From positions 117,056,001 to 117,120,000 of the forward strand of contig OX597818.1 in assembly GCA_951406725.2 (NCBI GenBank): a stretch of DNA of 64,000 bases, written 5' to 3'. The number at the start of each line of letters is the position of its first letter. Within the stretch, counting starts at the first letter, position 1. The DNA comes from Octopus vulgaris. Taxonomy: Eukaryota. Under the pieces are notes generated by a model that was not told the origin of the DNA, did no database searches, and was given only the letters and a program-made list of their open reading frames with translations. The position numbers were made by a program, and so were the translations under genes. Below, in pieces: positions 1 through 64,000 of the stretch.

Positions 1-3000
1 ACCAGTGGACAGTTGATCGAATTTACGCTAGTGGACAGTTGATCGAATTGAGACCAGTGGAAAGTTGATCAAATTTGCGCTGGTGGTCAGTTGATCGAAT
101 TTTCGCCAGAAGTCAATTGATCGAATTAACTCCAGTGGACAGTTGATCGAATTTTCGCTAGTGGTCATTTGATCGGATTTACACCAGAAGACGGTTGATC
201 GAATTTTCTCATGTGGATAGTTGATCGAATTTTCGCAAGTGGACAGTTGATCGAGTTTTCGCTAGTGGTCAGTTGATCGAATCTACACCAGTGGACAGTT
301 GATCGAATTTTCGCTTGTGGACAGTTGATCGAATCTACACCAGTGGACAGTTGATCGAATTTTCCCAAGTGGACAGTTGATCGAGTTTTCGCTAGTGGTC
401 AGTTGATCGAATCTACACCAGTGGACAGTGGATCGAATTTTCGCTTGTGGACTGTTGATCGAATTTTCTATAGTGGACAGTTGATCGAATTTTTGCTAGA
501 GGATAGTTGATCGAATTTACACTAGTGGAAAGTTGATCGAATTTTCCCAAGTGGACAGTTGATCGAGTTTTCGCTAGTGGTCAGTTGATCGAATCTACAC
601 CAGTGGACAGTTGATCGAATTTTCGCTTGTGGACTGTTGATCGAATTTTCTATAGTGGACAGTTGATCGAATTTTTGCTAGAGGATAGTTGATCGAATTT
701 ACACTAGTGGAAAGTTGATCGAATTTTCGCTAGTGGACAGTTGATCGAATTTCCATAAATGGACAGTTGATCGAATTTTTGCTAGTGGACATTTGATCGA
801 ATTTAGCGCAGTGGAAAATTGATCAAATTTGCGCTGGTGGTCATTTGATCGAATTTACACCAGAAGACAGTTGACCGAATTTTCCCCAGTGGACAGTTGA
901 TCGAATTTTCTGATGTGGACAGTTGATCGAATTTTCGCAAGTGGACAGTTGATCGAATTTTCTATAATGGACAGTTGATCGAATTTTTGCTATTGGACAG
1001 CTGATCGAATTTTCTGTAGGGGATAGGTGATGGCTGATTGAATTTAGACAAGTGGACAGTTGATCGAATTTTCTCTAGTGGACAGTTAATCGAATATTCG
1101 TCAGCGAACACTTGATCGAATTTACACAGAGTTGAATTTTCTCTAGTAGACAGTTGTTCTAATTTTCTCTAGTGGACAGTTGATCGAATTTTTGCTAGTG
1201 GACAGTTGATCGAATTTACACCGGTGAACAGTTGATCGATTTTCGCTAGTGGACAGTTGATCGAATTTTTGCTAGTGGACAGTTGATCGAATTTACACCG
1301 GTGAACAGTTGATCGATTTTCGCTAGTGGACAGTTGATCGAATTTAGACCAGTGGACAGTTGATCGAATTTTCATCAGCGGACAGTTGATCGAATTTACA
1401 TCAATGGACTGTTGATCGAATTTTCTCTATTTGCCAGTCGATCGAATTTTTGCTAGTGGACAATTGATCGAATTTTCACCAGTGGAGTTGATCGAATTCA
1501 CATCAATGGACAGTTGACCGAATTTTCTCTATTGGAGATTTGATCGAATTTTTGCTAGTGGACAGTTGATCGAATTTTTGCTAGTGGACAGTTAATCGAA
1601 TATTCGTCAGCGAACAGTTGATCGAATTTACACAGAGTTGAATTTTCTCTAGTGGACAGTTGTTCGAATTTTCTCTAGTGGACAGTTGATAGAATATTCT
1701 CCAGTGGACAGTTGATCGAATTTTCGCTAGTAGACAGTTGATCGAATTTTCGCCAGTGGACACTTGATCGAATTTCCTCTAGTGGACAGTTGATCGAATT
1801 TACACCAGTGTACAGTTGAGCGAATTTCCGCTAGTGGACAATTGATCGAATTTGCACAAGTGGACAGTTGATCGAATTTACAACAGTGGACTATTGATCG
1901 AATTTTCGCTAGTAGACAGTTGATCGAATTTTCTATAATGGACACTTGATCGAATTTTCTCCAGTGGACAGTTGATCGAATTTTCGCTAGTAGATCGAAT
2001 TTAGACCAATGGACAGTTGATCGAATTTTCGTCAACGGACATTTCATCGAATTTACATCCATGGAGAGTTGATTGAATTTACGTCAATGGACAGTTGATC
2101 GAATTTTCTCTAGTGGACAGTTGATCGAATTTTTTCCAGTGGACAGTCGTTCAATTTTCGCTAGTGGAGAGTTGATCAAATTTTCGCTCGTGGACAGTGG
2201 ACAGTTGATCGAATTTACACCTGTGGACAGTTGATCGAATGATTGTCAGCGGACATTTGATCGAATTTACATCCATGCAGAGTTGATCGAATTTACATCA
2301 ATGGACATTTGATCGAATTTCCGCTAGTGGACAATTGATCGAATTTGCACAAAAAGACAGTTGATCGAATTTACCACAGTGGACTGTTGGTCGAATTTTC
2401 GCTAGTAGACAGTTGATCGAATTTTCGCCAGTGGACAGTTGATCTATTTTACACTAGTGGACAGTTGATCGAATTTACACCAGTGGACAGTTGATCGAAT
2501 TTGAGTTACTGGACAGTTGATCGAATTTTCGCCAGTGGAAAGTTGATCGAATTTACACCAGTGGACAGTTGATCGAATTTGCTTTAGTGGACAGTTGATC
2601 GAATTTTCGGCAGTGGATAGTTGATCGAATTCGCACAAGTAGACATTTGATCGAATTTACACCAGTAGACAGTTGATAGAATTTTCGTTGGTGGACAAAT
2701 TATCGAATTTGCACAAGACAGTTAATCGAATTTACACCAGTCGAAGTTTCACAAGTGGACAGTTGATCGAATTTTTCTCAAATGAGCAGTTGATCGAATT
2801 TAGACAAGTGGACAGTTGATCGAATTTGCACAAGTAGACAGTTGATCGAATTTGCACAAGTAGACAGTTGATCGAATTTTCACTAATGGACAGTTGATCA
2901 AATTTTCGTAGGTGGACAATTGATCAAATTTGCACAAGTAGACAGTTGATCGAATTTTCACTAGTGGACAGTTGATCAAATTTTCGTAGGTGGACAATTG

Positions 3001-3107
3001 ATCGAATTTGTACAAGTAGACAGTTAATCGAATTTACACCTGTGGACAGTTGATCGAATTTGTGCTAGTGGACAGATGATCGAATTTTCGCTAATGGACA
3101 GTTGATC
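1..3107 (+). repeat. 26-bp tandem satellite/minisatellite, roughly 120 units, running off the window start
   Basis: Near-constant core AGTGGACAGTTGATCGAATT plus a variable hexamer (TTCGCT, TACACC, TGCACA, TTCTCT, TAGACC). ORFs across it repeat every 26 aa (3x26 nt). Confidence 0.97.
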
Positions 3108-3355
3108 AGATGAAACATATAAATATGAGGCAATCCAGGATTTGCCCCGTGCTTATATATTACAATTTTTCAAATCCACCGCGCAAGCGCATATTTTTAT
3201 CGGCAGTAAATTAAATAATGCCAGACTACGAAAATTTGTCAAAAATTATCTATAATTAATAATAACAGTGTAAGAAAAATGTGCGCTGGTGTGGAAGATT
3301 TAATATATAAACACGGGGCACATGCTGGATTGCCTCCTAACTATATGTTTAATCT
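3108..3355. mobile_element. MITE/foldback with ~80-bp imperfect terminal inverted repeats, abutting the satellite end
   Basis: AGATGAAACATATA...GAGGCAATCCAGGATTTGCCCCGTG at 3108 is the imperfect reverse complement of CACGGGGCACATGCTGGATTGCCTC...TATATGTTTAATCT ending at 3355. Confidence 0.8.
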
Positions 3356-3664
3356 ATGCGTACGTGTTCATTTAGACTCCACCTAGCAAATGATTTTATT
3401 TATAAATATTCAGTTAGAAACCTTTGTCCAGGGTATACATGGTCAATATTTTTACTTTTCATTCCCTTAGGACGTTATCCCTAATAGTGGTTTGGATCTT
3501 GGCTATTCCTACTAGCGTGCCAGGTTTCCTATGATAGTTACCTCTTATGTTTTTAAATGTACACTGTATTTATATGAAAAATATATAGTCAATTGACTAA
3601 ATTTTCTATACGCTAAGCCAATGGTAGTAAAAATTTCCAGAATTTTTTCTTACCCTGATATTAT

Positions 3665-3698
3665 TATATATAAATATATATGTATATATGTATGTATG

Positions 3699-3749
<51 letters not shown>

Positions 3750-4345
3750 ATATATGTATATATATATATGTATATATATATATGTATGTATATATATGTA
3801 TATATATATATGTATGTATATATATGTATATATATATATGTATGTATATATATGTATATATATATATATGTTTGTATGTACTTATATATATGTATGTATA
3901 ATATATGTATATATATATATATATATGTTTGTATGTACTTATATATATGTATGTATATATATGTATATATATATATATGTTTGTATGTACTTATATATAT
4001 GTATGTATATATATGTATATATATATGTTTGTATGTACTTATATATAAGTGTATATATATGTATATATATATGTATAAATAGATATATATATATTTTATA
4101 TATATGTATACATATATATGTATATATATATGCATATATATATATATGTATATGTGTGTGTGTGTATATATATATATGTGTGATCTAGTTATATATTTAA
4201 AAAAATATATTTTGTTTTTTATGATTGGCTTTATGTCTATCATTGTTTGAATTGCATAATAGTGGTTCTCTAATTTATATATATTACATATATATATATA
4301 TACATACAATTACACACACGAGCACACAAACACATATATATATAT
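3665..4345. repeat. Compound (TA)n/(TATG)n microsatellite
   Basis: Direct inspection; it generates the spurious YI-rich ORFs. Confidence 0.97.
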
Positions 4346-5989
4346 TGCCTGAAGTTGGAGGCTGGTGGTATGAATTTACAAACATTATGTTGGACAGATA
4401 ACTCCCCAGAAACAGTTGCTGGACTCGTATAACTTCGTACTCCACCCCTTTAGTTCCTGATATCGTTTCTGTTCTGTGTCAGTCGCACTTTAATATATTT
4501 ATAGATATGTACATTTTTTGTATTAAATGTATTTAATATTTTTTATGTATCGACTTCTCTAACTTGTTTGTCCTTACATTTACTCATCTACTTGCTCAGA
4601 TCCAAATCTGTTGAGCACTACGAAGTGTAATCTATACAGAGAATACCTCTCTTTAATCTCTCTCTCTCTCTGTCTATCTACCTACCTATCTATCTATCTC
4701 TAAATGAACGTATATAATATATAATCAATGAAATGCTTGCTATTTATGAGTAAGTCAGTGGTTAACGGGTGCTTCCATCATGTATATTTGGGCATATACT
4801 GGTGCTGTATGTTGCAGCTCCCGGAACAGAGTATTCAGTGTTGTTAAATCCGGTATGTAGATTGTCAGACAGACACAGGAGGCTAGCTCGAGAGAAGGTG
4901 AGCCGCGTACGTGTTATAGGATTATGTTGGAAGTTAAAAACATCAATTTCGGTGACTGAAAAGCTATTGCAGTGATGTAAAGTAGGTAAAGAAAAAATAG
5001 TGTACAAACCGGTTTTATTGCTTCGGGCATGTTGTTCAATGAACATTCGTGAACTATTTGAATATTATCTTTGAAATTATATGCCCAAGTATTCGATAGA
5101 AAATGCTGAAAAAATTAAAACTATATGTCGCTTCCAAATAGAACGATATGTTGGTTCCAATGCTTCCAATTAGCCCAAATTTAATACTAATGTTTGCTCC
5201 AAAATATCAAATAACACGGATAAGTTTAATGGAAAGATGTTATGCTGCATTCAGTAGAAAAATGTGCTGAAAGAGCGAATAGATTATCGAAAATTTCATC
5301 TATAATTCAATGACATTTTTAGAGAAAGTAGTCATCAATACTCCGCTATCTCGAATACCATAAAAATGTACGGAAGATGGATAACATACAATGATGTCAC
5401 TGACCAAAAGTAATGTATTAACAAGCAAGTAGAGAAGGAATGTTAACCCTTATCTCCGCCATACTTTAAAGAAATGTTTATTTGTGTGACACATATTACT
5501 ACTCCTTAGTGTTCTTGATAAAAACAATCGTTTTGTTTTAGAAAATGTAATGTACCACAAGAACTTGTTAGAAAAGGAGATGTGGAATTATATAGATAAT
5601 AACGTTTCATGAAGTGATTGTATTGTTTGAAATTAAATCGAACACAACACATACTATTGATCTTCAGGTACCACGATATCAATCCAGATGAGATTCAGCT
5701 TTAATATATATTTGCTCTCAGCTTTCACATAAGGGTATGAGTGTACATTCGTCAATTCGAAACTAAGAGACCCAAATATTGGCAGCCAAAAGCAAACGGG
5801 AACTACCAAGCACCAGTTGTGCGTACATTAGCAAAGAGTTACATAGTGCATGTTATTCTATTGAAAATATAAAAGGATTAGGAAAACAAATGTGTCTTCC
5901 AACTCTTTATATTCTTTGTTCGAATTCTACATGGACATTCTAGATGGACGTTGATTTTCAACTACTTATGGTCAATAAAAATTGGTTAC

Positions 5990-6180
5990 AAATTTCGGCA
6001 CAAGGTTAGCAATTTCGGAAGAAGGGTAAGTCGATTACACGACCCTAGTGGTCACCTCTTACTTATTTTATCGACTTCGAAATGATGAATGGCAAAGTCG
6101 ACCTCGGCGGAATTTTAATCCAAAATGTAAAAACGAATGAAATATCGCTAAGCATTTTGTACGACGTGCTTAAACAATTC
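5990..6180 (-). mobile_element. SINE family B, alternative-tail subfamily B2 (diverged). Other B2 copies near 13265-13484, 13955-14132, 31430-31626, 48990-49415, 56870-56996, 57127-57270, 63345-63460
   Basis: Shares the GGCAAAGTCGACCTCGGCGGAATTT core with family B, but the sense-strand 3' tail resembles CCTTGTGCCAAAATTTGAAACC. Confidence 0.75.
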
Positions 6181-6916
6181 TAAGCTTCCCATGCACAAAC
6201 AGAAGTTTTGTTTATTACCACCGGAATATTTTCCTTAAAGGAACCAACAGAATCTTTACGTAATCAAGCTGCCGAGATGGCTAACAACGTCTTACCGTCA
6301 GGCAGATTTTAAAAGCATCACACGAATTTCAGAATATACACTATAGAAACGGTAGAAGTTCATGTGTATCTGAATGTCAAATTGCGTGGGAACATCATCG
6401 AACATATAATACACATGAACACGTAAATAAATATTTGAATGGTGCACACTGGCACACACGTGCACACATAAACACACAGACACACAGAGACATATATATA
6501 TATATATATATATGGAGGGTTACATGTTTCTATACGTACTGCAAAAGTGAGAGTGACAGAGAAAGAGAGAGAGAAAGGGAGAAGGAGAAAAAAGAGAGAG
6601 AAAGAGTGACGCAGAGAATCTGAATAAGGTGTTTGGAGACAACTTCAATCAATTAAAATTACTCGCTTAATTATTAGGAATGAGTGTAAACCACTAATGT
6701 GGGGCGTAACAGAAAGCGCAGAGTGGAAAGAACCGCTAAGTTAATTAATCAGAATTAGATCCTGTTGGAATGCAATGATGAGTGAGTGTAATCTATATGT
6801 TTGCACTGACATCTACACCGGTTTTACGAAAGTAATAAAACTCATCCATTACTTAAAGTCAAACTTTCATTGATTTCAGAACGACAATATGATATAGAAT
6901 TTGATAAATGGACATA

Positions 6917-7408
<492 letters not shown>

Positions 7409-7409
7409 A

Positions 7410-7490
<81 letters not shown>

Positions 7491-7721
7491 AAGTGTGTGT
7501 GTGTGTGTATGAGAGGTATTAGTGTCAAGAAGATTCAAAGGGGACAGTTAATGTTGTGTAAGCGCTATGGACAGACTAAAGTTAAGCTCCAGGTTCAGTA
7601 ATGATACGAGTGCGGAGTCCAACGTATGTCGTGTATTAGCAATCATATATATATAAATTAATAGAATGAGATAAAAATATCCCAGGCTGTGAATAGTTTT
7701 CAGAACGTTTATAAAGAAAAG

Positions 7722-7768
7722 GTCTTACAGCTGTTTCCGGCATATTTTATATATCTTTCATCAGAGAC
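7722..7768 (-). ncRNA. Minimal type-I hammerhead ribozyme motif (Penelope-type)
   Basis: Minus strand reads GTCT-CTGATGA-[degenerate stem II]-GAAAC-AGCT-GTA-AGAC. Stem I is GTCT/AGAC and stem III is the palindrome ACAGCTGT. Confidence 0.75.
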
Positions 7769-10213
7769 GGTGCGAAAAATGTTTAAGTAATAGTTAATAT
7801 ACAGAAGATATAAAATGCAGAGTGAAATGGAGGAATGAAAACAGACGTGAGATACGTAAGGATATTGAATTTGCAGTACCATTATTTAAGAAGAATGACC
7901 TATATATGTTTCCTGTATCATGTGTGTGAGTTCCAATGGTGTTTATAATTGGTCATTCCAAGCATGGAGTCTTGTAAACGGTGTTATTTGATCGATGGAT
8001 TTTTGGAAGTGGCTTAAAAGTTGGGAATGTATTTGTAAGGTCAAATCAAAAACAGAACAAGAGAGAAAAAACAGGAAGAGAAAAAAATGTATAGGTATAC
8101 GTGTGTGTGTGCACGTATGTATTATATATGTATATATATATAAATATATATATGTGTGTGTTTGTATATTTATATGCATATATGTATGTGTGTGTAGGTG
8201 TGTAGGTGTGTATGTATATATATATATATATATATATATGGGTCAGTGAATACACTCTTTACTACATCTATTTCTACACTGATCTCCCAAACTAATTTTA
8301 ATATCTTAAACCTTACAAAAGCAGTTCCTCAATAATCATGGTTGCCTTTATTGTTTGAAAATAATTCATCCAAATAACAGCTGTCTGGAACATTGCATTC
8401 ACTGTTGTAACTTTTTCCGGGCAATTATACCTACAGTGAAATTTTTCCGTCCATCTTTTAATGCTTCTCATCTTAACTGCTTCTCAACTGCAGTCTGCAT
8501 AATTTGTATCTTTAAACTGGCAGTTTTTTCAGCAGTATTGCCACTGAAAAAATTCCTCTAAATGTCCTGTCCGCTTTTTAAAATGCTTCACAGCATCGAC
8601 TAGATAAATCTCCCCGAGATCTCACAGCATTCCACTGCATCAGACTCAACATCTCTCTCGCATACAGACGCCAACTGCTTCAAATCGACAAAAACATCTA
8701 ACTCTGAGAATATCCTTCCATTACTCTCAAACAATGCGCCATATAGATTATCATTTTTTTCTTATCGAACGCTACAACCTCCTCTTATCGATATATCCTC
8801 ATATTTCAAGCCCCACTACATCGTATCACATCTCCAGCGAAGAGAAGCAGAACGAAAGTTGCGAAACAGAAGGTGATGAATGTTATAAACCAAATCCATG
8901 ACTTTCTTTAGATGAAGTTTAAGATGTACTGAGCATATCACAGCTAGACATCCCTATGATACGATCCAACATATTTATGCAGCCTCTTCTCATTGCATTT
9001 CATTTCACATTCAGGTACGTTCGATGCTTGCATCAGTCTTCTGGCCCATAAGACGGTTATTTTCGTTGGCAGATATCAACAGGGATCAACGAAAAATTGT
9101 TCGCTAAAATTATATACAAAATAATCTTGTTTAATGATTTTCTCCATATCAACATACATGAAAACCTGTATGTTACCAGTATCACCTTCTTCAAATCCTA
9201 CTTTCTGCAATATTTGTTCAAGAGTGTTGCTGACGGATACTGCTTCATCTTTTCTGTGTAATATCTACAACAGGTTTGGATAAGAGATTTCCAAAGATGT
9301 CCAACTGATTGCCTTTCACCACAAATATATCTTATTGGTTACCTCATATAATTATTTCCAGAATCGTTTGAAAGTTTAATGTATATTCTCAATATCTGTA
9401 ACAATCGGACTTCTAAGATAACGTGACTCGAACATGTAAGTATTTTTAATGCTTAAGCTATATTAATGCCTTTGTTTTTGATGGAATGGAAATTAATTCT
9501 AAAAGAATGAACATTTAGGTAGAATCGAAATCTGAAATACAGCTAAGATTCGTTTCAAACTGCAGAGAAGAGTTTTTCTCCAAATTATTTCGCTCGGTTA
9601 CGTTTGGGAGCAGGACAAACAAGTTACTCTTTAGATTTGCGCAGATCAATATTGATTTTCAGGTAACATTTATTGCTATTACAATATCAAAAGTAATAGA
9701 AAAAAATCTATGGACTAAAGTTTCAGATATCTTGTGACTTTTGTTCCTTACAACAGCATGTAACCAGCTTTCTTTGCTTAAAACTTCGTTGCTTTTATTC
9801 CACTTTTCAGCTAAAAAGATATAAGAAGTTATGTTTTTCCAAAACAGTCCGCATGTATCTATGTAAAAACTGGATTTGTTGGATAATTACCTATTTACGT
9901 CCACCTGCTGTTTTCGTGTTATCCGAATGCTGTTTGTATGAAAAACAGCACACGTACAGTGATGTGAATATATTTATTTCTCATTTAATACAGAGTATTT
10001 GTTATCTGTACTCCAGCGGATATATTTTGAAATATTTAAAGAAACTATTGAGTAAATAATTAATTTCAAAGTTAAGTTGTTTCTATTCGATAAATATTTT
10101 TGCAAAATTTCGACAATGGATTATATGAGATACTTTCAAGTATGTCGTTAGCTATTTCATTTTATTTGTGAGAGATAATATATCATCGGTGAATATAACA
10201 ATATTCTCGGTGG

Positions 10214-10248
<35 letters not shown>

Positions 10249-10479
10249 GGTGTATGTACAGAAGAAAGAAATCGAGTGAGAGAGAGAGAGGGTGGGGAGA
10301 GAGAAAGTGAAAGTGAAAAGTTGATAGGGAAGTGTTTGACAGGTATTCAAGGAAGTTGTATTTTGAAATCTGTAGGAGTTGTAGAAGAAATTTTAAATGA
10401 AGAATCACGAAGTTTTTTCAATATTCTGCTCATGTCATATACAACAAATATTTCTGAGGTGTTCCGACACTGAAGTTGC

Positions 10480-10800
10480 TGCTGATGCAGACCACAGATA
10501 AAACGGATGCTTATATTCAGAAGTCTGAATATGAGAATAACAGCAAAGAAGACAATATTTTAAAATATATTCAATGAGGTTGTCAATAATTTCTGGTGCC
10601 ACTACAAAGCAGAGAATTACAGTTTTATATTGAGAACTGAATGAAAGTTATATTGAAGTATCGAATGCATAATAATTCACTTTCTGCACATTCATTTCAA
10701 ATTCTTTCAATCGAAACATTGTAGTCTTTCAAAGAATCCATCAACACTTACATATGATGGAGGAGCGATATTAGCGAACGTACAACTAAGCAATTTTGTC
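10480..10800 (+). pseudogene. Decayed DNA-transposase fragment, probably Chapaev3-like
   Basis: Frame-broken translation gives EVVNNFWCHYKAENY...IHFLHIHFKFF...QRIHQHLHMMEERY. This resembles the recalled motif NFLGNHKAENY...IHFLHSHLDFF...ERFHQDI..ME.RY. Confidence 0.5.
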
Positions 10801-10996
10801 TTACAGCTTTTGAAACCTGGTTCAAAAATATAACGTTGACCACAAGAGACAATAAAAGTCCAGTGTTAACATTTTGATCCATTATAGCATCATACTTCTC
10901 CCAAATTCGTTGCATTATTCCTGAAAGTCTAGTTATTTTACCCTTCTGTTCTGCCTTCGCCATGATAGATCGCTAGCCAATACACATTCTGTGTTC

Positions 10997-11032
10997 CTTT
11001 CTGTGGAAGAGCGTAGGCTCGAAACGTTAAAG
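10997..11032 (+). ncRNA. Hammerhead-like motif with variant core CTGTGGAA, in a ~160-bp repeat (10965-11125)
   Basis: CTTT-CTGTGGAA-GAGC-GTAG-GCTC-GAAAC-GTT-AAAG. A second family copy lies on the minus strand at 41222-41257. Confidence 0.55.
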
Positions 11033-11259
11033 ACTTCTTCACTTCCCGAGCATTATACTAATACATCTGTTTGTTGTCTACACCACCTGTCTTCGTCTTT
11101 TTTTTTTTTGTGAATTCTCCCCCTAGTTATATTATAAATTTAAAAAAATATTTATATTATGCAATGAAAATTAGAATAAAGTATGTTGCAACAAATACTG
11201 ACTTCATATTTATAGAGCAAAACTTTTTTAGTTTAAAATAGAAACATTATTATTTCTAA

Positions 11260-11680
11260 GGCGCAGGAGTAGCTGCGTGGAAAGGAGCTTGCTTACCAAC
11301 CACATGGTTCTGGGTTCAGTACCACTGTGTGGCACATTGGGCAAGTGTCTTCTAATATAGCCTTGGACCGACCAAAGACCTTTAGATTTGGTAGACGGAA
11401 ACTGAAAGAAGCCCGTCCGTATATATATATATATATATATGAATATGTGTGTGTGTGTGTGTATGTATGTATTTGCGTGTGTGTGTGTGTGTTTGTTCCC
11501 CACCATCGCTTTACATCCGATGCTGGTGTGTTCACGTCCCCGTAACTTAGCAGTTTGGCAAATGCGATCGATAGAATAAGTACTAGACTTACAAAACAAT
11601 AAGTCCTGGGGGCGATTTGTTCGACTAAAGGCTGTACTCCAGCATGGCCAAGTGAAATGACTGAAAAAAGTAAAAGAGTA
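11260..11680 (+). mobile_element. tRNA-derived SINE family A with internal (TA)n(TG)n tract
   Basis: Head GGCGCAGGAGT..., B-box-like GGTTCAGTACC, tail (GTAAAAGA)n. At least 8 homologous copies occur in the window. Confidence 0.9.
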
Positions 11681-11714
11681 AACCTCTCAATGAGAGATAT
11701 TCAGTTATAGTTCA

Positions 11715-12222
11715 GTAAAGTAAAGGCTATTTGCCAAAACAATGTGGCTGTCCTGAAAGGAAGATTGCTGCTGTTGTTGAACCCCAGAAAACATCGTTTC
11801 CAGTTGGTTATACGACACAAAAATCTGTGTCCTTATTTTATCGAACAGGGTGTCCAACACTCACATCCAGCACTGTCACTGTATATCTCTCTGTGAGAGA
11901 TTTAGAAATAATAATATTTCTATTTTATTAGATCAGTGACTGAGTGTCACTTTGAAAACTATATATTTGCGAACGGTGAGTTTAGCAACGCCACCTAGCC
12001 AAGCAGTTACTCTGTGTTGATAAATGGGAACAACCCAGAAACCGGTCCACAGCTGTTGTTCTATGCTGGATAGGAGAGCTGGACTCACTGTTCGAAAATA
12101 TAAGGACACAGATATTGTGTAATATAGCCTGCTGGAAACAATGTTTCCTGGGGCTAAACAACGGTAAAAATCTCCCCTTCCAGGACAGCCACATTATGTT
12201 GGGAAATAGCCATTACTTTCTT
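11715..12222. mobile_element. Inverted-repeat element (arms ~11715-11871 and ~12064-12222) with a hammerhead in the spacer; candidate retrozyme/PLE-derived
   Basis: AATGTGGCTGTCCTG...CCCCAG...TCTGTGTCCTTAT is the reverse complement of the right arm. The hammerhead is at 12012-12052. Confidence 0.75.
12012..12052 (+). ncRNA. Minimal type-I hammerhead ribozyme, U3-A8 variant
   Basis: CTGTG-TTGATAA-A-TGGG-AACAA-CCCA-GAAAC-CG-GTC-CACAG. Perfect 5-bp stem I, 4-bp stem II, palindromic stem III ACCGGT, GUC site. Confidence 0.8.
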
Positions 12223-12499
12223 AGTTTGTAAAACTTCAATTAATTTTCGTATTTAGTTACAAAATTACGAGAAATCACAAGAAAAGAAATAATAAATCTC
12301 TGAACGAGATGTAAACAGTAACCGCTCGACAACGTAGAGTATACTAGCCATCTCAATATGGCAAACCACTAAGGGTGGGTGTTACTGTAGCTACTAGCCC
12401 CAGGAGATCATCGTTTCCAGCTGGCTTTAGGCACACTTTCTGTGCTCTTATGGTATTTGCAAAGGGAGGTCATCCTTCTCTCATAAACCTAAGTGATAC

Positions 12500-12541
12500 G
12501 CACAGGCTGCAGTTCGAGGTATTTGCCTTTTGTCAACGTAC
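12500..12541 (-). ncRNA. Mutated copy of the U3-A8 hammerhead
   Basis: Minus strand GTACG-TTGACAA-AAGG-CAAATA-CCTC-GAAC-TGCA-GCC-TGTGC. The GAAAC and GTC elements are damaged. Confidence 0.65.
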
Positions 12542-12874
12542 GCCAATCACCGGTTTTCGATGAAAGGAGACCTGTTTGCAAATATCTATTTAATGTTTTT
12601 CCCAGTAACTTCCGTCACTGAAAGTGTGCCTAAAGCCAGCTGGAGACGATGATCTTCTGGGGCTAAAAGCTACAGTAACACCTACCCTTAGTTGTTAGCC
12701 ATATTGAGATGGCTAGTATACTCTACGTTGTCGAGCGGTTACTGTTTACATCTCGTTCAGAGATTTATTATTGCTTGCAGACAGTTTTTCGAAATCAGTG
12801 ACGGAAGTTACTGGGAAAAACATTGAATAGATATTTGCAAACAGGTCTCCCTTCATCGAAAACCGGTGATTGAT

Positions 12875-12917
12875 GTACGTTGACAAGAGGCAAATACCTC
12901 GAAACTGCAGTCCGTGC
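12875..12917 (+). ncRNA. Minimal type-I hammerhead ribozyme, U3-A8 variant
   Basis: GTACG-TTGACAA-GAGG-CAAATA-CCTC-GAAAC-TGCA-GTC-CGTGC. Stem I is 5 bp with one G-U, stem II is GAGG/CCTC, stem III is the palindrome ACTGCAGT, with a GUC site. Confidence 0.85.
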
Positions 12918-13585
12918 GTATCACTTAGGTTTACGAGAGAGGGATGACCTCCCTTTGCAAATACCGTAAGGGCACAGAAAGTGTGCCTAGCCATAATGAG
13001 ATGGCTAGTATACTCTACAAGAAAAGAAGTCTTTCTAAAAATATATTTATAATGTGAAAATTTTACTTAAAATGCTATCGAATTTGCACGCGTGCGTAAT
13101 ACTCGTCTTTCGCTAAACCATTTTGCCTAACCTGGCCTATCCAGATTTTCAAGATATATATAACTATTATCTATTATAAGACACAAAAATGTCATTGGTA
13201 TGTACATATACTTTTCGTTATTTCGTATCCTGCTTTCTGTGTCACTTTATCTCTTTTGCCACACGCTCATTTTTAAAGTGTGCCACAAGGCCAGCGATTT
13301 CGGGGTATGGTTAAAGTAAATATGATCGACTCCAGTGCTCAACTGGTATCAATTTTATCGATTCCTAAAGGTTAAATGTTAACGTCGAGGTCAGCCAAGT
13401 TTTGAACACAGAAAGTAAAAACGGACAAAAATGTCGCTAGGGAATTTATCCGGCGGGATTGCATTACCGTCAGCTTACCGCCTTCAAACACACATATATA
13501 CCATGTTCATGTATTAACCTACCTACCTACCTACCTACCATTCCACGTTTCTAGCTCCCTCTGTTTATGTCTTCCCCCCTCTCTC

Positions 13586-13633
<48 letters not shown>

Positions 13634-13831
13634 TACATATATAATATCTATATATGATACATATATAATATATAATAATGTATTATATGTATATATTATA
13701 TATATATGTATTATACAGAGTGTCCACAAAGTCTGGGTCCATGGGGATTAACACATACTTTAAGAAATTATTATTTCTTATATTTAATTCTTTATGTTAA
13801 AACTTTATTTAATCCATGTACCCACATGGGG

Positions 13832-13895
<64 letters not shown>

Positions 13896-14496
13896 CATAT
13901 GTACATATGTTTATACATTTATGTGTAATATTTGTACATACAAATACGTGTGTATTGGTTTCAAATTTTGGGGAAAGGAGTAAGGCCATTTCATCGACCC
14001 CAGTGCTCAACTGGTACTTAATTTCTGGACCCCGATAAGGACGAAAGGTAAAGTTGACCTCGGTGGAATTTGAAATCAGAACGTAACGACGAACCAAATA
14101 CTGTTAAGCGTTTTAACGATTCTGCCAGCTTGCAGTTTTACAAAAACCTATATATTAATATGATGTCCTTGATAGTATATATTTCTTCGACCTCACTTCC
14201 TGCTTTTATGATGTAACGCAAACTGTGCAATAGCAAGTTAATCGTATGTTATCGATATTTCTTCATTTCATTGTTTTTGCAGAGATTAAATTCTATATTT
14301 GTTTGAAAATCGATTATCGAGTATTTTTCTACCTAATTGTTTATTTTCATAGCTAGAAATAGTTCGGTATTTCAGGATGGAATAATTCGTTTTAAAGATT
14401 GATTCCTTCAGTACCAGGTTTTAAGACTTAATAGCATATTTATATATTTAACATATATACACACGCATACGTGCGTATATATTGGGAAATATACAC

Positions 14497-14534
<38 letters not shown>

Positions 14535-14606
14535 TCAGCATCTATATTTACGTGAATATGTACGTGTATATGTACGTGAATGTATGTCTGTATTTAAATA
14601 AATATG

Positions 14607-14648
<42 letters not shown>

Positions 14649-15003
14649 TATGTGTATAAACATATACATATTTATTCATGCATACATACAAACATATATA
14701 CAAACACACACATCTATGTATGTATATATAAATAAACATATATATGTGGTATGTGTGCATCAGAATGTGTTAGCCTGGATATTTGCGTGTTGCTGTCAGT
14801 TTCACTCTGTGGATTTTCTCATCACTCCATCCAGCAATGCAATACATGTATTTTCTGGAATAATCTAAACAAGGAAAAGAAATGCGGTAAGATTTATAAT
14901 GAAGATTTTTGTAGTTGAAATTATAATATGAACAAGTAATCCATTTTCAATTTGTATTCAGTGGAATCATTACGAACATATTTACCTGTAATATGATTAA
15001 ACG

Positions 15004-15303
15004 TGGAGGCACATGGCCTAGTGGTTAGAGCAGCGGACTCGCGGTCGAGGAATCGCGGGTTCGAATCTCAGATCTGGCGATGTGTGTGTTTATGAGCGAA
15101 ACACCTAAGCTCTACGCAACTCAGGCAGGAGGTAATGGCGAACTTCTGCTGACTCTTTCGCCGCAGCTTTCTCCCACTCTTTCCTTCTGCATCTTGCAGC
15201 TCACCTGCGACGGACCGGCATCCTGTGCAGGTGGGAACCTATGCACCAAGGGAATCAGGAAACCGGAGCTTATGAGCCAGGCATGGCTCGTGAAGGAACA
15301 AAC
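15004..15303 (+). mobile_element. tRNA-derived SINE family C
   Basis: Head TGGAGGC..ATGGCCTAGTGGTTAGAGCAGCGGACTCGCGG with A box and B box GGTTCGAATC; multiple copies in the window. Confidence 0.85.
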
Positions 15304-15710
15304 AATATGATTAAACAATATCAGTGTTTTCAAAAAATGTATTTATTAAAGGAGACATTAATTTTCTCTTGCAAATATTCATGCATGTTTTTAGATTATG
15401 ACACCTCTTTGAGTTCTCGTCAACCTTATCTTCCAAATTATATTTCAGCCGAGAAGAATATGAAGGACGAGCCGATGAAGTATCCCAAGCATAAATTTTA
15501 CGACCAACTACCGACTCCGAAATCATTTCGATTGTCTTTGATGAAATAAGTTCTAGCAAGGAATTAGCAATGAATTGGTGAGCCTTAGAATCGTGAAGTT
15601 AAGACTTTTTTCTTGTAATAAGGGAGGTACTATGATCGTCTCCGAACTTTCTCACATTCTGTCTATGTTACTTTGAAGGGAGTTATGTTTTGTTATATTA
15701 TTTTCAGATT

Positions 15711-16015
15711 GTGGAGGCGCAATGGCCTAGTAGTTAGGGCAGCGGACTCGCGGTCGGAGGGTCGCCGTTTCGATTCCCAGACCTAGCGTTGTGTGTGTGT
15801 TTATTGAGCGACAACACCTAAAAGTTCCACGTGGCTCCGGCAGGGGTTGGTGGCGACCCCTGTTGTACTCTTTCACCCTAACTGTCTCTCATTCTCTCAT
15901 CCTGTTTCTTCAGTAACGCTGCGATGGACTGGCGTTCCGTCCAGGTGGGGGGAACACATACGCCACAGAAACCGAGAAACCGGTGCCATGAGCCTAGGCT
16001 TGGAAAGAGCGACAA
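15711..16015 (+). mobile_element. SINE family C
   Basis: Same head and body as 15004. Confidence 0.85.
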
Positions 16016-16513
16016 AGACAAAGGTTTTTTTTTCTCAGACTAACTATCCCAAAAGAACACTTCAATAACCTTTAAAATTGTTTCAGGTAAATAAAAAATG
16101 TATAAAAAATCCCGCTATTTGCCTCTCGCAAAACTCTGATTGTTTCTGCACAGCTAACTTTGCAATTCTTCCAAAATTGAATTTGAACAGAAAATGTTAC
16201 CATTGTTTCAAGTCATCTATGCACTGAATAATTTACCTGAACAAGTACATCAACAGTTAAAATTCACATTTAGCAGAAAATTTCATCAATGTTTAGAGGC
16301 ATCCAATGACTTGTTCCAGTCTTACTAAACGGCATGAGCGTTGTATAATCCACGGAGGAATTCTTTCATTAAATGCCACAAAGAAAAATAGTTACTATTT
16401 GTTTTACTTGTGTAATATACTTAATCAAAATATCATCAACATCTTATAATTGCTCAGATATTTACCAGTACCTGTAGAAAACAACAATATCATTGTGATA
16501 AAGATAGACAAAA

Positions 16514-16694
16514 GGCGCAGGAGTGGCTGTGTGGTTAGTAGCTTGCTTGCCAGCCACATGGTTCCGGGTTCAGTCCCACTGCGTGGCACCTTGATGCAAG
16601 TGTCTTCTACTATAGCCTCGTGTCTTCTACTATATATACGAAGCCCATCGTATATATGTATATGTATATATAAATGTATATGTATATATATATA

Positions 16695-16729
<35 letters not shown>

Positions 16730-16937
16730 TTGTGTGTCTGTGTTTGTCCACCCAACATAGCTTGACAACCGATGCTGGTGTGTTTATGTCCCCGTAACTT
16801 AGCGGTTCGGCAAAAGAGACCGAAAGAATAAGTACTAGGCTTACAAAGAATAAGTCCTGGGGTCGATTTGCTCGACTAAAGGCCGTGCTCCAGCATGGCC
16901 GCAGTCAAATGACTGGAACAAGTAAAAGAATAAAAGA
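16514..16937 (+). mobile_element. SINE family A
   Basis: Homologous to the 11260 copy. Confidence 0.9.
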
Positions 16938-16991
16938 TTTCAACACGGTTTTGCAGTTGAAATACGATTTACTTTGGTGATATCAACAACA

Positions 16992-17088
16992 GTCATATTC
17001 TAATATTCTAATATTCTAATATCATATTCTAATATCATATTCTAATATCATATTCTAATATTCACCAACAGTCATATTATAATATTCT
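16992..17088. repeat. Short minisatellite of ATATTCTA / CATATTCTAATAT units
   Basis: Direct 8- and 13-bp tandem units. Confidence 0.85.
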
Positions 17089-17411
17089 CTGATTACCTGG
17101 TATGTTTTATCCAACAAGGCTACATCCATAATAGTGCCCCGCCTTCAATTTAATTATCACATTATCTCTCTGATAAGCCAGCAAATAAAATTTTACAATA
17201 TCAAAATATTACTTCTTCAGGTAACTAATATGCTTCTCATGAAGTTAGGAAAGATTTAATTTGTGATTCTCCCCACGTCACTACATCATAATTATCTTTA
17301 TCTCGAAGTTATTCCTGATCAGAATATTCATTTAAGAAATAAGCATTTCACTGAGTTTATAAAGTTACGAAACCAATGTGGCAGTTATTCCGTCTTTTCT
17401 AGTACCATACC

Positions 17412-17827
17412 TATTTCTTTACTACCCACAAGGGGCTAAGCACAGAGAGGTCAAACAAGGACAGACAAATGGATTGAGTCGATTATATCGACCCCAGTGT
17501 GCAACTGGTACTTGTTTAATCGACCCTGAAAGGATAAAAGGCAAAGTCGACCTCGGCGGAATTTGAACTCAGAATGTAACGGTAGACGAAATACCTATTT
17601 CTTTATTACCCACAAGGGGCTAAACATAGAGGGGACAAATCAAGGACAGACAAACGGATTAAGTCGATTACATCGACCCCAATGCGTAACTGGTACTTAT
17701 TTAATCGACCCCGAAAGGATGAAAGGCAAAGTCGACCTCGGCAGAATTTGAACTCAGAACGTAACGGCGGACGAAATATCACAAAGCATTTCTCCCGGCG
17801 TGCTAACGTTTCTGCCAGCTCGCCGCC
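17412..17827 (-). mobile_element. SINE family B head-to-tail dimer with TSD
   Basis: Two ~185-bp bodies and one head (GGCGGCGAGCTGGCAGAAACG), flanked on both sides by TAGTACCATACC. The central GTCGACTTTGCCTTTCATCCTTTCGGGGTCG resembles a Nin/Deu-type SINE domain. Confidence 0.9.
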
Positions 17828-18407
17828 TCTTTTTAGTACCATACCAATTTTAAAAAATAATATGCCAGGCCAGGTAAAACAGACACGTATTAACAATTCT
17901 TCTGAGCACATGGACTTCGAAACGCAAAGTAACTGAGGCATTCATTAGTAAATTCAATCTTCAAAGCAGTGAATATTTTCTGACATTTAGTGAAAATTGG
18001 AATTAAAAACACAATTTTTTTTTCACCTTCATTACCAATAATGTCCACTGTTATATTTTCTACTCCAACCAGAATCTTAACAAACTGAGGAAAAATAGAA
18101 ATAACACAAAAATTTACATCGATGATATTGCTATTCCAAACACATAATACTCCGTGAAATATTTAATGGCAAATTTTTTAAAATTCAACTTAACTTTTTT
18201 CTTACAACTGTCACTTTTCATTATAAAATTTCTCGTACATTGTAATGCGTGTCAGAAATATGACTAACACATCTTTGATAAAATTTGTTGGGTTAGTGAC
18301 CTGTTTTCCGAAAAACTCTTTAAATCTTGTCTCTCCTAAGTTTAACAAAGTTTATGACCGGTAGGTGCTTACTGAGCGTTTTACATTATGTAATTATGTA
18401 TATGCAG

Positions 18408-18571
18408 ATGCACAGGAGTGGTTGTGTGTCAAGAAACTTGCTTCCAAGCCACATGGTTCCGGTTTCAGTCCCACTGCGTGGCACCTCGGGCAAGTATTTT
18501 CTGCTATAATCTAGGGCCAACCAAAGCCTTGTGAGTGGATCTGGAACACAGAAACTGAAAGAAGCCCATCG

Positions 18572-18614
<43 letters not shown>

Positions 18615-18823
18615 ATATATTTGAGTCTGTGTTTGTTCGCCCACCACCATCGTTTGACAATCAATGTTGGTTTGTTTATGTCCCTGTAACTTAGCGGTTC
18701 GGCAAAAGAGAGCGATAGAATAAGTACTCGTCTTACAAGAATAAGTCCTGGGGTCGATTTGTTCGATTAATGGCGGTGCTCCATCATGGCCGCAGTCAAA
18801 TGACTGAAACAAGTAAAAGAATG
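18408..18823 (+). mobile_element. SINE family A
   Basis: Homologous to the other family A copies. Confidence 0.9.
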
Positions 18824-19799
18824 AAAAAAATAATAAGAATGTTTTGTCATGCCACGTGTATTAGATTTCTATAATTTTAAATTCCATATACGGTCTACAT
18901 ATATTATCATATCCATCTTCACAATTATACCTTCCTTCGCTCTCTCAAATATATAATTACTAATATTCATACAAAAACAAAGAGGAAAAACAGAAGGGTT
19001 AAATGAGAGGCTACACGTATAACACATAACTTAGAAGTAGCGTTAAGGATGTGCCAGCGTACACGAGATTGAGACATGGCCGACCTCACGCACTTCTCGT
19101 GAGGAATTCCGAGAGGAGCTTCGTGAGACCACTGCTGAGACGCTTCCGAAAAAAGAAAAGAAGAGCCGTTGGATTACCGATTATAGCAGCAACTCCATCA
19201 ATTCCTAGGGCTATCTGAAGAAGGAATTTTATTCCGAAATATTATACCAGACTATGGATGATTAAAGTACAACATTTATTATAGTCCATTGTTCGTATTG
19301 TGGCGCATTGTTGTGTCATTCGAAATATTTTATTCCATACATTGTTAATTTCACATCTTCACATCACAGCATATAATGTGTGAAATTACAATATTTGAAA
19401 TTCTAGTAAATTGATTATACCTATTTTCCCCTGATGATATTTAAAATTCATTGTAATCCTATTAGATAAATAATTACTTATTAGGTCTTCCCTGAAATAC
19501 TATTTACGTTAATCTGCGTCGTAATTGTTCCAGAGAAAATTTGTTAGACAGCCATTAAAAGATAATATATTCTGCTACTGTTTAGGTTCAATTAATTGAA
19601 TTTCTCTTTCCTACTTGTTGTTTTGAAGGCACGTAGATTTCTATACTAGACATATATAAAATAATTTGTTGTTCTAGCTCTGTGTAGTTCGTACATAATT
19701 TGTTTGTCACTTTAGGAGTAATCTTAAAGAGAAGAAAGGCAATTAAGAACACGAGTATCATGCTAGACGCAGATGGTGAAGTAAGAGGATTAATACAAA

Positions 19800-20080
19800 C
19801 TCAGACGTATCAATGAATCAGATAGAGTACGGCACACCGAAATATATAGTAGGATTATTATAGACAAGATAAAGAGAAGATATGGGAAGATTATAATAGA
19901 GGATTTAGATCAATAATTATAACGAACTCATTTATGGAATTAGTTTATTTCTCATGACTATCCACTGATTTTAGCTGTAGTTTTAAGGAGAGTTTAGAAG
20001 AAAATGGAGTACAGCATGGAGGAATTACAGCCTACCACGCACAAGCAAATGTTACAATTTTGAACAGAATAATTGCCAAA
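19800..20080 (+). pseudogene. Possible decayed LTR-retrotransposon (Gypsy-like) integrase fragment
   Basis: Translation LEENGVQHGGITAYHAQAN resembles the integrase G..H..T.YHPQ.NG motif; only this one motif is seen. Confidence 0.35.
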
Positions 20081-20082
20081 TA

Positions 20083-20208
20083 GGCGCACGAGTAGCTGTG
20101 TGGTAAGTAGTTTCCGGGTTCATTCCCACTGCGTGGCACCTATAGCCTCGGGACCACCGAAGCCTTGTGAGTGGATTTGGTAGATGGAAACTGAAAGAAG
20201 TCCGTCGC

Positions 20209-20239
<31 letters not shown>

Positions 20240-20241
20240 CG

Positions 20242-20305
<64 letters not shown>

Positions 20306-20502
20306 TCTGCGTTTGTCCCCCTACATCGCGTGGCAACCGATGGTGGTGTGTTTGCGTCCCCGTAACTTAGCGGTTCGGTAAAAGTAACCGATAGATTAAG
20401 TACTAGGCTCACAAAGAATAAGTTCTGGCGTAGATTTGCTCGACTAAAGGCGTTGCTCCAGAATGGCCGCAGTCCAATAACTGAAACAAGTAAAAGAGTA
20501 AA
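20083..20502 (+). mobile_element. SINE family A (with internal deletions)
   Basis: Homologous to the other family A copies. Confidence 0.88.
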
Positions 20503-21028
20503 GTGTTCAAATTATTTATTACGCTGCGGAAGAGAGAAAACAGGCAGGAACACAGAGACGTTGAAATTCCTGTTGTTCTACAAAAAACTCAGCTCATTTA
20601 TCAACTAAACGACCAGCATCGCTCGTACTCTTATGTGGTCTCTCAAATTCCTCTATATCAAATTCCCCTGACAGACGAAGAAAAATTGAAAGATGCTGGA
20701 TAATGACGAATGGAAAACAACGTATAACTTGTAAAAAACTAAGATTAGTAACAGCCAAAGCGCTTTACGCTGATCGGTTAAATATTAAAGCTTACATATA
20801 CAGATTGCAGATTATATCATGTAAAGAATTTGACAGAAATTGCCAACTGAAGTTACATTTGTCTCAATTTGTCGTTATTCAGAAAAGCATTGGAACGATT
20901 TACGTTTCCTATCTAAATATGGTGAAAATATCCATATGCTGTTTATCTTACGTCAAGTTATGTACTTCTCGCGAGGATATGAAAAGTAGATTTAAATGAT
21001 GACGAGTTGTTTCAACACAATAATTCAG

Positions 21029-21403
<375 letters not shown>

Positions 21404-21643
21404 GACTGACGTGTTGTCACATCGGCCCCGAAGGTAATCGTTTATTTTGACTATTTATAGCCCGCATTTTGTGTACAATTTTGTAAATAAGTTGTGTAAA
21501 GCACCCAACTTTCGTTTGAATGCTTTTCCAAGGGAGGAATTCGCCCCCAGGGGCAGTTTCAACCCTAATCAATTTGTATATTTTTCTTGTCGACATTAAA
21601 AAATGTCGAGAAAATTTATTGTCGACGCTGTTCAAATTCCTTC

Positions 21644-21814
21644 ATGGACCAGCATTTCTCTAGCCTTGAAACGCTAAGAGAAAAAAAGAACTCCTGCACG
21701 CACACACATTCGAATAGAACAGACATGACCAGCAAGACATCAAAGACAAACCTAAGTGACGTGGAAGTGAACGCTGCAACCACTTTCGTTAACAGCCCTG
21801 TCACCACCACCACC

Positions 21815-21846
<32 letters not shown>

Positions 21847-23549
21847 CAAGAACGAGACTACCACTGCTACCACCACCACCACCAACATAAATGATAAAAA
21901 TGAAACTGACACAAATACCATTAACAACAACAACAACAACAAGAATAACAACAACAAAAATGAAATAAATATTATATCATCCAATAGTGAAGATATTATT
22001 AACATTACAGAAACAGCAGTACCTGAAAAAGCCACGTCCAAGAATATTTCGGATACAACAACAACAAAAACACACAACGACAACAACTGTCAGAATAGGA
22101 CAGTGAATTTCGCTGACACCCTGCGTCAGAAAAAATAAATAATAAAATTTACAAATGAAGAGTTGATAGAAACGAGAGCACTCTTTACAAACTCAGGGCA
22201 GGATTTAGTATTGCATACACCTCAACACATAAAGGAACAAATAGAAAACAAAACGATTATATATAAAATTATATTAAAAAAATAAACAGATAACAAAAAA
22301 GGACATAGAAAAGTGTGCAAAAAACATCATGAAAAAAAAGAATATATATAAACTGAGGTCCCTAGTTTAATACAGTGGTGGTCCGCTTCCCTAACCAGGA
22401 AGTGGCAAAAGCTCACTCTACGGAGACTTTACAAAATGATGAAATCATCATGATTCTGTATTACAAAGGACAAAGAGTGAGCAAAATTAGAATTAAAAAT
22501 GTCCCAACAGATATACCACCCAAATGGATAACATCGGCGATATGTTACCATTTAAAAACGATAAATATATTAGAAATCGCCGTGTACAAAAATGACAATT
22601 GGGGTCGTAAATCGATAGAAGTTACCATCCAGATTGATGGGTCCTCTATCGAGAACCTATCTGATAGGATTCATTCAGAAAATGGGCAACGCCTATATGT
22701 TGTAGCAGGAGGGAAAAAGCCAAGATGCTACAGCTGTGGCAGCCCAGAACACTTAATTGCAAAGTGCGTTCTAGGACAGAAAAAACAAGGAAGAACAAAT
22801 CAGAAAACAAATAAAAAACACTTGCTACCAACACCAACACCACACTCAATTATGGAACAATGCCAAGAAAAGAAACAGCACCAACACAATTACCGTTGAC
22901 GTCGCAACCAATTAAAGATACTGAACCAACACCAGCACCAAGGACGACATCTAAAAAAACAGAAAGCAGTGACGAGAAGACAAATTCTACCCTTAACACC
23001 ACAACACATACACCGCACAAAATATCAACAATTTCTACAAACATACTTATTAACGCAAATGCTTTGCCTTTACCTCCTTCTGATTCGTCGGACTCGTCGT
23101 CCAACGACGAAAGTTCGACGGAATGGCAAATAGCCACAGGTGGTAAAAGGAAAAGATCGAAAAAGCCCACCAAACAAGTAAGTAAAACAGGGAGATATAT
23201 AACTCCGGACAGCATCCCCTTAGACAATCAAAAAATCAATGACCCCGCAAAACCACACACACAACTATCAGCAATAGACACAGACAATAAAAAACTAATG
23301 GATTACATTGCATCCAACAAGAACATCTGTGAAGATGACTTTAAGACAAATAATCATCCGCGCACTACACCACCGAAACACCTAAGAATTGTACACATAA
23401 CACAAACACAACACAATACACTGAAAACCATATTTCCAAATGCGGTAGGGGGGTTTCAAAGATACCTATCAAAAAAACTATTCAAACACCTCCTCAAAGA
23501 CACAACAAAAAAAGAAGAAAAAATTGAAACTTTCGAAATGAGTAAGTGA
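21644..23549 (+). pseudogene. LINE ORF1 (gag-like, zinc knuckle), broken by stops and frameshifts
   Basis: Fragments 21587-22138, 22375-22899 and 22860-23549; CYSCGSPEHLIAKC is a CX2CX4HX4C knuckle. Confidence 0.8.
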
Positions 23550-23615
23550 CCTTCCCTCTTGCCTCTTGTCTCTTCCAATATAGTGTGTGAAACACAAATT
23601 TCTTAAGCGTCAATT

Positions 23616-26600
23616 ATGCTTAAATTAGGTTGTGTGAATGTGCATGGCTTGGCGTCGGCTTGGAAACAAGGTTACCTTCTAAACAACATCAAGTCACTGA
23701 ACATGGATATAGTAGCTATCAGTGAAACCCGACTCAGCAAGTCATGGGCCCTCGCGTCCATGTTTGGCGATCAATTCGACATTTATTTTTCTCCCTGTCT
23801 GCCGAACATGGGTGGTGGAGGTACCGCGGTGCTTTTTCGATAGAGTCTAAATGTAAAAGTAAGAACAATATTCCTAGACCCGGGGGGTAGGCTGGTTGAC
23901 TTGGACGTGGATGGCAGAAATGGGTTTGCATTCCGTCTGATGGCAGTTTATGCACCGTCCTTAACGGGTCGGACGTATTTCTTCAGACGTCTAGAGGTTT
24001 TCCTGGGTACATCTAGACCTTTACTGTTAGTAAGGGATTGGAACGCTACCTTGGACACGCATCTAGATTATGTGGGAATGGATAGGAATAGAAGGAGGTG
24101 TAAGTGCCTCAAAGACCTACTCAGACGTTTCCACTTGTCTGACAGGTTCCGACTTGACCATCCGAACGTGCCAACGTGGACTTGGACAAACCGCGTCGGA
24201 TCGTCGAGATCTTATCTAGATAGAATTCTATGCAGGACAGCGGATAGGGATAGTGTAGGATGTCCACAATTTAAAATGGTCAGCTACACAGATCACAAAT
24301 TTGTGACGTGTACGCTCGACTTAGATAAGACACATAGATAGGGTCCCGGTTACTGGAAACTGAACACGTTGCTCTTAGCGCGACAGGTTTACAGGAACCG
24401 GATTAGCGAGTTAATTAAGAGGGCGCTGGCGGGAGCCGTCGTTAGCAACCGCTGGTGGTTCGCCCTGAAAATGGCAATAAAATCGGAATCAATTAGGTTT
24501 AGCAAGGAATTAGCGATAGATCGAAATATAGTAGAGGGAGACCTGGTTAAGAATCTAGAAGAGGCACTTACCACTGGCTGCGCAACCAACTGCGAGGATG
24601 GCCCTCGACCAACACCTCAACGCCAAGCACGAAGGTTGCGTCGTCAGAGCTAAAATGCGTGCCTTAAGGAAGGAAGGGATCGAAGCTGCGCGAGAGGCCC
24701 GGGTAGCGGAGGCGCAACGTGGAAACAGAGCCACCATTCAGTCTCTAATAGATCAACAGGGATGCAGTTTACTCGAACCCGAAAGGATGTGTGAGGCCTT
24801 TCAACAGCACTTTGCTCGACTGTTTGGTGCGAGTGGTGGGTCGGAACGCGGGATGGATTTCAGTGCCTACCTGACCGACCTGCCACGGCTCTCGGCAAAA
24901 GAAGCGGAGTGTTGTGAAAGTCTCGTCACAGCCGCTGACGTGCGGGATGCGATGGCGGGCTGCGCGAGGGATAAGTCGCCTGGATTGGGTAGTTTACCCT
25001 ACTAGCTGTATTGTCAAATGCCAGACTTGTTTGGCGACCTCTTGGCATCAGTCTACTGCAACTGGCAACAAAACGGGAGAATCCCCGGTTTCGTGAGCCG
25101 AGGTGCAGTGACGTTGCTGAAGAAAGACCCAAACAAGGGGAATTTTATAGATAATTTCAGGCCCATCACTCTGCTCAACGCAGATTTGAAAATTTTGGCC
25201 AAAGTAAGCCGAGAGGTTAGCGCTTGTCATTGGTAAACTGGTCGACAGGGGGCAAACATGCGCCGTGCCGGGCAGAACCATACATGACAACCTCCATCTG
25301 ATGCGCTACATTGTGGACAGAGTAGTTAAGGATCCTGGCATGGGTGGGGCGCTGATCAATTTGGATCAGTCTAAAGCCTTCGATAGGGTCGACCATCGGT
25401 ACTTGGCGGCCGTCCTCATGGCGGCTGGCTTCGGTCCCGTCTTCCGCTGTTGGATCGCTGCCTTGTATAGCGGCATCCGATCGGTGATTCGAGTGAACGG
25501 TCACCTGTCGAAACCGTTTGACATCACGCGTTCGGTCCGTCAGGGGTGTCCCCTGTCGGCGCTTCTGTATGTATTGACTCTCGAGCCGCTACTGCGGAAG
25601 CTGGCGACACTGAGGGGCATCCCACGGGAACTGGGTTGCGGGACGAGCGTGTCGGCATATGCGGACGATGCCACCGTCATAGTGTCGAGCGAAAAACACA
25701 TCCAGATTATAGGCGAGACACTAAGAAAATACGAAACGGTGACGGGAGCGAAAATTATCCCGGAAAAGTCAGTGGGTTTGCTACTAGGCACCTGGAGGAG
25801 CAAGCCCATACCGTCCGACTGTGGCTCAGTAGTGGGACGCTGGACGGACGGACCGGTTAAATTGCTCGGGGTCTGGTTCAGTCCGGACCTCCAAATGGAT
25901 AAGAACTGGGACGAGATCACGAATAGAGTGGTCGCTCTCAGCCAAACATAGGCCGAGAGAAAGCTGTCTCTAAAAGGTCGGGCGGAGGTGGCGAACGCGT
26001 ACATCGCATCCGTCATCGATTACCGCCTGACCGTCGTGCCTTGTCCCGACGCCACTATAACCAAACTGGAACGCATACTCTTCGGCTTCCTGTGGATGGG
26101 TGGCGTTCCGATGGTGAGGAAGTTCATTTGCTGTCAACATCCGTTGAATGGAGGACTGGTCATGCCGTGGTTGATGATGCGCAGGCATGCGCTGAGACTG
26201 CGACATCTCTGGAACTTCATCGATGACGGTGAACAGGTGTGGGCGCCGTTTGTGAGGCGCACCTTCCCGCAGCTGGTCTCACTGACCGAATTGCAAATGT
26301 GAATCAAGAAGAGACCGAAACTGGGCGATTGGCACCGAGAGTGTCGCCAAGCTCTACAGCAGCTCTGCCGACCGGGGTCAAACTTGTGCAACTTACTAAC
26401 GACTAAAGCGTTTTAAAGAGGACTAGTGGAGGGGAGGTCCGACGACACACTCGGGGCAAATCTGGGCGTCGACGAGAAATTCCTAACCCGCCTGTTCAGG
26501 ACGACGTTCGGGCCGGGGCCTATGGATAACTTCCAGAAATGCTTGGCAATGCTATCGAGACGCACTACCTGTTCGAGAGAAGAGCTACAGGCACGGTTCG

Positions 26601-27041
26601 AAAACCATCACCGGACCGACCTGCCCGAGATGCGGTCAGAGCGACGAAACCATTCTGCATGCACTCGTGCAGTGTCCAGATATTTCAGAGCTGTGGACCT
26701 TCGTCGAACAGCTGTTGTCGCGTGTAGGACGGGCCCGCTTATCGGCCGAGTCTATCGTGAATATTGTTCCACCACCTTCCTTTAAACGGGAAGGGAAAAC
26801 GGTTTTCGTTACGCTGATGGCTATGGCGAAAGAATGTGTGTGGTGGACGCGTTTGAAAGGACTTCAAACAAACACCTTCCTCTCTGGTTCGTCTCTCGTC
26901 AACTTTTTCAAGTACCACTTGTAAAGGAGGATGAGAATAGAGAGGAAGGATTTGTCGAACGGAAGTTTTAATAAAAAATGGGTAAAAGTGGTAAAAATGG
27001 TCAGTATGAAAGACGACACTATTTTAAGCGTAAATCTGTAA
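23616..27041 (+). pseudogene. LINE ORF2: AP-endonuclease + reverse transcriptase + C-terminal Cys/His domain, with multiple stops and frameshifts
   Basis: APE motifs NVHGL, ISET, DWNA, SYLDRI, TDHK. RT motifs FRPITLLNADLKILAK, LDQSKAFDRV, RQGCPLS, AYADD. Confidence 0.93.
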
Positions 27042-27157
27042 CCAAAAGAGACAACGAGAGGTAAGGTGACTTACTCATGTGTTCATTTTCGAACTGTCTG
27101 AGGTGACCTTGGTCTTTTTTGTAGGTTTTTCTTTCCAAGGCTACACCTAAACTGTGA

Positions 27158-27190
<33 letters not shown>

Positions 27191-27343
27191 CCTTTTTATA
27201 CACCACACAACCCACAGATCCCTATTGATCGAAGGTTTTTTTTTTGTCTGTCCCACCCATCCCACCTCGAAAAGAAAAAAACTCTACATTGTATTTCGTT
27301 CATTTTTATTCTGTGTTTAGCCCTGTGTGGCCACAATAAAAAG

Positions 27344-27344
<1 letters not shown>

Positions 27345-27410
<66 letters not shown>

Positions 27411-27451
27411 CCTACCTACCTACCTACCTACCTACCTACCTACCTACCTAC

Positions 27452-27486
<35 letters not shown>

Positions 27487-27487
27487 A

Positions 27488-27526
<39 letters not shown>
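27345..27526. repeat. (ATCT)n/(ACCT)n microsatellite, 3' flank of the LINE
   Basis: Direct inspection. Confidence 0.97.
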
Positions 27527-28249
27527 AATACATGCATACACGCAAAGCTGAAGATAATAAAGTTTTAATATTGGTTTGAAAGGGAACTTTTGGAAAGAAG
27601 ACGAAGGTTACACGTTCTTCGAGATGCACTGCTCTAAAATGAAGATTAAAAATAAACAAACTAATTTGAAAACAGAGGTAGCAGGTATTTTGCATTCCGT
27701 AATATTATTGGTAACTAAAGAGTGGACCTGGCCAAGGAGAAAAATGCATCGTTCGACACCTATTAACATGTTTCAGTCTTTTAGAGTCTCAAGTTAATAC
27801 TTAATCTATCCAATATATTTCGACATGTTTTCGAACCTACACTGTAAAATTCTATCAATAATTGCTAAAGGATAATTATGGTACGTTGCCAGTGTTGCCA
27901 TTCGGCCATGTTGCTATATGTCATTTACAGTTTCCAATTAACTGGTTCGTTGTATTTTGATATCTTGCACCATGAATTATTCACACTCGTTTATCAGACG
28001 TTGTGGATAGAAAATGAATAATTGTATTTTGAGTAAAGTAAAAAAAAAATGTAAAATTGGTTTAGACGTCTGTGTTAAAATATAACACACCTAGAAAGAA
28101 ACAAGCGAAAAATATTCCATCCCATTTAGAATTGAATTCTATAAACCGAGAATATGTAGGGATGTTTGTTTCGGCGCTGGTAAATTAATAATACAAGAAA
28201 TATATCTATATTTTATTATGCTTAGAAGTAATTCATATAACAATATGGA

Positions 28250-28360
28250 CCGAGGTTACCGTGGTCTTTTTCGTAGGCTTTTCTTCCCAAGGATAAACCT
28301 TATCTGCTTCCCCCTTTACACCGTACATCATGACACTGTGATACACGATCCCTATTGTGA
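28250..28360 (+). mobile_element. Fragment of a related Tx1 3' UTR
   Basis: GAGGTTACCGTGGTCTTTTTCGTAGGCTTTTCTTCCCAAGG...GATCCCTATTG matches 27100-27227. Confidence 0.65.
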
Positions 28361-29409
28361 TTAAGGTCGAAAATTAGGAAGGTGCTTTGTAAATGTTGCA
28401 AATAAGTGCGTAAATAAATAAAATTTAATATATTGCTATCTTTTAATATTATGTGACTGAAATATTTGTCACGGAGTTATTTTGCTAGTGTCTTTGTTTT
28501 GGAAATAAAAATATCATATTTGATTTGGTTCTTCCTCGGCATTTCCTAATTAAAATTACGGGAAGAGTTTTTAAACACTTCACTAAAGTATACTACATTA
28601 TGCAGTAAAATTGTTATACTTATGTTTGGTTTACTTCTGAAGTGTCTGTGTGATTTTTCAGAGGCAAAACGAAACAAGACAACAAAGATAGTGTTTTTGT
28701 TTACGGCATATAACATCAATCAGAATATAAATATTTCACACCTGATGGGTGGAGTATAGAATATCCAAACGATTTACTTCCTTTTGTCAGCGCATGTGGT
28801 TCATTGAATTCAGAACTTTCTCAGTATTTTGCTTTTTATTTTCGAGGGGAACATGTGAGATCTCTGTTGATACGCGTCAATATTTAGCATGAAATAACAC
28901 ACGTCTTCATTCATAATCTGACCACTCTCTTAAAAGAATGCATTTCAACTCAAACATTGTGTCAATCTTTAATAAAATTCTTATTACCCGCTTTTATCTA
29001 AATCTCTTTTAATAAAAGTAATTTATTGAATTTCCTCGAGTTTCAAAATTGCTAAATACCTCCAATATAACATTCAAAATAATACATCTTGATGCTACTT
29101 GTGTCCAACATTATTTGATAAAAAGCTTTCATCTTCTTTCCTGTCTCATCTTAAAGTATGAAGAGTCATAAAATAATATAAACAAACACGTTTGAATTAT
29201 TATGAGTCGATTTTACATGTTATAATAACATGCATGTTATTCGTGCATGTAGGCTAATATGAGAAAGATGGGTTCTTTCCTTTTATTTCTCCAGAACTGA
29301 ATGTCTTTAGTAGGGCATGATGTATCCAGAAAGAACAATACCCCTAGATATGGAAAATATTCGCAGACAGGCTTTTGACAAATTTACAAAACATTTTTTC
29401 TCCTGTTTC

Positions 29410-29634
29410 CTTTACTCCTTTACATGTTTACAAGTTTCTGTCATTTGAATGTGACCATGCTAGAGCACTGAATATAGTCGAACAAATCGATCCCAGATCT
29501 TATTCTTTGTAAACCTAATAATTATTCTATCAGTGACTTTTGCCGAATCGCTAAGTTACGGGGATGAAAATGCACCAACATCGGTTATCAAGCGATGGTG
29601 GAGAGCAAGCACAGGCACACAAACACACACGCAT

Positions 29635-29697
<63 letters not shown>

Positions 29698-29866
29698 TAT
29701 ATACGATCTGCTTCTTTCAGTTTCCGTCTACCAAATCCACTCACAAGGCTTTGGTCTGCTCGGGGTTATTATAGAAAACCCTTGTCCAGTGTTACCATGC
29801 AGTGGGACTGAACCAGGAACCATGTAGTTGGGAAGTAAGCTTCTTATCACACAGCCACGCCTGCGC
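29410..29866 (-). mobile_element. SINE family A
   Basis: Reverse-complement homology to family A. Confidence 0.88.
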
Positions 29867-30566
29867 TTGCGCCTACGCATAAACTATGTGATATTATAAT
29901 CAACTGCAGGCCTATAATACTGAAAGAGGTTTCTTTTATATTCAGATACAACATAATTTCTATGTCGATTTTGAAATTGTAACTTAGTGATTTCCGAAAA
30001 TAAATACTTCACCATATGATTTTCCACAATTACAAACCATGTCACTGAAAAACATCACCAACGTAGTAGAGGATATTCACCTAGCAGGATTCCAGCCTAC
30101 CTGGTGACATATAAAACTCTTCAATTAAATGAGGATGTTGTATTCATATTAAACCTAAGTGAATGGAAAGAGAATGTCCGTATGAAACAGGAAAATAACA
30201 TGAAAATTAATGAAATTATTTTAAACCATTTTATTCATGCTGCTATGAGAATTTATCTCCTGCCATAAAATTAGACCTTAATGTATTCACAGAATGACAC
30301 AACATAAAAGATATGTATTTCTCTATAATAATCTCGTTTTAGATAGTTTTGGAACGAAAATGTTCGTGGCGTAGCAGAGTTCAAAGGGATGTTTATTGAA
30401 TCTAGCATAAGGAACTCCGTATTCAAATGCCCATATTGGTATCCTATGTTCTTTATTCATTTCCTACATACATAATATACATATGCACACACATAGATAG
30501 ATACATGCATACATATATACATACATACATACAAACATACATAGTGCAAACATACATACAGGTATG

Positions 30567-30602
<36 letters not shown>

Positions 30603-30697
30603 AAAAGCAAAAATACGAATGTATGTATGCAACCTTATACGTATATATGTGTATATACTTAAATATATAAGCATATAGCTTCTATATCTATCTCTCA

Positions 30698-30798
<101 letters not shown>

Positions 30799-33367
30799 GC
30801 TAGCTAGCTAGCTAGCTAGCTATCTCTTTACATAGATGCACACAAATATACTATGCTTGATCTGTGTTGAACCAAAACTGTTCAAAAACGCTTTATCTTG
30901 GAGGTGTTATTAAACACAGACAGTTTTGTTTCCCTAAACTTATGTTCTTGTAGGCTTATAGTCTCGTTAACAACATTTAGGTATTGCGGACACTAGAAAT
31001 ATTTTTTACCACTAATTACAATAAATCAAATATGTCCGCTAAGAGAAAATTGAACATGAGGAAAACAATAACGAGAGCAAAAGAATGATATCAGAGGGGT
31101 TATATTGAGCTTGGTATTCACGAATAATTTTGTTTCCAGAAGTGAAATTTGTTATCATTGTCATTATATAGACACATATCACGTCGTATATATACATGTA
31201 TGTCTATGTGTATGTGTATGTGTGTGTGCTTGCATGTGTGGGTGCTTTTGTGTAACACTAATAGTTGGTAAAGTGAGAGAAGCAGAGTGAGCGTGATGTG
31301 TGCAAGGTATGATACATGAACAGAGATTGAATAAATATTTATGGAAATAGGGCAGAAAACGAGGCAAATATATGAAGAATATATTAGAGAGCGGATGGTC
31401 ATTGTATATACGTAATAATTCTTTTATTGTTGGCACAAGGCCTGAAATGTTGTGGGAGGGCACTATTTGATTACATCGATCCCCAATGCTTGATTGGTAC
31501 CCATTTCATCGACCCCGAAAGGATGAAAGGTAAATCAATTCCGGCGGAATTTGAACTCAGGATGTAAAACCGGGATAATCCTACTAAGCACTTTTCTGTC
31601 GCGGTAACGATTGTGTTCGCTCGCCACGACACGATTATCTGATTAATGATTATTTTATTCCTGGCTGTACCAAAGAAATTATCGAGCAGACAATTCTATG
31701 TTTTGCTGTATTGGACTATGTTAATTCTCATATTGAATTTACATCTCACCGGAAGTAAATTGCTTTTCATCAATCCTCATGAATTTTTGTCGAATCTTTC
31801 TAAAGTTGTAAATCTCTCTATATAATCAATAGACTTCTTTATTTTCATTCGTTTATACTACCAATGTGCTTTATATACCAACATTGAATAATGAAATTAT
31901 GTTTTGTATGGAACTACGGTTATTGTGTAAGGTAGATAATACGCTTAATAATTAACAAAGAAAACTTTTTAAAGGAAATATAATAATAACATATTTTATG
32001 CATTGGAAATATTGAATTTCATTGTTACTCTATGACAATAGTAAGGGTTCTGTATTAACATGTCGGTATCATATTTGAAATAGTCCCATTAAAGGATAAA
32101 TGAGAATTCAAAATCGTGTGAGTTTTAAACAAATACAAATTCAAATAATATGTGAAAAATTATTTTTGAAAGCACTAATGAAACATGAAGCTTATATTTA
32201 AGTGGAATGGGTTATATTATAAAATGTAAATTGAACATGCCTCCGTTGAAAAATATCGATGGAAATTAAAATACATGTGGCGTTGAGAAATATATTTCGA
32301 ATCATTCTGTTATTGTAACATATTTTAGGTAGTATTTTCCCTGGAAAACATATCATTTAGAAATATTAAGTAATTAATAATATCAATGTCCTTTAAAAAA
32401 TCTTTTCGGATGTATCAGATTTATATATACGCAGATGGGTTTTTTTCCCGTTTTTTCTGTTTTTAATGAACAACTGACGAATTCAATGCAACGGATAATT
32501 TATACACAATCAATGGTAAATATTTAACTGTGCTGTAGTCTGGTCTTCTGCTTTTAAACATTTCAGAAAACAAGTTATTGAATTATAAGAGTGCACTGTG
32601 AATCATATATGTGTGTAAGGTATTAAATAAGTTTTCAGTACGAGTTTGTGTATGCGTTCTCATAAGTTTATATATTCGCCGTTATTCCGTCATTCTAATC
32701 AGAATATTATATGACAAGTTAGTTAAAAAATGTTGTTATCATGAGACTTGCTGAAATACAACTGTCAGTTTCAATTCAAACTTTCTAATTCTATGGAGAC
32801 AATAATAATATTGATATCTCTCTTGACTATCGCAATAACCACGTGTCAACATTAATATTAATGGTAATATGTAGGAATAAATTTTAATACTGATGATAAT
32901 TTCTGACTTTGAGACACAAGACCATAATTTTGAGGATAGAACGTAGTGGTTCAATTGTGGATAACAAAGTGGATAAGAAATGATGCTGGTTGTTTCCTGA
33001 TTCACTGACCGCAGAAAGATCAAATTACGATTGGATGGATTGTGATTTGAACATTGAACGTAAAATAATAGTACTAATTGTCATATTGTGCTGTAGGCTT
33101 CGTTCATCTTTCTATGTTAGGTTTAAAAATATACAATTATAAATGGAAATGTGCATGTATCCATTCTTCATAAGTCACAGCATCAAAGAGAAGACGAAGG
33201 ATCACAACCAAAACCTAGTATCCTCCTGCCCACGTCCTCCAGGAGCATACACAGAATAGGTTAATGACATACTACTCTCATTTACCTGTCAATAAATGTA
33301 CTCCTGGAGCAATACATCTAAATCTAACATCACCAACTGAAACATCAAAATGTCGATGAAGAATGGT

Positions 33368-33570
33368 CAGGTAATTTGTGCATGCTAGAAAAAGCAGCCA
33401 AAACGGCCGAAACCACAATTAATAGCAATTCTCGAAGGTAAGAGTTTTTATTTCTCATTCCCTTCAAAATTTGCTATTAAATGTGGTTTTGGTAGTTTCG
33501 GCTGCTTCTTCTAGCGTGTACAAATTACCTGTTAAAAGGTAGTTTTCTCTTGTGTTTAAATGTACACCAT
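33368..33570. mobile_element. Partial palindromic MITE (same family as 36090-36500)
   Basis: GCTAGAAAAAGCAGCCAAAAC pairs with GTTTCGGCTGCTTCTTCTAGC; the element ends TTGTGTTTAAATGTACAC. Confidence 0.75.
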
Positions 33571-33624
33571 TTTATTTTAAGAATATGTTGTCTATTGACT
33601 AATTATACATACTAAGCCACTGGA

Positions 33625-33677
<53 letters not shown>

Positions 33678-35151
33678 TCTGTTTTTTTTAGTTTCGTCCG
33701 TTACAACTTCTTTCATGATAGCCAGCATGTAAAGAGAGATTGTCCCTGTAGTTTTCGGCAAAAGGAAGAAAGTCAGCAGCCTGCACTTCATGGTAGATTT
33801 AACTGATAGATGGATCCGTCCTCCCCGCAATAATACGTATTCATAAACCCGAGAAGTCAGAAATGCTCGGATACCAAAACAATGCATGCAAAACGTCCGT
33901 CGCTCTGCCGTGTGTAGAACTGCTTCGGCTGATGGCATTCATGACTATAAGTATGTTACCTAACTGGTAATGTCCCATTACTGGTGGCAATGCTTCAATA
34001 TTCCCAGCAATTTCTCGAAATTATCCATAGTTCCTGAGCCAAATGCTCTAAAGCAGACCACCCAGTATATTTTCATCGTTAAATTTTTCCCAACAACTTC
34101 ATCACAAATCTATTCCGCTAACTTCAAGGATAACGTCCACGATGAAGTTCTACCTCACCGACTGTATTGCCCGACGACTGGGCATTGTCTTTCTTCATCA
34201 CCTCCTCTGGATTGATGACGAGCGCACTCTATAATATATTTTCCTCTAACATTCTCTCTTTTTAAAAAGCTATTAATTCTGATCTGATTATCGTCTTTAA
34301 CACATCTCACCAATATAATCTCCGTCAACTATCATTCATAATAATTCATTCACATGACCTTTGTTACATGTCTGCGCCTACGATGACTCGTTCAAATTAA
34401 AGTAACTGTCATGCCGATTGCATCTCTTTAAGACTAAGCTATTAACAGTTTTGTAATCTTGAACTCTGTATATGTTCTACCATCGCTATCCGCTGGTTGG
34501 AAAAGCACTCTCTCTTAATACGATCTGAGCGTCCATCTTTATTTAATCCATGTACATATGCCTATCATCAACATTAATAACAACAATAATAGTAATAACA
34601 ACAAATACCAAGAGCCTCGACAACAACTACAAAAACAATATCAATATGAACAACAACAGCAGCAGCAGCACAGCAACAACAACAACAATAACAGCAACAA
34701 CAACAACTGCAATGATCATAACTTAACGCACATCACATAATGAAAGTAAATTTAAAAGATAGGAAAATGGAAGGCTTCTAAATTGAAACAAATGCACATG
34801 TTCAGGAAAAGTGTTGTATTAAATGAAATCCTGTTGTATAATGGCTTTTGAATATTTAATAGAATACAATTAATGGTTATTGTAAATCAATCCGTGTTTA
34901 AATTCTTAATATAATGAATTATACTTAAATTTAACCTGTAATTCAAGTATTGCTGTCATATTTACATGTAACGATAAACAAATAAACAATTCATTATTCT
35001 AAATGATGTGAAAAATAATAGCAACTGTACATACACGTCAAGCATGTAATGGATGAAAATGCTATAAATATATATAACAATATAAGCATACGCGCGCGCG
35101 TTTGTATGTATGTATGAATGTATGTATGTATGTCTGTATGTGTATATATAT

Positions 35152-35724
35152 ATTATCAGAAAATTGATAAAACTGTTGATCAACAAACAAATTATACCAC
35201 ATCGGTTGATTATTTTTTAATACAAAACATATCATAACATTTCTTACGGCCGTTTCCGCTTCCAATGTTAGTCGGTGCTTCCGAAAGAAATTCCAAATAT
35301 AATATTCGTCATCTTCAAAGCACATTCGAACTAGTATATGGAGCTTCATCAGAGTGAATACAAATGCGTAAGACAAAATGAACGAAGGGAAGAGGATAGA
35401 ACAGAGTCACGAGAAGAGGCAAGGAGCCGTAACACATTAAAATCATACCAACTTGGAGCATCGAGCTTGAAATCGATAGGTAAAAGAGTCTTCCCTTTAT
35501 TTTATTTTACGCATTTGTATTCACACTGATGAAGCTCCATCTACTAGATCGAATGTGCTATGAAGATGATGAATATTATTTTCAGAATTTCTTTCGTAAG
35601 CACCGACAAACATTGGAAGCGGAAACGGCTGTAAGAAATGTTATGTCATGTTTTTTATTAAAAATTAATCAACGGTTGTGTTTTAATTTTTTTGTTGATA
35701 AAAAGTTTTCTCTATTTTCTGATT
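35152..35724. mobile_element. Inverted pair of ~220-bp arms, each carrying a hammerhead-like motif with a long stem-II insert
   Basis: Arms 35152-35375 and 35505-35724. The motif CTGATGAA-GCTCC-(~75 nt)-GGAAGCG-GAAAC-GGCC/GGCT-GTA-AG lies at 35242-35356(-) and 35522-35637(+). Confidence 0.75.
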
Positions 35725-35902
35725 ATTTAAATTTGATTCCTGATAAACTTTTGCTTACCCTGTTGTTAGACGTACCCTATGAGCATAGAGTGCCTGCATA
35801 CCAATGCCCAGAGACAACACAGGTAAACGATAGCGAGAGTAAATACAGATACTATTATCCCTTAGACGGTTACTACAAAAGCTAACTCTGCTTAAACTAT
35901 AT

Positions 35903-35969
<67 letters not shown>

Positions 35970-36089
35970 CGTGTGTGTGTGTATACGTAAAATATATAGG
36001 GTAGCTAATATTTTTAGAAATTTCACTGCTAGTGGCCTAGCATGTATAAAAAGTCAATAGACAACATATTCTCAATATAAAATTATAAA

Positions 36090-36500
36090 ATAGTGTACAT
36101 TTAAACACAAGAGAAACTACCTTTTAACAGGTAATTTTACACGCTAGAAGAAGCAGTCAAAACGACCAAAACCACAATTTAAGAGCAATTTTCGAAGGGA
36201 ATGAAATATAAAAGCTTTTACCTTGTTATATATATTTTCTTACGTTTATTTCTCTCTAAGTTATACGTTTATGTTATGGCGCGGTTACGGATGAGAATTC
36301 GCCTAGCAAATTCCTTTATTTGCTAAAACACTTTGAAACCTAGGTACAACCGTTAAAAACAATAACAAGGCGAAACTTTTTATTTTTTATTCCCTTCGAA
36401 AATTGCTCTTAAATTGTGGTTTTCGTCGTTTGACTGCTTCTTCTAGCGTATAAAATTAACTGTCAAAGGCTAGTTTCTCTTGTGTTTAAATGAACACTAT
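36090..36500. mobile_element. MITE with ~140-bp TIRs
   Basis: ATAGTGTACATTTAAACACAAGAGAAACT ... AGTTTCTCTTGTGTTTAAATGAACACTAT; a further terminal fragment lies at ~39374. Confidence 0.85.
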
Positions 36501-36504
36501 CTTT

Positions 36505-36579
<75 letters not shown>

Positions 36580-36991
36580 GTATTTGCCAAAAGCTACTGA
36601 TGGTTTCAATTTTTAATAACTTCCTTAACTTTACAAATAAATGCAGGAAAGTTTGATACAATATAAAGGACGCAATGTAAATTATTATACACAAATCACA
36701 TTTTGCAACACCGCTACATCACATATGAAAAAGAGCATCGCTTAAAGGGCAACCATTTTCAGCTTCGCACACCTGTGCTCTTTCCAAGTCTTTGACCATA
36801 ACGTCATCAAGAGCTTCAGACCCCAATTCTCCATTTTGCACGCGTCGACGCGCACGGTTTTGTGGTAAGTGTATTGCCCACATGATCGCAAGATAACGTT
36901 TTCAACTTCACATGGTCCTGAGCAAAACACTTCATTTCACGTGACTTCAGCTCACGTAACACTCAAAAATGTGTATTCGTGGATGCATATA

Positions 36992-37058
<67 letters not shown>

Positions 37059-37155
37059 AATTCAAGTAAAACGATGAACAAACACAAAAAACTACAACAC
37101 CAGGGCGTGGTACATTTAAAGTATTAGTAGACGGTCAGGGAAGGAAAGAAAGGTG

Positions 37156-37190
37156 GTTTCACGTTTCGAGCAACGCTCTTCTTCGGAAAC
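37156..37190 (-). ncRNA. Degenerate minimal hammerhead motif
   Basis: Minus strand GTTT-CCGAAGAA-GAGC-GTT-GCTC-GAAAC-GTG-AAAC. U4C and H17=G suggest it is inactive. Confidence 0.55.
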
Positions 37191-37256
37191 AGGATTGGCC
37201 AATAGAAAAGGAAGACGAAGGAAACAAATCACCAACGATTCACAAGTGGCTACATG

Positions 37257-37304
<48 letters not shown>

Positions 37305-38164
37305 GTATGTATATAGGTAGGTATGTATATAGATTTCCTTCACTGACCCGGTTTAACCGGAAGGAGTTTTTAAAACAATTTTTTTTTATAGAAGACATTA
37401 CGATCAGGCGGTTCCTGTACACGAAAATGTAACAACAAACAGCAGAGCATACATAGGCTGACATGCCTTTAATGGACTGTAAAATTATTAGCCAGCGATT
37501 GAAGGTGTTGAATTGTAGGCGGCAAGGAATTGTATGGACATTTCCAAATGACTGGTGTTTACATTACAAATAGTAAATATGTAACGATTATTGGACTTCG
37601 TTCAATAATTTCTGCTTTTATTTCTAAGACAATTTATTACACCTACAAGTATACATACGAAGACGCGTGCATTCATACATAGATTCATGCGTATGTTGAT
37701 AGCTACATTCTAACGCTTAGAAATAAAGTCTGATCAATGAACGCCGTGGATACAAAAGCTTTACACTTGTTCAGGCTGAACAGACGATAAAACAATGGAA
37801 GTAATGTTATCAGATGAGATTATAGCTTTTATTTAGCTCCCAACTCCTACGCATGTATATATCAATTGAGTTGGATAAATAAAAATCCTGCACGTGTATG
37901 AATATATGTAATAATTCTACGTTTATGGCTAGTCGCGCATTTCACATACATACGTAGGTAAATAGATGAGGGTATACGTGGAAGTGGATAATGTATATAG
38001 AAGCATATACACAAACGCACACGTATACAGAAACTATACAAATGTAAATTGTATATATATAATACTATATATGCATATGAATACATATGTGTATAGATAT
38101 ATGTGTATGTATACATAAATATTTACTTAGATATATAAATAGAAGGAGAAACAGACGCCCGAGC

Positions 38165-38206
38165 AGACAGATAGATAGATAGGTAAATAGATAGATAAAT
38201 AGGTAA

Positions 38207-38305
<99 letters not shown>

Positions 38306-38324
38306 TATAGATAAATAGATAGGT

Positions 38325-38391
<67 letters not shown>

Positions 38392-38406
38392 TATAGATAG
38401 ATAGAT

Positions 38407-38455
<49 letters not shown>
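38165..38455. repeat. (GATA)n + (GA)n microsatellite
   Basis: Direct inspection. Confidence 0.95.
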
Positions 38456-39239
38456 TACAAACATATGCACATGCGTCAGACAAGGGAGAAAGGGAATAAA
38501 AGATAGAGATACAGTGTGGATTCTGGAACCGTGTAAAATTTGTAGCGATTCGCCAATGGCCTTTCATGTTAGAACGTAGCGATTTAATTCAATATCGCGC
38601 ATATATTAATATAGTTGAACATTTCGCTTTTATGAATGGATCAAAATAATAATTCAATCGTTTCAGTTGATATTGCAAATGGAGCAACAGTTTTAGGTAA
38701 TTATTTGAATAGGATGTAGTGAATGTTGAAAGAGCCTCTCTCCATTTACAAAACCAGACATCAAACGTGGACGGCGTATATGCGGTGACTAAAAGGCCAT
38801 AGTGTGATACGGATGGGTTCATGTTGAAATGGTTTTGACTTTTTTTTTTCTCATTAACAATGAAAGAGAAAACTGAAACTGAATGGAATAGTTTGATTAA
38901 TTAATATTGAATGTGATATGATGTGAACAAAGCAATATGGAAATAACTTGAATACATATTTACACGTCCCTTCGTTTACATGTATTTTAAAAATAAATCA
39001 GGAACGTGCACATGTCTATGCATATGTGTGTATGTTAATTTATTGAGCACCCAGGCTAAAATAGCACATTTTTAGAGATACGTATATAATGCGTGCGTTT
39101 CAATATATATATATATATATATATATTACAGTATAGGTACGTGAATATTACTGCATAAACCCTAATGTATACATACACACTCACACACATATATATATAT
39201 ATCTACATACAGGATATATACGCATATATGCTTCTGCGC

Positions 39240-39297
<58 letters not shown>

Positions 39298-39529
39298 TAT
39301 ATATAGTATATATATATATATATATTTGTTCACTCAGACTCACACACAACAAACACACACACATATATAAAATTAGTGTACATTTAAACACAAAAGAAGA
39401 TACCCTTAAATACTAGAACGAGCATACATTCATGCATACATACACATACGTGTGTATGTGTGTGTGTGTATGTGGGTTGGTGTGTTTTTGTGTAAAGGTA
39501 AGAAATTGCTTGTCGGAGTTTCACATTTC

Positions 39530-39655
39530 CGCTTGTTCGAAGAGTAAGGACGCAGCTGGTGCGTCGATAACCAGCTGCAGAAGATGTCTCCCTGGGGCAA
39601 AATAGTAGTAACATTCTTCCTAATCAGGACTGCCACTTTACGTTGGCAAATAATA
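39530..39655 (+). mobile_element. Third, diverged fragment of the 11.7-13.0 kb retrozyme-like family (hammerhead not retained)
   Basis: TAAGGACGCAG...CCAGCTGCAGAAGATGTCTCCCTGGGGCAAAA...CAGGACTGCCAC matches 12101-12192. Confidence 0.65.
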
Positions 39656-39675
39656 TAAAATTTACTCTCTCTGTC

Positions 39676-39770
<95 letters not shown>

Positions 39771-39774
<4 letters not shown>

Positions 39775-39998
39775 TCTTTATTGCCCACAAGGGGCTAAAC
39801 ATAGACGGGACAAACAAGGACAGACAAAGGGATTAAGTCGATTATATCGACCCTAGTGCGTAACTGCTACTTAATTGATCTACCCCGAAAGGATGAAAGG
39901 CAAAGTCGACCTCGGTGGAATTTGAACTGAGAACGTAACAGCAGACGAAATACCGCTAAGCATTTCGCCCGGCGTGCTAACATTTCTGCCAGCTTACC
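39771..39998 (-). mobile_element. SINE family B monomer
   Basis: Full body and head on the minus strand. Confidence 0.9.
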
Positions 39999-40011
39999 TT
40001 ATATCACTTTC

Positions 40012-40445
40012 ACTCTTTTACTTGTTTCAGTCATTTGACTGCGGCCATGCTGGAACACCGCCTTTAGTTGAGCAACTCGAACCCGGGACTTATTCTTTTG
40101 TAAGACCAGTACTTATTCTATCGGTCTCTTTTGCCGAACCGTTAAGTAACGGGGACATAAACACACCAGTTTCGGTTGTCAAGTAATGCTAGGGGGACAA
40201 ACACAGACACACAAACACACACACACACGCATATATATATACATATATACGACGGGCTTCTTTCAGTTTCCGTCTACCAAATCCACTCACAAGGCTTTGG
40301 TCGGCCCGAGGCTATAGTAGAAGACACTTGTCCAAGGTATCACGCAGTGGGACTGAACTCGGAACCATATGGTTGGTGTCACGCAGTGGGACTGAACTCG
40401 GAACCATGTGGTTGGTAAACAAGCGACTTACCACACAGCCACTCA
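40012..40445 (-). mobile_element. SINE family A with a ~39-bp internal tandem duplication
   Basis: CACGCAGTGGGACTGAACTCGGAACCATRTGGTTGG occurs twice at ~40341-40415. Confidence 0.9.
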
Positions 40446-40563
40446 TGTATATATATATATATATATAAGGCAACTTGGCAGAAATGTTAGCACGCCGGGC
40501 GAAATGCTTAGCGGTATTTCGCCTACCGTTACGTTCTCAGTTCAAATTCCACCGAGGTCGATT

Positions 40564-40596
<33 letters not shown>

Positions 40597-40599
40597 GTA

Positions 40600-41092
<493 letters not shown>

Positions 41093-41129
41093 ATTTATAT
41101 ATATATATGTGTGTGTGTGAGTGTACATA

Positions 41130-41310
41130 TAGGGAAAATTCACGAAAATAACAAAAGACGAAGACAGACGGTGTAGAAAACAAGCAGATGTATTAGTATA
41201 ACGCTCAGGAATTGAAAAAGTCTTTTACTTTTCGAGCCTACGCTCTTCCACAGAAAAGAACACAGAAAGAAACAAGGAGAGAAAAAAAAAGGAGAGAAAA
41301 AATGGCGACT
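41130..41310 (-). mobile_element. Second copy of the CTGTGGAA hammerhead-like repeat
   Basis: Reverse complement of 10965-11125. Confidence 0.7.
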
Positions 41311-41559
41311 GTCTGTATATATATATATATATAGATAGATAGATACACGCCAGTAGTTGATAATTTACGATACCATATTTTATATTGAGACATGAGTATT
41401 TTCATACCGACCTGGAATATGTTACTGGTTAATATATATAACTAGTGAGAACGTCACCCTCATTTTTCCGCCGATGTTACCACTCGACAACGCTGAAATC
41501 TCTTCAGAAATGCGGTCCGGAATTGCATACACACGTTGGGGACGAAGGTACACAGCATT

Positions 41560-41866
41560 TACGCTTAAGGTAATCGGCTCTCGATCGTAAGGGAGTTAGT
41601 TTGATCCCGGTGGTGCGTTTTGTCCATGAGCAACATACGTTATTTCACGTTGCTCCAGTCCACAAAACTGGCAAAAATGAGTTGTACCTGTAATACAAAG
41701 GGCCAGTCCTGTCACATTCTGTATCACGCTAAATCTGCATGAGAAATCCCTTAAGGGTACGAGTGTGTCTGGAGTTCTCAATCACATGCACGTTTATTTT
41801 AGGAGGAAGCTGTTTCGCTGATCGGACCAAGTAGAATCCTTGACATCGTTATCGTCCGAGAACCAG
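41560..41866 (+). mobile_element. SINE family C, CORE-like variant. Similar copies at 43615-43905(+), 57293-57478(-), 63613-63917(+)
   Basis: Consensus TGTCCTTGAGCAAGACACTTTATTTCACGTTGCTCCAGTCCAC resembles the CORE-SINE domain; the 3' part is shared with family C. Confidence 0.75.
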
Positions 41867-42422
41867 TATATGTTTGTATGTTGGTATGAATGTATGTATA
41901 CAATTTACTTGTGATAAAAAAAATTCGCTGATAAAAATTTGTGAATGATACTCAATCGATGATATGTCTTCTCCGAATTTAATCAAAAATGGAGACAGGA
42001 AGAAATCCCTCACCTTTCATGAACAAGCGAAATTTATGAAATTTTAATTTATAGATTGAACTAAAGTGATTTCATTTCAAAATGACGAAATAAAAACTGT
42101 GGCTATCCTTATCCTAAAAGCGCTACAGCGTATAACTGTAATCAAAGGAGGAAATGTTAGAGAACAGCCGAAATTATTTAATGAGAACTGAGGGTTTTCT
42201 TAAAGAATATTCTACGGTACACAGCTGGAAAATAAGTACAAAGAATCAAAGATTAGTTGGAAACGGAAAATAGATTTCAAAGGAATAAAAAGTTTCTGGC
42301 GAAAAATCGTTCCAGAGGAAGAAATGGGCTTCTATATTTTCCCTTCCATACAAAAAGAATTTTAATTACACGCTATGTGAAATGCAGCTCCTTATCCACT
42401 TCCACTTCCGAGGTATGTTACA

Positions 42423-42458
<36 letters not shown>

Positions 42459-43221
42459 GGCAGCAGCAGCAGCGCCGCCATTACATCCGCCACCACCACC
42501 AGCACCATCACTACTACTACTAGTAGTAGAAGCGGAATGACGCCTCTAACTCATGAATTTTGGACTTTAGTGTAGAATTTGAACACACAATGTAACCATT
42601 ATTAGTAAAATGATGCCATCCGGTTTTCTATGCGCTACTAATACGTTTAGTTATTCCTCTTTTAATTAAGGGAATGTAATACTAACGAAAACAGTAACAA
42701 CATTACCGTAAAATTAAACGCAAAAAGGTGTTCGTGAAAGAAAGATAACGGCCATAGAAACGTAACTGACAAACTGAATACAGTTAAGAAAATGATAATA
42801 GTAATAATTTCCGATAAAGGCAGAAAGCCACAAACTTGGGAGAGGAGGTTATTGGCTAAAAAAGAAAAAAAAAACAAGAAAAAGAACACTCCATTACTCT
42901 AATTATCACTTTATTTTATATACTAGATAAAGAAATGGCAGGCGTTGAAATTGGCCGGAGTTCAATTCAAACGTAAACAACCGGAACGATAATCACAAAT
43001 TATCTTGTCCAAAGCTCCGAATATTCTTCCAGAAACAACGGCTTTAGCTGTCGGAAATATCATTAGTTACACAATTTTTAATATTGGCACAAATCTAGAA
43101 ATAGTGTGTTAAGCCGGTGGAACCTTATTTTCTCGGTGCAGAATAAAGAAAAGAGGAATCTGATAATACTGGGATTTGAACTCCGAACTTCAAGTCTGGA
43201 ACAAATAACGTGATGCAAGTT

Positions 43222-43580
43222 ACTGAATCTTCTTAAGGAAGCACTCCGTCGGTTACGACGACGAGGGTTCCGGTTGATCCGATCAACGGAACAGCCTGCT
43301 CGTGAAATTAACGTGTAAGTGGCTGAGCACTCCACAGAAACGTGTACCCTTACCGTAGTTCTCGGGGATATTCAGCATGACACAGAGAGTGACAAGGCTG
43401 GTCCTTTGAAATACAGGTACAACAGAAACAGGAAGTAAGAGTGAGAGAAAGTTGTGGTGAAAGAGTACAGCAGGGATCACCACCATCCCCTGCCGGAGCC
43501 TCGTGGTGTTTCTGGGAATCGAATCCGCGATCCTACGACCGCGAGTCAGCTGCCCTAACCACTGGGACATTGCGCCTCCA
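43222..43580 (-). mobile_element. SINE family C
   Basis: Reverse complement of the family C head at 43580; tail repeat seen as CGACGACGAGGGTTCC. Confidence 0.88.
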
Positions 43581-43946
43581 CACTGAATCTTCTACTCTGT
43601 ATGGAAAGTAAATGCACGTGAGATAGCGGTTAGCGAATTCCGCTCACGATCATGAGGACGTGTGTTCAATTCCCGGTGATGCGTTGTGTCCTTGAGCAAG
43701 ACACTTTATGTCACGTTGCCCCAGTCCACTCAGCTGAGAAGAATGACGAGTACCTGTATTTCAAAGAGCCATCTTTGTCCCATTCCATTCCAATGCTGAA
43801 TCTGCCTGAGAACTAACTTCATACAGTTAGACAGCAATTTCACGATCGGGCTGTTCCTTTCATGGTATCAACCGGAACATGGTTCGTCATAACCAATAGA
43901 GTGCCATTTTTGTCCTTGGCATATATCCTTTTGTGGGTTTACACCT

Positions 43947-44346
43947 GTTCCGGGTTCAGTCCCACTGCGTGGCACTTTGGGCAAGTGTCTTCTATTGTAG
44001 CCTCGAGCCGACTAAAGCCTTGTGAGTGGATTTGGTAGGCAGAAACTGAAAGAAGCCCGTCGAATATATGTAAATATATATATATATATGTATGTGTATA
44101 CGTGTTTGTATGTCTGTGTTTGTCCCCCCCCCCCAACATCGCTTGGCAACCGATGCTGGTGTGTTTACGTCTCCGTAACTTAGCAGTTCAGCAAAAAGAG
44201 ACCGATAGAATAAGCACTAGGCTTACAAAGAATAAGTCCTGGGGTCGATTTGCTCGACTAAAGGCGATGCTCCAGCATGACTATAACAAGTAAAAGAGTG
44301 TAAAGAGTAAAAGAGTAAAGAGTAACAGAGTAAAGAGTAAAAGAGT
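43947..44346 (+). mobile_element. SINE family A, 5'-truncated, with expanded (GTAAAAGA)n tail
   Basis: Homologous to family A. Confidence 0.88.
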
Positions 44347-44761
44347 ATACATCTCAAAGACTATTTTATACGAGTTCAATGATCGTGGTGTAATTCAAAA
44401 AATATTTGGCTGCTCTTTCTAGGAGGCCAAGGTTTCCTGTATAATGTGTACTCTGATGTTTGTATTGCTGATAATTCCACCTTCACCATTCTATTATTGG
44501 TGCAGACAAAATAATGCACAGCAACAATAATACTATTAATTTTTCTTCCTCTAATTGTAATTATTCTTCATGCACGATTTGCTGCCAATATTATTTTTAA
44601 TATTTGAATTATAGCTGCTATTTGAACAATTCTTTACTACATGCACACATACAGACAACCACACGTACACAGACAGACACACAGACGGTAATGCAACCTC
44701 CATTGATATTTCATGTTCCAATATCCGAATTTGGATGTTGAATACTGAATAATTTCTTACC

Positions 44762-45345
44762 TATTTCTTTACTACCCACCAGGGGCTAAACACAGAGGGG
44801 ACAAACAAGGACAGACAAACGGATTAAGTCGATTATATCGACGCCAGTGCGTATCTGGTACTTATCTAATCGACCCTGAAAGGATGAAAGGCAAAGTCGA
44901 CCTCGGTGGAATTTGAACTCAGAACGTAACGACAGACAAAATACCTATTTCTTTATTATCCACAAGGGGCTAAACATAGAGGGGACAAACAAGGACAGAC
45001 AAACGGGTTAAATCGATTATATCGACCCCAGTGCGTAACTGGTACTTAATCGACCCCGAAGGGATGAAAGGCAAAGTCAACCTGGGCGGAATTTGAACTC
45101 AGAACGTAACGACAAACGAAATACCTATTTCTTTATTATTCACAAGGGGCTAAACACAGAGGGGACAGACAAGGACAGACATGGGTATTAAGTCGATTAA
45201 ATCGACTCCAGTGCGTAACTGATACTTAATTTATCGACCCCGAAAGGATGAAAGGCAAAGTCGACCTCGGCGGAATTTGAACTCAGAACGTAACGACAGA
45301 CGAAATACCACTAAGCATTTCGCCCGGCGTGCTAACGTTTCAGCC
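44762..45345 (-). mobile_element. SINE family B head-to-tail trimer
   Basis: Three ~180-bp bodies joined at AAATACCTATTTC, with a single head. Confidence 0.9.
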
Positions 45346-45717
45346 CAGCGGTAACGTGACACCACTGAACATATAAATGTAACCCGGCCTTATGAAAGAA
45401 AATACTTTTGAAAAACTCGAACATAACTTCAGAGTGCATTTTGCTAGTTAAGGCTAGTTCATGGCGTTCAACTACCAAGAACGTATATTCTCAAAATCCT
45501 AGACATGTGATCTTCACATAAAAATCGAGGTAAATTTTCATTAACATAAGTATTTTCTTAAAGTTTCATCGCATAATCTGCAATAAAATTACTTCCAAGT
45601 CAAACATTGCAAAGACAGGATACACAGAAAAAAACGCTGAATGCATTTATGTATGTATGTATGTATGTATGTATGTATGTATGTATGTATGTATGTATGT
45701 ATGTATGTATGTATGCA

Positions 45718-46260
45718 TGCATTTATCTAGGTATGCATGTCATTGTTCAGTTTCTTGGCAAGACGTTTTGCCAATAGGAAAAGAACCGGTTTCTAACCTA
45801 AATCCAAGGCTCCTTCATTGGAATTTCAACATCAACAACAGGGTATTTTTGTATGTATATATGTATGTAGGTATGGTTGTTTGTATGTATGCATTTATTT
45901 ATGTATGTATGTATGTATGTATGTGTGTATGTATCTGCAGATTTGTATGTTTTATGTATGTATTTTCAGGCATATAGTTTCATATCTAGACATGCTCATA
46001 TATTTTCAAATGATAAACTTCTGGAAACTTTTAAAGAGATTTACAGTTCCACTGATGGATTGGATCTGTAGTCTTCGAATTAGCTTTCTCCTTTTTTTTT
46101 TTGAGAAGCATAATGTTTCACGATTGCTATTTGGACAGTGTGTTACATATCTCAGTGCCCCAATAATTACAGGTATAAACCTGAACTTGTAAACTGGATA
46201 GAATAACTGCAGAATTCTCAATAGTTCAGCGTAGGTGTTCTTTTTTCATTGATCTTCAGC
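45718..46260 (-). mobile_element. 3' fragment of an RLE-type (restriction-like endonuclease; R2/R4/NeSL group) LINE embedded in (ATAC)n
   Basis: Translation YAELLRILQLFYPVYKFRFIPVIIGAL...LQIQSISGTV resembles the RLE C-terminus. (TATG)n flanks both sides (45648-45717, 46261-46330). Confidence 0.7.
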
Positions 46261-46915
46261 TATGTATGTATGTATGTATGTATGTATGTATGTATGTATG
46301 TATGTATGTATGTATGTATGTATGTATGTATGCATGCATGTATGTATTTATGTATCTATCCATGCTTGTATGTACGAGATTGTGCTGAAAACGTCCTGGC
46401 TTTGGGTATATATAGAAGTATATATATATGTATATACATGTATATATATGTATATATATATACATGTATATATATATAAACATATATACATATCTATCTG
46501 TTTATATATCTCCAAATACCCACAGACACACGCACACACACAGTCATACCCTTATTGGTGTGCGATGATATGTTACCATAAATGTTAGGGCTCTATTGTC
46601 GGCCGTGTTAACATCACACATCTCACTAATGCAATCAGTGAAGCATAGAAATGGAGTCGGGCTATAACTTATTTACAATAGCCACGAAGTTTTAAATCAA
46701 CAAATTATTGGTATTTCTAATATTTCATTACCTAGGATGCAATAATCAGTTATGAAATTGCCAACGCCTCATTTGTCATCTGATCATTGATCTAATCTGT
46801 ACTTGAGCTTGGTTTCTGATTATTGATTATATAGCGTGCGCAATAAAATACCTGAAATATCAACACTTTTTACCTCTTCTTTCTTCATTTGCGTTGTCCA
46901 CAAACACACACACAC

Positions 46916-46989
<74 letters not shown>

Positions 46990-47010
46990 GCACATACATA
47001 TATGTGCATA

Positions 47011-47745
47011 GTGGAGGCGCGCAATGGCCCAGTGTTTAGGGCAGTGGACTCTCGGACGTAGGATCACTGTCTCGATTCCCAGACCGGACGTTCTGAGTGT
47101 TTATTGAGCGAAAACACCTAAAGCTCCACGAGGCTCCGGCAGTGGTTGGTGGCGAACCCTCGTGTACTTTTTCACCATAACTTTCTCTCACTCTTCTTTC
47201 CTGTTTCTGTTGTACCTCTATTTCAAAGGGTCAACCTTGTCACACTCTGCGTAACGCTGAATTGTGCAGGGTGATTCAAATGTCTCCATACGTAGGAAAA
47301 ATTTATTTTTTTCATAAGAAACAGTTTATAAGACCTCCTAGATCCCCTGATCTGACCCCGCTTGATTTCTATCTTTGGGGGCATTTTAAAGGCATGGTGT
47401 ATCGCGGGAACATAAAAGACATAAATCCTTTGAAGGAACGCATCACCAACTCCTTTGCACACATAACACCAGATGTGTTATTACGAGTTCGCAATGAGTG
47501 GGGTAAACGTATTGCAATGTGGATTCAAAACAATGGTAACTATAAAGAGACTGTTAAATAAAAAACAGAAAAAGATAAATGTTTCCTATGTATGGTGACT
47601 TTTGAATCACCCTGTAGTTCCCCGAGAACTACATTAAGGGTACACGTGTCTGTGGAGTGGTCAGGCACTTGCACGTTAATTTCACGAGCAGGCTGTTCGG
47701 CGGATTGGATCGACTGGAACCCATGTCGTAACGGATGGAGTGCCG
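47011..47745 (+). mobile_element. SINE family C interrupted by a Tc1/mariner derivative
   Basis: The SINE sequence GCTGAAT|..TCCCCGAGAACTAC is split by the 47267-47614 insert. Confidence 0.85.
47267..47614 (+). mobile_element. Internally deleted Tc1/mariner (maT/DD37D-like) element
   Basis: TIRs CAGGGTGATTCAAA.GTC.CCATAC.TAGGAAA with TA on the right flank. Transposase C-terminus PPRSPDLTPLDFYLWG...LKERI. Confidence 0.88.
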
Positions 47746-48399
47746 TAGTAATGTGCATGTATGTATGTTTGTATATAAACATGTACATATGTACATGTAT
47801 GTATATATATTTAGTCCCTTCAGCCCTCAGAAAATCTATTGATGAAAGGTCTTCAAGCAGTAAACTTACCCTTTTGAATCTTTATATAGCGTGCACCTTG
47901 AACCTCATTTTCAATACATATTCTTCTTTGAATGGTAATAAACCTTGATATGACGGAATGTAGCTGCTATTTCTCAAAGGCTGAGTGATTGTATGCAAGA
48001 CCTGTCATTGGTTTGCTTCCAGATTCTTCCTCTCTCTGTTGCGGATATATTATATAATCTTTCTCCAATTCCTTGATGTATTGCAAAAATATTGGAATGA
48101 ACAAATCTATTCTACGTTTGCGACAATTATTATAAGAATTTAAACACTTGCTTCAAAATACTTGTTTATTTATATGAATATTTTAAGCGCAAATTGAGAG
48201 GACTGTTGAGAAGAGGATGTTATTCAACTTCATCGTTATCAATACTTCAGAGGCAATTCATTTTACTAAATCTAAAATGCAAATTTAATTTCAACAAAGC
48301 ACTATCACATACTGTTTTTTCTTCCATAAACTATCTGTTCGCCATCCCTACCTCAAAAATGGTAATACTTTCTAAAATAAATCAAGCTATCAACTTTTC

Positions 48400-48652
48400 T
48401 GTTCTATGTTTTAGAGACGACGTAATATATACATTATTTACATTAGACAGATAGGTATCCTCACCTCGTTTGCTATTACCACAAGGTTACATCTCATGTA
48501 CTTTCCTGGCTTCATCAGGTATCCTGGTAGAATTTTGAACCCATCCCTTTATTTAACTAATGGATTACTCGGTTCTCATTCCTAAGGTTTTTTGTTGTTT
48601 TTTTTGCTGATGCTATTATTAATTATTCAAGACACTGCCTGGGATTGGACTC
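48400..48652 (-). mobile_element. Degenerate copy of the 40.6-41.1 kb hammerhead repeat
   Basis: CTTCATCAGGTATC and GGTTCTCATTCCTAAGG are retained; GAAAC is damaged. Confidence 0.65.
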
Positions 48653-48659
48653 ACAAGTC

Positions 48660-48950
48660 GGAATTTGAACTTAGAACTTAGAACGGCAGACGAAATGCCT
48701 ATTTCTTTACTACCCACAAGGGGCTAATCACAGAGGAGACAAACAAGGACAGACAGACGGATTAGCCGTATTTCGCCTGCCGTTACGTTCTGAGTTCAAA
48801 TTCCGCCGAGGTCGACTTTGCCTTTCATTCTTTCGGGGTAGATGAATTTAGTACCAGTTACGCACTGGGGTCGATATAATCGACTTAATCCGTTTGTCTG
48901 TTCTTGTTGGTTTCCTCTGTGATTAGCCCCTTGTGGGTAGTAAAGAAATA
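48660..48950. mobile_element. SINE family B with internal inversion
   Basis: 48660-48765 is on the minus strand and 48766-48950 is on the plus strand. Confidence 0.8.
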
Positions 48951-49434
48951 TATATACCATACACAGGTCAGTATAGTATATTCTTTCAAGGCTCGAACTG
49001 GAGGAAACGTAAGCACGCCTCACAAAACGTTTAGGGGTAGTTCGTCTGGGGTATCTTCTGAGTTCAAATTCCGCCGAGGCCGACTTTGCCTTTCATCATT
49101 TCGAAGTTGAGCCCTAGAGTCGATGTAAACGACTTTGACCTCCCCTAATGTTGCTGGTCTTGTACAAAATTTGAAACTGAAATATTATATTTTGTTTTAA
49201 GGTTGAGAACTGTCACAATCAACGGTATGCCGGACAAAATGTTTAGCGGGATTTCTCCTGTCTCGTTTGGTTTCTAGTTCAAGTAGCACTGAAGTTAACT
49301 TTAACTTTCATCCTTAAGGGGGTCGATACACTCAGTAGGATTCAATCACCAGAGTCAATGTAATCGATATTCGCCATTCCCTCAAAATTTCTTAGGTTCG
49401 TGTTGAAATTGCAAAGAATATATTATATTTATAT

Positions 49435-49821
49435 TTTTTTGCCCACAGGGGCTAAACATAGAGGGAACAAACAAGGCAGACAAAGGGTTTATATCGATTA
49501 CATCGACCCCTGCGCGTAACTGGTACTTATTTAATCGACCCCGAAAGGATGAAAGGCAAAGTCGACCTCGGCTGAATCTGAACTCAGAACGTAACGGCAG
49601 ACGAAATATCTATTTCTTTACTACCCGCAAGGGGCTAAACACAGAGAGGACAAACAATGACAGACAAGCGGATTAGATCGATTATATCGACCCCAGCGCG
49701 TAACCGAAAGGATGAAAGGCAAAGTCGACCTCGGCGGAATTTGAACTCAGAACGTAGCGGCTGACGAAATACCGCTAAGCATCTCGCCCGGTGTGCTAAC
49801 GATTCTGCCACCTCGCCGCCT
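49435..49821 (-). mobile_element. SINE family B dimer
   Basis: Two bodies, one head. Confidence 0.88.
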
Positions 49822-49940
49822 TAAACGGGGACGAAGATAATGACACACAAACACCGATGGGGATGGGGTACGAGAAACACTGACACAAACACATACACAC
49901 ATACAGAAAGAAAAAGACACGCACACAAACATACACACCT

Positions 49941-49982
<42 letters not shown>

Positions 49983-49983
49983 T

Positions 49984-50156
49984 ATTAAATTAGAGATAAA
50001 ACCACTATTAGGCAAATCAAACAGTGAAAATCATAAGCCAATACATAGAAATAAAATTAATTAAAAAATATATAAAAAATATAAAATATAAAATATAAAA
50101 ATCCAATTAAAATATTTAAATTAAAGTTAAAATTTTTAAAAATTATTTATTTATTA

Positions 50157-50202
<46 letters not shown>

Positions 50203-50287
50203 TAATTATATATGTTATTTGTTATTTATGTATTGGTTTATATCTTTCACCGTCTGAGTTGCATAATAGTAGTTTTATCTCTAATTC

Positions 50288-50290
<3 letters not shown>
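49984..50290. repeat. Inverted repeat with ~70-bp arms around an AT-rich spacer
   Basis: AATTAGAGATAAAACCACTATT...CCAATACATA pairs with TATGTATTGG...AATAGTAGTTTTATCTCTAATT. Confidence 0.75.
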
Positions 50291-50323
<33 letters not shown>

Positions 50324-50760
50324 CACGACGGGCTTCTATTTACTTCCGTCTATCAAATACCCAATGCGTCGCACAATACAATGTGACATACTTGCTTGAT
50401 ACAAGTATGTGTGTGTGCATGTGTGTGTGTGGTATATGTATAAAGTTGTACTCATGAAGTAGTTATGGATTTCATTTCATAAAGCACGATGCAAAACACT
50501 TCATCTCATGCTGCTTTGCGATCACTTCGACACCTCACGTGTGGTAGGTCGTGCCGATGCGCAGGCAACGACGATTTGATGGAGCGAACTAATATACAGT
50601 ACAAACACCTGATCATTATTAAACAACCATTTGTGCAATTGTTGAGCAAGATATTGCAGAACTCCAAGTTTCTCTGACTATGAGTCTACTATCATTATAT
50701 ATATACATATACAGTTGTATGTTTCTCTGTCTCTGACTCTCTGTCTCTCTCATTCTCTAC

Positions 50761-50835
<75 letters not shown>

Positions 50836-51163
50836 CTTATCACTAACGTTTTCCCTCTTTCTCTTTCTCTCTCGCTCTCAATTTCTCCTCTCCCGTTTTC
50901 TCTCTCTGACTCTCTCCGTGGTTGCGTGTGTTTCTCTGAGTTTGTAATGCTTTTCATGGCGGTGATCTTCAGACAAGATAGCGTTTGTGCAAATGTCTAT
51001 GTGTGGGAGAATATATATAGTTTCATTAAGTCGTAAAATACAATAGAATATATTGAAATCAATTCTCCTATCTTTGTTCAAAACTAGAATATTTATGCAT
51101 ATATGTATATGTATATACGTATGTATATATATATATATATGTATGTGTGTGTGAGTGTGCATG

Positions 51164-51240
<77 letters not shown>

Positions 51241-51399
51241 TTATGTATATACGTACGAGTGTATATGAGTAGGTACGTGTATATGTATACCAGATGCGAA
51301 GGGTGCTTCAGAACACTTAATTATCTGAATATTGCTCTCTTCAAAAGGATTAAAATATTGTTTATTCCCCATCCATCATGGCAGATAAAATTCTAGCAC

Positions 51400-52390
51400 A
51401 AGAAATGACACACATTCATCGTTGCCATATGTGCACAACAAAGTGTTTTAAGAACACCATGTTTGTAGATGTTGTAAGATATTTCATACAGAAATTTCGG
51501 ATGGAATTAGATATTTCTGGCGGGAATGTTTCCATTCTATAAAATAGGGTTAAAATTTTAAACGGTCGTACCCTACAAGAACACCGAATTTTGTTGAATA
51601 TGTAAAAAAAAACCCATTAGAGATGATGTTCCCAGAAAAGCAATGAGCCCTCCGTCAAAGAACTTCATGTGTAAGTTTCCTCTACGAGAACTACAGTACT
51701 GCAGAACAATAGATGCTCATCGTATGTGCAATGGAGAGGCATGTTAACGTCTGCAAAACCACAGGGAACCACTTGATTAGTGCCAAGCGGATATGTACTA
51801 AGGTTGAAAACCCTCACAAAAATATCATGAATTGGTTCTTCTCAAATGAGAAAGAAATTAGACAAAGGACGAATTCCTTACACGAGAAGAAATGACAGAT
51901 GGCTATGCTCAGATCCTTGTGATGTACTCAAATTTTCCAGCAATTATGGTGGTCTTCGGAGTACTGAGTAGTAACCGTCATGTTATCCCACGTCTTTATG
52001 CAGGGGTTAATAATCAACGCTGCTGGACACGTTGAGGTTTTAGAGATAGGTGTGAAGCCCGGGATGGATAAATTATGCAGTGGAAAGCCATGTGTATTTT
52101 AATAAGTTTTACCGTCTTCTCACAAACCCCACTTCTCCAAACGATAGATGTCATACTCTATTTACGATAAGGTAACACCTAATTTGCGGCCTTCATCTTG
52201 CTAAATTTAAACAAAGAACTACGTTTGTAGTGTCATTAGATACGATACTATTCAACATACAATACTTAGCTGAAAGCCGCAATGTCTACATGATGTCAGA
52301 AATGAAAAAGGACTGTTTAGTACAGGTATGTCAACTATTCCGGTCCCGCTCAGAATCCTTCATCAAAGATGAATGTCAATTCAAAAAATA
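51400..52390 (+). pseudogene. Decayed maT/DD37D-like (Tc1/mariner superfamily) transposase
   Basis: Fragments WFFSNEK, RRNDRWLCSDP, FPAIMVVFGVLSS, INAAGHVEVLE.GVKP..KPCVF, with many stops. Confidence 0.72.
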
Positions 52391-52544
52391 GGAAATCTTA
52401 TTGAGAACATGTGCACCAAGTTATACTAACATACATTTTTTTGTGTGTTTTTGTTTTCTGTTTTTGTTTAGAATTGTCTTATTGCATTACCAAATATGAC
52501 TTCAAATACTTCTCGCATTTCATTTATATATATATTCATAAATA

Positions 52545-52595
<51 letters not shown>

Positions 52596-53389
52596 CACTT
52601 ATATATATATTTATATATATATACATTTATGTGTGTTTGTTTGTGTAGTGGGAATGTATGTGTGTGTGAGTGTGTATGAAGGAGAGAAATGTATGATTCA
52701 GCAAAACAATATAAAGATGATTAACGTGATATAATCATTCTTTTCATTTTTACACAGATATGAAGCTGGCTGTGTGAACACTTGCTGAATATCTTCGGCG
52801 TGATTCTGTTCTTTGATACTATGCAATTACTCTGACATTGTTTGATTACATTTCGTTCTTTAACATACCTTTGTCTGTGATGCTTCTTGTTAGAATCAGC
52901 AAGATCGTCTACTTTCACACATTTTCATTAAGACTCTTTTTTAAAAAAATGCAGTGTGGCTTCTTTAAGCAAATCATCAGCTTTCGTTGTTTTTGTTTTT
53001 TTTTCTTCTACCGACCACATCATTTAGTCACTTATACTTACGTATAAATATATAATTCATTCTTAACAAAAATTTCAATTTCATTCTAGTTTGTTGACTA
53101 CATTTACGGCAACATATCTGTTCTCAAGAATGCTAATTCTACTCAATTCAATTGTATTCTAAATAAATTAGATGCTATTTTTGTTGCAATTGATTTGAAG
53201 GGTTACCTTATATATATTCTCCGTCACGTCAAGTCCATGTTGTTATTCTTGCACGTGTGTTTCTATACTGAAAACATTTCAGCACTACAACTACCATATT
53301 TCTTTCACAATTAGGTAGGACTCCTATAGTCCATGTACTCTATTTTTCTGAGAAATTTAGGAGCAATTTTCAGGATATTTATTCGTGTA

Positions 53390-53541
53390 CATTATTTACA
53401 TTGGACGGATATGCGTCCTCATCTGTTTGTTGTTACCACAACGTTTCGACTGATTTACTCTCCACCCTTCATCGGGTGCCCTGGTGGATATTTGAACTCA
53501 ACCCTGGGTTCTCATTCCTAAGGTATTTTTGCTAATGTTAC

Positions 53542-53578
<37 letters not shown>

Positions 53579-54053
53579 GCCTTTGTACAGCTTCTAACGC
53601 TGGTGATGTACTACGGTGTCAGCTGTTCACTATCAGTGAACTAAGGTAACACCTCCTATTTTTCGGGCACTTTCCGGAGTATTCAAGCGGTTCCAAGCAG
53701 TGCTTTTTTCTGCAAGTGCTCCTCTCTTATTGCAGCCCCTATTAGTTCCATGTACTTCTCAATATTTGTACTCACTGTTCCCGGGGCTCCGACAATTATT
53801 GGTACTACTACCACCTTTTACATCGACCACAACTGCTTAACCTCCTAAGCTAACCTGTTATTATTATTATTATTATTATTATTATGGCTATTTATTGAAG
53901 GCACTCCTGGAATTGAACTAGGGGTCGGGATTAAAATTCCACCATGAGACCTGATGAAGGCTGGAGAGTAAAAATACGTCAAACAAGATGGGGACATATA
54001 TCCGTCCAATGTAAATAATGTACAGAACTCCCCATCCTTAAAATACAGAACAG
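53390..54053. mobile_element. Penelope-type inverted hammerhead repeat with a 14-bp TSD, containing a nested LINE
   Basis: TSD TATTTATTCGTGTA at 53376-53389 and 54054-54067. Hammerhead CAC-CCGATGAA...GAAAC-GTT-GTG at 53437-53478(-); partial CTGATGAAGGCTGG at 53951(+). Confidence 0.8.
53578..53856 (-). mobile_element. 5'-truncated Dong/R4-like RLE LINE inserted in (TAA)n
   Basis: Translation EVKQLW..KVVVVPIIVGAPGTV...HLQKKALLGTA*ILRKV; (TTA)n lies on both sides. Confidence 0.8.
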
Positions 54054-54214
54054 TATTTATTCGTGTATTTAACAATGAATTTGTTAAGTGGATACAATAC
54101 AACTATACCAATGGATACGAGTCCTTTATTTAAAAGCTGCTCTCTGGATGATGATGTTTATGTAAATACGATAACGTATACATTAATATTTTATACTTGC
54201 CAATGTGGTAAGCT

Positions 54215-54358
54215 GTGGAGGTGCAATGGCCCAGTGGTTAGGGCAGTGGACTCCCAGTCGGAGGATAGCAGTTTCGATTCCCAGACCGGGCGTTGTGTGT
54301 GTTTATTGAGCGAAAACACTTAAAGCCCCACGAGTCTCCGGCAGGGGGTTGTGACGAC
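54215..54358 (+). mobile_element. SINE family C, 5' part
   Basis: Head TGGAGGTGCAATGGCCCAGTGGTTAGGGC. Confidence 0.8.
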
Positions 54359-54360
54359 AC

Positions 54361-54416
<56 letters not shown>

Positions 54417-54497
54417 GTATTCAGTCTTGAGCTGAAAGTGAATAGAAATAAAAGTTAAAAATATACATAATTGTGTATATATATAATATATACTTAC

Positions 54498-54540
<43 letters not shown>

Positions 54541-55366
54541 ATTCGTTTTAGAATTGACTGTACAATATTTTGATATATTTTAAATTATCATCCAATAAAG
54601 CATTTCAATATTTTTCCTACCGAATATGGAGACATCAATTTGTAGCACTGTTTGTATTTCATTCTAGCAAAACTGATGTAGATGTATTTATTCATTGAAT
54701 ATCTTTGAGAAAGATATTAATATCTGTGTATCAATTTCATTGCTTCATATATTTTATAGCATATGCGAGATCACAGGCATAAAACCTTCAATAACAATTG
54801 TGTTTCTTATTAAATTCTTTCCTCTCTCTTGTTCTTATAAAACCAAGCATTGTCTCCCAAGCTTTTGCAAAAATAATCATCTTTTTTTTCCACAGTCATC
54901 AATTTTCCTTCCAACACAGCTTCCACGTCTTCGGGCTAAATCGTATGAAAGAATATAAGAACATGTTTTATAACAATTATTTTAGGAATATCTTCAATGT
55001 AATTAGATCGAAAGAATCCGTACAACCTCTGAACCCATATTAAATGCGAGTCTGTGCATTTTTTGCTGACATACCTGGAGATTCAACATTCAAATTAAAT
55101 ATTCTGTTAAGTAGTAAAATTCACATTATCAAAACGCTAGAAATGTCAAGTATTGAACCTGTGTTAGGAATCAATATTACTCGTGACGTTTGGATTGCAG
55201 AACGGGTAATGCCAACGATAAAAGATTTTTACATTACGACAAACCCATAGAGGTGTCGATTTTGCATTTTAGCTTCCGTTGCAGGCAAAACATTTTCAAA
55301 TCATAAAAGGCCATTAACTTAGAATTATCTCCGGAACAGTAAGAGACCAATATACTATATTGTTTA

Positions 55367-55740
55367 AGGCGGCGAGCTGGCAGAAACGTTAGCGCACCGG
55401 GCAAAATGCTGTAGCGGTATTTCGTCTGCCGCTACGTTCTGAGTTCAAATTCCGCCGAGGTCGACTTTGCCTTTCATCCTTTCGGGATCGATAAATTGAG
55501 TACCAGTTACGCACTGGGATCGATGTAATCGAATTAATCCGTTTGTCTGTCCTTGTTTGTCCTCTCTGTGTTTAGCCCCTTGTGGGCAGTAAAGAAATAT
55601 GTATTTCGTCTGCCGCTAAGTTCTGTGTTCAAATTCGGACGAGGTCGACTTTGCCTATCATCCTTTCGGGGTCGATAAATTAAGTAGCCATTTGCGTACT
55701 GTGGTTGATATAATCGAGTAGCCCCCTCCCCCAAAATTTG
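55367..55740 (+). mobile_element. SINE family B dimer (second unit has a B2-type tail)
   Basis: Head GGCGGCGAGCTGGCAGAAACG; the second body ends CCCCTCCCCCAAAATTTG. Confidence 0.85.
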
Positions 55741-56361
55741 GATCATCTTCGTCCCAGTGACTCTGGTATTCGGCAAACGAAACCTATAGACCAAGCATTA
55801 AAGTAAACTAAGTGCTGGGGTCGATTCGTTCGAATAAAATCCTTTAAGGTGGTGCTGCAGCACGGCTGCAACGTAATTATTGATACAGTTAAACAAAGAA
55901 AAAGGAAAGAAAGAAATTAGGGCTGACCTCCGGCTAAACAACATTGTTAGATCAGCTTACGCTGTTAACACAACTCCGTAAGCTTACATTAATAGCCGGA
56001 TGTAATAACTTTCGAATCAGCATTATTCTCCTCTTACCACAGTAATTTAAACTCCTCTCATTTAGAATTTAGGAACCGGATTCGTAGAAAAAAATTTCCA
56101 TTATTCATTTGTCAGGAACTATTCATGAATAACCAATTATCCTCGGTATCGAGTTCTGGTGTTTACCATTTCAGTTACCTTTTAAAACAGTTATATTTAC
56201 TAAGGTAGAACCATTAGACCGTTGAGCAATGTACCTGATAGTATCTGCTCACTCTCATAAAAAGGAGAAATTTTTGTATGTTCTACATATCATTAAGAAG
56301 AGTAATTTTGGTTATGGATTTCTTATAATTCTAGATTAATTTACTGTGTTTTTTTTGAGAT

Positions 56362-56745
56362 GTGGAGGCGCAATGGCCCAGTGGTTAGGGCAGAAGACTT
56401 GTGTCATAGGATCACGGTTTCGACTCACAGACCGAATGCTGTGAGTGTTTATTGAGCGAAAACACCTAAAGCTTCGCGAGGCTCCGGCAGGGGTTTGTGG
56501 TGAACCCTGCCGTATTCTTTCACCACAACTTTCTCTCACTCTTCCTTCCTGTTTCTGTTGTACCTGTATTTCAAAGTGCCAGCCTTTTCGCTCTCTGTGT
56601 CACGCTGAATCTCCCCGAGAACTACGTTAAGGGTACACGTGTCTGCCACCTACGTGCTCAACTACTTGCACGTTAAGTTCACGAGCAGGTTGCTCCGTTG
56701 TTTGGATCAACTGGAACCTTCGTCGTCGCAACCGATGGAGTGCCA
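56362..56745 (+). mobile_element. SINE family C, full length
   Basis: Runs from head to tail GGAACCTTCGTCGTCG...GGAGTGCCAC. Confidence 0.88.
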
Positions 56746-57479
56746 CATTATTTTTGTGATATGTAGTTAGCAGATAATATTTTGATAAGGATGTATCTAC
56801 TTCCCTGCTGGTATTTATTTAAGAGCAATATACGCCCTGCAACACGAAACAACCCTTCCTACTGGAAGCACGAGGCTTCAAATTTGGGGGAAGGGATTAA
56901 GTCGATTACATCGATTTTTTTAAAATCCGAAAGGATAAAGGGCAAAGTTGCCCTCTGCGGAATCTGAACCCAGAACCTAACGGCGAGCCAAATACCAATT
57001 GTTAACTGACAAGTAACAAATTCATATTATGAAAGTCTAGATGTTCACTAAAAAAATCACATTCTCAGTACAAATTGAAACCAGGAAAAAGGTAAATGAA
57101 TAAATAAAATAATCTTTTCTACTCTAGGTACAAGGCCTGAAATTTTGGTGGAGGTTCCAGGTGATTAGATCTGCCCCAGTACGCAATTGGTACTTAATTT
57201 ATCGATCCTGAAAGGATGAAAGACAAAGTCGACCTCGGCGGAATTTGAACGCAGAACGTAAAGACAGACGAATAGATAAAATAAAATATATGCGTTCCCC
57301 AGCTGGATGGGACGCCAGTCCATCGCAGCATTACTCATTTTTGCCAGCTGAGTGGACTGGAGCAACGTGAAATGAAGTGTTTTTCTCAAGAACACAACGC
57401 GTCGCCCGGTCCAGGAATCGAAACCACAATCTTACGCTCATGATGCTGACACCCTAACCACCAAGCAACGCGCCTCCAG

Positions 57480-57512
<33 letters not shown>

Positions 57513-58379
57513 CACACATATATATACTCATACAAATATAAGTGTTACCTTGCTTATTTGTTAACACGTGTACGCCTCTGGATTTTCGCATATTCCTACA
57601 AATAAGAATAAGAAATGCTGTACTAGGATTAGACGTTGTCACTGACTTTTCTTACATCCAATCGAACATTTGCCTGCTGGTAAAATTTCCGAGGCAGCAA
57701 ATGTCTTTCTAAAACGTGTTTGTATTCAGTTCAACATACTCAGCATCTTCGCGTATATCAAGCTGTTTCACTTCCTTAATCCATTTTGACATCCAATTGC
57801 AGGATTTGAATTACATAACATTTTTTTTTTATATTTTCAGATTTCAAAAAATATCCTGTAGTTGAATAGTTTCCTTTAATCCTAACATCCCTCCGTGAAA
57901 TCCGACCCTGTAATCAGCATTTTCCCGGATGTTAATCCCATTTGAAATTGTTAAAAGCAAAAGGTGTTTTGAAAGAAATAGAACGGATACATGGTACATG
58001 TCACTGATGTGAAAGAATTTTTTGTGTTCTTTCTGTTATCTGCTCAGTATTCTTCAATACCGATTTAGATTTGACACAAGAAATAGATAAACGTGTGCAG
58101 ATACATTAGCCTACCTGGTGATATAATTGCATATTCAATTATAATTTTTCTAATCTTTTAAACATTAAAACCACATGGCTTATACAAATACATGTGTGAG
58201 CTTACAGTCGCACATTTACAATATTTTCAGTCTGACTGACTGTTTTCTATCTCCCCACCCTCTCTCTCTCTGTTGTTGAATATTCCTTTCGTTCCTCTTT
58301 CGGAATCTGTTGTTATGGCATCATTCTATGAAGTAGATTCATAACGTAAATACATTTGATTACTTAAAGCAATTATATA

Positions 58380-58940
58380 GATGTTTTCGATCTAGTTTGG
58401 AATCTTTGCAATCAAATTTGAATTCTTTGAAATCAGATTTGAATTTTTCAATTGGTGCTCAAGCCTTGAAAAAAACAAAAAGAGTTAAACTACATCAGCC
58501 GTAAGGAAATAGATGTCTATCTTATCTAACTCGTCCAGTAGAGCCCACCAATTGATATCTGAAAAGTTCGATGAAATAACTCATGAACACTGTCATAGCT
58601 TCTGCCAAAAGATACTCCGTTCTGAACCGGTCTGAACGATGGGAGATAATAGAAGAAGAATCATTCGTTTATTATCTCCCCTTGTTCAGACTGATCAACG
58701 TAACGTAGCATCTTTTGGCAGAAGCTATGGCAGTGTTCATGAGTTATTTCATCGAACTTTTCAGATATCAATCGTTGGGCTCTACTGGACGAGTTAGAGA
58801 AGATAGACATGTATTCCCTTACGGCTGATGTAGTTTAACACTTTTTTTTTCAAGGCTTGAGCACTAATTGAAAAATTCAAATCTGATTGCAAAGAATTCA
58901 AATATGATGGCAAGGAATTCAAATTAGAGCGAAAACATCC
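58380..58940. repeat. ~560-bp near-perfect palindrome (foldback element)
   Basis: ~270-bp arms, GATGTTTTCG... and ...CGAAAACATC, closing at GGGAGATAATA-(~17 nt)-TATTATCTCCC. Confidence 0.9.
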
Positions 58941-59189
58941 TTATTAATTTCCTAACTGAAATACCGGCGTTTTTCAAGATCATGATTCCCGGAGTTACCG
59001 GTACCATCCTAAAGCAATATATCTTTTAGAACAGCTTCGTTAAAGTACACACAACGGGGTTTCAAATTAAGAAATCATTGTAGGATATTTTAGGGAAAAA
59101 AACAAAATAAAAATACGAATAAAAATATCAGGTGCATTCCAAAAGTTTTGAGACTTTTAAAAGAGTTATTTATTAATTTCAAAGTACAA

Positions 59190-60530
59190 AGCACTATCTC
59201 CTTCTTCGACTTGATGGAACGTCCCAGAGACTTAGTGAAGGGCTTCATGGGAGTCGTCCAAAGTGAAGATGTCAAGGATACTTATCACAGTCTTCTTCGT
59301 CTACTTAATGTTTTCCAAACGAGGGGTTCTTCAACTTAGGAAATAACCAAATGTCTCAGGGATGAAGGTCTGGAGGGTAAGGAGGTGACGTATAGTTTTG
59401 ATGCGAATCTCTGTCAAGTAGTTCGTTACCTTGATGGACTTATCAAGTGGTGCATTCTCTTGGTCCGGGTGAAACCGATCCGAGTGGACGTGTTGTAGGC
59501 TTTTGCGACGAAATATCTCCTTGAAGTCCGTCAAAATCTCCACAAATTACATTTTGGTGTCCGTCTGAAGGGACAATATGGGGAATGTAGATAAGGCACT
59601 TATTGACGGAAAAGGGGATCCTCAGAGGTCTCCCAGTGGACACGGCTACCTGGCCTTCTTGAATCTTGGCATTCCATCTCTTGGTCTCTAGTTCTGGATC
59701 ATAACACTAGTTCCAGTTTTCATCACAAATCACCAGATACTCAAGCGTTCTTCGACTAGAAGAAATTAACTCAACCATCTCCTTGCTGTCAGCAACACAT
59801 CTTCCCTTCTTTTTGTCATTGGTGACCCTAGAAACCATCTTTGCACAAATTTCACGCATGTTTAGTTCTCCGTTAGTAATTCAGAGTAAAATTTCCACAC
59901 CAAATCCAAACCGTATGCTGAATGTGTTTATATATTTCTTTACTACCCACAAAGGGGCTAAACATAGAGGGGACAAACAAGGACAGACAAAGGGGTTAAG
60001 TCGATTACATCGACCCATGTGCGTGACTGGTACTTTATTTATCGACCCCGAAAGGATGAAAAGCAAAGTCGACCTCGGCGGAATTTGAACTCAGAACGTA
60101 ACGACAGACGAAATACCTATTTCTTTATTACCCACAAGGGGCTAAACACAGAGGGGACAAACAAGGACAGACATAGGTATTAAGTCGATTACATCGACCC
60201 CAGTGCGTAACTGGTACTTAATTTGTCGACCCCGAAAGGATGAAAGGCAAAGTCGACCTCGGCGGAATTTGAACTCAGAACGTAACGCAGACGAAATACC
60301 GCTTAGCATTTCGCCCGGCGTGCTAACGTTTCTGCCAGCTCGCCGCTTTGCTGAATGTGTTTATTGACACATGACGGTCTTCATTCAGATAATCATGAAT
60401 TTTCTCCAACAGCTCTGATTCTGACGTCCGTCTTCCTCGCACAACTCTCCTCGTCTTTCACTCCCTCTCGACTAACCTTTGACCTCTTTTGACAACGATA
60501 AACAGTTGTTCAAATCATAGAAGTTAATCC
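59190..60530 (-). pseudogene. Decayed mariner (DD34D-type) transposase interrupted by a SINE dimer
   Basis: FHPDQENAP..SIKVTNYLTEIRIKTIRH resembles the mariner H.DNAP.H...YL...IKT..HPPYSPDL region. Confidence 0.7.
59933..60347 (-). mobile_element. SINE family B dimer with 16-bp TSD
   Basis: TSD TGCTGAATGTGTTTAT at 59916-59931 and 60349-60364. Confidence 0.92.
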
Positions 60531-60549
60531 ATGAGCGTTCTTGAGCATT

Positions 60550-61432
<883 letters not shown>

Positions 61433-61636
61433 CTATTCATCAATTTCTGTAGCATTTTCGTCCAGTTTAACACAAAGTTTATTGCATAGTGATTTTCCAA
61501 ATTATTTTCACGTACGGCTTGTATTCTGCAACATAGTCAGTTCTGATAAGTGCTGCTTTGTAGGCTGTGTTCAAAGTGTTGTCACAGCCGTCTACTTCAA
61601 TCTGGAATAAAATATTATTTTCTACTCCTGGCACAA

Positions 61637-61871
61637 GGAAACAGTGAGTAAAAATCTTGAGAAGTACATGGCAGAAATAGGTGCTGTAAAATGAGTGGAG
61701 CACTTGCAGAAAACAGCACTGCTTGGAACTGTTCGAATACTCCAGAAGGTGCTCGAAAAATATGGGTTGTTACCTTAGTTCACCGGTATGAAAAAGTGAC
61801 ACCATAGTACATCTCCAGAGATAGAAGCTGTGCAAAGACAATAAATAATAATAATAATAATAATAATAATG

Positions 61872-61932
<61 letters not shown>
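61637..61932 (+). mobile_element. 3' end of a Dong/R4-like RLE LINE with (TAA)n tail
   Basis: Translation TVSKNLEKYMAEIG...EHLQKTALLGTVRILQKVLEK, homologous to 53578-53856, followed by (TAA)n. Confidence 0.8.
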
Positions 61933-61974
61933 GGATTATTACGATGTTACATAGTATAACCATTAATTAATTTT

Positions 61975-63088
61975 ATATATACACAGCTTTACCTAGATCT
62001 ACACATGTTTCAACTGCACTGATTAGTAAACATTGCATTTGAAATCCTACTATAATACCGGTGCAGCTTCTTCAGGGATTTTATTTAATATCCTTCGACT
62101 TCACTATATGATGTAGAGTTGTTCGTTGCGTTAGACGCCAACAATCTTCAATTCAAGTTTTCATTGGATAATTACTTATAGCTCACTATTTGAAAAGTTT
62201 CTGCTTTTTAAATGCTTGTTTTTCATTTATACTGAGCAAATGTGAATTTCCTCATGTGCAAGCATCTCAAATCTTGCTCCTGTCTAGAATTTATTACATT
62301 ACACACAGATGTAAAAATTTGGTAAAACATTTCTAAGCATGAGTCACATTCTTTGTTTCTCCCTTTAATAGACCAAATTAATTTACTAAGACATGATTGG
62401 AATGTTTTATCTTTATCTCTAAATAAACTCAAATGATTTGTCTGTCTCCTCTTGAAAAGTAATGGTATCCCATCGTTGTAGACGTATTCCTTACTCTCAG
62501 ATACAATTTTACATCTATATATTACATTTTTGTCTTACATCTATTTTTCACGTAACAAGATTCCCGTTTAGAACAATTGCAAAGATAAGTTTATATGTTT
62601 ATCTCAGATTTAGTTTTAATTTGATCATTCATGGCAGAATCAATTTCCTTTCCAACAAGTTGTTTAATATTATTTACTCTTTTAGATAATGTTATCTTTG
62701 TCCTGTTTCGAGCTGAACTCTTATTCGATTCAACGTTATTAACGATGTTACATTAGGTTGTTTCCCTTTCAGTAACTTTTAAATTCTTAGCATTTTCTTC
62801 TATTTCACTTCTTTTGTCTTTTTATTACGTTTAACATTATTATGCTTAATATTTTCTACGCTACCCTGATTATAATAACTTTTTTCTAATTTTGATATTA
62901 TTTTTACATTATGTGTTGCTATAATTTGTGCAATATTTTTGTTAAGGCAATAAGCAATGCGGATTTTATGTGTATTAAAATTTCTATAATATTTATGATT
63001 GATTGGAAAATATTTTTCAATTGGTATATTGAACAATTAGGAAACATTATATTTTACTGGCTTACCAAATGGAATAATTAACCGTGAA
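61975..63088 (-). mobile_element. 5'-truncated, decayed Penelope-like element (RT C-terminal region + GIY-YIG endonuclease + 3' hammerhead)
   Basis: Translation IEKYFPINHKY..FN...IRIAY...NIAQIIATHN; LCNC....C....C..NVIY.C......YVY; FKRRQTNHLSLFR...LSKLIWSIK. Confidence 0.8.
61997..62079 (-). ncRNA. Hammerhead motif at the 3' end of the Penelope-like element
   Basis: ATCC-CTGAAGA-AGCTGCAC-(extended stem)-GTGCAGTT-GAAAC-ATGT-GTA-GAT. Confidence 0.75.
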
Positions 63089-63090
63089 AG

Positions 63091-63212
63091 CTTCGTGAAG
63101 CTTTTAGGTGTTTTCGCTCAATAAACACACACAACGCGCGGTCTGGGAATCGAAACCGCGATCCTCCGACCGCGAGTCCACTGCCCTAACCACTAGGCCA
63201 TTGCGTCTCCAC
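63091..63212 (-). mobile_element. SINE family C head
   Basis: Reverse complement of GTGGAGACGCAATGGCCTAGTGGTTAGGGC. Confidence 0.85.
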
Positions 63213-64000
63213 AGACGATGAAATACCAATCCATAAACAATAAAATAGCATATTACGGAAAAATCACCGCCAAAACAATTGCCATCAGAGCTCTAATTTA
63301 TTATGGTTAATAAAGCACTAAATAATTTTCTGTCTTAACGATCACAGTTCAAATTCTGCCGAGGTTGACTTTGCTTTTCATACTTTCAGGAGCACTGGGG
63401 TTGATGTAATCGAAGTATATCCTCCCCGAACTTGCTGGGTTTGTGTCAAAATCTGAAACCATTATAGGGTAAAACGATAATTGTACAATAACGATTATAT
63501 GTGAGTTGTTTTCTTTTCAGTTTTCCCAAACATACTGGTGTTCCATATATTCATCCCATTAATTTAATGGATACAATTTCTATTGTTTTGCTATGCATAT
63601 ATCTCCAATGAAGGGCGTGTGGCTTAACTCTTAGGATATTCGGTTTGCGATCATAGGGACGCGAGTTCAATTCTCGGCGATGCATTGTGTCCTTGAGCAA
63701 GAAGCTTTATTTCACATTGCTCCAGTTTACACAGTTGGCAAAATGAACAGTACTTGTATTCCAAAGGGCCGGCCTTGTCACAATCTGTGTCATACTGAAT
63801 CTCCCTAAGGGTACGCGTGTCTGTGAAGTGCTCAGCCACCCACACGTTAGTTTTACCAGCAGGCTGATTCGTTGTTGGAATCAACTGGAACCCTCGTCAT
63901 CGTAAACGACGGAGTACCCCTGAATATCGACAATAGATAATTTTACATACTGATGATATTAAAACGTTTCATTGCTTAAAAAGGCGCAAAATCTATCTAA

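Follow-up and report, generated by a model that had tools for sequence, protein, structure and literature searches.

Natural hammerhead ribozymes with U3-A8 in place of the canonical C3-G8 core were reported in 2011 as rare examples and are active in vitro (Perreault et al. 2011, PMC3088659). Minimal hammerheads with the same core occur in the Penelope-like elements (PLEs) of Schistosoma mansoni, where a dedicated descriptor retrieved ~1,300 motifs, with palindromic helix III and with pairs on opposite strands (Cervera & de la Pena 2014, PMC4209133). Mussel retrozymes are 350–390 bp in length and circularisation of their monomers has been shown (Cervera & de la Pena 2020, PMC7229834), and retrozymes have been argued to derive from the pLTRs of PLEs as non-autonomous forms (Li et al. 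2026, bioRxiv 10.64898/2026.07.22.740005). PLE copies themselves show partial tandems, inversions and a 30–40-bp tail (Craig et al. 2021, PMC8557442), and the PLE protein cuts and extends both strands, with two internal start sites defining the tail (Frangieh et al. 2024, PMC11167929).

Two hammerhead motifs were analysed in the window, which is the whole 64,000-nucleotide stretch of Octopus vulgaris DNA under study. It is very probable that these hammerhead folds lie in two homologous, high-copy, non-coding, retrozyme-like units of ~357 bp (families A and B), likely inserted by PLE enzymes and with predicted self-cleavage. The U3-A8 variant picked out in the sequence-only reading of this DNA is not new, being already in the available text of PMC3088659 and PMC4209133. 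The core swap was thus known, and the A and B units mostly fit the known kind of non-LTR retrozyme, as described in the available text of PMC7229834.

Hammerhead motifs of the window and their repeat families

Three features of the window have a hammerhead layout:
12012..12052, plus strand: family A type I minimal hammerhead (descriptor scan), U3-A8 core at 12017-12023, palindrome ACCGGT, predicted cleavage after C 12047
12873..12919, plus strand: family B type I minimal hammerhead, U3-A8 core at 12880-12886, G10.1-C11.1, palindrome ACTGCAGT, predicted cleavage after C 12912
12500..12541, minus strand: damaged family B hammerhead with GAAC for GAAAC, GCC for GUC and A·C in stem II, predicted inactive

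In the descriptor scan the family A motif was divided into CTGTG TTGATAA A TGGG AACAA CCCA GAAA CCGG TC CACAG, giving a stem I of 5 bp, one extra A and a stem II of 4 bp, and the family B motif into ATGTACG TTGACAA GAGG CAAATA CCTC GAAA CTGCAG TC CGTGCGT, with stems I and II of 7 and 4 bp. Both contain the type I core (U4 G5 A6, A9, G12 A13 A14, A15.1-U16.1, H17), a three-stem junction and an open stem I, and in both the 3-8 Watson–Crick pair is U3-A8, as it is mostly, but not always, across the families. Dinucleotide shuffles contained a mean of 0.01 strict descriptor matches per window and none of 100 contained two. The scan and the shuffles confirm that the two U3-A8 motifs proposed earlier are real type I minimal hammerheads, with bounds of 12012-12052 and 12873-12919. 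The copy at 12500-12541 had been listed alongside the second motif; it lies on the minus strand, and its lesions break the conserved core. A third TTGANAA match (9316-9404, minus strand), with stems II and III of 2 bp each, was attributed to chance, the loose descriptor giving a shuffle mean of 0.35 per window.

The expectation that searches based on CUGANGA would miss this family was borne out. A CTGANGA descriptor found no hammerheads in the window, and an Rfam scan of the window returned none at the gathering score. Among 23 Rfam matches at E<=10 over positions 11000-14000 none was a hammerhead, and both motifs fall below the Rfam hammerhead thresholds. Folded alone, the short motifs were no more stable than shuffled sequences (z of -0.88 and -0.91), and stem III was absent from their monomer minimum free energy structures. 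The computed self-pairing of the palindromes was strong (-8.3 kcal/mol for ACCGGU and -11.1 kcal/mol for ACUGCAGU), which would fit a dimer-type hammerhead. Private substitutions account for the 4 bp of stem II in the 12012 copy; the family A majority reads A-GGG-CAAUAA-CCC-A, with an A·A mismatch at 10.1/11.1. Both motifs are hammerhead-shaped RNA folds, each within a decaying copy of a 357-base non-coding repeat, and self-cutting at the two sites is predicted.

The genome searched comprises 2.8 Gb in 227 contigs. Both motifs belong to high-copy repeats, with 2,711 and 1,147 first-look candidates, which are candidates and not copies; degenerate patterns gave 761 and 337 exact matches and reversed controls gave none. 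Fetched loci of both families, mapped on the monomer, resolved into units of ~357 bp, with a tandem period of 355–357 bp. The majority sequences of A and B were 67 % identical (228 of 340 aligned positions, score 192, against a maximum of 35 in 200 shuffles), and in an alignment of the window copies the hammerheads fall at matching positions. The units are therefore homologous, so that the two motifs, put forward as independent compensatory cases, are relatives and not independent evidence.

Family B is young and family A older, with copies differing from their own majority by 3.4 % and 8.8 %, respectively. A family B array (L120/L121, G000:C4, ~13.619–13.624 Mb) holds 10 consecutive hammerhead copies at 355–357-bp spacing, all U3-A8, in units 98.6–100 % identical, nine of the 10 hammerheads having a loop II one base longer. 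This homogeneous array is a candidate source locus of family B. No array was seen for family A, and tandem units each with a complete hammerhead are known in family B only; in the window the copies occur as partial tandems or inversions. The family B monomer is strongly self-paired (fold z of -5.43, 0 of 100 shuffles), with circular fold z scores of -5.0 (B) and -4.6 (A) relative to 40 rough shuffles. No ORF of at least 120 aa lies within 11869-13018. In size (355–357 bp, within the 170–400 nt of non-coding retrozyme monomers) and, for family B, in having at least two consecutive complete units (the 10 copies of the array), the repeats resemble retrozymes.

Variation in the stems and at the 3-8 pair

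Covariation was examined in 11 hand-picked subfamily representatives; these rows are related and were found with patterns that favour stem II pairing, which inflates the counts, and the shuffle values should not be read as probabilities. Covariation is seen in stems I and II, with 91 % of cells paired compared with 22–48 % in slid controls, and 10 of 12 pairs have changed on both sides (1 of 500 shuffles). None of the 11 differs at the catalytic positions U4, G5, A6, A9, G12-A15.1 and U16.1. The patterns placed no constraint on the stem III insert, which was palindromic in 48 of 60 loci, with six different sequences, as are positions 15.2-16.2 and loop 3 of PLE pLTR hammerheads; seven of the remaining loci were non-palindromic, most of them one change away from a palindrome, and five were unparsed.

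Mutations within families gave a different picture. Private mutations in family A hit the core at 10 of 290 sites and other positions at 164 of 4799 (P=0.59), and these copies show neutral decay. In family B the corresponding values were 1 of 252 and 73 of 4455 (P=0.087), or 1 of 252 and 106 of 4455 (P=0.019) when all differences were counted. An initial core-versus-flank test (P=0.023 for A, 0.005 for B) was discarded, as its reference sites lay outside the BLAST query; the test was redone inside the query with private mutations only. Taken together, the covariation between subfamilies and the private mutations place selection at the level of the master copies, where it acted on the fold, likely that of a dimer; for copies once inserted it is not clearly seen. 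Of the proposal that covariation with intact stems points to selection for catalysis, the part that holds is therefore the covariation of the stems between subfamilies; family A copies bear no visible sign of selection once inserted. It is very improbable that two independent compensatory changes record ongoing selection for catalysis at these loci. Both motifs are U3-A8 with paired stems and the core of family B varies less when all differences are counted, but the homology of the units largely refutes this explanation, neither private-mutation test reached significance, and the core is already broken in the inverted copy of the same insertion.

When positions 3 and 8 were left free, the 72 family B matches comprised 62 U-A, eight U·G, one U/U and one G/A, with none carrying C3, and the 17 family A matches eight U-A, seven C·A and two U·G. 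Counted by eye among the first 100 listed of the 761 wider-pattern matches, there were 82 U-A, 14 U·G, three C·A and one U/U; the first 100 listed of the 337 matches to the other wider pattern gave 87 U-A, five C-G, five C·A, one U·G and two with A3. In line with the sequence-only reading, U3-A8 is thus the family consensus and not a product of random transitions. CpG decay of G8 was rejected as the origin of A8 in family B, since A8 is present in 62 of 72 matches at ~3 % divergence and just 4.6 % of the cells at CpG sites are changed.

The copies with C-G make up a family of their own, homologous to A (67–69 % over 245–265 bp), so there is real 3-8 covariation inside the superfamily. Loci L203 and L213 (1497-1537) belong to this C3-G8 family and have an AGAG/CTCT stem II and an ACTAGT palindrome. 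U3·G8 is fixed in two subfamilies, one with its palindrome changed on both sides (CUGCAG to CUAUAG) and the other nesting among U-A subfamilies; this nesting does not support U3·G8 as the ancestral intermediate. In the U3·G8 subfamily of L078-L084 (e.g. L083:1001-1043), which has the palindrome ACTATAGT, the 3' strand of stem I is altered too. The subfamily tree was built with FastTree and midpoint rooted, with five of 105 rows (L043, L059, L061, L072, L073) mis-anchored and ignored. C3·A8 was found in eight of 30 BLAST-found and seven of 17 pattern-found family A copies, and C3 was associated with variants elsewhere in the unit (best P=0.0005 of 28 sites tested), which suggests a sublineage. 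The 3-8 pair is not strictly Watson–Crick: U-A dominates, and C-G, U·G and C·A lineages have spread too. Compensatory covariation at U3-A8 consequently stands in so far as there is a true C3-G8 relative in the superfamily, but not as a pairing strictly kept.

All 25 RF00163 loci examined, of 59 matches in the genome, had C3 and G8, which indicates that the Rfam model favours the canonical core. Hammerhead families with the canonical core that are unrelated to A and B are also present in the genome; among the canonical CUGANGA type I families at L130-L154, five (L131, L132, L135, L144 and L150) have an insertion of ~60 nt in stem-loop II.

Insertion scars and Penelope-like elements

The family A and family B insertions of the window have the following parts:
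11679..11873, minus strand: second arm of family A, inverted and 5'-truncated, no hammerhead; 3' end abuts a repeat that we take to be SINE-like
11869..12219, plus strand: family A unit, positions 1-351 of the ~357-bp monomer, sharing 82 % identity with another copy and terminating at the short 3' end
12277..12288, plus strand: left target-site duplication of 10–12 bp, ACAAGAAAAGAA, one of the pair of copies flanking the family B insertion
12284..12621, minus strand: inverted arm of family B; 3' end is the long (tail) end, monomer position 144
12616..13018, plus strand: main arm of family B, one complete unit of 357 bp (12633-12989) followed, after a deletion of ~62 bp, by the short 3' end (12988-13018)
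13017..13028, plus strand: right target-site duplication ACAAGAAAAGAA, its first two bases overlapping the element end

The family B insertion therefore spans 12284-13018, with two outward-facing arms and ACAAGAAAAGAA at either side, and the family A insertion (11679-12219) is likewise two-armed. The presumed SINE-like repeats, at 11504-11682 (adjoining the family A insertion), 17407-17778, 44758-45309 and 59933-60300, are abundant and some are 184–185-bp tandem dimers or trimers. Elsewhere the window contains a 3.1-kb minisatellite with a 26-bp unit (2-3107) and a broken non-LTR retrotransposon (22366-26924, plus strand) with RVT_1 (25208-25948) and zf-RVT (26487-26921) by Pfam; an endonuclease-like piece (23844-24341) was recognised by eye and had no Pfam match.

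Across the genome, family B 3' ends cluster at monomer positions ~97 (32 of 66 segments) and ~143 (20 of 66), two fixed ends ~46 nt apart, and the 5' ends are scattered. Two-arm insertions made up 17 of the 41 examined, and 15 of the 17 combined one short with one long end (exceptions L019 and L096). Among these 15, seven had a non-repetitive duplication of 8–13 bp, four lay in TA repeats and four had 7 bp or less; the flanks are AT-rich and the duplication counts stand without a shuffle control. The two fixed 3' ends with their tail, the variable 5' ends, the inverted arms and the duplications match the PLE pattern described in the available text of PMC8557442 and PMC11167929. Judging by these insertion scars, A and B were likely spread by Penelope-type retrotransposon enzymes.

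Autonomous elements are plentiful in the genome, with many GIY-YIG elements and repeated open frames of 781 aa. In one such ORF, GIY-YIG exceeded the Pfam cut-off and RVT_1 narrowly missed it (28.9 compared with 29.6); the ORF also has a CX2-5CxxC linker, a feature assigned to the Neptune and Nematis clades (PMC8557442). The hammerhead in the pLTR of the autonomous elements, UUGAUAA-GGUUC...GAACC-GAAA-CAUG-U, was found by a strict regular expression in 10 of 28 loci, all U3-A8, with five more loci having a variant stem II. The elements end at two 3' positions ~40 nt apart and adjoin TA runs. Canonical EN+ PLEs are described as having a single ORF. In two young autonomous PLEs (L122:581-4284, from G000:C5:1040000-1046000, and L125:268-3971, from C6:133343500-133349500) a 479-codon frame lies upstream of, and overlaps, the 781-codon RT/GIY-YIG frame in a different reading frame; the 479-codon frame had no Pfam match and an uninformative best Atlas score of 0.77.

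A blastn comparison of the A and B monomers with the 28 GIY-YIG loci detected no pLTR homology, and the sole two loci with matches contained separate retrozyme copies near PLE pieces. A PLE partner that mobilised A and B is thus putative. With no ORF and no such homology, A and B do not lie inside the pLTR of an RT/GIY-YIG element, as the hammerhead of the separate autonomous family does. PLE endonuclease remnants were detected by tblastn beside four family A loci (L041, L060, L061 and L071). On inspection they are read as separate insertions close by, at TA runs. At L041 and L071 the family A unit lies directly 5' of a TA run that is followed by the remnant, an arrangement consistent with common TA targeting.

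Mechanism, alternatives and known systems

In the mechanism proposed, pairing of the palindromic stem III would join two hammerheads within a tandem transcript, and slow cleavage at GUC would free a monomer of ~357 nt, which may then become circular. The RT and endonuclease of a PLE would cut both DNA strands with a stagger of ~11–13 nt at AT- or TA-rich sites, and cDNA primed at two internal start sites, one per strand, would give outward-facing inverted arms. Selection would act on a few master templates, keeping the fold and the palindrome and favouring a pyrimidine–purine 3-8 combination (mostly U-A, sometimes C-G), with U·G and C·A lineages still allowed to spread. The window copies would be passengers that decay after insertion. 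The A·A at 10.1/11.1 in the family A majority, together with C3·A8 in seven of 17 copies, suggests that family A may have been a poor cutter that spread anyway.

The main rival, which we regard as rather unlikely, is that the hammerhead is a relic or a structural element for dimerisation or protein binding, its fold kept for RNA pairing or recognition by the RT and cleavage being dispensable. This would accommodate the apparent C3·A8 sublineage of family A (eight of 30 and seven of 17 copies), the two subfamilies fixed for U3·G8 and the A10.1·A11.1 of family A. The available text of published work offers further points in its favour: PLE insertion in vitro was unaffected in hammerhead mutants (PMC11167929), Naiad PLEs lack canonical hammerheads and have still spread (PMC8557442) and PLE minimal hammerheads cut weakly in vitro (PMC4209133). 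However, the catalytic positions are invariant in the 11 representatives even though A and B are only 67 % identical, the commonest 3-8 states (U-A and C-G) are Watson–Crick, and hammerheads with U3-A8 show activity in vitro (PMC3088659, from earlier work cited there).

It is improbable that the units are solo pLTR fragments of an unsampled autonomous Penelope-like family and not separate non-autonomous retrozymes. Hammerheads of S. mansoni PLEs are mostly single motifs or opposite-strand pairs 100–700 bp apart, from truncated PLEs (PMC4209133), which would suit such an origin, as would the endonuclease remnants in the four family A loci and a sample of 150 scored among 6,136 GIY-YIG candidates. 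Against it are the head-to-tail units at 355–357 bp with no ORF between them and the position of the L041 and L071 remnants, which lie 3' of the unit behind a TA run, not in the order ORF then pLTR, and fit shared TA targeting. In addition, none of the family B loci searched by tblastn had a PLE protein match. Retrozyme-like units inserted by PLE enzymes therefore remain our preferred explanation. A broader interpretation is offered as a tentative possibility, in which the superfamily is a natural allelic series of the 3-8 pair (U-A, C-G, U·G and C·A) with all lineages amplified and with a stem III palindrome that was rewritten six ways but retained in every subfamily. On this view, fast catalysis would be less favoured by selection than cleavage that is gated by the dimer and deliberately slow, or than dimerisation of the RNA itself. 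The two-armed insertions, with a short and a long end and an 11–13-bp duplication, might then be the trace left in vivo when a Penelope enzyme starts at two sites on a non-coding RNA and primes both strands of a single cut.

The value of these data is chiefly practical and comparative, the most worthwhile part being the natural 3-8 series with its conserved palindrome. As a retrozyme-like superfamily and the sampled autonomous PLEs use a core that is missed by Rfam and CUGANGA searches, ribozyme censuses in this animal group are likely undercounts. The subfamilies are ready natural variants with which to ask whether the rate of cleavage influences how PLEs and retrozymes spread, a question left open in the available text of PMC8557442 and PMC11167929, and the insertion scars provide a test, from genomic data, of the model of two-start-site, both-strand PLE priming. 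In literature covering few subscription titles, no report was found of natural U3·G8 or C3·A8 lineages or of cephalopod hammerhead retrozymes; the supplements of PMC4209133, PMC7229834, PMC8557442 or the bioRxiv paper may list such motifs.

Compared with the metazoan non-LTR retrozymes, as presented in the available text of PMC7229834, the octopus repeats share a non-coding tandem unit of 170–400 nt, a type I hammerhead, strong self-pairing and co-existing autonomous PLEs. They differ in their U3-A8 core, of which that text makes no mention, and the sampled copies, known here from DNA alone, are mostly dispersed insertions of 1–1.5 units, often inverted, and not arrays. With the hammerheads of the Schistosoma Cercyon PLEs (PMC4209133, available text) they have in common U3-A8, palindromic 15.2-16.2 and loop 3, a dimer-type layout, pairs on opposite strands separated by a few hundred bases and invisibility to a C3-G8 descriptor. 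In contrast to Cercyon, stem II is 4 bp and not 7–8, A and B are unattached to an ORF, and families A, C and E lack G10.1-C11.1; family B combines G-C at 10.1-11.1 with no added base behind position 9, the A copy of the window includes this base but has U-A, and the A majority has A·A. The core covariation is the same as in the natural U3-A8 hammerheads of PMC3088659, rare in the available text of that paper and the majority state of a large superfamily here. The insertions resemble those of EN+ PLEs (available text of PMC8557442, PMC11167929 and bioRxiv 10.64898/2026.07.22.740005) in 5' truncation, partial tandems, inverted arms, an optional tail between two fixed 3' ends and AT/TA-rich targets. 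They differ in lacking coding capacity and in a tail of ~46 nt compared with 30–40, and, unlike in the Xenopus cases, no homology was detected between A or B and the pLTRs of the autonomous elements sampled here.
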